The notes under the pieces: model-generated
What the model was told of the DNA's origin: nothing
Database searches by the model: none
What the model saw: only the letters and a program-made list of their open reading frames with translations
Shown: in pieces, positions 1 through 64,000 of the stretch
Position numbering within the stretch: position 1 is the stretch's first letter
Layout of the letters: the number at the start of each line of letters is the position of its first letter
Source: Octopus sinensis
Lineage: Eukaryota
Assembly (NCBI RefSeq): GCF_006345805.1
Contig: NC_042997.1
Span: 138,508,001-138,572,000 of the forward strand
DNA length: 64,000 nt
Direction: 5' to 3'
Program-made: the position numbers and the translations under genes

Positions 1-696
1 ACCTATGTACCATTGTTTTTTTGCTGAGATTTTTCTTGAGAATATATATATATATATAGTGTCCATATGTAATGTCTATACATATTATATACATAGGTAG
101 GTGCAGACAAGAATGTGTGGGTAAGAAGTTAGCTTTCCAACCATATGGTTTTGGGTTTGGTCTCACAGCATGGCACCTTGGGTGAATGTCAACTACATGA
201 GGTTTGTGCTGACCGAAGCCTTGAGTGAATTTGGAAGATTGTGACGTGTATGTATGTGTGAAAGTGCTTGTGCTTTCTTAGACATAGTGCACATATATAA
301 TGTACACAAACGCATGACTGCAGTGTTCAAAATTTAGCTTTGCAACCACATTTTCTGGCTCTGTACAACACCTCAAGCAAGGACATTTTACTATAGCCCT
401 GGGCTGAACTGAACATAACCAGTGGGAATGATTTGATAGGTGGTAACTGAAAGAAATCTGTTACTTATATGCGCACGCGCGCACACACCTGTATGTATGC
501 ATGTATATAATTCTTTGTATGCAAAGTATGTATTTGTTATCAATAAATTCGTTTTTGACTTTTAAATAAGAGTTTTAGTCTATTTGGCTCTATAAATATT
601 CTGTCAAACTCTCTTTTTTCACCAAGTGTAAAAACTAACACATTTTTTGTGCACATTCTTTTGTTGTCCATTATTTTCATTTGTTTATTTGAATTG

Positions 697-727
<31 letters not shown>

Positions 728-1356
728 AAGATAAGCTTACTTGGAAATGGATGTGTGGCATTCAATGAAATAATATAAAATATACATATATATATATATA
801 TATATACATACACACACACACATGCATATATGGGTACAGGATGTCATCAACAGTAAGCAACATGAAATATGATTTTCTATCTGTCTCTCCCCTTCTTTCT
901 CCTTTTCTTTCTCTTGTTGCTCACACGTGATCATTGTCCATCTTTCTTTTCTTTCAGGACTGGACATATCCGATCTCTCTCTTCTATCGTTTCTACTTTA
1001 CCCTCGTTCTGGTCTAATGACCTTCCATATTGTTTTCATTTGGTTTCCTTGTATGCCTCCACTGACTTGTTTTTGGTCCCATCTTTGACCCTCCATGAAT
1101 CCCAAATTTTATTTTGGTACTTATGGGAGCAACCGTCTTCGAAGACACATGTTGTTGGTCAATGCTCGAAATGAGGAGTAGATAGCCGGCAACTGAGGAA
1201 GGGTCGTTCTTTATGTTACTTGTCCAGTTTTCCATTTATTTCTTATGTTGTTTGCTTATTGAACTCATTTGTTTTCGTATTTCATGTTGTTTACTGTTAG
1301 TGACGTCCTGTACCCATATATACATATGTCTATCTGTCTGTCTGTCTCTCTGTCTG

Positions 1357-1398
<42 letters not shown>

Positions 1399-1453
1399 CA
1401 CAACCAAAGAGTGGCTTATTAGCAATTAGAAACCTAAAGGCAAAATTAATAGA

Positions 1454-1638
1454 GGTCACAAAAGTGACAGAGGGTATTGACTAGCACCACTTTTGCTAAA
1501 AATAAGAGTTAAAACAACTGAAAAGTCACAAAGAACTATCTTAATACAACAGTCAGTAAAACACTGCTTTTGAGTTGTTTTAACTCTTCTTTTTAGCAAA
1601 AGAGGTGCTAGTCAGTAGCCTCTGTCACTTTTGTGACC
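1454..1638. repeat. Fold-back element with ~72-bp inverted arms and ~40-bp spacer
   Basis: GGTCACAAAAGTGACAGAGGGTATTGACTAGCACCACTTTTGCTAAAAATAAGAGTTAAAACAACTGAAAAG (from 1454) is the reverse complement, with about 5 mismatches, of the segment ending at 1638. Confidence 0.9.
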
Positions 1639-1643
1639 CCCCC

Positions 1644-1674
<31 letters not shown>

Positions 1675-3190
1675 AATAAAGGTGGCTTATTTGCAATTTA
1701 CAACCGAAAGGCAGTGTGTGTGTGCGTGTGTATATACACACTAATGAGATAATTTTATTGACAGTATAACTATCTCCCTCTCTTAGAGACAGGCATGGCT
1801 ATATGATTAAGAATACTTTGTTTCATAACTACGTGAATTTCGGTTATCTTTCACTGCGTAGCACTCTGGGCTTCTATCTTAGGTTGATCAAAATCCGAGT
1901 GAAACTTAGTGAATAGAAACCGTGGAAAGCTGCTGTTTCTGTTCTTGGGTGGTAGACTTAATTCATCTCCTGGTTTAAACAAGACCACATGGCCCCTAGA
2001 TGTTTTAACAGAGTCTACTTTGGCGCAATTATTTAATTCCGATTTCCGGTCTGAGAGTAGTTTCCTTCCTATTCTCTTACCAGATTTTGAAAAAAAAAAA
2101 AAATGTCACTGGCACTGCTCTACCTTCTCTGACAAAACACACAGAAGAAAAAAAAATCGGCTTTTTGTTTAGTCAACAGAAATCGATATTACGAAATAAT
2201 GAACTCTATACATAGTTTGGTCAATGAACTGGCAGAATTACCGGAAGACAGGCAGAGAACACGCAAATATTCCAATAACCCAGGCTACAGTGTCAAACTG
2301 ACATACATTAACATTTCACTGAGACGAACGATTTGTTAACACCGAGGAAGATAGTCAGACTATGATAAGTTGCACTTCTGAAGCGCAAATATAAATATAA
2401 AAGAGAATGCTAAACTGCACCGACTTCTAAGAATAAGAATGAAATTACGAGAAGCAATAACTTCTGGCAACGAAGAAAAACTTTAAATCGCACGAAAACT
2501 GCAAGATAACTGCAACATATGCAAAAATCAATATTGCATAATATATACTGATCAACAATATACAATACACAGCGCAATTTGTCAGTCATTTACATCTAAA
2601 CATTCAGATCACACTGAGCTGGACAGCTCTATGACCTAATATTACTACACAGTGAAAAGGTTCTGCAGAATTAGGTTGAAAAACCACAGGCATAAGGCGT
2701 AGAATATTGTAATATATTCATGGGGTGCACAAGAGTAAATAGATACGTTATTGTAATATATTATGCCGGCGAAAGGCTGTGTAATTCAAATCTATCCAAA
2801 CCCATTTAAAGCTTATTCTATATGAAGTATTACAACTTAGTAAAAAATTTCCACCTTTGTGTGTAGACAATTTATTACTCAATATTTCTAATTCTTGAAT
2901 AATGGCTATGTGTGTGTGTGCATTATTAAAGTACGGTTACTAGCTTGGAATAGTTCACCAGAAAGTAACAAAGAGCGACCAGAGAAATTAGATCAAACTT
3001 GCTCAAAGTTATCACCACATTTTAAATATGTGTGTATATGTGTGGTGTGTGTGTGAATATCATATTACTCACATATGCGCACAAGCACGGTATAAAATAT
3101 ACAGAAATATTTTTAAAGCGTATCAGTTACTAGATTTGGATTGTTTATAATTGTGTGGTGGGGAGAGAGATCATTTACAGCGACCGATCG

Positions 3191-3321
<131 letters not shown>

Positions 3322-3810
3322 CAACAGCAAAGAATCGAAGACAGTTCGAACGGTAGGTCGAGCGGGAGCTTACTTTACACATCACGGCGCTCGCCAATTA
3401 TAATATCAATAAAAATATGTATACATTATTACTACACCGTGATAATGTGATCTTAAATTACACAATCGATATGGGACAGTAAAAAAAAAAAAAAAAAAAA
3501 AAACACAACCGACGTAAACTGATCGGGATAACATAAACAAATAAACAGATAAAAAAACAAAGCTGCAAACTATCCGTGACAAACTTATTTTGATGACAAA
3601 TCCCATCACAAAAGGATTTAGCCAAACACACACACACTATAGAGAGAAATGTGGTTAATAATTAAGCCAGCTCAATTAGTAAATGTTGAGAAGTTAGCCG
3701 CTGAAATATAAAGATATAAATGATGGCAGTCTTATACAGTAAGAAACACCATAACTATTATATAGTGCACGTATGTATGTATGTATGTATGTATGTATGT
3801 ATGTGTATAT

Positions 3811-3852
<42 letters not shown>

Positions 3853-3935
3853 ATATATATAATATATATATATATATTATAGTGTGTGTGGTGTGTGTGT
3901 GTGGTGTATATATATATTGTACACACACATATATA

Positions 3936-4150
3936 TAATTTTAAAAATGGAGTTAAACGCAAGTGTTATTCAAATCTTTATACTTCCGACATATGTTTCG
4001 AAGAAAAGATTGGTGTTATTTCTGAAGGAATTAAATGATGTAAAATAATCATTTTATTCCCTCAAGAATAATACCAATGTTTTCTTCGAAACGTATGTTG
4101 GAAGTATAAAAATTTGAATAACACCTACGTTTAACACCATTTCTTAATTT
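3936..4150. repeat. ~215-bp imperfect palindrome (fold-back element)
   Basis: TTAAACGCAAGTGTTATTCAAATCTTTATACTTCCGACATATGTTTCGAAGAAAAGATTGGTG... pairs with ...TACCAATGTTTTCTTCGAAACGTATGTTGGAAGTATAAAAATTTGAATAACACCTACGTTTAA. The loop is about 8 nt near 4040-4048. Confidence 0.9.
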
Positions 4151-4460
4151 ATCTATGTCATACAAAAACATTTCACTAAACCCTGGTTCTACCTTTATAG
4201 GTAGGCTGTAACATCCTTGGCACTTATGTGAATTATTGCTACCCTGGTAACTATTTATTTATTTATTGGTGTTATTTGTACATGTCGAAAAAATGCACAT
4301 ATGTATATATTGTACAGATATGTATATATATTGTATACAGACACACCACACACACACATATATATATTGTACATATATGTATATATATATTGTACACATA
4401 TGTATATATATATATTGTACACATATCTATATATATCTTGTATATATATATATAAATTAT

Positions 4461-4630
4461 ATAATTAAGGGTATCTAAAAGATACCACCATGCTAGATAT
4501 AGCAGTCAAAACTTGACTCTAAAACCACATCAGGCACCAGGAGAAAAGACAGAGAGACAAATAAACTATCAAAAAATTATTTCGACTGCTATCTCTAGCA
4601 TGGTGGTATCTATTAGATACCCTTAATTAT
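4461..4630. repeat. Fold-back element with ~50-bp inverted arms
   Basis: TAATTAAGGGTATCTAAAAGATACCACCATGCTAGATATAGCAGTCAAAA is the inverse of TTTCGACTGCTATCTCTAGCATGGTGGTATCTATTAGATACCCTTAATTA, with 3 mismatches. Confidence 0.9.
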
Positions 4631-4737
4631 AATTTTAATAATTATCACCTATGAGGTTATTATTTGTATGTTGGCCACATAATATGATCGGTATTTTAAA
4701 TAACGATCTTTATACATACACATATATTGTATGTAAG

Positions 4738-4770
<33 letters not shown>

Positions 4771-4793
4771 GAATATATATTTATATATAGTGA

Positions 4794-4832
<39 letters not shown>

Positions 4833-5279
4833 TGTACATACACGTGAGGATACACACACATCTGAGAATACCGACAGTAGCACAAGCCTATGCAGAAAGT
4901 CGCTTGACTGGCATTTTACTACAAGAATTGAAACAATAAAACCTCTCAAAAACAGAACATACAAAGTCTTAGATGCAATAGGTTTGATGTTGCCGGTCTG
5001 TGGCAACACACTTGCATCCAGACAATTCATGTAGTCAGACCACTCAAGTTCATTCAATTCTCTTAACTATATATGTGTGTGTGTGTGTATGTATGTATAT
5101 ATGTGTGTGTGTGTGTATTATATATATATAATTTAAAAATAGGATAAAATCTTCATAAGAATTTACCAAGTAGTTAGCGTGAGAAACATCATAAGAGAAA
5201 AATATCCACCAATTTTTTCACTTAAATATATTTATTATATTATATAGAGGGCATTATTACACATAAATGCCCCCCACCC

Positions 5280-5339
<60 letters not shown>

Positions 5340-8300
5340 ATATAATCACGCTAAATGTATGGCTAACATTTAGAAAACTGGGTCCACCACAGAAAGCTTT
5401 TGAAAATAGCTTTTGAAAATAACAGAGCAACAAACTTTTTCTATTTATCAAATTGTAGAGCGTAGCAACTTTTAAGAAAAAAAAAAAAAAGAAGCCGACT
5501 GGTCACTGGGTGTAAATGAAACAGTATTTAAATTAATAGTATGAGTGTGTGTGCGTGTGTGTGAAAACAGCGAGAAGTAAAACTGGAAAACTAATTGCTG
5601 GCATGGGTGAGAGAGAAAGAGAGAGATGAAAGGAGAGGTATGAATGTGTGAAAAACAAATTGAAATACTGCAAAAACAGGAGGGAAAGGGAGAGATTAAA
5701 AGACAGGCAGAGGCAAAGAGAGGCTAGGCTAGCAGCAGTTCAACTACAGACTGCAGGGATTAAAATATGATTCCACACCACCCTTCCCCGAATGTCTGCG
5801 CGATCGCCTTACATAACAGCTTTTAGGTAGAAATGCTCATTTGACAATAACTAATTTGTTATCAACGCTTTTACTTTTGTTCTGAATGTTTATTGTTGTT
5901 TGTCTTTTTTTAGATGAGAGAAAGAGAAATGAGCAGAGAAAGGATCTAAGTGGGAGAATGGAATAAAGAGTGACGCCAACGGATGTGTGCAGATAGACAG
6001 ATATGTTCAAAGCAAGATATAGCCAAGAGAGGAAACAAAAATAAAAAAAAACTGACAGATAGACAGATATATATATATATACAGACTTACAGATAGAAAC
6101 ACAAAAGCAGATAGACAAGTTAAGATAGACAGACACGCGGCAGACATAGAACAGCAGCAATATAGCGGAGGGGGGGAGTCCAGATAAGAAATGAAGATAG
6201 ATTAAATAGAGGGAGGGAGGGAGAGAGAGAAGCAGCCAAATAGAAAGTCAGACAGAAGACAGGCAGAAAGATAGTATTATATATTTATAACTATGTTGAT
6301 TTGATATATGTGTGTGTATAGATAGATAAGAAAAACTAGAGTCCGAGTAAACTAGTTATGTGTATAGACAAACAGACAGACAGAGTTAGAGGGAGTGTCT
6401 AGAATGGTGGAGAAATAAGGGAAGAACGTGCCTATGTTTGAGTGTGTCTGCAGTGGTGGGAGGAGAGGGAGAGAGAGAAGGGAGGAGCTGTCTAGAGTGG
6501 CAATGTCATATCTACACATAGTAACAGCTTAGTAGTCACCAAGTGAAGCAAACAAGCAGCAGCAACCTTATAAGACAGACAGGGTAAAAAGCAGCAAGCT
6601 TAGTGTGTGTGTGTTTGCATGTGTACAGTCAGGTATCGAGCCGGTTCTTCACTGACAGACCTGGCTTGGGAAAAAAAGCAGACAGACAAGACGAGAGAGA
6701 GAGAGAGAATAAATGAATGAATGAATGAATGAGAGACGAAGACAGAAGCAGACAGAGAGCAAATTTGCATAATTTCTAGACAGATGACTAGACAGCAGCA
6801 GTCGAAACAACAACAACAAATGATATAAGAATAACACTGCTTATTTGGGATTGTCCAAAGCAGTGACACTAACTTTTTACACACACATTTGCAACAGACA
6901 TACACTAAAACACAGATAGACACTCTCAAAATACACAAACATACAGACACATGCAGATAAACACTCCAATATATAGACGGACACGTAGACGCAAATAGAG
7001 AACTCACCACTCACACAAACGTAGATACTGAATACATAGTCAAGAATGCTCATGGCAGACACACATAGATATATAAACATTAAACGACAGACACACTCAC
7101 CTACATATCGCGTATACAGACACATATGCAAACAAATATACATATGTAGACAGAATAGCTTGTGCAGTTGTATCAGACAGAATCCGCACAACACATGCAA
7201 ATTACACACACACACACACATACAAATATAAACGTAAACACATGCTTACAGACAGATACTATACATAGATTAAAAAAATAATACTCTCACGTAGAGACAT
7301 ATTGCAGACGAAGTAGCTGAACGATAAAATCAGACACATAGAACATAGTCTAGGCGCGTGAATGTACACACATACACACTCACTTACTTAAATACTGACA
7401 GCAAACCAGGGAAATTTCACATTCAGCAGAAAATGTATTTAACTTCATTGACATTTAACAAAAGGTGTAAAAACAACGGAATTCTGTGCCTAAGACTTCA
7501 GCCGGCAACTAGACATACTTAGTGTTTTATAGCAGACCACTTTAGTGTAAACCGACGCACATGCACAAATACTCTTCTACAGACTCATCATACTCAAAAC
7601 ATGCACATCCTTTATATAAATATAACAGAAAAAAATAAAATAAGAAACGTAAATTTAGCTGTTGCTTCCTTAATGCCAATTTCCATGACTATAATAACCG
7701 TCGTTCCGTTTTCTGAACTTTGCAGCTTTTTTCTTTTCATATTTTAAATAGTTTCGTTAAATTAAACCAAGGCAGTAGTGCTGCTTCGGTTGGGGCCTTG
7801 TAGTTTTGCTTAGTTTCAAATCTTTAGGGTTTGTCAATATCTCATCTGAAGTGCTGAAAATATTGATGAATATAATGTTTCATTCAGGCACAAGACGTAA
7901 AATTTTGGTGAAATGTTTCTAGTTGTGAGACCTAATGCTATTGAGTTCATGGATTTCCTTGTTGCTTTTCTGGTATCTAATTAAAACACGACTGGGGGCA
8001 GGTAGTCAAGATTACAGCTTCGGTTGCTTTTGACAACTTGATTTTAAGTCAGTTTGATTACGCTGTTTGCTTGTTTGTTGTTGGAGTGTGGTGGTTACGA
8101 TTCCTGAAGTTGTTTAGCTACAAAAGTCAGTTCTGATCGAGTAGATCTATGATCAAAAAGCACATCTAAGTCAGAATATTCAAAATGAAAGACCTCCGGG
8201 ACAAGCAGTGACACAATTTGCTGTTTTAACTCAGCAGTCTCTGACCCCAACCCCACTCACACAAAGTTATATCAACTGACTAAACCCTTACTAACTACAA

Positions 8301-8869
8301 AGGAACAACTGTGAAGCTTCGCCCACCTCACTGAGTTGGTCATAACCAGAACCCCCAAAGAATACTGCACATTGGAAAAAAGTTCAAGAAAGTAACAGAT
8401 CCGCAGACAAGTTACACTCTCTATACGACAGGCAACAGCTTGTAGGAGTCCGCAATAACGTCTTCATATAGACAAAAGCAGAAGTACATTTGGAGCAACG
8501 GATCTTCGTTTGGTCTTTCGATCAGCACTAATCAACAACCACGACAATGAATGTTTTGGCTATGAAACTTTAAAAAAGTAATAAATGATATTCTTTTCAA
8601 AGACTGAATATTTAGTACCAAAGTATCTCTACCACAAATTAGCATTGCTTGTACACATGCCAATGAAACCTTTACATGGTCTCTGGAAATGTTAGCAATA
8701 GCAACCAAATCACGTTTGAACAATCCCAACTGTATGAAAAATGAATAAATATAGCATGGAAACTAATTCTGTAAATAGTATATGCCAGATAGGAAGATGA
8801 GAAAGCCATGGCTAGAAAGCCAGCTTCTCAGATCAATACGTCGGACGTATTACAATCTTCAACACGATT

Positions 8870-9090
8870 GTTTCAAATTTTGGCATAATGTCAGCAATTT
8901 TAAGGGCAAAGGATTGATTAGTCGATTGCATCGATCTCGGTATTTGACTGGTACTTAATTTCATCAAACACCGAAAGGATGAAAGGAAAAGTTCACCGCG
9001 GCAGAATCTGAACTCAGAATGTTAAGAGCCGGAAGAAATGTCGCTAAACATTTTGCCCATCACGTTAACAATTCTGTCAGCTCGCCCGTT
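8870..9090 (-). mobile_element. SINE family D, isolated diverged copy
   Basis: Contains GGTACTTAATTTCATC...GAAAGGATGAAAGGAAAAGTT...GAACTCAGAATG, homologous to 13572-13788 and to the chain units at 57547-62101. Confidence 0.8.
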
Positions 9091-10809
9091 ATTCCTGAAC
9101 AAAATTAAAATATGGAATATCTGGAGAGCTGGATCAGGGAGTGGCATCAAGATATAAGACCAACTGTCTATGTATCATAAGATTTGAGTACAGCTAAAAC
9201 GAGACACTCAACAACAATAACTGCATGTATAGTTTTATTAGTAACATAGTAATAGACCCGTTACCAATAACTTTTTAGGCTTAATTAAAACCAGTTTCAA
9301 AATTCAGAATATTGGCGGAGGTCGGGCGTTTCCCACCCGATTCCACATTCATTTTCCCCCAAAAAAGTTTCTTTGGGTCCATATGTTTTCGATATTGGAG
9401 ATAACGATTTAGCCCCCCCCTCCCCGCCCTATCCATTTTAAAAAAGTTTTCCTTTTTTCCCAGTTAAATCCACGTAGAAAAATACGGAGATTACAAATCT
9501 GGAAGAAATATATATATCTTTTATTTTGAAATTTTCTTAGAAAACATCCTGTGTCGCCCGTCCCCACCCTTCCCGCTTTTCAAAGGTACTTTCGTTTGCG
9601 CATGCGTGAATTGCTCCTGAAACAGCAGACGAAAGGCATACCAAACCCTCACTAGAACACTCGGTATGCTAGAAGTAGCCGTTAAATGTCTGGAAAATAT
9701 TTTTACCTCGGCTTAACGATACCTTTGAGGGATTTTATTCGTTTTATTTTATCTAATATAAGGTTTTTAAACTCTGCTCATAACGAATTGCAAAATAAAA
9801 GTTGATCAAGTTGAGCATTGCAAATGAAAATTTCTGATGAATTTTTCTCCCCCCTAAACCTCAACTTCCCATATCTATTTCTGATTTGATGCCTTACCAC
9901 AAATTATTTTACGTATTGCGTTCATATAGAAATAGCAAATAATTCATAAAGAAAATTTCATTAAATTATGCGTATTTAAACAAATTATGGAAAATTTACC
10001 CAGTCACAATTCCATTGAATTATGTTGATTTGCAACCAACATGTGTGTGTGTGAAGAGAGAGAGAAGCAATTGCCTCAATTTTAGTATTTTTACCCCTTT
10101 AAAGTACTCCAGACATCGAACAGTAATAGTCTGAGATCTAAACTACAGTCAAGTGTCCTTGATGTTGTGGGCACAATAAACAACGAACTAAACAGTAAAA
10201 ATTTTTTTTAAAGAATGCACAGGACTTGCAAAAACATCTTTCTATAACACATGCAACCTTCTAAAGTTTCATTTTATTAAGTACTCGGTTAGAGAGAATT
10301 ACTTTTAGTTATAAAACGTTAAGTGCAGAGTTTAGTTTTGATAAAATAACTACGAGTTACAATATTCTGAGAAGTCAGTGAAATTGTGTTAAGGGTAAGG
10401 GTCACTGCAGATACAGATTAAACAGAAACATTTTTATATGCTTTGCAGATTGTTAAGGAAACTTAAATCAAAAACTAAGGTTACCGCTATAGAAAGCAAG
10501 CCATTTAAGAAGCAAAGTAGTAAAACAGTATAGGAACCCAACAGGGTCTCGTAGTAAGTGAAAAAATAAACAGCATTTTGTCACCATATTTAAAAGTAAC
10601 GTCAGAAAACAAGGTCACTGCCAGTGGTATAGAATTTAAGTTATTATGTAAATGAGCAAGCAGTAGAAAATGGGTCAGAGCAGTGACCTAATGCTAAGGG
10701 AGATACAAGAATACTAAATTTTTCATGCAAAGCCCTTTGCCGTCGGAGAGTGAGAGAGAAAGGAAACAAATCATGTTTATGGGAGCAATGAGCATATATA
10801 TATATGTCC

Positions 10810-11250
10810 TGTACCTATATGTATGTATATATGCATAGATATAGGTATGTACATATATGTATGTATATATGCATATATATAGGTATGTACATATATGTAT
10901 GTATATATGCATATATATAGGTATGTATATATGCATATATATAGGTATGTACGTATATGTATGTATATATGCATATATATAGGTATGTACGTATATGTAT
11001 GTATATATGCATTATATAGGTATGTATATATGCTATATATAGGTATGTACGTATATGTAGTATATATGCATATATATAGGTATGTATATATGCATATATA
11101 TAGGTATGTATATATGCATATATATAGGTATGTACGTATATGTATGTATATATGCATATATATATAGGTATGTACGTATATGTATGTATATATGCATATA
11201 TATATAGGTATGTACGTATATGTATGTATATATGCATATATATATATATA
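10810..11250. repeat. TA-derived minisatellite with interleaved ~38-bp and ~24-bp units
   Basis: Recurrent GGTATGTACGTATATGTATGTATATATGCATATATATA and the shorter GGTATGTATATATGCATATATATA. Confidence 0.9.
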
Positions 11251-11854
11251 TATTCACTCGCATATGCATGTGAGTGTACGTGCGTCTGTGATTTGTGTAA
11301 TCAATATCTATAATATATATATATATATGAATGAATATGTGTATCTATCTATCTATCTATCTATCTATCCACATAGATACAGATACGTAAACGTATACTT
11401 CAACCTTGTAAGAAAAGTGCTACCGTCCGTAATAATATTCTGCTTGTCAACATGTGCTGTGGGTGTAGGGCGTTTAACAACCTTAACTACAGAACGAAAT
11501 CGAGGACATAATCGAAGTCTTCAACACTAACGAAACAATGTTATGAAGATCTATAAATCTGTACATAGAAACAGAAATATGAACATCTATTAAATGTGAA
11601 ATTTCCACAGCTCCTGCGAGTCAACAAAATTTTTCTCCCCTCTCTTCGCTTGGAGAAATGTTGGAGAAGATTGGGCTGTGATAAAAACCCGAAGAATTGA
11701 AATACTTACAGGCCATCTTGCTCTTGTCATTAAAGATTTAGTTAGTTATCTATATGATACTGAAAGACAGGCATGTGTGTTTTCTGTTATTGTATTTTAC
11801 AAGACTGATGTAAACTGATATACGAGACGGCTACAAACAAAATTAAGCAAAACC

Positions 11855-11888
<34 letters not shown>

Positions 11889-11984
11889 TGTGTGTGTGTC
11901 TGAGTGTGTATATATGATTATGCATTATAAAATTTATAAAACGAGATGGAAAACAAACACAAGCTTAAATCACAAATCAATTAG

Positions 11985-12311
11985 AAGTGGCTATGTGGTA
12001 AGAAGCTTGCTTCCCAACCACATGGTTCCGGGTTCAGTCCCACTGTATGGCACCGTGTGCAAGTGTCTTCTACAATAGATTCGGGCAGACAAAAGTCTTG
12101 TGAGTGGATTTGGTAGATGGAAAGTGAAAGAATCTCGTTATTTCATCTAGTTTCAGCTCACGAGTTGTGGCCATGCTGGGGCACCGCCAATGTGCTATGC
12201 TTACCGCACCTAGGTTTCCCAAGCGGTCACCCATCTAAGTACTGACTAGGCTCGACGTTGCTTAACTTCGGTGATCAAACGAGAACCGGTGCTTTCAACG
12301 TGATATGGCCG

Positions 12312-12375
<64 letters not shown>

Positions 12376-12505
12376 GTATATATATATATATGTGTATGTA
12401 TGTATAGAATTAGTACTAGGCTTACAAAGAATAAGTCCTGGGGTCGATTTGTTCGACTAAAGGCGGTACTCCAGCATGGCCACAGTAAAAATGATTGAAA
12501 CAAGA
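11985..12505 (+). mobile_element. SINE family A copy, interrupted by the 5S-headed element and (TA)n
   Basis: Head GTGGCTATGTGGTAAGAAGCTTGCTTCCCAACCACATGGTTCCGGGTTCAGTCCC at about 11987. The family 3' part (GTACTAGGCTTACAAAGAATAAGTCCTGGGGTCGAT...CCAGCATGGCCACAGT...TGAAACAAG) resumes at about 12408. Confidence 0.85.
12198..12316 (-). rRNA. Near full-length 5S rRNA copy (dispersed pseudogene or SINE head)
   Basis: Minus strand reads TTTACGGCCATATCACGTTGAAAGCACCGGTTCTCGTTTGATCACCGAAGTTAAGCAACGTCGAGCCTAGTCAGTACTTAGATGGGTGACCGCTTGGGAAACCTAGGTGCGGTAAGC, a typical animal 5S rRNA of ~119 nt with internal A and C boxes. No oligo-T terminator follows. Confidence 0.93.
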
Positions 12506-12553
12506 ATGTGTAAGTATTGTGTGTATGTATGTATGTGTGTGTGTGTATATATA

Positions 12554-12598
<45 letters not shown>

Positions 12599-13268
12599 TG
12601 TATGTATCTATGTAATTGTGTATATATACATAGAGCTTATATACTTACCATACACTCTTTAAACACAATTCAAATCTTAACGTCTCCTCGTCTGCAATTG
12701 TTTTTTACTCTGCATAACTAAACTCATTTACTATTATCACCCTTCCCTATCTCTTCGTTTTCGTCACTCTGGTCATTGACCTCTTATTAACGCCTTTTTT
12801 TTCTCGTCTGGTTAACCCCCTCCTAACCATTACCTCTCATCCGAACCCCCTCCTTCCATTATTTAAACCTTTATGCTCAGTGCTTACCATAAACATTAAA
12901 ATGTCAGTACTCTGATCTCCGCATGGCATACAAACTTTAGCTAAATTTGCCAATTTTAACTAAATGACTTATACTGACGCAAACCACCAGTAGTTTCCTC
13001 GGACTCTAGTTGTTGAACAAACGACCAAAAAGCAATCCAAATCTAAGAACAGACTACATTATCTGTGTCTTTATAAAGATGGCTGTTAGTTTGTTGAAGG
13101 AGATTTGCTTGCTATTTCTAGCAGATCAAGATGAAACGTAGAGCCTCCCTCATTGAGGCTATTGAATTGTAAAGAGTTCTGATCAGGACAATTTCAGTTC
13201 AGGTATTAATTAGCACGTAATATGCAGATGATTTGTTTGTAACCAGACTTTAACTGAAGCAGAGTTAC

Positions 13269-13484
13269 TCCTTTTGTACCTGAAACTGACCCAAGCACAT
13301 CAGATACAAACATCCAGTTTTTAAGCCATCAAACTTGAAACCTTACCTCCAAATTTCATGTTTATCTATGATGAAAATACTACCTTAATACCTTAATGGT
13401 GATAAATTTAATATGCCTTCATTATTTTCAAAATTAATTGAAATAAATGCAGTATGTTTCAATTAAAATATGGTAACGAAAGGG
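13269..13484. mobile_element. Degenerate piggyBac-type MITE (second family)
   Basis: The ends TCCTTTTGTACC and GGTAACGAAAGGG form an imperfect terminal inverted repeat of the CCCTTT type. Confidence 0.45.
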
Positions 13485-13571
13485 TTGCACAAAGTTATAA
13501 ACATATACAATGCCATCCGATCGACAGTGTTTAAACTGGAAACTATAGAGCTGTACATATTTGCACTTCAG

Positions 13572-13788
13572 GCGGCGAGCTGGTAGAAACGTTAGCATGC
13601 TGGGCGAAATGCTTAGCCGTATTTCTGAGTTCAAATTCCGCCGAGGTCGACTTTGCCTTTCATCCTTTCGGGGTCGGTTAAATAAGTACCAATTACGCAC
13701 TGGGGTCGTAATAATCGACTTAATCCGTTTGTCGGTCCTTGTTTGTCCCCTCTGAGTTTAGCCCCTTGTGGGTAGTAAAGAAATAGGT
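13572..13788 (+). mobile_element. SINE family D with 15-bp target-site duplication
   Basis: tRNA-like head (GCGGCGAGCTGGTAGAAACG...GAGTTCAAATTCC) and central GCCTTTCATCCTTTCGGGGTCGGTTAAATAAGTACC domain (resembles the widespread 'Meta' SINE domain, from memory). ATATTTGCACTTCAG occurs at both 13557-13571 and 13789-13803. Confidence 0.92.
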
Positions 13789-14416
13789 ATATTTGCACTT
13801 CAGATGTGTCAGAGCCCCAAACAAGGTAAGACAGCCCACCCAAAACAACCCATTTTTAAAAATCGTTTTTTTTTTTGGTTTGTTTAAATGCTTTATAAAG
13901 TGGAATAAAGTTTAAGAAGAAATAAAAATGGAAAGAAAAGGAAAATGAGTGAAAATTATATTCAGTTATAATTAAATATCAAGGATGAAAGTTACAATTA
14001 TTGGATGCTATAAGCAAATGTGTGTGTGAGTGTGTAGATTGTTCACTAGGTCATTATTCTGGGTTTCTTGGTTGTGTGCATTTTGTTCAAGCAACAATAA
14101 CTGGATATCTGTTGCCTCAGTAAAATGCATGCAAACAAGAAACTTAGGTGGCAGTGGGAATCATGAACTTTGAATGAATAAGAAAACTCTAACCTATTAT
14201 ATATGTATTCATCACTTTTGCTCCTGCATGCACAACTAGTGTGTGTGTTTAACTGTTTAGCATTTAAACTTGTCATATTTGGCCCCAATTTTCTATTTGT
14301 TTTATGTTCAAAACAAGCCAGATCCAACCTCTCACTCCTACCCTGCAGTGTCATTGTAGGGTAGATGTGAAAAACCTTGAAGCTACAAGAAAAGGCTAAA
14401 GTGTTTTATACATAAG

Positions 14417-14563
14417 GGCATGAATGGTATGGTAGAAAGTTTTGTTTTCTAACTACATGGTTCAGGGTTCAGTCCCACTGCACAGCATGTTGTGCAAGTG
14501 TCATCTACTATAACATCAGACCAACCAAAGCCTTGTGAATGGAAGAAGTGTGTTATGCATGTA

Positions 14564-14599
<36 letters not shown>

Positions 14600-14760
14600 T
14601 CCCCTACCACTGCTTGACAACTGGTGTTGGTGTGTTTACATTCTCATTATTTAGCTTTTCAGCAAAAGGGAGTGATAAAATAAGTACCAGGATTTAAAAA
14701 AAAATAACCTCTTCAAAGAGGTGCCCCAGCATGGCCACAGTCCAATGACTGAAACAAGAT
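14417..14760 (+). mobile_element. SINE family A, diverged copy
   Basis: Head, CCAAAGCCTTGTGA core, internal (GT)n and CCCCAGCATGGCCACAGTCCAATGACTGAAACAAG tail. Confidence 0.85.
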
Positions 14761-15058
14761 ATATGTATGTATAAATGAATATATATATATAATGTGTCAG
14801 ACTTATGCCTAATTTTTAGTCGTAAAATTTAAGCCATAGGAATAATTCAACATGTACTGTTCTACATCAAACAAAAAAAAACAAACAAACAAGCAAACAA
14901 AAAATACAGAAAAAGTAAAATAAATGAAGATGTCATTGATGAAAAAGTGCACCTGAAGTGATGTGGGTTTATTTGTCATCAATAACAATGGAAAGAAAGG
15001 TAGGCAGTAAGTTTCTCAACAGGTTGATAAACAAGGAATAAGAGTGGCATTGCAGTAT

Positions 15059-15281
15059 TTTCATTGAGAGACTACTCTACCAGAGTGGTGGAATATGTTC
15101 ATTGAGAGAATACTCCACCGGAGTGGTGGAGCATGTTCATTGAGAGAATACTCCACTGGAGTGGTGGAGCATGTTCATTGAGAGAATACTCCACCGGAGT
15201 GGTGGAGCATGTTCATTGAGAGAATACTCCACCGGAGTGGTGGAGCATGTTCATTGAGAGAATACTCCACCATAGTGGAGG
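15059..15281. repeat. 38-bp tandem repeat, ~5.8 units, with an internal hairpin in each unit
   Basis: Unit GTTCATTGAGAGAATACTCCACCGGAGTGGTGGAGCAT. TCATTGAGAG starts at 15061, 15099, 15137, 15175, 15213 and 15251. Confidence 0.98.
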
Positions 15282-15774
15282 CCAGCTATAAACATTAAAT
15301 AAATGAATGTTGGTATATATTATGACGGTTGATATTGTAATAAAATTGGATGGGAACTACAGTTCAACCAGGCAGATGAAAATGCTTTAGAAAACTTATC
15401 CTGGTTTCTTGCTTTGTATGAAAAGTAGACTGAATGAGTTATATTTATATGTAACATTGTATTGGTATGAAGGTGCTTAGGGTACTGCATTCTCAATAGA
15501 ATAAGTACTGGACTTAAAAAAGACAATTCATTCAGCTAAACTCTTCAAGGTGTTGACCCAGCATTGCCACTGTCCATTGACTGAAACAAGTATAAGATTA
15601 GATAGATAGATATAAGGCTGGTAGGGGCATCTTGAGGAAGAAATTGAGCAAGAGGCTCAATTCTGCACAAAGATGAGATTTTCTGACTGAACATGAAAAA
15701 TCCATTTTCTGTGAAATTAATTCTTAAATTGAAAAAATTACCTTCTCTTTCAAAGCCACTAACAATACATACGT

Positions 15775-16060
15775 TACCAACGTCGCTTCACTGGCACCTG
15801 TGCTGGTGGCATGTGTAAAAGGATTCGAGCGAGGTCATTGCCAGTACCGCCTGACTGGCCCCTATGCCGGTGGCATGTAAAAAGCACCCGCTACACTCTC
15901 GGAGTGGTTGGCGTTAGGAAGGGCATCCAGCTGTAGAAACTCTGCCAGATCAAGACTGGAGTCTGGTGCAGCCATCTGGTTCGCCAGCCCTCATTTAAAA
16001 ATCGTCCAACCCATGCTAGCATGGAAAGCAGACGTTAAATAATGATGATGATGATGATGA
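15775..16060 (+). mobile_element. Retroposon family B with (GAT)n tail
   Basis: GGAGTGGTTGGCGTTAGGAAGGGCATCCAGCTGTAGAAAC...CCAACCCATGCTAGCATGGAAAGCAGACGTTAAAT followed by (GAT)n. Homologues at about 21385-21590(-), 28985-29240(-), 29855-30030(-), 36610-36988(+), 39480-39775(+), 43740-43925(+), 54680-54900(-) and 55040-55195(-). Confidence 0.85.
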
Positions 16061-16095
16061 TATATGTTTGTGTGTACTCACGCACCATTGCTCAA

Positions 16096-16315
16096 CCCTT
16101 TAGCATTCAGATTACTCTGTCAAATGTAATGCTTATTTATTTGCATTATTTTGAATTGATCATGTAGTATCTTACAGCTTCAGGATTTCAGTAATGTTAT
16201 TTGTTTACTTTTAGAATTAGTGTATGGTTGATAGGAAAGGTTGGATTTGGCTAGTTTAAACATAAAACACGTAGAATATTTGGGCCGGATTATGGTCAGT
16301 TTGAATGGCAAAGGG
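16096..16315. mobile_element. piggyBac-type MITE
   Basis: TIRs CCCTTTAGCATT / AATGGCAAAGGG, flanked by TCAA and TTGA (decayed TTAA). Homologous copies at 20867, 25068 and 30464. Confidence 0.8.
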
Positions 16316-18408
16316 TTGATGCTACCCTTTTTTCATTAAACATGTGGTCATATATTCATGTTACATCGAAACTGTTACATATTTTCAATATGCTTGTCAT
16401 AGCTAAATTTTTCCAGGGAAATAACTTAAGTGGGCCAGTGGCATGATTTCAGATAACTCAGGTAGGTGGTGATGTACTGAATTATGTATATATAACAAAA
16501 AAAATCCACCATGAGTTGATATTTTCTCCCATCTAGAAGAAAGATATCCCAATTTACCTTGTAAAGATTGTTAGCAGCTCTCCAAGAGGAGATAATGTTT
16601 TTTGTTAAAAATCAACAATTAATTTCACAGAAAACTGAATTTTCATAGTTACTGCGAAAAAAATCTGATCTTTATTGATAGGTAATGTGACAGCTACAGT
16701 TGTGTCAGATGGCACATGGGTACTGCTGGTAACATGTAGTCTATTACAACTTGCTGCATAGATCAGCAATGACTAAAGCAGGTACCCCACTCTGCCAGGC
16801 TTGCCTGTGAAGAGGGTTGCTAGAAATGCAGGATAAAAACACTACTCGTCAAAAGAATATATGAACCCCATCATTGGAGTCAATTACTCTTAAACCACAG
16901 TATAGGAACTTAGGACATTTGAAATAGTAACCACAAGTGTAATGGGTAGAACTGTTTACACGTCTGACTTTGTGCGGACGTCCTAGTATGCAGTCCTGCA
17001 AATTATATTCATCTAGATGGCCGCACTGATGATCTACGTACATTTATGTAAGTAAAATTATGTAATATGTTAATAGTGAAACATGTATGCGAATAATCCA
17101 TATTTTTATTGCTTGATTACGTTTTGGTTGTTTTGCTAAATTTTTCTTGAGAACATTTCTTAGTGGTAAGACCATAGCGGATCTATTTCTAGCATAAGGG
17201 TGTCCACATAGTGCTTTTCCTCTAATATGTATATAATACAATTTTACTGAACCTTCAGTTTTTTTATATGCTAAACCTCTGGTGTGAAATTGATGTTAAT
17301 TAAATTAATATCTAATTTCTCACCCTCATTTTAAATTTAAATATATATATATATATATGTATGTATGTATGTATATCACCTTGGTTACCTTAACCGACCA
17401 GTCCGTTGGGCGTCAATTTGACACCATATATAATGAATATATATATATGTTTTCCAGGTACCAAATATAATCAGAAGGCCTTGGTCGACCTGAAGCAATA
17501 GGAGAAAACACTTGCCCAAGGAGCCATGCTGTGGGACCAAACCCAGAAGTATGTGTTTATGCACACACACACACACACACACACAGGGAGTGAAGTAGCT
17601 ATGAAAGCCATGTATACACATATAGATGTGGAGCGGAGAAGTTATGAAAGCCATGCACATGCATATTGTATGGATTTGGAGCGAAGCAGTTTGAAAAACA
17701 TATTCTGTGTGCAATCACATATACACATGTACATGCAGTACATGTGTACAGCTGCCATGCCCTGCAATTTCTTAATCAGTTGGTAATATTGGTTATAAAA
17801 TATGAAACATTGGTGAGTAATTTTCTGGGTGACATAACTGCTAATGCTGCTGTTAGCGATGTCAGGGGTGTGGGTGTTGTGGCTGGATAGTGTAGTAAGA
17901 GAGTGGAAGTGTGTGTGTGGCAGGAGAGAGAGAGAAAGAGAGAATAGTGTAGTAATGGTAGAGTTTGCAATGACAGTGATGTTTGCAGTGGTGGTATTGA
18001 TGATGATGATGATGATGGTTGGGTGTTGTAGTAATGATATTAGCTATAGTAACATTATCATCACCATCACTAATACCATCACCAATAGCAACAGAAACAT
18101 CAGTGAAATTCCTGCAAGAAGCCACATTACTGACACAGACAGACATGACTAACTGACAAGTGGAGTTAATGCAGGAAGCCAGTATAGTCTCTTACCTCCT
18201 TTGTTTGTTTGTTTGTGTGTTTGTCTCTCTCCCTTCCTCCCTCCACACACACACGCATACACATGCATGCATACATTCACATGAACAAAAACGACCAATA
18301 GATGGGGAATGGGGGGTCCTTGAAAGCAGGTAAAACATTCTAAGCTAAGAGATAGACAAAATACATTTATTTAATGAATGGATATATATATATATATATA
18401 TATATATA

Positions 18409-18816
18409 TTCTTTTACTCTTTTACTTGTTTCAGCCATTTGACTGTGGTCATGCTGGAGCACCGCCTTTAGTCGAGCAAATCGACTCCCGGACTTATTTT
18501 TTGTGAGCCAAGTACTTATTCTATTGGTCTCTTTTGCCGAACTGCTAAGTTTTGGCGATGTAAGCACACCAGCATCGGTTGTCAAGCAATGTTGGGGGGA
18601 CAAACACAGACACACAAACATATACACACACACATATATATATACATATATACGACAGGCTTCTTTCAGTTTCCGTCTACCAAATCAACTCACAAGGCTT
18701 TGGTCGACCCGAGGCTATAGTAGAAGACACTTGCCCAAGGTGCCACGCAGTGGGACTGAACCTGGAACCATGTGGTTGGTAAAGAAGCTACTTACCACAC
18801 AGCCACTCCTATGCCT
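18409..18816 (-). mobile_element. SINE family A, full length
   Basis: Complete head (A/B-box-like), CCTTGGGCAAGTG core (CORE-SINE-like), internal microsatellite and (AAAGAGT)n-type tail. A second 3' fragment follows at 18828-19020. Confidence 0.92.
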
Positions 18817-19540
18817 ATATATATATATTCTTTATTTCACTTGTTCTAGTCATTTGACTGTAGCCATGCTGGAGCACCACCTTAACGAGTTAATCAACCT
18901 CAAAACTTACTCTTTGTAAGCCAACTACTTATTCTATCAGTCTCTTTTGCTGAACCGCTAAGTTACAGGGGATGTAAACACACTAATATTGGTTGTCAAG
19001 TGATGGTGGGGAGGACAAACACAGATACAAAAAAGCTCACACATAAATATATACATACATATACACACACACACACACACATATATATCTGTGTGTGTGT
19101 ATGTGTGTGGGTGGGTCTCTGTTGTAGCTGGAACAAGGAAGATATGTTTTTGTATGTCTCCTGTCTTAGCTTGATTTACGTGTTCGCCACCACAACCTTG
19201 TTTGTGTTTGTGTTAGCAATTTTGACCCTCCACAAAATCCCAAATCTTATTTAATTTGCTTTGCGGGAGCAACTGTTTTATAAAAAGTGCATATTGTTGT
19301 TAAATGCTTGAAATATGAGACTAGAAAAACAGCCAACAACTGATGAAGGATCGTTCTTTATGTTGTCTGTTTTGTTTTCCATTTGTGTCCTTTGTTGTTT
19401 AAAAGAATAGTTCATATTCCATGTACTCATGCTTCATATTTTTTTGTTGTACACATTTCATGACATTCAGTGCCCACATCTGCATATATGTATAGATGTA
19501 AGTATGTACATATACGTATGCATATATGCATATATATATA

Positions 19541-19596
<56 letters not shown>

Positions 19597-19680
19597 GCTA
19601 TATATATATATGCATATATATATATATATATATATATATAAGTATGTACATATACGTATGCATATATGCATATATATATA

Positions 19681-19743
<63 letters not shown>

Positions 19744-19933
19744 GATGGGTTCCTTTCAGTTTGTGTCTAGCAAATCCACTCACAAAGCTTTGTTTGGCCT
19801 GAGGTTGTAATAGAAGACACTTGCCCACATAGTAAGACTGAACCCAGAACTATGTGGCTGGGAAGCAAGCTTCTTACCACACAGCCATGATTGTGTATAT
19901 ATACATATTATATATATATATGTCTATCGGTTG

Positions 19934-19970
<37 letters not shown>

Positions 19971-19974
19971 TACA

Positions 19975-20784
19975 CAGGGTGTGATGGGTAAATTGTTGCC
20001 ATTTTATATTTTTATTTCACGCATTGTTTTTCATTTTCGACTGCACAGCATGGTGGGGTCGGTTGGGCACTGTTTGTGAGAAAAAGAGCACTATGATGCA
20101 ATTCACTGTGCCAGAAATTTGGAAACAATATGCTGTACTTCTTGGCATTTGCACTGGAAGCTCCAATACAAACAGTTTAGAGTGTTTGGGTTTCAAACTG
20201 AGGAGATATACCAAGTGTGATAAAAATTAAATATCCAGTCAACATCATAGTGTTTGGTGTGATCACTAGTGATGGTGATGTTATGCCTCCATTCATCTCC
20301 CCACATAGACTCACACTCATCACAGAGGCCTAACAGCAAGTGACTAGAGGAGGTAGTGTTGCCCTGGGTCAAGAGGGTGGTTGCTGGAAGACCCTATGTC
20401 TGGCAACAGGACTCTACACCATGCCACACAAGCAGGAGAACCCAGTCATGACTGTCAGACAATTTTTGTGACCACAACATCTGGCCACCTAACTCCTCAG
20501 ACTGCAACCCTCTTGATTATTATGTGTGGGGCACAGTTGAGTGAAAGACCAACAAAATTCCTTCTAGCAGCAAAGATGAACTGACTTAAACAAGGAGACC
20601 CTCACCAACTTAAACAAGGAGACTGTCTAGAAGAGTCACAGGAGATTCCAAAGTTGTTTGGAGGTTGTGGTTGAAGCCAATGGGGGTCTTAATGAATAAA
20701 TTTACTCTTTAGTATTTCAGGATATATGTAATTTTGGTAAATATATCTGTTAAAATGAGATGTCAGTTTATTCACTGTACCCTG
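19975..20784 (+). mobile_element. Internally deleted Tc1/mariner-superfamily transposon (maT/DD37D-like), dead transposase
   Basis: Termini CAGGGTG... and ...ACCCTG followed by TA. Remnant peptides KYPVNIIVFGVITSDGDVMPPF and LEEVVLPWVKRVVAGRPYVWQQDSTPCHTSRRTQS*LSDNFCDHNIWPPNSSDCNPLDYYVWG at about 20230-20545, with a stop and frameshifts. The observed D-D spacing is 34, so DD37D assignment assumes a 3-codon deletion. Confidence 0.85.
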
Positions 20785-20866
20785 TATATATGTGTATATA
20801 TATTTATATATATACATACCCATCATGACAACCCACACACCAATGAGTATCTCCTTGGTATTTTAA

Positions 20867-21086
20867 CACTTTATCATTCAGATTTCTTTATGAAATGTAA
20901 TTTTTATTTATTCACCTTGTTTGGAATTAATCAAGCATTATCTTGTAGCTTCAAGGTGTCAATGGTGTATTAGCATATCTTTATAATGACGTAGGATAGG
21001 CACAGAATGTTAGATCTGGTCAGTTTTAGCATAATAAAACAGGTAGAATATTTACATTGGATGTGGCTGGATCGAATGCTAGAGGG
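20867..21086. mobile_element. piggyBac-type MITE, diverged
   Basis: TTAA at 20863-20866; homologous to 16096-16315; ends AATGCTAGAGGG. Confidence 0.7.
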
Positions 21087-23076
21087 TTAGACATATGAAG
21101 CTGTATGAATGAACAAAAATCAAGACATGGATTTCTGTGTAATTGATCACTGAGATGAATCTCACCCTTCCATCTGTTGGAAAGTATTTAGCAAATCCTC
21201 TGGGATGGGATCTACACGAGATAAACAACCATCTTAAATAGAGAAATTTAACTTTGGTTAGCTTAATGCAGTGAAATCAGAACAAACCACCAACCTTTAA
21301 AAGGCCCTAACAACTTATATTTTTTTCATAAGGTATTTACAAGGACAATAGTACAACACAATGCTTATCAACTTCATTTAAAGCCTACTTTTCCATGCTT
21401 GCATGGATCAGACGAAATTTGTTGGGGTAGATTTCCTATAGCTGGATGCCATTTGTTGCCAACTATTACCTGTTTTCAAGCTAAGTATCTTTTTCTCATA
21501 GCTAGACACTTCTTTCATGGAAGAGTGAAAATAAACAACCTTACTCGTATGATGATGGTGCCCATTTAGAACAGTCATGGTAGACACACACACACACACA
21601 CACACACATACACATGCAGGAAATGGCATTGGACATTTTGGTGACCTTCTGCTTTTGCATTAAGTCATGGAGCAACTATATTCATGAGCATGCAAACCAT
21701 ACCAGTACTCAACACCTTGCCTCAGCTTGTCTCTGGATCATATCAATATGGTGAAAAGGGTCTATGAGGTGTCGAGCAAGACTTATTGGAACTGGAATTT
21801 TGCACAGGCATTGACACTTGAGTGCACTATGTTCTTAATTGCTACTGATGGCCTTCCTCAATCACAAGTGGACAGCCATCACATATATGTCTGTGTGTGT
21901 GTGTTTGTGTGATGAGCTTCTTTCAGTTTTTCAGTTTCCATCTACCAAATCTATTCACAAGGTTTTGGTCGGCCCAGGGGTATAGTATGAGACATTTGCC
22001 CAAGGTGCTACACAGTGGGACTGAACCTGAAACCATGTGGTTGGGAAACAAATGCCTTATCATCTAGTCATGCCTGCACCTATATGTTGGCTTCCTCTTT
22101 AAATGTACCAAGGTTATCACACTGTTCTCACACTGGTACCATTTTTCACACAGTTCTGTTTGCTAGTATACATATTTCTTTACTACCCACAAAGGGCTAC
22201 ACACAGAGGGGACAAACAATTTGCTAGTATACAGTTGAACCCTTGCTATCACTGTTATTAATTACACTGTCCTAGCATTGCTTTGGAAAACAAGTTTGTG
22301 CTTCTCTTCTCAGAGAAATTTCCAAGAAGACTTTCCAATACTTGTGTGCATACGCTTTTAAAATAGATAGATAGAAACAAACAGAATGAATGCTGCAGAA
22401 GTATCCAATTAGTGTCAATGAAGATGTCAGAAATCAATGTTGACAGCGACAGTGACAATAACAACCATAATAATAATGCTAGTGAGAATGATAATGATGA
22501 TGATTGTGTCGATCCTCACAATGAGCAATGACAATTCCATATTCTATAGTGATATCTTAACACATAAAGTGTCTGTCTGAAATCATCAAATAAACACTGA
22601 TATTGATATAGAATATAAAGTCTGAAAAGTAGTAAAAGGAGTGAATTTGAAGTATATATTAAGAAAAAGAGAAAATGGAAAACAAATTATTTTAAATGGG
22701 CCAATAAGTGGCATCCCAATGTGGTCCCTCGACTTGCTAAAAATAGCAAGTGAATTTATGTTATATCACTTTGTATCATCCGTGTATAATCATTAGCTAT
22801 GTGTATTTATTTGCTGTTATAGTAAGGAAGTAAAATCAAAGTGAGAGGAAAGATGATGTGTTTGTTTGTCCTACGTGACTGGAGTAGTAAACAGAAAAAA
22901 AAATTAAAAGGGGTGAAACAATTAAATGAGAGTGGGTTGCAGTAAGAGGTGTAAAAACAATCAGAGTGGCAGAAAATACCTTTGTAGAGTAATTTATAAT
23001 TTAACAAGGGGACACAAATTATCTTTGTTATATATGCATGTTCACGCACATATGCATGTTTATGTATGTATATAAA

Positions 23077-23400
23077 TAGGCATGGTTATGTGGTAAGAAG
23101 TTCGCTTCACAACCACATGGTTCTGGGATCAGTTCCACAGTGTGGCAACCTTGGGCTGACTAAAGTCTTGTGAGTGGATTTGGTACATGGAAACTGTAAG
23201 AAATTTTCAGTATACATGTGTGTGTGTCTTTGTTTGTTCCCCACCACCATTTGACAACTGGTGTTGATGTGTTTCCATCTCTATAATTTAGCAGTTAAAA
23301 AAAACAACAAAAAACAGACAGAATAGTACTAAGCTTAGGTTGCTCATCTGATTAAATTATTTGAGGCAGTGTTCTAGCATGGCAACAGTCTAATAGCTAA
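23077..23400 (+). mobile_element. SINE family A, diverged copy
   Basis: Head GGCATGGTTATGTGGTAAGAAG...AACCACATGGTTC, core, (GT)n and degenerate tail. Confidence 0.8.
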
Positions 23401-25067
23401 AGGCACAAAATTGTAATAATCTTTTGGACGTTGACTGATGAAGAATTAGCTACAAATTTTCTGTTTGCTATGTTTTTGTGAAATTTTCCGTTTGTTGTGT
23501 TTTTGTTAAAAATCCATAAATCAGAAAAACTATGCACTCGTATATTTTCAATAGAGTCACCATATTTTTTCCATACCTACCAATGCTGAAGAGCCCACGG
23601 TGTTAGTTAACTGACCTGTTATTTGATATCCAGTTATCTAATACTTAGTGAGAAACAAATTGGTAACATTGACTGAAATATATACATACTTTTTCTACTG
23701 AAAGCCATTTTCACTAATCAATGAAAATATGGTAATTTCTAATAGTAAGGGTACACTAGTCTGGAATAATAAAAAAAGCACAATTGGGTGGGAGATACAT
23801 TGGATAGTGTCTTCTTTGATATACAAAGGAAGTGGATGCTCAATGCTCATGGTTGGGGCAATTATGAATCAATGTTCAACAATGATCTGAATCTCAACAA
23901 CAGAACAGAAAAAAGTCCAGAAATCTAACCAGAAATGTAAGTACAATACTTCATCAAAAGCTAAAACCATATTTTTCTTGTTGGGATGGCCTGTCTGAAT
24001 TCTTTGTACCATTATCTCAAAAGACTTGAATAGGTATATTACCATCTTGAATGTGACATTTATTGCATTTGAGCCTCACATGCAGTGCTAGAAACATTTC
24101 TGATTAGAGAGCAACAACTCTTCACAGAGAGACTCATCAATTCACAGTGAAAAACTCTTGACTGACTAACTCTGAACAAATCTTGCTTATCGCATGGTAA
24201 TCACCTCAACAATCTACAGTATTTTAGCCACCAGTAGTAAGCCATCTGTCTTTATGCCTGCTCCCATGCAGCTGGAGGCAAGAATTCTGTGGCATCTGAT
24301 CAACATAGTAACAACAACAACAGCAACAACAACCTCCTGTCATTACATCAGCTGCTGTTCATTGTATCATGTTGTTTTGCCATGTTGTTTATTTCTTTTT
24401 CTTTTTTACATTTGTTTTTTTTTGTTATTGTTAGTTTTTTGCAACTGAGAGTAAGAGCTTTGATATTCCTTGCAGCTGTCTTCCTTTGGCATATGACTAG
24501 TTGCTGTTTAATGCAGAGTTCAGTATTTAATAGACAAGAGCATTTTTTCCTTTTTTTTTATTATTTTTATTTCAGAAGTCATTGACTTCCAGATTACACA
24601 GAAAACTCAACTTTTATTATCAGAACTGTAAAGAAAGTTATATATAAAGAACCGAGAGGTTGACAATATTTTAACTTAATCTAAAATTAGAAGATATATG
24701 ATCCAACAAGGAAAGTCTTTATAACTTGCCTGATCTGCCCAAACAGCAACTAAATCTCCTAAAGATTACACCCAACCATCTTACAAAAAAAAAAAAAAAA
24801 AAAAAAAGTAAAAAATGAAGGATTAGATAATATAGTCCTGGATATACAAAAAGGAATAGTAAAAGCTGGCACACCTTTGATTTGAGGTCTACTCAAAGAT
24901 GGTCAACTTGGGGTATATCAAGTATTCATCTTGGACTATATAAAATTAGGTGGCACTTTCTAATAACCTTCACACCTAATTTTAATCAGAATCACCCAAT
25001 ATATACATGTTTCCCATAGTAATGTGTGTAACTGTAAATGTCTCGTAAGCCCTTGGAGGGCTTTTAG

Positions 25068-25413
25068 CCTTTTAGCATGAAAACTAACCGTTTCCAGCCC
25101 CAAATTTTCTGTTTTATAGTCAAACTAGCCAGATCTGGCCTCTCACACCTACTCAACAATGTCAATGTAAAATTATCCAGTCACATCATTGAAATCTCAC
25201 AAGGCTTTGGTCATCCTGAGGCTATAGTAGAAGACACTTGCCCAAAGTGCCATGCTGTGGAACTGAACCTGGAACCATGTGGTTGGAGAGCAAGCTTCTC
25301 ACCACATGAAACTAGAACTGTTGATACAAAGCTACAAGATAATGCATGATTAATTCAAATCAATGTAAATAAATAAGTATTACATTTGACAGAGTAATCT
25401 GAATGCTAAAGGG
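25068..25413. mobile_element. piggyBac-type MITE carrying an inserted SINE-A head fragment
   Basis: TIRs CCTTTTAGCAT / AATGCTAAAGGG followed by TTAA. An antisense SINE head occupies about 25199-25327. Confidence 0.8.
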
Positions 25414-26577
25414 TTAAGGGCAAGAACTCAGATCTAGTTTCATGGTATTAAGAGATTGAGAGATAAAAATCTCTCTTTGGATAGGGCACTAGACTTATGA
25501 TGACAGATGGATGACATTCTCAGAAGATCAGGTACCTAAGTGGACAGATATAGGATTAATGATGTGCTTAAAATTATGTGTCATGTACAAAATACACAGT
25601 GAAATGCTGGTAATCCAGTATCAATTCCACTCAACTCTTTCACTTCTAGTCTATAATATAAAACATGTATAGGTGTTGAAAGTGTGTGACCTAGTAGTTA
25701 GAATGTAGGGGTTCACAACCATAAAGTTGTGTGTTTAATCCCTGGACTGAGTGGTACATTGTGTCCTTGAGCAAGGCACTTCATTTCCTGTTGCTTCAGT
25801 TGACTCAGCTGAAAAATGAGAACCAGCTTAGTGTTGGTGTAACCCCTTTCCGGGTAGCTGTTCTATCACAGATATACTACTGGATCAAACCAAAAGGTGG
25901 GAATGTCGAGAGAATGTCTGGGAAAACAATTAGCCAAAACATGATATATGTTACCAAGTTATGCTCACTTGCAGATTGATGGGGTTGGCTCGGTTAGATA
26001 TAAAAGTAAGTTATTTTTAAGTACAGTCCAAGTATTGATTTTGATTCCCAGTTGAATTTATTTCACTTGTATTGCAAGAACCCTTGAAAGAGGCACAGGG
26101 CCTGAAATTTAGGACAAGGAAGTTAGTTGATAACATTGTCACTTGTTCTATGTCTCCAGGATAGGGTATTCGATGGGATCCAAACTGAGATATATATGGT
26201 ATGAAGGACAGGTCGTTGCCCATGAAGCATGTTCCCTCTTCTCCATGTGGATCCAAAGGAATAGCATGGCTGCCACAGTCAGAGCAGACCAGTGCCTAAG
26301 AAGCAGTTTCTCAAAACACTGGAATTCCTGAACTAGGGCCCTGCAACTGGATGCAGCTTGAAATTTCTTTCAAGACATTGCCACTAATACTGCCAAATAA
26401 CCTCCTATGGTGGGGCTATTACAGAATGATAAGCATTTACTCGAAAGCTAATCTACAGAAAAATAATGCTTCTTCAATCTCAGGAATTTAGAAGAACTGA
26501 AAAATAAAATTTCAAAGAATACAAAACAATAAATATGAGAAAGAATAAATTTATCTGCAGAAGCACACTAACATGTA

Positions 26578-26955
26578 TCTTTTATCAGTTACATGTTTCA
26601 GTCATTAAACTACAGCCATGCTGGGGCACTGCCTCGAATTTTTAGCTGAATGAATTGACCCCAGTATTTCTTTTTTAAATCTGGTACTTATTCCATTGGT
26701 CTTTTGCTGAACTGCTAAGTTACAAGGATGTAAACACACCAACACTGGTTGTCAAGCAGTAGTGGAGGGACAAACACAGATATACATACACATACATATA
26801 TACACATATATACAGCAGGCTTCTTTCAGTTTCTGTCTACCAAATCGACTCACAAGGCTTTGGTCAGCCTGAGGTAGAAGACACTTGCTCAGGGTGCCAT
26901 GTTGTGGAACTGAACTCGGAACCATGTGGTTGGAAAGCAAGCTTCTCACCACATG
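26578..26955 (-). mobile_element. SINE family A, near full length
   Basis: Same architecture as 18409-18816. Confidence 0.9.
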
Positions 26956-27490
26956 AGACTAGAATTGTTGATTAAGCAAAAACACAATGTTGTCATGGCA
27001 GCTTGATTTGAAGTTGTCTTAATGACAGATAATTCAACTTACAACCTTCACAGGTTCAGATGTTTTCCCTGTGCGCGTGTGTGTGCATGTGTGTGTGATA
27101 CAACATGATGGTGCAATTCTTATGACCTTATCCCCGACGCTACATCAGACAAAGTCATTGAGCAAAACAGTGAACATGACAATATAATGTAGTTTTGCTT
27201 GCTGTATCAGCACAGCATAAATATTAGACGGAGAAACTGTCAAGATGACCGGGTCACTAAACAAGATAACAAATGCTTGACTGTCTGGCAGATGATAGTG
27301 TTGCAAAGTTGTTACAAACAAATTAAATGATGGAACAAATCTATCAAGGCCAAAAGATATTTTAATTGGAGAAGAGAAAGTTGAAGTGAGAGTAAACAGA
27401 CAGAAACTGTGCTGAAACTTGTGTGCATATGTGTTTATGTCCACATAAATTGGTGCACCAAGTTATCTCTCTTTATGCACCCCACCCCCA

Positions 27491-27790
27491 CTGTGGAGGC
27501 ACATGGCCTAGTGGTTAGAGCAACGGACTCACGGTCAAGGGATCGCGGGTTCAAATTGCAGACTGGGCAATGTGTGTGTTTATGAGCGAAACACCTAAGC
27601 TCCACGTGGCTCCGGCAAAATGTAATGGCGAACTTCTGCTGACTCTTTCGCCACAACTTTCTCTCACTCTTTCCTCCTGCATCTTGCAGTTCATCTGCGA
27701 CGGACTGGCGTCCTGTCCAGGTGGGGAACCTATACACCAAGGAAACCGGGAAACTGGCCCTTATGAGCCAGGCATGGCTTGAGAAGGAAC
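27491..27790 (+). mobile_element. SINE family C variant (tRNA head)
   Basis: TGGAGGCACATGGCCTAGTGGTTAGAGCAACGGACTCACGGTCAAGGGATCGCGGGTTCAAAT head and TTTATGAGCGAAACACCTAAGCTCCACG body, shared with 42814-43112 and 53018-53328, but with a different 3' part. Confidence 0.85.
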
Positions 27791-28343
27791 AAACACCCCG
27801 CCCCCACTAGAAAATAAACTTTAAAGTGTTACCCCCATAGTCTAGTGACTGAAACCATCACCAGGATTTAAGGCTGAAATGGGTTAGACAGTTTGACAGG
27901 ACCCAGCAAGCCAAAGAACTGCATTGAACTCCATTGTCAAGCTTTGATATGGTTTCTACAGCTGGATGTCCTTGTTAACACCAACCACTTTACAGTAAGC
28001 ACTGGAAGCATTTTTTTTTTTTGTAGTGGTGAGGTTAATTTTTCTGTTCATCCTTAATGATTGCTATTAAATAAAGTAACAGTCAAGTATTGGGGCTGAT
28101 GTAATCAACTCTATTCCACCTCCACGTTTGTGATTGTATGCCTAATTTAGAAACAACTATATACAAAGCATTCTGTATAAGTAAAAATTTTCATGCATCT
28201 TGAACTGCATTATCCAATATGTCTTCACGCCCCCCCTTTTTTTTTTAAGACAATAAGGTGTCCCCTCATTGATTCACATTGGGTAAGTAGAATGATTATA
28301 TGTTTCTTTGTTGACCTACAGTTTTCTTGTTTTAATATTCTGT

Positions 28344-28711
28344 AGGAGTGGCTGTGTGGTAAGTAACTTGCTTACCAACCACATGGTTCCGGGTTCAGTC
28401 TCACCGCGTAGGACTTTGGGGAAGTGTCTTCTACTATAGCCTCAGGCCGACCAAAGCCTTGTGAGTGGATTTGGTAGACGGAAACTGAAAGAAGCCCGTC
28501 GTATATATGTATATGTGTGTGTGTGTTTTCCCTCCAACATCGCTTGACAACCAATGCTGGTGTGTTTGTGTCCCTGTAACTTAGTAGTTCGGCAAGAGGC
28601 CGGTAGCATAAGTACTAGGCTTACAAAAAATAAGTCCTGGGGTCGATTTGCTCGACTAAAGGCAGTGCTCCAGCATGGCTGCAGTCAAATGACTGAAACA
28701 AGTAAAAGAGT
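28344..28711 (+). mobile_element. SINE family A, full length, young
   Basis: Close match to 30693-31077 and 35810-36160 across head, core and tail. Confidence 0.95.
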
Positions 28712-29269
28712 ATTATGAAAGGGCTTTTTATTGAGCTTATATGTATGGAGAAACCTGAAGGTCACCTCACCCTAAATATAATGATGAAATACAAATTTTG
28801 ATGAAGAAATGAAACAAAGCAAAAATTGTATCTGAACACTAAATTCGAAACTTTAATTCTCTCACCATAACAGCTATTGATTTTGGCATCTTCAAACATA
28901 GTGATAAGTTCATAATTAGCTGAATCAAGAAGACACTTCTCATCTAGCTGAAGTGTCAAGAATTTATATTCTATCACTGGCTTTCATCATCATCATCATC
29001 ATCAATGTTTTAACATCTACTTTTCCATGTTCACATGGGCTAGATGGAATTTGTTGAGGTAGATTTTTCCTACAACCATATGCTCTTTCCATCACCAACC
29101 CTCAACTGTTTCCAAATAGGGTAATATTTCCCCATGACCAGATATGTCTCAGAAGATTGGAAACAGAGGATAACACCTACATGGTGGCAAAACTCACTTG
29201 TGACTGTCACATGATGTGAAGGTAAGGAGGCAGTAACACACACACATACAACAGACTCCCTTCAGTTTC

Positions 29270-29500
29270 TTATTTCTTTACTGCCCACAAGGGGCTACAC
29301 ACAAAGGGGACAAACAAAGACAGACAAATGGATTAAGTCGATTACATTGACCCCAGTGTGTAACTGGTACTTATTTAATCGACCCCGAAAGGATGAAAGG
29401 CAAAGTTGACAGTGGCAGAATTTGAACTCAGAACATAGCGCAGATGAAATACCACTAAGCATTTCGCTTGGCAAGCTAACATTTCTGCCAGCTTGCTGTC
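29270..29500 (-). mobile_element. SINE family D with the CCCCTTGTGGGCAGTAAAGAAAT tail type
   Basis: Homologous to 13572-13788. Another 3' fragment is at about 45130-45290. Confidence 0.85.
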
Positions 29501-30142
29501 TTCCTTCAGTTTCTGTATGCCAAATCCATTCGCCAGGCTATGGTTGGCCCAGAGCTATAGTAGAAGCCACCTACCCTAGGTATCATGCAATGGATTGAAC
29601 CTGAAACCATGTGGTTGTGAAGCAAACTTCTTACCAAACAGCCATGGCTGCATCTTACTGTGCTTTATTATTTTGGAGAAGTCTCTTACAATGGCTTAGC
29701 TGTAAAATAGGTACATTATAAAAGTAAAACTCATTGCTATCACATTGGAAGAAATTGGGGGCATTTCAATCCCAAGTCAGCTCTGACCAAGCGCATCCAT
29801 GATAAAGTATTCCAACCATGACTATCCTATCTTTCTTCAAGAAATTTATCATCATCATCATTTAATGTCTATCTTCCATGATGGTATGGATTAGACAGTT
29901 TGATTGGAACTGGTAAGCCAGAGTGCTGCACCAGGCTCCAGTCTGATTTGGCTTGATTTCTACAGCTGGATCCCTTCCTAATGCCAACCATTCTACAGAG
30001 TGTACTGGGTATCCTTTACATGTCACCAGCATTTTAGAGAATATTATCCAATGTGTTTTTTTTTTTCTAATTTTAAGATGGTAATGTGTGGTTTGATGAC
30101 GACTTAGCTGCTACTTCTAGCAAATTCAGTCATCATGTAGAG

Positions 30143-30289
30143 CAGGCTTGGGCAACCGTTTTTCAAGAAGTGGGCTGCATGAAACACGATTCATTGTCAA
30201 GCAGACTGCACTACCAAAATAGTCAAGATAATTTTTCATTATGTGTGCCATTTAGAATGTCTTGTGGGCTGCAGTTTACCCATGGCTAA
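30143..30289. mobile_element. hAT (Charlie-like) MITE with 8-bp TSD
   Basis: Starts CAGGCTTGGGCAA and ends TTACCCATGGCTAA. ATGTAGAG is duplicated at 30135-30142 and 30290-30297. An 8-bp TSD is the hAT hallmark. Confidence 0.78.
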
Positions 30290-30463
30290 ATGTAGAGGTT
30301 TCTGTTAGGAAAACTGACATAAGGTACATTTTTCTTATTCTAGACTTGTAGCGCATAGTTCAAAACTGCTGGTTGGCTAGTTTATCCTTTCCAAAAGGAT
30401 CCAAGAATCATCTAGAGTTCAATCTTCTAGTAACACTTTCAACAGTATGAAAACTGACATTAA

Positions 30464-31293
30464 CTCTTTTGCATTTAAATTGACTATATCTGGCCAAAAT
30501 ATTCTCTCTGGTTTTGGCTCAAACAGATCCAGCTTCTCACACCTACTCTATAATGTCATACTAAAAACAAGGAAACTGCAGCAAAGCTGCGTGATAGTGG
30601 TGTCAGACATGGCATGCAGACCATCATATAACTTGTTTGACACAGCGTTTTTATTCTTCTCTTCCATTTTATTTTGACATGCGCATTACATACTCTTTTA
30701 CTTGTTTCAGTCATTTGACTGCGGCCATGCTAGAGCACTGCCTTTAGTCAAGCAAATCGACCCCAGGATTTATTCTTTGTAAGCCTAGTACTTATTCTAT
30801 CGGTCTCTTTTGCCGAACTAAGTTACGGTGACGTAAACACTCCAGCATTGGTTGTCAAGAGATGTTGGGGGGGGGGGGCACAAACACAGACACACACATA
30901 TATACATATATATGACGGGCTTCTTTCAGTTTCCGTCTACCAAATCCACTCACAAGGCTTTGGTCGGCTCGAGGCTATAGTAGAAGACACTTGCCCAAGG
31001 TGCCACACAGTGGGACTGAACCTGGAACCATGTGGTTGGTAAGCAAGCTACTTACCACACAGCCACTCCTGCGCCTATGTTCATTGTTCTTTTTCTGGTT
31101 CCAACTCAAAACTATTTACAGATCACAACCATCTCATAAACTGTGTACGTGAGGAGTGTTTTGTGCACCGAAGGTTGTGAAGTAAATAATCACATCATCG
31201 AAATCTTGAAGCCACAAGATAATGTATGACTAATTCAAAACAATGTGAATAAATAAGCCTTACATTTGACAGAATAACCTGAATGTTAAAGGG
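30464..31293. mobile_element. piggyBac-type MITE split by nested insertions
   Basis: Left part about 30464-30565 after TTAA; right part about 31186-31293 ending AATGTTAAAGGG. The two parts align to the halves of the 25068-25413 copy. Confidence 0.75.
30693..31077 (-). mobile_element. SINE family A, full length, young
   Basis: Complete head, core and tail. Confidence 0.95.
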
Positions 31294-31486
31294 TGCAAGT
31301 AAACTGAGGGAGGAAACTCGATATTCAAGATTGCAGTTAATATATTCAGGTGAGATGAGAGCAACTGATGTGGACATGTGACACACATGAATGATTCTCT
31401 TCCTTCCTCTTTTGGTGCTTAACTTCTGATGGAGTCATAAGGATACTGACATAACATGTGACATAGCTTTTATTGTTTTTCTTCTA

Positions 31487-31893
31487 CCTTTTACTCATTT
31501 CAGTCATTGGACTGTAGCCATGCTGGAGCACCACTACGAAGGGTTTACTCAACCAAATCAGCTCCAGTACTCATTTGTTTTTAAAAGTCTGGTACTTATT
31601 CTATTAGTCTCTTTTATCAAACTGCTAAGTTAGGAGAGATGTAAACAAACCAATATTGGTTATCAAGTGATGGATGGGGTAGACGAACACAATGACACCC
31701 CACCACACACACAAATATATATGTATTCAAGACAGGCTTCCATGTAATTTCTGTTTACCAAATTCACTGACAAGGCATCGGTCAGCCTAGAGGTGTAGTA
31801 GAAGACACTTGCCCAAGGTGCTGCACAATGAAATGAACCTGAAAACTCATGGTTGCAAAGTAAGCTTCTTAACCACACAGTCATGCCAGCACC
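31487..31893 (-). mobile_element. SINE family A, older copy
   Basis: Same modules, more diverged. Confidence 0.85.
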
Positions 31894-33939
31894 TACCTTG
31901 GGTATTTTTAAAATCTGAGTCCATCTTTCTCCAACTTTGAACATAATTAATATTTTCCAGAAAAAAAGGAAAAGAATTACTATCCCACCCTAGTACAGGG
32001 GTGGTGCTTTATTTATCTAGCCTAAAGAGATGAAAGGCAAAGTTGTCTTTGGTAGGATTTGGACTGAGAGCATAGAAAGCTGGAAGGAATATCGCAAGCT
32101 GGTGCTCTAACTGGGGAGAAAGAAGTGGTGAAGTATGATTTAACCCTTTGCCTGTCCTGTATATCACATGTGATACATTTCCCTGGTGTCCATACATCAT
32201 ATATGATGCCCATTCCTAATATTTTTTCAACCACTTGAGTGATGAGGGACTTATGAAAGGAAAGCTTTGTTTAAGTCAGAATGTACGAAACAAGGGCTAA
32301 CTAAAAGTTTGAAAACAAGCATGGACATTTAGGACAAACTTATGAAATACAGACATTCTATCTGGACAGGCAAGTGGTTAAGGATATTGTTGTTGTTTGG
32401 AGCTCCAAGTCAACCCTAATTAGAAGGCCTATGGTCAAAGGCATTCTAGCCATGGTAATTCTGAGTTGTTTTCAGATAGGGTATACCTAGGGCTATCTAC
32501 AATTACAACTAATGTGTAATTTCTTTTTTAAGATGATATGGTGTAATTTGAAGGAGGTTTTGTTGCTATTTCTAGCAGGTTGAGTGACAGACACAGCATA
32601 GTATGCTGCATATGTCCCTCTCTCTCTCTCTCACACACACATACATTTTGCTTAGGCATTGTGAGACTAATAACATGGTGTGGAACTCAATGTACATATA
32701 CTTCAGAATGAAGTGCTACTCAGGCACTCAACTATGAATCCACTTAGAGCAGAAACAGCTGTAAGCTAATGAAGTTCATAAGATAATCACTTATTTTTTT
32801 GTCATCTCCAAAAAAGAAAACAAATGTTAAGACAATAATGATGATGGTGGTGAAAATGAGAATTTCAGCAAACTAACAAGATCTACTTCATTGATTTTAA
32901 GAACATAAAAGAGAGTTGTAAAATTAAGAAAATCAATCCATTGCCATATTTTCTTACAGTTTAGTAGTGTTCTCATAGAGATACTGAACCATAAAGCCAA
33001 TTTTGGTACCATAGGTTCAAACACTGAAATATCAGACACATACATAGGCACAAGCATCCAGCAAACAGTGATTTTACTATGAAATGGATAGCAAAACAAG
33101 TTTCCTAGGTTTCGACTTTTATTAACCAAGACCTTCAGGATACTGTATTTCTTTCTACTATAGGCACAAGGCCTGAAATTTTGGGGGAGTTGGCTAGTCA
33201 ATTATATCAACCCCAGTGCTAACTGGCACTTATTTTATCAACCCAAAAAGAATGAAAGGCAAAGTTAACCTTGATGGGATTTGAACCCAGAGCATAAAGA
33301 TGCAAAAATGCGACTAAAAATTTTTGTCCAACTTGCTAACATATCTACTAGCTTTCTACCTATAGGATACCATATTAGAAATTGCAGAACACCAGACTAT
33401 CTACTTGCAATCTTCTGTATTCCAAAGTCCAAATTCTTTTCTTTATTTGAGGGCAGTAAAAATAAGTTCTGTACTAGAGTTCTTGCAGTTATTTATACCT
33501 CTCTCACAGAAATATGTTATCTGGTTTTAAAGTAAGAAATCACTATTTTAAAACATTTAAATAAACTAAATTGGTTATCAACTGCATAAATCAGCAAAGT
33601 TGATATAAATAAATAAATAAGTATACATCCTTCTTCAAACCATGGGAATACATACAAGTAGTGCTTATTTTTGGATTATGTAATACTAAATGGATCTGAT
33701 ACAAATCTCCCCACAGTAAGCTGCTAGTCTATCATTAATTAGTTATGCTACATGGAGACGAAGTTCAATACTTAGCTGTCTGTCTTTATAAGATGAAGTA
33801 AGATGCTATTTCTTGAGCAATGACATGTTGAATTACCTTACAACAGGTCTTGAACTGCTTACTCAGGAGTATGTAGGTCAATAAACTTAACCATTTAGCC
33901 AGTTATCCTTTACAGTGACTATTAATGATTCATGTAGTG

Positions 33940-34275
33940 AAGGTGCATGGATCAGTAGTTAGAGCGTCATGCTCACAATCATGAGGTAGTGAGCTTGATT
34001 CCCGGACAAGGCTGTGTTGTGTTCTTGAGCAAGATACTTTATTTCTCGTTGCTCCAGTTCATTCAGCAGTAGAAATGAGCTGCAACATCATTGGTGTCAA
34101 GCTGTATCGGCCTTTGCCTTTCCCTCGGATAACATCGGTGGTGTGGAGAGGAGAGACTTGTATGTACGGGTGACTGCTGGTCTTCGATAAACAACCTTGT
34201 CCAAAATTGTGCCTTGGAGGGAAACTTTCTAGGTGCAATTCTATGGTCATTCATGACTGAAGGGAGTCTTTACCT
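33940..34275 (+). mobile_element. tRNA-headed SINE related to family C
   Basis: GGATCAGTAGTTAGAGCGTCATGCTCACAATCATGAGGTAGTGAGCTTGATTCCCGG head, then GTTCTTGAGCAAGATACTTTATTTC core and a (CCTTTTTA)-like tail. Confidence 0.7.
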
Positions 34276-34431
34276 TTTTACTTTAATTATTTACATCATA
34301 AGAATTTATAAATTTTTAAGAAAAAGTGAGCTGATTCTTCTTTGGAACAATGGATCTTGAAACAGATAAAGTTATGAATAATGGCATGTAAATACTGGGT
34401 TGAAAAACCCTTTTGGATAGAAAATGTCAAA

Positions 34432-34503
34432 GGCTGCCTGTGAGACATGAACCCACATCTCCTGTAGACATGACAGGCATTCTACCATTGGGCTAAAGCA
34501 ATC
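34432..34503 (-). pseudogene. Decayed tRNA-Thr-like sequence
   Basis: Minus strand ATTGCTTTAGCCCAATGGTAGAATGCCTGTCATGTCTACAGGAGATGTGGGTTCATGTCTCACAGGCAGC. Anticodon stem CCTGT/ACAGG is perfect with TGT at the anticodon position; T stem GTGGG/CTCAC. Confidence 0.6.
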
Positions 34504-35809
34504 CTTTGAATTTCTCTATTTTAGAAACTTTTTCTTACCAACAAAGAATTTATAAACTTTTGAGAGAGCGTAAAATAATTCTTTTTTGGAACAAAGGATC
34601 TTGAAGCACATAAAGCTATATGTATTAATTATCGTTTTTTTTTTTTCATATTGGAAGAAGACTAAACAGTTTATGAAGCTATAGTCAATTATTGACTGCC
34701 ACCAGCAATACCTATTCAATTCCTAACTTATTGACCCAGGAGGAATGAAAGCTACAGGCTATAGCTGACACTGCCGTGGGATTTGAACTAAGGACGTCAA
34801 GATCTGAAATTAAAAACACTGTTTGTCATTTCATTTAGTCTAATTCTTAACTGCTTCTTCCTATTTCAGTTGCCTTAAAAAAAAAACAGCAAAAAAAAAA
34901 AAATAGTGAGTTGGCAGAAACATAAGAGCGCCAAACTAACAGACTAATAATTAATAGTATTCTATTTCATCCCAACAACGCACTGAGTTGAAATCCCATA
35001 GGGTCGAGTTTGCTTTACCTGTTTCCAGAATCAATGGATGAACCAATATGCAATGAGAATAAATCTGTCAACTATAGGCCATCTTGTGAAAATTATTCCT
35101 GTGTCTTATCTAGTAACAAAACCGCCCCCCCAACAAAAAAAACAAAAACAAGCAAAAAACCACCATAACTACAAATAAAATGAAACAAAAAAAAAAAACC
35201 TTGATACTAAATTAATATGTTCTGTAATATATTAATAAATCATAAAGTTAATTACTCGAGGCAACATCTACTTGAAAAGCAATAGCTAAGTAAGTTAGTG
35301 TGAAAATATTTAATGCAGGGAGCATCAACAAATCAGAGATAGTTAGTTCAATGTAGCAGTAGTCTGCATTTTGAAGTAGAGAGAGAGAGTGCAGCTAAGA
35401 CACAATGTGAATGAAAACTTATGAATCAGGATGACACTACTGCTGCTTTCTGTCAGTCTAGCTGGTTGTATGTCTCCCAAAAGCAGTCATAGTGGTGTAT
35501 CTCCTGCCTCGCAGCAGGTTGTAATGTGCACAGAACAAAGTTTGTAACAGTCACTCTGTAACAACAACAACAACAACAACGACGATATAATACCCTTCCA
35601 CTCCCTCTGCAGTTGTGCTGCTGTTGCTGCCACAAAGTTGATAATTAGACATAGACATGCATAAAACAATTACCTAAAGGTCTGGCTAATTTTCATGGAT
35701 AAAATAATATTCTTTATGCTCTCCACACTCCCATTTACAATACCACAACACATATTTATAGAAATACAAAAATTTTGAATACATATATATACATATATAA
35801 ATATGTACA

Positions 35810-36160
35810 AACCTGGAACCATGTGGTTCCAGGTTCAGTCCCACTGCGGGACACCTTGGACAAGTGTCTTCTACTATAGCCTCGGGCCGACCAAAGCCTT
35901 GTGAGTGGATTTGGTAAACGGAAACTGAAAGAAGCCCGTCATATATATGTATATATATATATGTGTGTGTGTGTGTGTCCAACATCGCTTGACAACTGTT
36001 GCTGGTGTTTACGTCGCCGTAACTTAGCGGTTCGGCAAAAGAGACCGATAGAATAAGTACTAGGCTTACACAGAATAAGTCCTGGGGTCGATTTGCTCGA
36101 CTAAAGGCGGTGCTCCAGCATGGCCACAGTCAAATGACTGAAACAAGTAAAAGAGTAAAA
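35810..36160 (+). mobile_element. SINE family A, 5'-truncated with a terminal hairpin; followed by an older copy at 36182-36540
   Basis: Body and tail are nearly identical to 28344-28711. The 5' end is replaced by the inverted AACCTGGAACCATGT. Confidence 0.92.
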
Positions 36161-37969
36161 GATATATATATATACACATACATAGGTGCTGGTGTGGATG
36201 TGTGATAAGAAGTTTGCTACCCAACCACACAGTTCTGGGTTCAGTCCTATTGTGGTACCTTGGGCAAGCGTCTTCTATTATAGCCTCAGGCTGACTAAAG
36301 CCTTGTGAATGGATTTAGTAAACAAACTAAAAGAAGCCCATCTTGTATTTATGTATATATCTAATATCTCGTATGTGTCTTTGCATTTGTCTGCTATAAC
36401 CAGTGTTGGTCTATTTACATCCCCCATAACTTGGCAGTTCAGCTTAAGAGACCAACAGAAAAGGTACCAAATTCAAATAAAAGTACTGGGTAGATGTGTT
36501 CGACTAAGCCTTTCAAGGTGGTGCCCAAGCATGGACATAATCCATTCATACATATATATATATATATATGATGATATATATGCAAATATGTGTGTGTGAG
36601 TGTGTGTGTGTCTATGTGCTTGAGAAGATCTGTCAAGTCAGGTGAAATCTTGTGGCCAATGCCAGTGTCATGTACCTGGCACTTGTGCTGGTGGCACATA
36701 AAAGGCACCCTTTGAACTTTGGACCTCTAGGAGGCAGTGACTGAGACCTTTGGCAATATACCATGCTTGAGAAGACCTATCAAGCCAAGTGAGATCGTAG
36801 TCATGGCTGATGCCAGACACATAAATAGCACCCACTACACTCTTGGAGTGGTTGGTGTTATGAAGGGCATCCAGCCATAGAAACCATGCCAAATCAGATT
36901 GGAACCTGGTGCAGCTCCCTGGCTTACCAGTTTTCAGTCAAACCGTCCAACCCATGCCTGCAGGCAAAGCAGATGTTAAATGATGATGGTTTATTAGAAA
37001 CATGAAAAAATGCAAATATATAGACCAAACAAGAACACTAGTCACAATAATGATATGTAAGAAAGGCAGCACAAGATGGCCCTGTCTTGTTTTCAGCATA
37101 ATAATAATAATATACATGAAAACAAGACAGCCTTGTAGCCTATCATGGATACTACAAATGAGTGAAGAGGAGTAAACAAATGATCAAACTCCAGTACATT
37201 ACTGCTACTAGATAGCAGAAGCAATAATAATCATTACTAGGAATCTGTAGTAATTGCAACAACATCTGCACTAATGATAATGATTATTACAGTAATAATA
37301 TATAATAGTTAAAATGTTAGATAGAAATCTGGGTAAAGATATATTTGATTATATAAGGTATCAGTACCTGATGGGTACTTACTTTATCAAATCATTTCCT
37401 CACTCTGAGAATAGAATAAAATGCAAAGTTGACCTTACTGGGTACTGAAGACTTTACCAGTTCTAGCATTTAGTGCCACAACGGCAAGAACAAAAATTTT
37501 TTTTACATAGGCACAAGACCAAATATTTTACAGGAAATGGGCGGGAGGTGGGGATTAATTAAATCAACTTCCCCCAATAAATTTGACTAGTTTTATATTT
37601 TATGGAGTGAGAAATGAAAACAGATGACATTGACTCCAGTGAGATTTAACAACAACAACAAGAACAGCAGCCACCTCATCATCAACGGTAGAGTCACACA
37701 GAAATAGAAAATTATATACTTTAATACCATTTTCCTTTTTTCTATTAGATGGCAAGCTTCCATGTCAATAATCAAGAAATATGAAAGCAAAACACTTCTA
37801 GCAGAAAAGCAAAGATTAAACAATAGACAACAACAGCTAAAAAGAGCATCAAAAGAAGAAAAAAATTCCAGACATAATGCATAAATTTAAAGTAAAACAG
37901 CCAAAATTGTTTAAAAAAAAAAAAAATTAACATACACAGATGATCAATCAAGTGCATGTGTGAGTCTCT

Positions 37970-38243
37970 GTTCTATATTTAAGAGATGAGGAATTATGTA
38001 CATTATTTACATTTGATGGATATTTGTCCTCATCTTGTTTGTTGTTAGCACGTTTTGGCTGATATATCTGCCAGCCTTCATCAGGTGTCTTAGGGAAATT
38101 TCGAACCTGGGTTCTCATTCCTAAGGTATTTTTCGATATTATTATTATTATATTATTATTATTATTATTCAGGTCACTGCCTGGAATCAAACTTGGAATC
38201 TTGGGGTTAGTAGCCCGTGCTCTTAACCACTACGCCATACCCC
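37970..38243 (-). mobile_element. tRNA-headed SINE-like element with a decayed hammerhead ribozyme motif
   Basis: Minus strand: GGGTATGGCGTAGTGGTTAAGAGCACGGGCTACTAACCCCAAGATTCCAAGTTTGATTCCAGG (A and B boxes), then (AAT)n, then AGACAC-CTGATGA-A-GGCTG-loop-CAGCC-AAAA-CGTG. Confidence 0.7.
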
Positions 38244-38512
38244 GTAGGCATTTATGGAGTGAATTTTAGGGCTTATAAATCTAATATTTTCCTATCCTTC
38301 CCATATGCTACTCATATCTGCACTCAGAGCAAGTGGGAAGAGGGAGAAATAGAGGGAGAGAGAGATAGGAGAGAGAGACATAGTGCTTGCTACTGTTCAT
38401 GTTTAAGTTTACACTAGGATAAGAAGCATCGTTGTTTCCATAATGTCACCATGTCTCGTACCCTAGTAGTGAGAAAACCGTCATCTAATGCATTATAATA
38501 ATAATAATAATA

Positions 38513-39072
38513 AATGCCCTGATGCAGTACCAAGCAGTGGCTCTCATGGCTTCTGATCTTAACTGATTGGAAGTGTTATCATGTACATTGTTTTGTCTTG
38601 GTATAAAAGATGGGCTACAGCAAATATTCTGCTCAATACCACAGGTTTGCTTGTCAGTTGTTTGACCGTAACCAGTTGAGCATGTCCCTTAGTGGCTGAC
38701 GATATGTGCATCTCTGATCACGAGCAGAAGTGGTGGGGGAGCATCATAGCCATGTGTTGAGAGGGATTCTTTGAGGTTTGAATAATTCACCTCTGGAAAC
38801 ATGGGTGTTTCGTTCAACATCCTTAAACAGCCCTTATTCAGGGACCTTTTGAGTGGGATGGGTTACTCGACCAGAAGAAAATTCTAACTGGGCCCCGCCC
38901 GCAAGATCATGTGCCGTTTATCTTGATATGAGATCACCATGTTGTGCACATATGGTTGTGATGCATGTGCCTGGTGTACCCCTATCAGACAGGTAGTCAT
39001 GATGGGTATACTACGCTTCGTATGTTTTACCCCAGTGTTACTTTGATGGCATGCACTGCACTCTCACTCAAT
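38513..39072 (-). mobile_element. Probable 5'-truncated LINE 3' end inserted in (TAA)n (R4/Dong-like behaviour)
   Basis: A GC-richer 560-bp block with (TAA)n immediately on both sides, ending on the minus strand ...GCATCAGGGCATTT(ATT)n. No diagnostic RT or endonuclease motif was read, so the clade is an inference. Confidence 0.55.
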
Positions 39073-40074
39073 AATAATAATAATAATAACAATAATGTGA
39101 TTTGATCTTCACATTCTTTGAATTCACTAACCATATTTCTGAACTAGATTAAAAACATTCTCTTCCAAAACAGACTGGTTTCATTAACCATCAGATATTT
39201 GTTTTGAAGAGGAGAATCCTTTAATTTTAGCTAATTGCAGCACAAATTCTTGTGTTTTTTTTTTTATGACGATCAACTGCAGCAATTTTAAAAAAATGTA
39301 CAAAGTTTCCATCTTAATTCATATAGCCATTTTATAGGCACAAACAACTGTGTGCTTAGAAGCTTGCTGCGCAACCACATGGTTTCAAGTTTAATCCCAT
39401 AAAGTTCCACAATGAGCAAATGCTTTCTGTTATAGTTCCCAGATGACTGCAGCCTTGAGAGAGTATTTGATAGATGCCTGTCATATGTGTGTGTGTGTGT
39501 ATGCATATGATGTGCATGTGTATGTTGGTGTCTCCTTGTCTTGACATCGCATGACAGTGACAATTACTTAAATGAGTGTCACTGACATACAAACAGTATC
39601 ATTCATTCTCAATATTCCGTGAACATGTCAGGCCATGGGAAATATTACCTTGCTTGGAAAACAGGTGAGGGTTGGTGATAGGAAAGGCATCCAGTCATAA
39701 AAGCTGCCTTAATAAACTCTGTCCGACCCATGCAAGCATTGAGAAGAGAATGTTAAAATGATGATGATGATGATATGTATAGATGCATGAATTTATATAG
39801 GTAAAGTAAATATCAGAGTCATTGCAATCTATAAAGAAACAGCAAGAATTAATTAAAGATACTGCAAGCTTTTCTCCTGGTAGACTGGAGATACTGTCAA
39901 GTTGGAAGCCCTTCAATATCTTCAGTAGGTACCTCAGGGCTACAATGGTTTTGCTCAAATATAAATATATATATACACACACACACACACACATATACAT
40001 AATACACACACACATATAGACATATATATACAAACACATACACATCTGCCTGCCTGCCTTTATCTATCTATATA

Positions 40075-40170
40075 CAGGGTGAATCAAAAGTAGCGCCCAG
40101 TTTCTGGGAAGTCACGCCTCTTTTGTTTTCCGGTTATTACTGACAGTTTTGAAAGTTACTAAATCTGGAT
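40075..40170. mobile_element. Solo Tc1/mariner-type terminus
   Basis: TA followed by CAGGGTGAATCAAAAGT resembles the terminus of 19975-20784. No partner end found. Confidence 0.4.
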
Positions 40171-40492
40171 AATGCCAATTTGTTAATACTCTTTGATATC
40201 CCAACCCATAGAACAAGAGTTAAGAGTCAAAAGTATCTCTCAATTGAAAAGTCACATACATCAACTCTAAAACAGGAATTGGACACTACTTTTGACTCAC
40301 CCTATGGCACACACACACAATGTTCAGCAGCATTCCTTCTGGTTTTATGCTACGAATCCAAATTTTGCCAAGGTTGACATTGACTTTCACTCTTTCTGGG
40401 TTAATAAAATAAGTACCAGTTGAGTACTGCAGTCAATGTAATTGACTAGTCTCCTAACCACAAAATTCCTGGCCTTGTGCCTACAATAGAAA

Positions 40493-40546
<54 letters not shown>

Positions 40547-40554
40547 TATATATA

Positions 40555-42282
40555 TTGGGTCATCCCATGAATAATGCGGTTTTTTTAATACTTCTATTTT
40601 TCAAAATTAAGATAAACAAAGTTCTTTTTTAATCTAAAATATACTCTCCATTTTCTACAAAGCCCCTCTTCCAAAATTCACTTGTCCATGATGAAAAATA
40701 CTCCTGACCTTGTCTAAAGAATTTTCATTTTTAACATCCAAATGATTTTGAAGACTATGGAATAAATGATAATCAGATGGGGCAATGTCCGGTGAATATG
40801 GTGGGTGGGGCATCACTTCCCATTCAAACTGCTCCAGCCTTTGGAATGTTATCCTCGCTGTATGTGGGTGAGCATTATTCTGATGGATGAACACCTTTCA
40901 TCTTGAAACCAAAGATGGTAATTTTTCTTCTACTGCTAACTTAAGACACTCACAATAGATCTCCTCTGTTATCATTTGGTTTAGGTTTAAAAGTTCAAAG
41001 TGTGCTAAACCTTTCATATCCCACCAAACAGAAAACAATACCCTATGTGGGTGAAGACCTTCTTTAGCCTGGGGTGTCAGCGTTTCTCCTTTCCTTACCA
41101 GCACCTGACATTTTATAGAGAACCCATTTCTTATCACCAGTCACTATTCGGTCCAAAAAAGGTTCATTTGTGAGATGTGACAGCAAAGAAGAGAACACAT
41201 TCACTCTCTATGTGTGATTACACATGCAAAGTTTGTAAGAAACTCATTGACCGAATTTACTGACTTTTCCGATGATGTGCATGTGTTGAAGAATGGTTGG
41301 AGGATCAAATCCAAGCTTCTCTGGTAGTTCCTCTACAGTTACGATGGGATTTTGTTCCACCAGAGTTTGCAAGATGTCTTCGTTGAGCTCTACAGATCTT
41401 TCAGGACGAGGCTCGTCTTCTAGGCAGTAGTCTCTGGTTTGGAATTTCTAGAACCACCATTGACACAGACTTATGCTTACTGTCTGACCCCACATACTGC
41501 AGTAATATTCCTCAAACTTGGCATTGAATTGTTGCCTTTATTGAACTCATAAAGTAAAATATGCCAAATATGATCCTTTGTCACTTCCATTATAGCTTTG
41601 AAAAAATATCTGTTAAAACTGAACTGTACTCATCAAAACTTGCACTAAGAATAAGGACAAGGTAAAATTATTACCTGGTTTTATAGCAAGTACGTAAACA
41701 ATAAATAGTAAATAGTAGTAAATTGACTACACGCGTTTCGTGGCTATATTTTCAAATAGATAATAATAATAAAATCAATACGATTTAAAATTAACTTTAT
41801 CTAAAATTAATTCTATTTAAATATATGTATACATATATACACACATATATATAGACACATACATATATATACACACACACACACACATATATATACACAC
41901 ACATATATATACACACACACATATACATACACACACATACATATATATACATATATGCATATATATCTACATATATATATATATACAGACATATACATAC
42001 ATACATACACACACACACACATACATATATATACATATAGACATATACATACATACACACACACACACATATATATGTGTGTGTGTGTACACATATCACT
42101 TCCATTATAGCTTTGAAAAAATAACTTAAAATTGAACTGCACTCACCAAAACTTGCACTAAGAATAAGGACTAGGTAAATATATAACCTGCTTTTAGAGC
42201 AAGTTGATGCAGGTAGTTTATCCTGTCCCACTCTGACTTTTAGTTCATGCAACTGAAATGCACTATTTATGGGATGACCCAA
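40555..42282 (-). mobile_element. Mariner (DD34D) transposon with both TIRs; transposase pseudogene about 41590 to 40630
   Basis: TIRs TTGGGTCATCCCATGAATAATGC (40555) and GCACTATTTATGGGATGACCCAA (ending 42282), each flanked by TA. Peptides MEVTKDHIWHILLYEFNKG, FLDRIVTGDKKWVLY, EGLHPHRVLFSVWWDMKG and [20 protein letters not shown], with multiple stops and frameshifts. Confidence 0.96.
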
Positions 42283-42283
42283 T

Positions 42284-42336
<53 letters not shown>

Positions 42337-42813
42337 TATATATACATATATACACACACACACATATATATACACATATATACACACACACACATATATA
42401 TACATATACACACACACACATATATATACATATACACACACACATATATATACATATATACACACACAGATATATATATATATATACATATATACACACA
42501 CCACACACATATATATACATATACACACACACATATATATATATATATATACATACATATATATATACATATACATACACATATATATATACATATACAT
42601 ACACATATATATATACATATACACACACATATATATATACATATACATACACATATGTATATACATATACATATGTATATACATATACATACACATATAT
42701 ATATACATATACATATGTATATACATATACATACACATATATATATACATATACATACACATATGTATATACATATACATACACATATGTATATACATAT
42801 ACATACATATACA
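42283..42813. repeat. Long compound (CA)/(TA)/(TACA) microsatellite field
   Basis: Read directly; it generates the 200-aa YIH/THT ORFs in the track. Confidence 0.97.
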
Positions 42814-43112
42814 TATCACGTGACCGACCAGACCATCAAATGTTGTTACACATCGCTGGTCACAATGCGTTCGCATTGTTTTAGCCTTCGAATGACGCCA
42901 CCCCGCTGGCTAAGCGAGCAGGCCAACTGAAGAAAGAGTGAGAGAAAGAGTGGTGAAGGAGTACAGCAGGGATCACCACCCCCTGCCGGAGCCTCGTGGA
43001 GCTTTTAGGTGTTTTCGCTCATTAAACACACACAACGCCAGGTCTGGGAATCGAAACCGCGATCCTACGACCGCAAGTCCACTGCCCTAACCACTAGGCC
43101 ATTGCGCCTCCA
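42814..43112 (-). mobile_element. SINE family C, full length, young
   Basis: tRNA head TGGAGGCGCAATGGCCTAGTGGTTAGGGCAGTGGAC...GGTTTCGATTCCC; highly similar to 53018-53328; CpGs retained. Confidence 0.93.
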
Positions 43113-43307
43113 CATATATATATATTATATATATATATATATATATACATATACACATATATACATATATGTATACACACACGTACATGTGCATATATGT
43201 ATATATAATATATACATGTATGTATACATATATACACATACACACACACAAATGTGTATAGATATATTTTTATATCAGTATGTATAAGCATAGATGCATA
43301 AATGGTT

Positions 43308-43356
<49 letters not shown>

Positions 43357-43385
43357 ATAAATATCTGTTTTTATACACATATATT

Positions 43386-43417
<32 letters not shown>

Positions 43418-43957
43418 CAGATGCACGCATTTATAAACATACGCAATTGTATATATGGCATATATACAGGTATCAGTAGCTCTATTTGTGGCGCAACACA
43501 TTCTAAAAATATCATGACAGTCTGAAAATGGTATGGACTAGCCTGGACAAAATTTCAAGCATATTAGAGATATACTCTTAAAAGCAGACATGCCTGTCTA
43601 CATCTGGGACTTGTGCTGTGCTTGCATAGATCCGTTTGTGCAAGCAAATGTGTGTGTGGGGGTATAGTTAGTTGTAAATGTACTTACATGCGAGTATTTT
43701 TCAGACTAGCATATATATACATATGTATTTGTATATCTGTGTCGGTGGCACATAAAATCACCCACTACACTCTCGGAGTGGTTGGCGTTAGGAAGGGCAT
43801 CCAGCTGTAGAAACACTGCCAGATCTGACTGGACTGGTGCAGCTTTCGGGCTCCCCAGACCCCAGTTGAACCGTCCAACCCATGCTAGCATGGAAAGCGG
43901 ACGTTAAATGATGATGATGATGATATGATGATGATGATGATGATATGTATTTGTGTG

Positions 43958-44012
<55 letters not shown>

Positions 44013-44023
44013 GTATTTGTGTG

Positions 44024-44072
<49 letters not shown>

Positions 44073-44194
44073 TGTATTCATGTCCATGTATAGAACAGAC
44101 GGATGCAAGTATGTCAGTGGATAAATGAGGGTGGAGAGGTTTGTACTAAATTTTGAGTGAGTTGTGTGTGCGTGCATACATATATATATATATA

Positions 44195-44421
44195 CAGTAA
44201 CCCATCGGGTATTAGGTTCCAAAAATTCCTACAGAAACAATTAAAATGCCAGAAAATATAAATACCTATCGGCCGCAGAAACCAGGACATACTGAGGAGT
44301 CTGTAATATAAATTTACAAATACTAGCCAGAGAAATCTGTGATGTATTGAGTGCGCGATAGGTGAACGACAATTTACTGAGTGTGGGAATAGGTGAACCA
44401 CGATAGGGTGAGGGATTATTG
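44195..44421. mobile_element. pogo/Tigger-like MITE
   Basis: TA-CAGTAACCCATCG ... TGAGGGATTATTG-TA: imperfect TIRs with TA on both sides. Confidence 0.6.
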
Positions 44422-44434
44422 TATATAAAATAGG

Positions 44435-44587
44435 TGTAGGCATGGCTGTGTGGTAAGAAGCTTACTTCCCAACCACATGATTCCAGGTTCAGTCCCACCA
44501 TGTGGCACCTTGGGCAAATGTCTTCTACTATAGCTCCAGGCCAACCAAAACCTTGTGAGTGGATTTGGTTGATGGAAAGAAGCCCAT

Positions 44588-44636
<49 letters not shown>

Positions 44637-44850
44637 GTATATATATGTTTTTGTGTCTGTGTTTAACCCCACCACCATCGCTTGATAACCAATGCTGGTG
44701 CGTTTACCTCTCCGTAACCTATCGGTTCAGCAAAAGAGGCCGATAGAATAAGTACTAGGCTTATGAAGAATAAGTCCTGGGGTTGATTTGTTTGACTAAA
44801 GGTGGCGCTTCAGCATGGCCGCAGTCAAATGACTGAAACAAGTAAAAGAA
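44435..44850 (+). mobile_element. SINE family A, full length
   Basis: Head, core, internal microsatellite and tail all present. Confidence 0.92.
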
Positions 44851-45440
44851 CATACATATAAATATAAATATATATATATACACATATATATACATACATT
44901 GTTATAATTTTGGGACGAGAGAAGAGCATGTCAACGTCTCTTGCGTGTGTGTTTTTCCATATGCTTCTTTGGGGCCCCTCAGTGCAATTTTTGAATCTCT
45001 ATACTTATACACGCACGCACATATATGCATACCCATATATATACACATCTATCTATATATATATATATATATATATATATCTATATATATATATATATAT
45101 GCACACATAGACACATACATATATAAATATATACATACATATATATATTTCTTTATTACCCACAAGGGGATAAACACAGAGGGGACAAACAAGGACACAC
45201 AAACGGATTAAGTCGATTACATCGACCCCAGTGCGTAACTGGTACTTAATTTATCGACCCCGAAAGGATGAAAAGCAAAGTCGACACATAAACACACACA
45301 CATATATATATATATATATAATCAAAATAAGCAATATTTGATTATAATCACCCCATGGATTTATATGGATAACACCATACAAAATTCTGGTGCATCTAAC
45401 TTAAGTACCATATTCATTTGAATCTAAATTTTGCTGAACT

Positions 45441-45484
<44 letters not shown>

Positions 45485-45934
45485 TATATGTGAATACATA
45501 AATATATTTCGATCTGTTTATGTATACGAATGTCTGTAAAAGAATGTGAGAATACAAATGACTACATGTTTCTGCCTGTGTGTATGTTAATGTATATGGT
45601 ATCTTAATCTATACATTCAAATTTGAGTGAGTGCATAAAAAAATTTGAGTCCTTGTGCATGTCTGTGTTGATGTTATGCGTAAGTGCACATCAGTTTGAA
45701 TATGGTTGCATATGTGTAAATCTATAAATAGAATTGGATGTGTGTATGTTGTTTTATGCATTGGTAGATGTGTATCAGGTTGTGCTTGCATGTGCATGTG
45801 TGTGTGTGTGTGTGTGTGTGTGTTTCAATTTATGCGTAAAGTGTTAGCTAGCATGTTGCTTACATACGAGTAAAAGTATGATCACTTCAATGTGTGCATG
45901 TTTATGAAGAGCTGCATGATATAGCCATATGTAA

Positions 45935-45970
<36 letters not shown>

Positions 45971-46776
45971 GTAATATTTATGAGTATTTGTGAGAATGTA
46001 TGAATGTGTGTGTGTGTCGCTCTCTTTGCATAGATTTGTTTAACTTAATGCAGGTTAAGTTATATTTTAAACATCCTGTGTTCAAATCAGAAAACTCCAA
46101 AAACTGAAATACGTGAAGGCAAGAGTGTGCGTGCACACACACACACGCACACATTCTTCCTCTCTCTCTCTTTCACTCAGAGAAAGAAATTACAGAGGAT
46201 TTCAAGAGCCACATGGGCTAGAAACACTAATGTATAAGTAAAATTCAAGCAATATTTTACTAACTCTGAGGTTAATTAGGGAACAAATGCTATAAACTTC
46301 CAAATTATTCTAAAGTTTCTCAAAATCTGAATATAAAGTCAACAGGAATTATACATATATATATAAGCACACACACATAAATATGTGTTTGCATGTGCTT
46401 ATGTATGGGTGTGTATGATATATGCATATAAATATCTTTTACTTGCTTCAGTGACTGCAGCCATGCTGGAGCACTGCCTTACACACACACACATGTGTGT
46501 GTGTGTGTGTGGGGGGGGTGTATATATATATTTTTTTACACACATGCATGTGCGTGCACACACACACACATGATCCGTGCAGTTATTTAAATCTGAAGTC
46601 ATCCTCCATCACTAGTTAGAAGTTTTCTCCATTTTGGCTCAATGGAAAATACAAAAATTCAACAAGTGAAAAAAGGCGCTTCCAGCTTCCAGTATGTAAC
46701 AATAGCTGAGTATATATTTCTGCTCATTTGTACAATCAAAGCAAGATATATGTGTGTGAGTGTGTGTGTGTATGTA

Positions 46777-46816
<40 letters not shown>

Positions 46817-46997
46817 CACACACATACACATATTTACATGTATGTATACACACACTTTTTTTTTAGTTCTGTGGAAAGTTACAAGAGTGACTCAAGAGCT
46901 GAGAGTTATAAGTATGACATGAGTGAAACTCTTATCTTTGAGTCACTCTCATAACCTGCGAATTAAAAAATATATAAAAAAAGTATGTGTGTGTGTG

Positions 46998-47035
<38 letters not shown>

Positions 47036-48244
47036 TCATGTACTGAGTTGTATCTCTGTTTGCTCCACTAAACTTTTATATAAAAATCACACAAACACAC
47101 GGAAAATATATATACACACATGTTTGCGTGTGTGTGTTAAGAGACAAATAGATATAGTGTAAACCTGTATGGGCGGATTTATTTGTATGTATGTGCGTGC
47201 GCATCTGTACGCGTGTGTATGCTTATGCAGGTCATAGCCATACGAAGAGAATACTGCAGTTTTATGCAGAAATAATACTAAGTAACTGCGCAGATTCATA
47301 TTCAAACATAATTACGCAACTGCGCACATTATATACGCACATACACGTATATACATAGATACACATATAAAATCATTTATGTGTGTGCGTGTATGTATAT
47401 GTGGATATGTACATATATATATATATATATAATGTAAAATCCAGTTGCCATTCACACATGCATATACTCACAAAACAATGGCAGAATACATGTGTACGCT
47501 TGTGAGCATATTTGTACATATGAATTGTTTGTACGTATGAGCATGGCACTGTAAGAGTGTTTGGAGTGCTCATGTGTCATTTAGCCCCAGGTCAGTCCGA
47601 TCCATTATACGCAGTCCTATCTTTGATTCCAAAGTCTCATATGTTCTTAAGACTAAAGAACGTGATGAAGCAGACTGTCGCTATTTCTAGCAGATTCAAC
47701 AATCGTGTCTGTCTATGTATATGTAAAATATGTTTGCGTATATGCACATATACATAGATACACACATAGAATCATTTATATTTATATATATGTGTGTGCA
47801 AGTGTATATGTATATATGTGTATGTGTGTGTGTATGTATGTGTATACATATATGTGTGTGTAAATATGGGGGTACATGTAAGTATGCATACATATATATA
47901 TAGATATCTGTGCCTTGTTTAGCCAATCCCTTTACGAAAGAGGAAGAGAGTGGAAGGCAATGTGTGCTCCATATAGTCCACAGCGGCTAGCTCAAACATT
48001 TTGATATGGCCTCTCTGATACATACATACATACATATATATATATATATCACATATAAAACACAGACACAAGCATATACGCATACACACAGATTTGTATA
48101 TACATATACATACATATGTATGTGCGTGTATGTATAAATTTGTCGGTATGTGCGTGTGTGTGTATATATATATATATATGTGTGTGTATATACTGACACG
48201 CACACATATATACAATGAGTATGTGTGTCTGTGTATATATATAT

Positions 48245-48275
<31 letters not shown>

Positions 48276-50118
48276 AAGAGACTCATACCCATACAAGCAT
48301 ATTCATAAAAGCTTGTATGCATTTACATATATTTTACATATGCATACAATGAAGAAGTCTCTATGTGTCACTTAACCTGCAAGCAAAACCTACAGCCTAC
48401 AAAGTCACTTCCATATCACATCCTATCATCTTGAAAAATTTCAGCTTAACAGACAGGAGATAATCATGGCTGGAATGACTTTGACGAGAGATCTTCTCCA
48501 TCCGAGACTGATATGGAAGTGTTAAACAGCAAGTAGGGATGCACTGCACATGCATGTGTGAGTGTAGATAGATAGAATTATGACGGCTTGCAGTATTGCA
48601 TTTGTGTAAATTGTAAGAAATTGCGAAAGGAAACACTCAGTGCTGTTTAAGTAGAGAGGAATAGTATTTATTGAAAGCTGAGTCTTTGTTCGTTGTTACT
48701 CGGAGTTTCCCTTTTTCGCATATTCGATACAAAATATGGCATGTTGAGACTCAATACGGACCAAGATTTGAATGTACATACATATTATATATATATATAT
48801 ATATGAAGAGCGTTCAATGTATATATATACTGGTTTAATAGCAAATATTGCCTGTTTCCCTATATGTGTGTGTGGGTATGCGTGAATATATGTGTATATA
48901 TATATATCACACACAAATATATAGTTATATAACCATATGAAACTTGTGTGCATGAATATGCACGCGTATGTACATATATATAGACAGAATCAAATACATA
49001 TATATATATATGTGTGTGTGTATGTATGTATGTATGTATATACATACATACACACACACACACACTCATTTTCCCCCACTTTTTTTTTCTTTCTAGTGGT
49101 TTCAGAGACTAAACTACTGCTATGCAGGGGAACTGGCTTCAAAGGTTTTAGTCCATCATAACCATCCAAGTAATTATTTCAGTCTGGCACACATTTTGTC
49201 AATCTCTAACCACTGAAACTCTGTTATGGGACATGAAAAGGCAAAATATAAACCAGAGCACACACACACAAATGAATATCTTCTACGCAATTTCCATCCG
49301 TTGAACGGCACCCACTCACGAGGATTTTGACAATCTAAGGACAGCGAAGAAAACACTTGCCCAAAAACTGATGCGCAGTAGTATTGAACACAGAATCAGG
49401 TTGTTTCGTAACAAAAAAAACATTTTTAACCCGAGTAAACCTCACACCCATATTACACTGAACACAGTCCCAGACGCATAGAGATAAGGTGCGTATTCTC
49501 AAACAAGCCAAACCATGCCAAGATTACCAAATTCTGCTACAATAATTATGATTATACTTAAGTGTGAATGTATGGACATGACTATAAGCATATGCATGTG
49601 TGTGTGTATGTACACACACACAAACATAAATGTCCAACTGCAGAAGAGAAAACAATGTCAAACTACGAAAAAGGACATTTCTTATTTAACTGCGCAGAAG
49701 CATAAATACTTTATATAAGGATATTTATATCCAATTCTAACTGCCTGTCTGTCAGTCTCTCTCTCTCTCTGCGTACACACACACATGCGCGCGCGCGTAT
49801 GTATTACATGCAGATTCACACATAAATACACAGATAATCATTATGCATTTACATGAGCATATATATTTATGAGTGTATGTATATATATATATATATACAC
49901 ATACATGTGTGTGTATAGATATGTCTATGAGTGTGCCTAAGTAAATATATACACACATATATATATATATAATTGAAATAGATAAATGAATTATCTTATT
50001 ACGGATAATTCAAATGATAACCGATACTTGGGTAGCAAAATTCACAACAGAAAAAGCACGGTTGAAGTTACGACCATGGGGCATAAGATCCGTGCCTTAG
50101 TGCGGAAATTTGAAGTTT

Positions 50119-50289
50119 TATATATTAAGTATAGTAAAGAATGGAGCTGAAGGAAGATTTAACCAAGTTCCTTTATTTTATTTTCGACATATGTTTCGAA
50201 GTCAGACTTCGAAACATATGTCGAAAATAAAATAAAGGAACTTGGTTAAATCTTTGTTCAGCTCCATTCTTTACTATACTTAATATATA
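50119..50289. repeat. 171-bp near-perfect palindrome with a 1-nt loop
   Basis: Centre at 50204 (GAAGTC-A-GACTTC); 85-bp arms with only two adjacent mispairs (50152/50256 and 50153/50255). Confidence 0.97.
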
Positions 50290-50890
50290 TATATATATAT
50301 TCGTGGATATACATATGCGTGTATCTGAATGTACCTAAATCAGAAATAGGCCATATATAGTGAGACACGCAACCAAAGATCAGGCTCAGTAGTGGGTCCA
50401 CACGCCACCCAGTACTCACAGTAATTTGACACAGGGCATCAACCTCAGGATAACAATGAATACCATAACTATTTTTTGCTTAATTATATATTTCTCTGTG
50501 TGTGTGTGTGTGTGTGTGTGTATGTAGATTCATTCACATGTATATGAATATGTATTTATATATATGTGTGTGTGTATAAGTGCGATTGGGAACTTATATA
50601 ATTGAAGGTTAAAACAATTGACAGTAAATTTGAAGTCTGTGTTTATTTGCCATCATAACACAGTTTTGTGATGGCATATAGGCCAAAACTTTGAAGTTAC
50701 TGTCAACTTTTTTGCGAAAAATAATATAAATATGGTACTTTACCAGCAAGTATTCAGTGGTCCACAATTTAATATCGATCAACTATTTTTATATTACTTT
50801 TCATTCAAAAATATACATTCATACACACACGCGTGCACATATGCATACATATATTTATACATACATGCATACATATATTTATACTTACAT

Positions 50891-50923
<33 letters not shown>

Positions 50924-51625
50924 CACATGCACACATATACATAAACTTATATACACATATGTAGTATACAAATGCATACATATACAATAGTATTGGTTTT
51001 ACATGAAGAATTTGAGTTTTGTCGCATGAAATCAATGGTAATATTGTTAATGTAAAAATAATGGTCTAGTCTATTTGTAGAATGCTAGTACATGAGAAAT
51101 TACAAGAAACAATGAGAAGCATGTTGATGCAAAAAGTGACAGGTTGAATAATTCTTTTTACATCCAAGAATTCCATTGCACTACTAAATTCCAGATCTGA
51201 AGTTTTCAGCAAATGCAAGCACATGGACAAATTTCTGTTAGTAAACTGGAGAACACCACCCTCTCTGGATTGAGCAGTTGTTTTGCAGACTTTGGAACCC
51301 CTTTCCATTGAATTATTCAACATCAATCTTCTCATTTTTTTCTCATGTACAAGCATCCTGATTTTCATAGAGAATAGACCAAGTACTCAGAGCTTAAAGA
51401 CAGCTTGGAGACACAAGGTGTGTTATAAAAACTTGCCAAGGCACATGTCTTCAAAGCAAGAAACTATTAGTAGCTCATATTTTTAAACTGTGTACATTAA
51501 ATTATATTCATCTCTAATAGGATAAAATATGTTTTTCCTTGATCTTATCTTAACAGAAGAGTAAACTATAAATATATATATACATATATTTACATACATA
51601 TACACTTGTGCGTGTATATCCTCTT

Positions 51626-51978
51626 ATTCTTTTACTTGTTTCAGTCATTTAACTGCAGCCATGCTGGAGCACTGCCTTAAAGGGTTTTAACAAATCGACC
51701 CTAGGACTTATTTATTTCAAGCCTAGTATTTATTCTATTGGTCTCTGTTGCTGAACCACTAAGTTATGAGGAGGTAGACAGATCAACACCAGTCGTCAAG
51801 TGGTGATGAGGGGACAGACATGGACACAAAGACACACATGTATGTATGTATATATATGACGGGCTTTTTCAGTTTCTGCCTACCAAATCCACTCACTTGG
51901 CCAAGGTGCCACACAGTGGGATTGAACTGGGAATCACGTGGTTAGGAAGCAAGCTTCTTACCACACAACCACACCTGC
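51626..51978 (-). mobile_element. SINE family A with an internal deletion
   Basis: Tail, body and head present. Further fragments at 53783-53985(-) and 54385-54660(-). Confidence 0.85.
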
Positions 51979-52309
51979 ACATGTAAATATACATATAACA
52001 GTACACCACCAATTTGCCAGTACCTGATTGATGAGTACTTATTTAATGCAGATGAATTGTGAGGAGGAACCCAAAATTTCTGTGGCCATTAGTTTTCCTG
52101 TGTGACCAAAGGTGGCTTTGTGAATTACTGATGTTCATATGTATTTCTTACACTGCACTTGTTGGCGGGACACTAAGATTTTGAGAGATCTGCTTATTTA
52201 GCTTAAAGTTACCTTCAGGTAAGAAAACTAACAGTATCAACATTAGTGTCAAACATAAACACTAGTCACATCAATCCCAGATAAAGTAGACTTGTTTATG
52301 GTATTTTAT

Positions 52310-52915
52310 ATGCCGCTACATTCTGAGTTCAAATTCCGCAAAGGTTGACTTTACCTTTTATCCTTTCAGGGTGGATAAATTAAGTACCAGTGAAACATTG
52401 GGGTTGAAGTAATTGACTTGTCTCCTCTCCTTCAATTTCAGGCCTTTTGCCAATGGTAGAAAGGATTATTATTAGTAGTATTAAGGTGGTGAGCTGGAAG
52501 AATCGTTAGCATGCTGGACAAAATGCTTAGTGGTACTTCACCCGCTGCTATGGTCTGAGTTCAAATTTTGCCAAGGTCAACTTTACCTTTTTATCCTTTT
52601 GGGGGTTGTTAAATTAAGTACTAGTGAAACATGGGGGCTTATGTAATCGACTAGTCCTCTCTCCCACAAATATCAGGCCTTGTGCCTGTAGTAGAAAAGA
52701 TTATTATTATTATTATTATTATTATCATATAACCTTGGTAAGGCGGCAAGCAGCATTTCTTCGGGCTCTTTATGTTCAATTTCAGCTGAGTTTGACATTG
52801 CCTTTCATCCTCTGAGGTCAATAAAACGAAGTTGAAAACTAGGGTCAGTATAATCGAACTAATTACTCTTCCCACCTAAAATTGCTGGCCTTGTGTCAAA
52901 ATTTGAAATTGTTAT
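52310..52915 (+). mobile_element. Chain of three family-D SINEs joined by (ATT)n tails
   Basis: Three consecutive units; the first two end GTAGAAA(G/A)GATTATTATT and the third ends AATTTGAAATTGTTATT. Confidence 0.88.
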
Positions 52916-53017
52916 TAAGTGACTATGGATGGTTTAGCAAAAAAGTTAATCTGCCAAAGCTATAGAGCCAAGCAATCAGGAAAATCAGTATACTTATACA
53001 TACATACCTACCTACTG

Positions 53018-53328
53018 TGGAGGCGCAATGGCCCAGTGGTTAGGGCAGCGGACTCATGGTCATAGGATCGCAGTTTCAACTCTCAGACTTGGTATTGTGG
53101 GTGTTTATTGAGCGAAAACGCCTAAAGCTCCACTAGGCTCCGCCAGGGGGTGGATGGTGATCCCTGCTGTACTCTTTCGCCGCAACTTTCTCTCACTCTT
53201 TCTTCTGTTGGCCTGCTCGCTTAGCCAGCGGGGTGGCGTCATTTGAAGGCTAAAACAATGCGAGGCGCATTGTGACCAGCGATGTGTAGCAACATCTGAT
53301 AGCCTGGTTGGTCACGTGATCACGCGAC
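53018..53328 (+). mobile_element. SINE family C, full length
   Basis: Matches 42814-43112. A variant with another tail is at 55252-55600. Confidence 0.93.
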
Positions 53329-55195
53329 ATACCTACTAAATTATCAAAAGTGATGGGACTATATGTCAGCTTAATCTTCTGCAAAATGGGCAAGGCATAG
53401 AGTTGTAATAATGGAGTGATTGATGGGGAGGGTATGATAAAGAGAAGAAAGATAGAAGAAGCTGAATTTACTTAGGTTCATTACCATATTAAAGACCTTG
53501 AGAAATAATGGAATAAGATTCTAAAATAAAATAAAATAGGGGTGGCAATCAAATCACAATAGAAAAAAAGGTCACAATATATGGATTCAAGTAATCCCAT
53601 AGTACTCATGAAAAATGCTCTTTAATATATTGTACAAACCATATAGAATATATAGTAATATACAAGAGAAAGGGATAACACAGACATGTAAGTAATTTAT
53701 TTATTATTGAATATAATATAAATTATTTGCATGTTTTGAGTTATGAAACAACTTGTCCTAAGTTTAGGATTTTTCTTATTCTTTTACTTGTTTCAGTCAT
53801 TTGACTGTGGCCATGCTGGAGCACCACCTTTAGTCGAGCAAATCAACCCCAGGACTTATTCTTTGTAAGCCTAGTACTTATTCTATCGGTCTCTTTTGCC
53901 GAACCACTAAGTTGCGGGGAACTAAACACACCAGCATCAGACACACAAACATATACACACACATACATATATACGACGGGCTTCTTTATTTGTTCATCAA
54001 AATATTTTTCTGTCATTTATACACACATAGAGAGGTACGCATATATGTACCTCATCAACATCATCATTTTGTAATATCCATCAACCATTGTGACATGGAT
54101 TTGACAGTTCAACAGAACAGCTCCAAGGATTGCATCATACTCCAGTGTCTGCTTTGGCATCGTTTCTATACATCTTTGATCTCTAACACCAATCACTTTA
54201 CATAGAGTCCTGGAAGCCATTATCAAAGCACCAGCATTAGTGAGATTCCCATGCAGCTTGACAAGACTAAGGCCTATGTTGACTGAATGAGACTACGAAA
54301 GAGGTGGTGTTATGCTACCGACTATAGATCCAATGTACTTTTGCAAGTACTGGTGTCTCAAGACAATATTCACATTCTTTTATTTTTACTTATCTGTCAT
54401 TAGACTGCGGGTTGAAGGGTTTTCGTCAAACATATAGACCCCAGAACATATTTCTTAGAGCCTAGTACTTATTCTATTGGTCTCTTTTGCCAAACCACTA
54501 AGTTACGTGAATGCAAACACATATAAACGATGGGCATCTTTCAGCTTTGGTCAGCCAGAGGCTATAGTAGAAGACACTTGCCCAAGGTGCCATGCAGTGG
54601 GACTGAACCTGGAACAATATGATAGGGAAGCAAGCTTTTTACCACACAACCACACCTGCACATATGTATATACTTATACCTATGCCATCATCATTTTAAT
54701 GTCAACCTTTTCCATGATAGCATGTGTGAGACAGGTTTTCTATAGCTGGATGCCCATCCTGTCACCAACCATCACCTGTTTCCAAGCAAAGTAATATTTC
54801 TCTATGGCCAGACATGCCTTCATGAAAGATTACAAATGAAGGAGACTTCTTCTATGATGGTGACACTTGTTTGCAACTATCAAGCAATGGAGACTGTAAC
54901 ACATGCACTCACACACACACATACATCATGATCATCATCGTTAAACATCCACATTCCATGCTGGTATCAGATGGACGGTTTGACTGAGGACTGGCAAGCC
55001 AGATACACACACACACATGTATACATATATATAGACATATATATCATCATCATCATCGTTTAACGTCCGTTTTCCGCGCTAGCACGGGTTGGACGGTTCG
55101 ACCGGGGTCTGGGGAGCCAGGGGCTGCTCCAGGCTCCAGTCTGATCTGGCAGTGTTTCTACAGCTGGATGCCCTTCCTAATGCCAACCACTCCAT

Positions 55196-55227
<32 letters not shown>

Positions 55228-55691
55228 CACACATACATATATACATATACATGTGGAGGCGCAATGGCCTAGTGGTTAGGGCAGTGGACTCAGGTTCATA
55301 GGATTCCCAGACTGGGTGTTGAGTGTTTATTGAGCGAAAACACCGAAAGCTCCATGTGGCTCTGGCAGGGTGGTGGAAGACTACCACCGCAACATTCTCT
55401 CACTCTTTCTTCCTGTTTCTGTGGTACCAGTATTTCAAAGGCCCAGTCTTTCTGCACTTTGTGTCATGCTGAATCTCCTCGAGAACTATGTTATGGGTAT
55501 ATGTGTCTGTGGAGTGCTCAGCCACTTGCACATTAACTTCATGAGCATGCTGTTCCGTTGATCGGATCAACTGGAACCCATTGTAACTGATGGAGTGCCA
55601 CATACATCTACATACACACACACACACACACACACATGCATATATGTATGCTCATTCACACACATGCATATTCATATATACAGATACACAT

Positions 55692-55729
<38 letters not shown>

Positions 55730-56771
55730 TCATAGAAACAGACAAGCATGCACATGTATAAACATATACACACACATCCATTTACACACATACACATATA
55801 TGTATATGCATACACAAACACACACACAAATACATATTACATGCATGACTATGCAGTACACTGCATGTACAGTGTGTGTTTTTGAGAAAATTTTTTCAAT
55901 ACACAAGTGCAATTGTTCTTCAGATCTACATTTCTTTATACAAATTCATGCCAGCGTAAAAGATATACAAAATGAATAAAAAACAAACCATATATATGAG
56001 GGTTTTATACATATAAATATATATACACATTCACACACACATTATATAGATATATATATAATATACACATTCACACACACACACACATAACCCAAAATTC
56101 ACATTCAATGTAAATGTATGTCTGTATATGTATGTGTGCATTAGTTTAGCGCCAACCAGAATGCTCATTCAGTGGAACTACAGAGATCAAAGGGACTGCA
56201 TGTATGGACGATACAAAACAGGCTCGGATGATTTACAACAGCAGCAGCAACAACAACAACAACAACATCAGTTCGGTTTAATAATTAATCTTCAGTGAAG
56301 TCTTGCTTTTCCTTTTTCTTCCGTTTTGTTTTTCCATTTTTCAAACTCTGTACTCGGAGCCATTTACAACAGAGTAGCAAATATGATGTAAGGCACCCAG
56401 ACTGGGATGGGGGCAGGGGAAGGAGGTTGGGAGGGTGCCATCGAGGCTAACGGAAATGGTATAAAAGACCAAGGCATTAAATAAAGGTTAGGGCGTCAGT
56501 AAGACATATATGTACACACGCATATATATATATACATATATATACACACATATATACACATACATATATATACATACACATACATATATATACATATATA
56601 CACATATATATATATACGATGAAAGTATAAAAAATTTATTTCTGTATCTTTCAATACATCTCAATGTTTCTAAAGCAAACTTTGTTTACTTTCATCATAA
56701 GTTGAATTTAACATTAGCGTCTTATGAAGCTAAATTTATAAGTTCTAAAATTGCAGAAGAATTCGATACTG

Positions 56772-56843
56772 GGCAGTTTAGCTTAATGGTAAAGCAACTG
56801 AGGCGTAATCACAGAGATGTGCGTTTGAGTCTCATAGCTGGCT
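56772..56843 (+). pseudogene. Decayed tRNA-Thr(CGU)-like sequence
   Basis: GGCAGTT TA GCTT AATGGTA AAGC A ACTGA GGCGTAA TCACA GAGAT GTGCG TTTGAGT CTCAT AGCTGGC has canonical 72-nt spacing, a perfect D stem and CGT at positions 34-36, with mismatches in the acceptor, anticodon and T stems. Confidence 0.6.
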
Positions 56844-56943
56844 GGTAATGTATTTTTCTGCATTGTATGGATAATTTATCCTGTTCACACTATTTTATTA
56901 GCATTATCATGCGTTTGAGAATAAAAAATTTATTTCTGTATCT

Positions 56944-56977
<34 letters not shown>

Positions 56978-57244
56978 TACACACACACACATATACATAC
57001 ACATATATATATATACACATATATACATACATATATATAAACATATACATACATATATATATATGCATATATATACATACACACATCTATATATATACAT
57101 ATGCATACATATATACATATGCATATATATACAGATACATTTATATACATATATATATATGCACATATATACATATATATTCACATATATATACATACAT
57201 AATATATACACACACACACAGATATAAATATATATACATATATA

Positions 57245-57387
57245 TAAATTTAATTTGCCAAAATATTTTTGTCACTTTGAGACCGCGACCTGTTCACTGA
57301 CAAAATTCCGTGATGCAGTAGAGAATTTTGTCAGTGAACAGGTCACGGTCTCAAAGCGACGAAAATATTTTGGCAAATTAAATTTAA
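57245..57387. repeat. ~143-bp fold-back element with ~64-bp arms and a 14-nt loop
   Basis: TAAATTTAATTTGCCAAAATATTTTTGTCACTTTGAGACCGCGACCTGTTCACTGACAAAATTC pairs with GAATTTTGTCAGTGAACAGGTCACGGTCTCAAAGCGACGAAAATATTTTGGCAAATTAAATTTA. Confidence 0.95.
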
Positions 57388-57546
57388 ATGTTGAAATGAA
57401 TCTAACGGTTTTTTGGGTTTTAAATGGATAATAAACACTTTCCATGCTGTAATTGTTTTTGTTCCAGCACAACATTTCAGATCAGGTCACTTGCTATGCA
57501 TGTACATCTCTGTAATTATGATAATTATTATTGCACTAATAATAAT

Positions 57547-60500
57547 CCTTTCTAAAATCTTGAGGGAGGGTGATAGACTATTACATCAACCCTAGTGATT
57601 GACTGATACTTATTTCATCGACCCTGAAAGGATGAAAGGCAAAGTGAACATTAGCAGAACTTGAACTCAAAACATAAAGATGGATGAAATGCTGTTGAGT
57701 ATTTTGTTCGGAGTTCTGCCAGCTTAATAAAAGTAATAATATTGGTTTCCAATTATGGCACAAGGCCAGCAATTTCAGGGGAGGGGCTGAGTGAATTACA
57801 TTGACCCCAGTGTTCAACTGGTACTTATTTTATGGACCCATTATTTGAATTGAGAACATAAAGTTTGAAGAAATGCCACTAAACATTTTGTCTGGTGTGC
57901 TAATGATTCTGCCAACTTGCTGCGTTGATAATAATAATAATCCTAGTAGAGGCAGAAGGCCTAAAATTTTGGAAGAGGGGCTACTTGATTATATTTTTCC
58001 CAGAGCATAACTGGTACTTTATTTCATCAACCCTGAAAGGATAAGAGGCAAAGTTCACCCCAACAGAATTTGAACTCAAAATGTAAACATGGATGAAAAG
58101 CTGCTAAGCACTTTACTTAGCATGATAACATTTTTGCAAGCATGCCACCTTAATAATAAATAATAAATAATAATAACAATGGTTTCAAATTTTGGCACAT
58201 GGCAAGCAATTCAACTGGTACAAAGACCCTGAAAGAACGAAAGGCTAAGTCGAACATGAAGACAGATGAAATGCCACTAAACATTTTGCCCAGCTGCAAA
58301 TGATTCTGCCTGTTTATTATATAATAACGTGTTTTGTTGTTAAAGGACTAGGGTACAGTTGATTATATCAACCCCAAAACTTCACTAGTACTTTATTTTA
58401 TCGACTCTGGAAATACAGAAGGCAAAGTTGTCCTCAGAAGGATTTGAACTCAGAATGTTGCAAGATCTTTTGTCTGACTCTCATCATTCCAGCAATCTCT
58501 TATTAAGGGCCAAAAATATAAACAAAATTGTAATTCTAATATAGACACAAGAACTGAAATTTGAGAGAGAGGAGTATAGTCACATTAGAACATTTCTAAT
58601 ATCTAACTGCTCACTTTATATTGGGTTGTCTGGAAAGTTCATGCCAATTTTTAAAGGAAAGGAAAAGGTCAATGATTTTGTTGCACAATGCGTCTTCATC
58701 CTTCCTTTAACTTGAAAATACCCTCTTCCCAGAATTGAGTTGGTTTCATGGCAAAGAATTCATCAAGGTATCTTTTTACGTCATCTAAGGAATTGAAATT
58801 TTACCATTAAGACTATTCTGCAGAGACCTGAATAAGTGGAAATCTGAAGGAGCACTATCTGGTGAATATGGAGGGTGCGGTAACACATCCCAGTCAAGCT
58901 GCAGCAATTTTTGTCTGGTTCCCAAAGAAACGTGCAGTCTTGCATTATCATGTTGGAAAACAACATCCTTCCTGTTGGCCAATTCTGGACGTTTCTCTTG
59001 AATTGTTGCCTTTAACTCGTCCAATTGTGTGCAGTATTTCTCCGAATTAATTGCCTGGTTACTTGGGAGGAGTTTTATCTGATGTTCTGATGATTCTGCC
59101 AAACCAACCACTATATGATAATGATAATTTTTTTCTACAAAAGTGCAAGGCCTGAAATTTGTAGGGTATGGAGCTTGTTGATAACTTTGACCTCAGTGTT
59201 TGACTGGTACTTATTTTATTTATCCTGAAAGATGCAAGGCAAAGCCAACCTCAACAGTATTTGAGCTTGGAACATAAAAGCAGACAAAATGCCACTAAGC
59301 ATTTCACTCAAAGCAGTAACAATTCAGCCATAATAATAACACTTTATACTTTGGACACAAGGTCTCAGATTTTATGGGAAGAGGATAGCCAAATCCATCA
59401 ATCCCAATCAGTACTTATGAAGCCCAAAAGGACAGAAGGCGAAGTCAACCTCAGTGGGATTTGAACTCAGTGTGCTAAAGATTCTGCCAGCACCCCTCTT
59501 TAATAATAATAATGGTTTCAAAGTTTGCCACAAAGGGAGCAATTTTGAGAGAGGGGATGAGTTGATTACATTAACCCTAGTGTTCAACTGGTACTTATTT
59601 GATTGAGTCCGAAAGGATGAAAGGCCAAGTCAACCTCAGTGGAATTTGAACTCAGAATGTAACAACGGGCAAAATACCACTAAGCATTTCATCCAGTGTG
59701 CTAACGTTTCAGCCAGCTTGCAACCTTAATAATAATTGTAATAATACTCATTTCTACTATAGACACAAGGCCTGAAATTTTGGAGGAGAGGACTAGTCAA
59801 TTAAATCAACCCCAGTACTCAACTGGTACTTATTTTATGGACCCTGAAAGGATGAAAGGCTAGGTCAACCCTGACAGAATTTCAATTCAGAAAGTAAAAA
59901 TGGAGAAAATGCCACTAAGCATTTCATCTGGAATGCTAACAATTCTACCAGTTTTCCACAATAATAATAATGATGATGATGATAGTTTCAAATTTTTGGC
60001 ACAAGGCCAGCAAGTTCAGGGAGGAGGTAAGTCAATTACATCAACCCCAGTTGATGGTACTCTAAGTTAAACTCAGAAAGGGGAGAGAGACAAAGATTAA
60101 CCCTCATGTAGACATAACTAAATAGCACGGTCCATTTCATCCGATGCTCTAACAACTCTATCCTGTACAATAATAATAATTTCAAATTCTGGCACAAGCA
60201 GTTTGAGGGGGGGGGAACAAGTCAATTACATTGACCCCCAGGGTTCAACAGGTACTTATTTTATTGACCCTGAAAGGATGAATGGCAAAGTCAACCTCGA
60301 CAGAATTTGAACTCCGAACACAAAGGCAGATGAAATACCACTAATCTTTTTGCCCGGTGTGCTAACTATTCTGTCAGTAATAGTATAATAATAATAATAA
60401 TAATAATTCTTTCTACTATAGGCACAAGACATGAAATTTTGGGAAGGGGGATAGTCGATTACATCAACCCTAGTACTCAACTGGTACTTAATTTATCGAC

Positions 60501-61570
60501 CCCAAAAGGATGAAAGGCAAAGTCGACCTCAGCGGAATTTGTACTCAGAATGTAGCAGCAGACAAAATAATGCGAAGCATTTCGCCTGGTGTGCTAACGA
60601 TTCTGTCAGCTTGCCACCTTAATAATAATAATAATAATAATAATCTTTTCTACTATAGGCACAAGGCCTGAAACTTTGGGGAGAGGGATAGTTGATTACA
60701 TTGACCCCAGTACTCAACTGGTACTTAATCTATCAACCCTGAATTTGAACTCAGAATGTAGCGGCAGATGAAATACTGCTAAGCATTTTGCCCGGTGTGC
60801 TAACGATTCTGCCAGCTTGCCACCTTATAATAATATAATAATAATAATAATAATATAATATAATAATAATAATAGTAGTTTCAAATTTTGGCATGAGGCT
60901 AACAATTTCGTTAGGGGAAGGGGTGTAGTTGTTGACTACATTGAACCTAGTACTTGACTGGTACATATTTTACGAAACTTGAAAAGATGAAAGGCAAAGT
61001 CAGCCTCTGCAGAATTTGAACTCAGATCATAAAGAATCAAAAGAAATGCTGCAAAGCATTTTATACGACATGCTAACTATACTGCTAGGTCACTGCCATA
61101 ATAATAATAATAACAACAACAATAATGGTTACCAATTTTACCACAAGAAGGCAGCAGTTTCAGTGGAGGGGTTGAGTTAATTACATCAACCTCAGTGTTC
61201 AACTAGTACTTATTTTATCAACCCCAAACGGATAAAAGGCAAAGTTGACCTTGGCGGAATTTGAACTCAGAACGTAGTAACAGGTGAAATACTGCTAAGC
61301 ATTTTGTCCAGTGCGTTAACGGTTCTGCCAGCTCGCTGCCTTAAATAATAATAATGATGATGATGATGATAATAATAATAATAATAATAATAATAATCCT
61401 TTCTACAATAGGCAAAAGCCTGAAATTTGGGGTAGGAGGATAATCGATTACGTCAACCTCAGTGCATAACTGGTACTTAACTTATCGACTCCAAAAGGAT
61501 GAAAGGCAAAGTCGACCTCGCTGGAATTTGAACTCAGTATGTAGCGATGGGTAAAATATTGCTAATAATA

Positions 61571-61608
<38 letters not shown>

Positions 61609-62101
61609 TATTATTATTATCCTCATTACTTTTAATTTTGGCATAAGGCCAGAAATTTTAGAGAAGCAAGTTGACTACATTGGCCCAGCACTTGACTGGT
61701 ACTTATTTTATCAAACCCAAAAAAGGATGTAAGGCAGAGTTTACCTTGGCAGAATGTGAACCCAAAATGTGAAGAGTCAAAACTGATGCCGCTAAGTATT
61801 TTGTTTGATGCATTAACGATTAAGTTGATGATACTGATTTTTAACACAGACAGAAGGGTTTTAATTTGGCAGAGAGTTGGTGTATATGTGTATGTGTGTG
61901 TGTGTGAGGTGGGGGGGTATGGTTGATTATATCAACCCTACATGATGTAATTTGACTATATATACCGAGTCCTTTGTTTCTATCAACCCAGGAAGGATGA
62001 AAAGCAAAGTCAACAGCAGCAGTATTTGAATTTCGAATGTAAAGCACTGGAAAAAATTACTGTAAAGCATTCTTTCTGACGCTCTAATGATTCCACTAGC
62101 C
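57547..62101 (-). mobile_element. Head-to-tail chain of about 19 family-D SINEs separated by (TAA)n linkers
   Basis: Repeated ~130-260-bp units containing ACTGGTACTTATTTTATCGACCC and GAAAGGATGAAAGGCAAAGTC and GAATTTGAACTCAGAA, all in one orientation, each separated by a TAA/TGA/CAA triplet run. Confidence 0.95.
58621..59075 (-). mobile_element. Mariner (DD34D) 3' fragment with one TIR, inserted in a chain unit
   Basis: TA at 58619-58620, then TTGGGTTGTCTGGAAAGTTCATGCC. Peptide [51 protein letters not shown] has exactly 34 residues between the last two catalytic Asp. Confidence 0.95.
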
Positions 62102-62249
62102 CATGATGATGATAATAATCATATAGCTAGTAATAATTCCTCAAGAACTGGTCTGATTGTTTCGAGTTGAAGCATCTATGCAGACATAGGTTATGATTAG
62201 AAAGTTACTGACATATGGAGAATGTCACGGGTTAGTTATACTGTAGGGC

Positions 62250-62330
<81 letters not shown>

Positions 62331-63142
62331 TATCTATATGATAGATACAGCTCATACTTTCGGTACACATAAGCCTCCTAGTAAATGCCTGTATGTATAA
62401 CCATACTGATCTACACAGGGGTGTATACAAATGTGCATACACTGCCACTAGGGTATGTGCAATTTGCTTAAAATAACTGTGAAGGACACATTGGAAGAAA
62501 AATAAATGGGAAGGCCACATCTGCAATGTCCGATCATAGGTCTACTTGTCTCGAGCTGAGTTGAGGCTACACAAAAATGTGTGCGCAAACACTAGCATAA
62601 ATGTGTGTATAACGGTACAAACATAAAAAACACACCCTGGAATTCACATACGCATACCACCTGTACAGATATACATATACACACGTATGTACTCACACAC
62701 ACACACACTCGCAATCATAAAGACAAGTATAAAGAAGTGCGCACTTATAAGTTCATGTCCCAACTACATTCAGTGGTGAAGAGCTTATGTACACACATTA
62801 ACAAAACGCTATATGAATATACACACACTCAATAAAAGGGTGTGGACACACAACGTACAGTTTGATAACATGCACATACATCACACAAGAATAAAAATGA
62901 AACACGCTCAACTACACAAACAAAATTTCAAAGATATATATATATACGTATACACACATATAGATAAACAGATATACACCCATATAGATAGATAAACAGA
63001 TATAAGTATTATACATACATATATATACACTGTTCCATGTTGATAAGCAAGCAGCAACAAGTAAACTGGTATACCGACCGATGCATACAAGGACATATAA
63101 TTACAAAACACATACAGACACACGCATGCATACACATACATA

Positions 63143-63540
63143 CGCACGCATGCGCATACATTCAGTTAACTACATATCCAGATAGAGCAATGTATTTACA
63201 CACACACACACACATACATACAAACACATGTAGGCACATACATACACGCGCATGCGCATATATTCAAGTATCTATATACAAATATTGCAATATGTATGTG
63301 CGTGTGGGTATACATATATACACATGTATATATACATGCACACATACACATGCGCATGCATACAGATGTGCATGGATACACATACATGCACATGCACGTA
63401 CATTTGGCTAGCTACATCCAGATGCAGCAATGTATATATATAAATATATATATGTATATATACACACAAATGTATAAACATATATACACGCGCATGCGCA
63501 TACATTCAAGAAACTATATCTAGATACTGCAATATATATG

Positions 63541-63590
<50 letters not shown>

Positions 63591-63917
63591 TATGCATTCA
63601 TGTGCATACATTCAACTAACTACATCCAGATACAGCAATATATTTATACAAATATACACACACACACACACACATACACAGATGTATACACATACATACA
63701 TGCGCATGCGCATACATTCAAGTAACTATATCCAGACACTGCAATACACATGTGTATGTATGTATCTATCTATATATATACACACACACACATGCGCATG
63801 TACATACATGCAGTTAACTATATCCAGATATAGCTACATACACAAATACGCACACATGTGCATGCATGCAAACACATACATAAACATTCAGCTAACTATA
63901 TTCAGATACAGCAATAC
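63143..63917. repeat. Eight ~45-bp conserved repeats separated by microsatellite spacers
   Basis: Consensus approximately GCGCATGCGCATACATTCA(A)GT(T)AACTA(C/T)ATCCAGATAC(A/T)GCAAT, starting near 63143, 63247, 63385, 63489, 63592, 63701, 63793 and 63880. Confidence 0.85.
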
Positions 63918-64000
63918 ATACATATATACATAATTATATATATATATTTATATATATTTTATATATATATATATATATACCTATATACATGTACACACAC

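What the first reader, a model, noticed from the sequence alone, without database searches (positions are those of the whole stretch)
57547..62101. A self-extending SINE chain: about 19 co-oriented, independently diverged SINEs linked by (TAA)n
Seen: about 4.6 kb made almost entirely of family-D units on the minus strand, starting near 57547, 57742, 57941, 58180, 58340, 58533, 59130, 59343, 59513, 59747, 59984, 60181, 60406, 60643, 60878, 61127, 61397, 61630 and 61845. Each is separated by a TAA-type triplet run. Two tail subtypes are mixed irregularly, the units carry different private deletions, and divergence ranges from near-consensus (60406-60826, 61127-61563) to heavily decayed at both edges. 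One unit is interrupted by a mariner. That pattern does not fit tandem duplication. Known: R4/Dong LINEs target (TAA)n, and target-primed insertion at a strand-specific site fixes orientation. Inference: each inserted SINE brings a new (ATT)n tail that is itself a target, so the locus grows as a positive-feedback landing pad and records SINE subfamily history, with younger copies inside. It also clusters about 19 pol III promoters. Caveat: isolated copies without TAA flanks exist (8870, 33155, 40350), so targeting is not absolute.
Basis: partly seen in the sequence, partly recalled or inferred. Interest (0 to 1): 0.82.

Follow-up and report, generated by a model that had tools for sequence, protein, structure and literature searches.

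The report
Head-to-tail chain of 19 SINEs
A 4.6-kb stretch of this cephalopod-like genome is a chain of 19 same-direction copies of a short retroposon that landed one by one in or next to each other's (TTA)n tails; it is a striking example of an insertion habit already known from other retroposons.

Summary
A profile search finds 19 copies of one ~214-bp SINE family at 57555-62102, all on the minus strand. The background is about 0.2 copies per kb. 13 of 18 junctions hold a (TTA)-type run.

It is not a tandem duplication:
- Adjacent units are no more alike than distant ones (68.7% vs 68.6%), and there is no periodicity.
- 16 of 17 units have their nearest relative outside the array.
- On a tree of 116 copies the array units do not cluster.
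- Terminal branches run from 0.06 to 0.40.
- At least three sequence types are interleaved.
- A true tandem repeat of this SINE elsewhere scores 94-100%.

Chains occur genome-wide. Close pairs outside the array are co-oriented 47:5, and 15 of 29 young copies sit in chains. Target-site duplications show one site reused, one insertion between two existing units, and one insertion at the start of a tail. Duplications mostly begin TTAT or ATAT, which matches the tail.

Best reading: serial target-primed insertions at a target that each insertion regenerates. The R4/Dong partner is untested, and strict TAA targeting is not met (10 of 28 young copies lie at such runs). "Younger inside" is not significant, and only about 6 units keep both promoter boxes. 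Positive feedback is suggested, not shown.

The parts
61910..62102 (-). Unit 1, the 5'-most on the minus strand. Model positions 9-179, very decayed, (GT)n-rich insert, B-like remnant at its 3' end.
   Evidence: nhmmer. 78% non-CpG identity. Longest terminal branch, 0.40.
61631..61821 (-). Unit 2, type B, 5'-truncated at model position 19.
   Evidence: 84%. No TTA run upstream of it.
61566..61630 (-). Tail and spacer of unit 2: 11 perfect TTA-type triplets with a short inverted (TAA) stretch.
61397..61565 (-). Unit 3, young type A (A body and A tail), 5'-truncated at position 45. It joins the preceding TTA run through TTA microhomology.
   Evidence: (87%).
61126..61342 (-). Unit 4, type B, full length.
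   Evidence: 86%. Both box motifs are near consensus.
60878..61097 (-). Unit 5, type B, full length.
   Evidence: 85%.
60644..60826 (-). Unit 6, young type A, full ends, 31-bp internal deletion (model 87-117).
   Evidence: (97%). Terminal branch 0.066.
60408..60620 (-). Unit 7, young type A, full length, the best preserved.
   Evidence: (95%). Terminal branch 0.060. Its tree sister is a copy on another chromosome.
60180..60377 (-). Unit 8, type B, starts at model position 12.
   Evidence: 90%.
59985..60160 (-). Unit 9, type B, head decayed.
59748..59959 (-). Unit 10, A-type tail on a B-like body (older intermediate type).
   Evidence: (88%).
59513..59727 (-). Unit 11, type B, full length.
   Evidence: 86%.
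59342..59489 (-). Unit 12, A-like tail, large internal deletion.
   Evidence: 81%.
59131..59330 (-). Unit 13, A-like tail on a B-like body.
   Evidence: (80%).
58534..59115 (-). Unit 14, split. The head piece lies at about 59076-59115 and the 3' piece at 58534-58610 (model 137-210). About 450 bp of mariner-like DNA lies between them, and the middle of the SINE is missing.
58800..59060 (-). Mariner-like transposase fragment inside unit 14.
   Evidence: tblastn E = 5e-17 to an ORF that carries Pfam Transposase_1.
58346..58462 (-). Unit 15, model 64-179, both ends lost.
   Evidence: 80%.
58180..58314 (-). Unit 16, type B with internal deletions. The B tail ends at 58180.
57943..58151 (-). Unit 17, A-like tail on a B-like body.
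   Evidence: (81%).
57743..57923 (-). Unit 18, type B, with the same 31-bp internal deletion as unit 6.
   Evidence: (89%).
57547..57724 (-). Unit 19, the 3'-most. A-like tail on a B-like body, followed by a short TTA run and then unique DNA.
   Evidence: (84%).
62103..62140 (-). Degenerate ATT/ATC microsatellite remnant just 5' of unit 1. Possibly the original landing site.
   Evidence: This is an inference.
52299..52907 (+). Separate 3-unit chain of the same family on the opposite strand. It shows that orientation is set within each chain and not by the region.

Best explanation
The array is a chain of 19 separate retrotransposition events of one ~214-bp SINE family. The family has a box A/B-like head, a shared body, and alternative LINE-type 3' ends A and B, both ending in (TTA)n. 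The events accumulated at one spot over a long time.

Inferred mechanism. The partner LINE's endonuclease nicks the bottom strand at an AT-rich site whose top strand begins TTAT or ATAT. The freed ...ATAA-3' end anneals to the (UUA)n tail of the SINE RNA and primes reverse transcription. Only one strand of a (TTA)n run can do this, so the new copy must point the same way as the copy whose tail it enters.

Each insertion leaves two good targets. One is an intact copy of the original site at its 5' side (the 5' target-site duplication with its upstream context). The other is a fresh (TTA)n tail plus duplication at its 3' side. The locus therefore stays, or becomes more, attractive, and chains can grow at both ends and internally.

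Shown: independent origin of the units, co-orientation, genome-wide chain formation, site reuse, and target-site duplications that start with tail-like sequence.

Inferred: annealing as the cause of the orientation lock, the identity of the LINE, and true positive feedback.
For: Independence of the units:
- Adjacent versus non-adjacent identity is 0.687 vs 0.686, with no effect at lags 1-7. The nearest relative lies outside the array for 16 of 17 units.
- On an ML tree of 116 copies the array label changes 14 times, against 14.3 in shuffles. The only array-array sister pair has support 22.
- Terminal branches are 0.06-0.40, and non-CpG identity to consensus is 76-97%.
- Young A, A-tail-on-B-body and B types are interleaved, and 5' truncation points differ.
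- No paralogous array exists; the best other match is 72%.
- Positive control: a true tandem repeat of this SINE has 94-100% identity and identical breakpoints.

Family-wide behaviour:
- Close pairs outside the array are 47 co-oriented to 5 opposed (P = 1e-9).
- 15 of 29 young A copies lie in chains.
- (ATT)>=3 lies directly upstream of 10 of 28 young copies, against a base rate of 0.45%.
- Other co-oriented multi-unit places of 0.9-2.4 kb exist.

Target-site duplications:
- In L008 the same 15-17 bp site is duplicated around two successive units.
- In L024 the duplication spans an older tail-head junction.
- In R1_C13 6608 the duplication starts at the first base of the upstream unit's tail.
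- By my reading of that output, about 13 of 16 clear duplications start TTAT, ATAT or TATA.

Same habit in other tailed elements: a 600-bp (TTA)n-tailed repeat and a (TATC)n-tailed LINE also lie head to tail.

Shared SINE-LINE tails: the C-type 3' end matches the 3' end of an APE+RT LINE.

Precedent: sense-oriented Alu self-insertion at A-rich stretches, explained by tail-target annealing (PMC2836564).
Against: - The LINE with an A- or B-type 3' end was not found in the 390 kb available.
- In the random 200 kb, 0 of 23 5'-intact copies lie at an ATT run, and only 1 of 29 (ATT)>=4 runs is a SINE tail. Tail targeting is therefore strong only for the young A subfamily, and free (TTA)n runs are not saturated.
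- Within the array the spacers are nearly pure TTA, so target-site duplications cannot be read there and the order of insertion is not recoverable.
- With a link probability of about 0.22, a 19-unit chain is far longer than a simple geometric model predicts. Some local factor remains unexplained.
- C-type copies, which lack a TTA tail, did not give a clean negative control (6 of 14 have a downstream neighbour, mostly because of tandem repeats).
Confidence: 0.72

Rival explanations
1. A strictly (TAA)n-specific LINE of the R4/Dong group mobilises the SINE. Its endonuclease recognises the repeat itself, so tails are targets because of enzyme specificity and not because of RNA-target annealing.
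For: Dong elements target (TAA)n, including one in a snail (PMC3812793). Dong-R4 is the most abundant recently active LINE group annotated in Octopus vulgaris (PMC13282606). A full-length Dong exists in the O. bimaculoides repeat library (PMC9115989). Young A copies are about 80-fold enriched at ATT runs.
Against: 18 of 28 young 5'-intact copies are not at an ATT run, and they carry 8-25 bp target-site duplications at varied AT-rich sites. That fits a loosely specific enzyme. RTE elements, which are also active in octopus, have trinucleotide-repeat 3' UTRs and 10-20 bp duplications (PMC2887409, PMC9115989). No LINE was linked to the A or B tail here.
Confidence: 0.2
2. Tandem amplification of a SINE-plus-tail unit by unequal crossing-over or replication slippage, followed by long divergence.
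For: Unit spacing is roughly regular (about 200-270 bp). TRF reports two 2-copy rows at 75-80%. True SINE-derived tandem repeats do exist in this genome and in reptiles (PMC10702118).
Against: Neighbours show no excess similarity and there is no periodicity. The units do not cluster on the tree. Subfamilies are interleaved, truncation points differ, and branch lengths spread six-fold.
Confidence: 0.04
3. A regional hot spot, either open chromatin or a neutral 'safe' region, collects insertions regardless of tails, and co-orientation comes from transcription or selection.
For: The 19-unit length exceeds what a constant link probability predicts. Young A copies also lie near each other at a 60-150 kb scale. 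Distant pairs show a weak excess of the same orientation (36:21).
Against: Junctions are exact tail-to-head contacts. Target-site duplications show reuse of the same bases. A second chain 5 kb away points the other way. The other families in the 59 kb around the array are not piled up in the same manner.
Confidence: 0.08
4. Retrotransposition of multimeric read-through transcripts, or an assembly artefact, created the array.
For: (TTA)n tails contain no T4 terminator, so pol III read-through is conceivable. The genome is a long-read assembly.
Against: Units differ from one another by 13-40%, which excludes a collapse or expansion artefact. No multi-unit block recurs elsewhere at high identity.
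Confidence: 0.03

Closest known systems
Sense-oriented Alu self-insertion at A-rich stretches and tails (Levy, Schwartz & Ast 2010, PMC2836564)
   Same: A new SINE copy enters the tail-like stretch of an older copy in the same orientation. The explanation is annealing of the RNA tail to the nicked target during target-primed reverse transcription. The target-site duplication begins with tail-like bases.
   Different: The tail here is (TTA)n and not poly(A). The partner is not L1. About half of the young copies are in chains, and one chain reaches 19 units. Reuse of the intact 5' duplicated site is seen directly.
Microsatellite-targeting LINEs such as Dong on (TAA)n (Kojima & Fujiwara 2004; Xiong & Eickbush 1993, as cited in PMC3812793)
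   Same: TAA-type repeats are used as landing sites. Dong-R4 elements are abundant in octopus (PMC13282606).
   Different: Targeting here is a preference and not a rule (10 of 28). Ordinary target-site duplications occur at other sites. The element is a SINE, and no Dong 3' end was matched.
RTE-clade LINEs and their SINEs with short trinucleotide-repeat 3' UTRs (Malik & Eickbush 1998; PMC2887409; the octopus RTE of PMC9115989)
   Same: Simple-repeat tail, 10-20 bp target-site duplications, many 5'-truncated copies, and a new microsatellite created at each insertion.
   Different: Self-chaining has not been described for them in the papers I read. The link between the A/B tails and an RTE is untested.
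SINE-derived satellites (Vassetzky et al. 2023, PMC10702118)
   Same: Head-to-tail arrays made of SINE sequence.
   Different: Those arise by tandem amplification of one unit. The array here fails every test for that, while a small true example lies elsewhere in this genome (L040:136-870).
Serial head-to-tail accretion of non-LTR elements: Zepp clusters in Chlorella, HeT-A/TART at Drosophila telomeres (from memory, not checked here)
   Same: Arrays are built by successive target-primed insertions onto the tail or end of the previous copy.
   Different: Those are LINE-like elements at chromosome ends or in poly(A) tails. This is an internal locus with a SINE and a trinucleotide tail.

Membership tests
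SINE (non-autonomous non-LTR retroposon) | Short, non-coding, high copy number, dispersed | tested here: met
   214-bp consensus. 41 hits in 200 kb of random genome. More than 7800 first-look candidates genome-wide.
SINE (non-autonomous non-LTR retroposon) | Variable target-site duplications flanking single copies | tested here: met
   8-25 bp duplications at many loci, for example L006, L008, L017, L025, L030 and window 33150.
SINE (non-autonomous non-LTR retroposon) | 3' end shared with a LINE | tested here: inconclusive
   The C-type tail aligns with the 3' end of an APE+RT LINE. No LINE with the A or B tail lies in the sequence available.
tRNA-derived SINE | Head recognisable as a tRNA, with internal box A and box B | tested here: inconclusive
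   Box-like motifs are visible (TGGCAGAATCG; GAGTTCAAATTCC). ARAGORN finds no tRNA in the window, and Rfam gives no tRNA match even at E = 10 on a well-kept copy.
CORE-SINE superfamily (octopus OR1/OR2 of Ohshima & Okada 1994) | Conserved ~60-bp CORE domain in the body | not tested
   The body resembles the MIR core as I recall it. No reference sequence was available. The papers only say that OR1/OR2 are CORE-SINEs (PMC4758252, PMC4824008).
Tandem repeat / SINE-derived satellite | Neighbouring units are each other's closest relatives, with uniform period and breakpoints | tested here: not met
   for the array. The same measures are met by the control at L040:136-870.
Target of a strictly (TAA)n-specific LINE (Dong type) | Essentially all copies inserted in (TAA)n | tested here: not met
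   10 of 28 young copies and 0 of 23 copies in the random sample have an ATT run upstream. Clear non-TAA target-site duplications exist.
Target of a strictly (TAA)n-specific LINE (Dong type) | Partner LINE with a restriction-like endonuclease and a matching 3' end | not testable with these tools
Tail-directed self-insertion (Alu-in-Alu type) | New copy in sense orientation relative to the targeted copy | tested here: met
   19 of 19 in the array. 47:5 among close pairs elsewhere.
Tail-directed self-insertion (Alu-in-Alu type) | Insertion point at or in the tail-like stretch, with a duplication that starts with tail-like bases | tested here: met
   About 80-fold enrichment at ATT runs for young copies. 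Duplications start TTAT, ATAT or TATA in about 13 of 16 clear cases, by my count. R1_C13 6608 and L024 show the junctions directly.
Tail-directed self-insertion (Alu-in-Alu type) | Units of different age and subfamily | tested here: met

The most novel reading that the evidence does not exclude
Chain growth follows preferential attachment. Every (TTA)n-tailed retroposon (SINE types A and B, the 600-bp family X, perhaps the LINE itself) adds landing sites, so the chance of a further hit rises with chain size. This would give a heavy-tailed chain-size distribution genome-wide and make such 'reefs' a main route by which octopus genomes gained both SINEs and TTA microsatellites. The hint: young copies hit pre-existing chains of 1, 2 and 4 units in the ratio 6:7:2. 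That ratio fits weighting by unit number (P = 0.08) better than weighting by chain number (P = 0.0016).
Probability: 0.35. Interest if true: 0.6.

Novelty: new member of a known kind. Interest (0 to 1): 0.42.

Why it matters
- The locus gives a clean, sequence-level case of retroposons building an array by serial insertion rather than by duplication. The signatures that separate the two routes are all visible, and a true tandem repeat of the same family serves as a contrast.
- SINEs make up about 8-12% of octopus genomes by published estimates. If about half of the young copies land beside older ones, this bears on three things: how repeat annotation merges or splits copies, how insertion ages are read, and how TTA microsatellites arise.
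- Chains like this one are ready-made records of subfamily succession. They are also good markers for comparing Octopus species, because single-unit presence or absence should be informative.
- The biology itself, tail-to-target annealing in target-primed reverse transcription, is established. The finding extends it and does not overturn it.

Tried and rejected
A repeat search to fetch other long chains returned coordinates only. Genome-wide chain-length statistics therefore rest on 200 kb plus 29 loci of 3.2 kb.
- I looked for the partner LINE in four ways:
  - A/B tail matches without a SINE body gave two hits. The one I tested (R2_C6 38985) has a unique flank, with one genome match, so it looks like a severely 5'-truncated copy. 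The other (R1_C13 35404) was not searched; no ORF lies upstream of either.
  - RT and endonuclease ORFs in the sample belong to LINEs with other tails.
  - Family X proved non-coding.
  - A scan of all (ATT)>=4 runs for recurrent upstream sequence found only family X and a MITE-like repeat.
- tRNA origin: ARAGORN and Rfam were negative.
- C-type copies as a tail-less negative control: uninformative, because their 'neighbours' are mostly tandem repeats.
- The idea that the 5'-most unit of a chain is the founder fits the array, where unit 1 is the most diverged. It fails elsewhere: young copies are 5'-most in 7 of 15 chains.
- 'Younger inside' was tested and is not significant.
- The dog SINE paper's 'head-to-tail' refers to strand and not to arrays.
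Full report
**Setting.** The window is G000:C1:138508001-138572000 of a 2.72-Gb genome in 13,516 contigs. It is AT-rich (about 36% G+C) and full of microsatellites. The size and contig count match what I recall of the Octopus sinensis assembly. That identification is from memory and was not tested.

**The observation.** I built a profile from 29 dispersed copies fetched from the rest of the genome.
- The profile finds 33 copies in the window. Nineteen of them lie between 57555 and 62102, all on the minus strand.
- The background is 41 hits in 200 kb of randomly chosen genome and 14 in the other 59 kb of the window. The cluster is therefore about 20-fold denser than background (Poisson P about 1e-18), and the uniform orientation has P = 4e-6.
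- Read on the minus strand, each unit is a head, then a body, then a 3' end, then (TTA)n, and then the next head follows.
- 13 of 18 junctions keep at least three perfect triplets.
- Unit 14 is split by about 450 bp that encodes a mariner-type transposase fragment.

**The element.** The consensus is 214 bp.
- The head carries box A-like and box B-like motifs, but neither ARAGORN nor Rfam recognises a tRNA.
- The first ~175 bp are shared by three forms that differ in the 3' end:
  - A ends ...CCTATAGTAGAAAGGA followed by (TTA)n.
  - B ends ...GCCAAAATTTGAAACCA followed by (TTA)n.
  - C has a 60-bp end finishing ...AAAGAAATAG, with no TTA tail.
- The C end aligns with the 3' end of an LINE in the random sample that has endonuclease and reverse-transcriptase domains. 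The family therefore follows the usual rule that a SINE borrows its tail from a LINE.
- Body sites separate a young A type from B. Older A-tailed copies carry a B-like body.

**Serial insertion or tandem amplification?** Every test favours serial insertion.
- Mean identity of adjacent units is 0.687 and of non-adjacent units 0.686. Lags 1 to 7 are flat.
- For 16 of 17 units the closest relative among 137 copies lies outside the array. The one exception is a tie.
- On a maximum-likelihood tree of 116 copies the label 'array' changes 14 times, against 14.3 ± 0.8 for shuffled labels. The only array-array sister pair is non-adjacent and has support 22.
- Terminal branches range from 0.06 (units 6 and 7) to 0.40 (unit 1). 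Non-CpG identity to the subfamily consensus ranges from 76% to 97%.
- Young A units (3, 6, 7), A-tail-on-B-body units (10, 13, 17, 19) and B units are interleaved without pattern.
- Units start at different model positions: 1, 3, 4, 12, 13, 19, 45, 64 and others.
- No other place in the genome matches the array co-linearly above 72%.
- The tests can detect amplification when it is present. At L040:136-870 a piece of the same SINE is tandemly repeated with period 184, identical breakpoints and 94-100% identity.

**Chains are a habit of the family.**
- Outside the array, consecutive copies within 150 bp are co-oriented 47 times and opposed 5 times (P = 1e-9). Pairs further apart are 36:21.
- Of 29 young A copies picked only for similarity to unit 7, 15 lie in chains of 2 to 5 units inside their 3.2-kb windows. 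They sit at the 5' end (7), inside (4) or at the 3' end (4).
- An (ATT)>=3 run lies directly upstream of 10 of 28 such copies. The base rate in random sequence is 0.45%.
- Coordinates show further co-oriented multi-unit places of 0.9 to 2.4 kb, for example C3:56976272-56978698.
- A second chain of three units lies 5 kb from the array on the opposite strand. Orientation is therefore set within each chain.

**What the target-site duplications show.**
- Solitary copies have ordinary duplications of 8-25 bp at varied AT-rich sites. Examples are L006, L025, L029, L030, R3_C4 46700 and window 33150.
- L008: the same 15-17 bp site flanks a young A copy and then the older B copy behind it. The intact 5' copy of a used site was hit again.
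- L024: the duplication spans the end of one unit's tail and the first bases of the next head. The young copy entered an existing two-unit chain.
- R1_C13 6608: the duplication begins at the first base of the upstream unit's short tail.
- By my count, about 13 of 16 clear duplications start TTAT, ATAT or TATA. That is the sequence whose complement can pair with a (UUA)n RNA tail.
- Together these findings support target-primed reverse transcription in which the nicked bottom strand (...ATAA-3') anneals to the RNA tail. That alone explains the orientation lock. It also explains why each insertion regenerates the target on its 5' side and extends it on its 3' side.
- The same logic was proposed for sense-oriented Alu self-insertion at A-rich stretches (PMC2836564).
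- Two other tailed elements behave alike in the sample. A 600-bp non-coding repeat ending in (TTA)n lies head to tail. A (TATC)n-tailed LINE is followed by a truncated second copy.

**The partner LINE.**
- In its favour: Dong elements target (TAA)n, including one in a snail (PMC3812793). Dong-R4 is the most abundant recently active LINE group annotated in O. vulgaris (PMC13282606).
- Against a strictly specific enzyme: 18 of 28 young copies are not at such a run, and their 8-25 bp duplications at other sites look like the work of a loosely specific enzyme.
- An alternative partner: RTE elements are active in octopus and have a microsatellite 3' UTR (PMC9115989). In moths they have trinucleotide tails and 10-20 bp duplications (PMC2887409).
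- I could not find a LINE with the A or B end in the 390 kb I could read.

**Positive feedback and the other claims.**
- With a link probability of about 0.22 in the random sample, a 19-unit chain is vastly longer than a geometric model predicts. Either the hit rate rises with chain size or this locus has some extra attraction.
- Young copies hit pre-existing chains of 1, 2 and 4 units in the ratio 6:7:2. The random sample offers 25 singles, 6 pairs and one quadruple. This rejects weighting by chain number (P = 0.0016) and is compatible with weighting by unit number (P = 0.08). The samples are small, and neighbours are not always older than the copy counted.
- Free (ATT)>=4 runs are common, and only 1 of 29 in the random sample is a SINE tail. 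Tails therefore seem better targets than bare repeats. I cannot explain this.
- 'Younger copies inside' is not significant (rho 0.27-0.35).
- Only about 6 of 19 units keep both box motifs near the family consensus.

**Age.** The calibration quoted for O. vulgaris is Jukes-Cantor 0.065 at about 18 My and 0.2 at about 56 My (PMC13282606). On that scale, units 6 and 7 would be roughly 10-15 My old and the oldest units several times older. This is a rough inference from identity to small-sample consensus sequences.

**Verdict.** The mechanism belongs to a known kind. The partner LINE and true feedback remain open.

Noticed in passing
L040:136-870 (G000:C6:2913744-2914478): A genuine tandem repeat made of a C-type SINE piece: period 184, about 3 copies, identical breakpoints, 94-100% identity. 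This is a small SINE-derived satellite, and I used it as a positive control.
   Followed up: yes
window 38494-39100 (-); L050:4212-5386 (-); L049:8314-8917 (-): Family X, a ~560-600 bp non-coding repeat that begins right after an (ATT)n run and ends ...CATCAGGGCAT(TTA)n. Two copies lie head to tail. It is a second retroposon family with the same tail and the same habit.
   Followed up: partly
L038:8181-L039:3018 (R2_C6 28181-33018, minus strand): An LINE with endonuclease and RT domains whose 3' end resembles the C-type SINE tail. After its (TATC)n tail comes a second, 5'-truncated copy of the same LINE (81% amino-acid identity), so this is an LINE chain.
   Followed up: partly
window 12198-12316 (-): Full-length 5S rRNA match (104 bits, E = 1e-21). 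It is either a gene or a 5S-derived retroposon; I did not examine it further.
   Followed up: no
window 57242-57389: A 67-nt inverted repeat, 94% complementary, with 14 nt between the arms, lying about 160 bp from the 3' end of the chain. It is MITE-like.
   Followed up: no
window 60645-60826 and 57748-57923; L007:1384: The same 31-bp internal deletion (model 87-117, between short TTC repeats) occurs in units 6 (type A) and 18 (type B) and in one copy elsewhere, so in 3 of 120 copies. It could be recurrent slippage, conversion or chance. Unexplained.
   Followed up: partly
G000:C14:67844185-67844634; C1:142.44 and 142.59 Mb; C2:80.77 and 80.83 Mb: Among the 41 best genome matches to unit 7, three pairs lie within 0-150 kb of each other. 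About 0.1 such pairs are expected by chance. Young copies therefore also cluster regionally.
   Followed up: no
window 40727-41363 (-): A second mariner-like transposase remnant, about 35-38% identical to the Transposase_1 ORF of R1_C13.
   Followed up: no
random sample R4_C2 37.4-45.4 kb (L049-L050): An 8-kb region rich in ATT and ATC microsatellites holds 17 of the 29 (ATT)>=4 runs of the random sample, yet few SINE insertions. Free TTA runs are evidently not all equally used.
   Followed up: no
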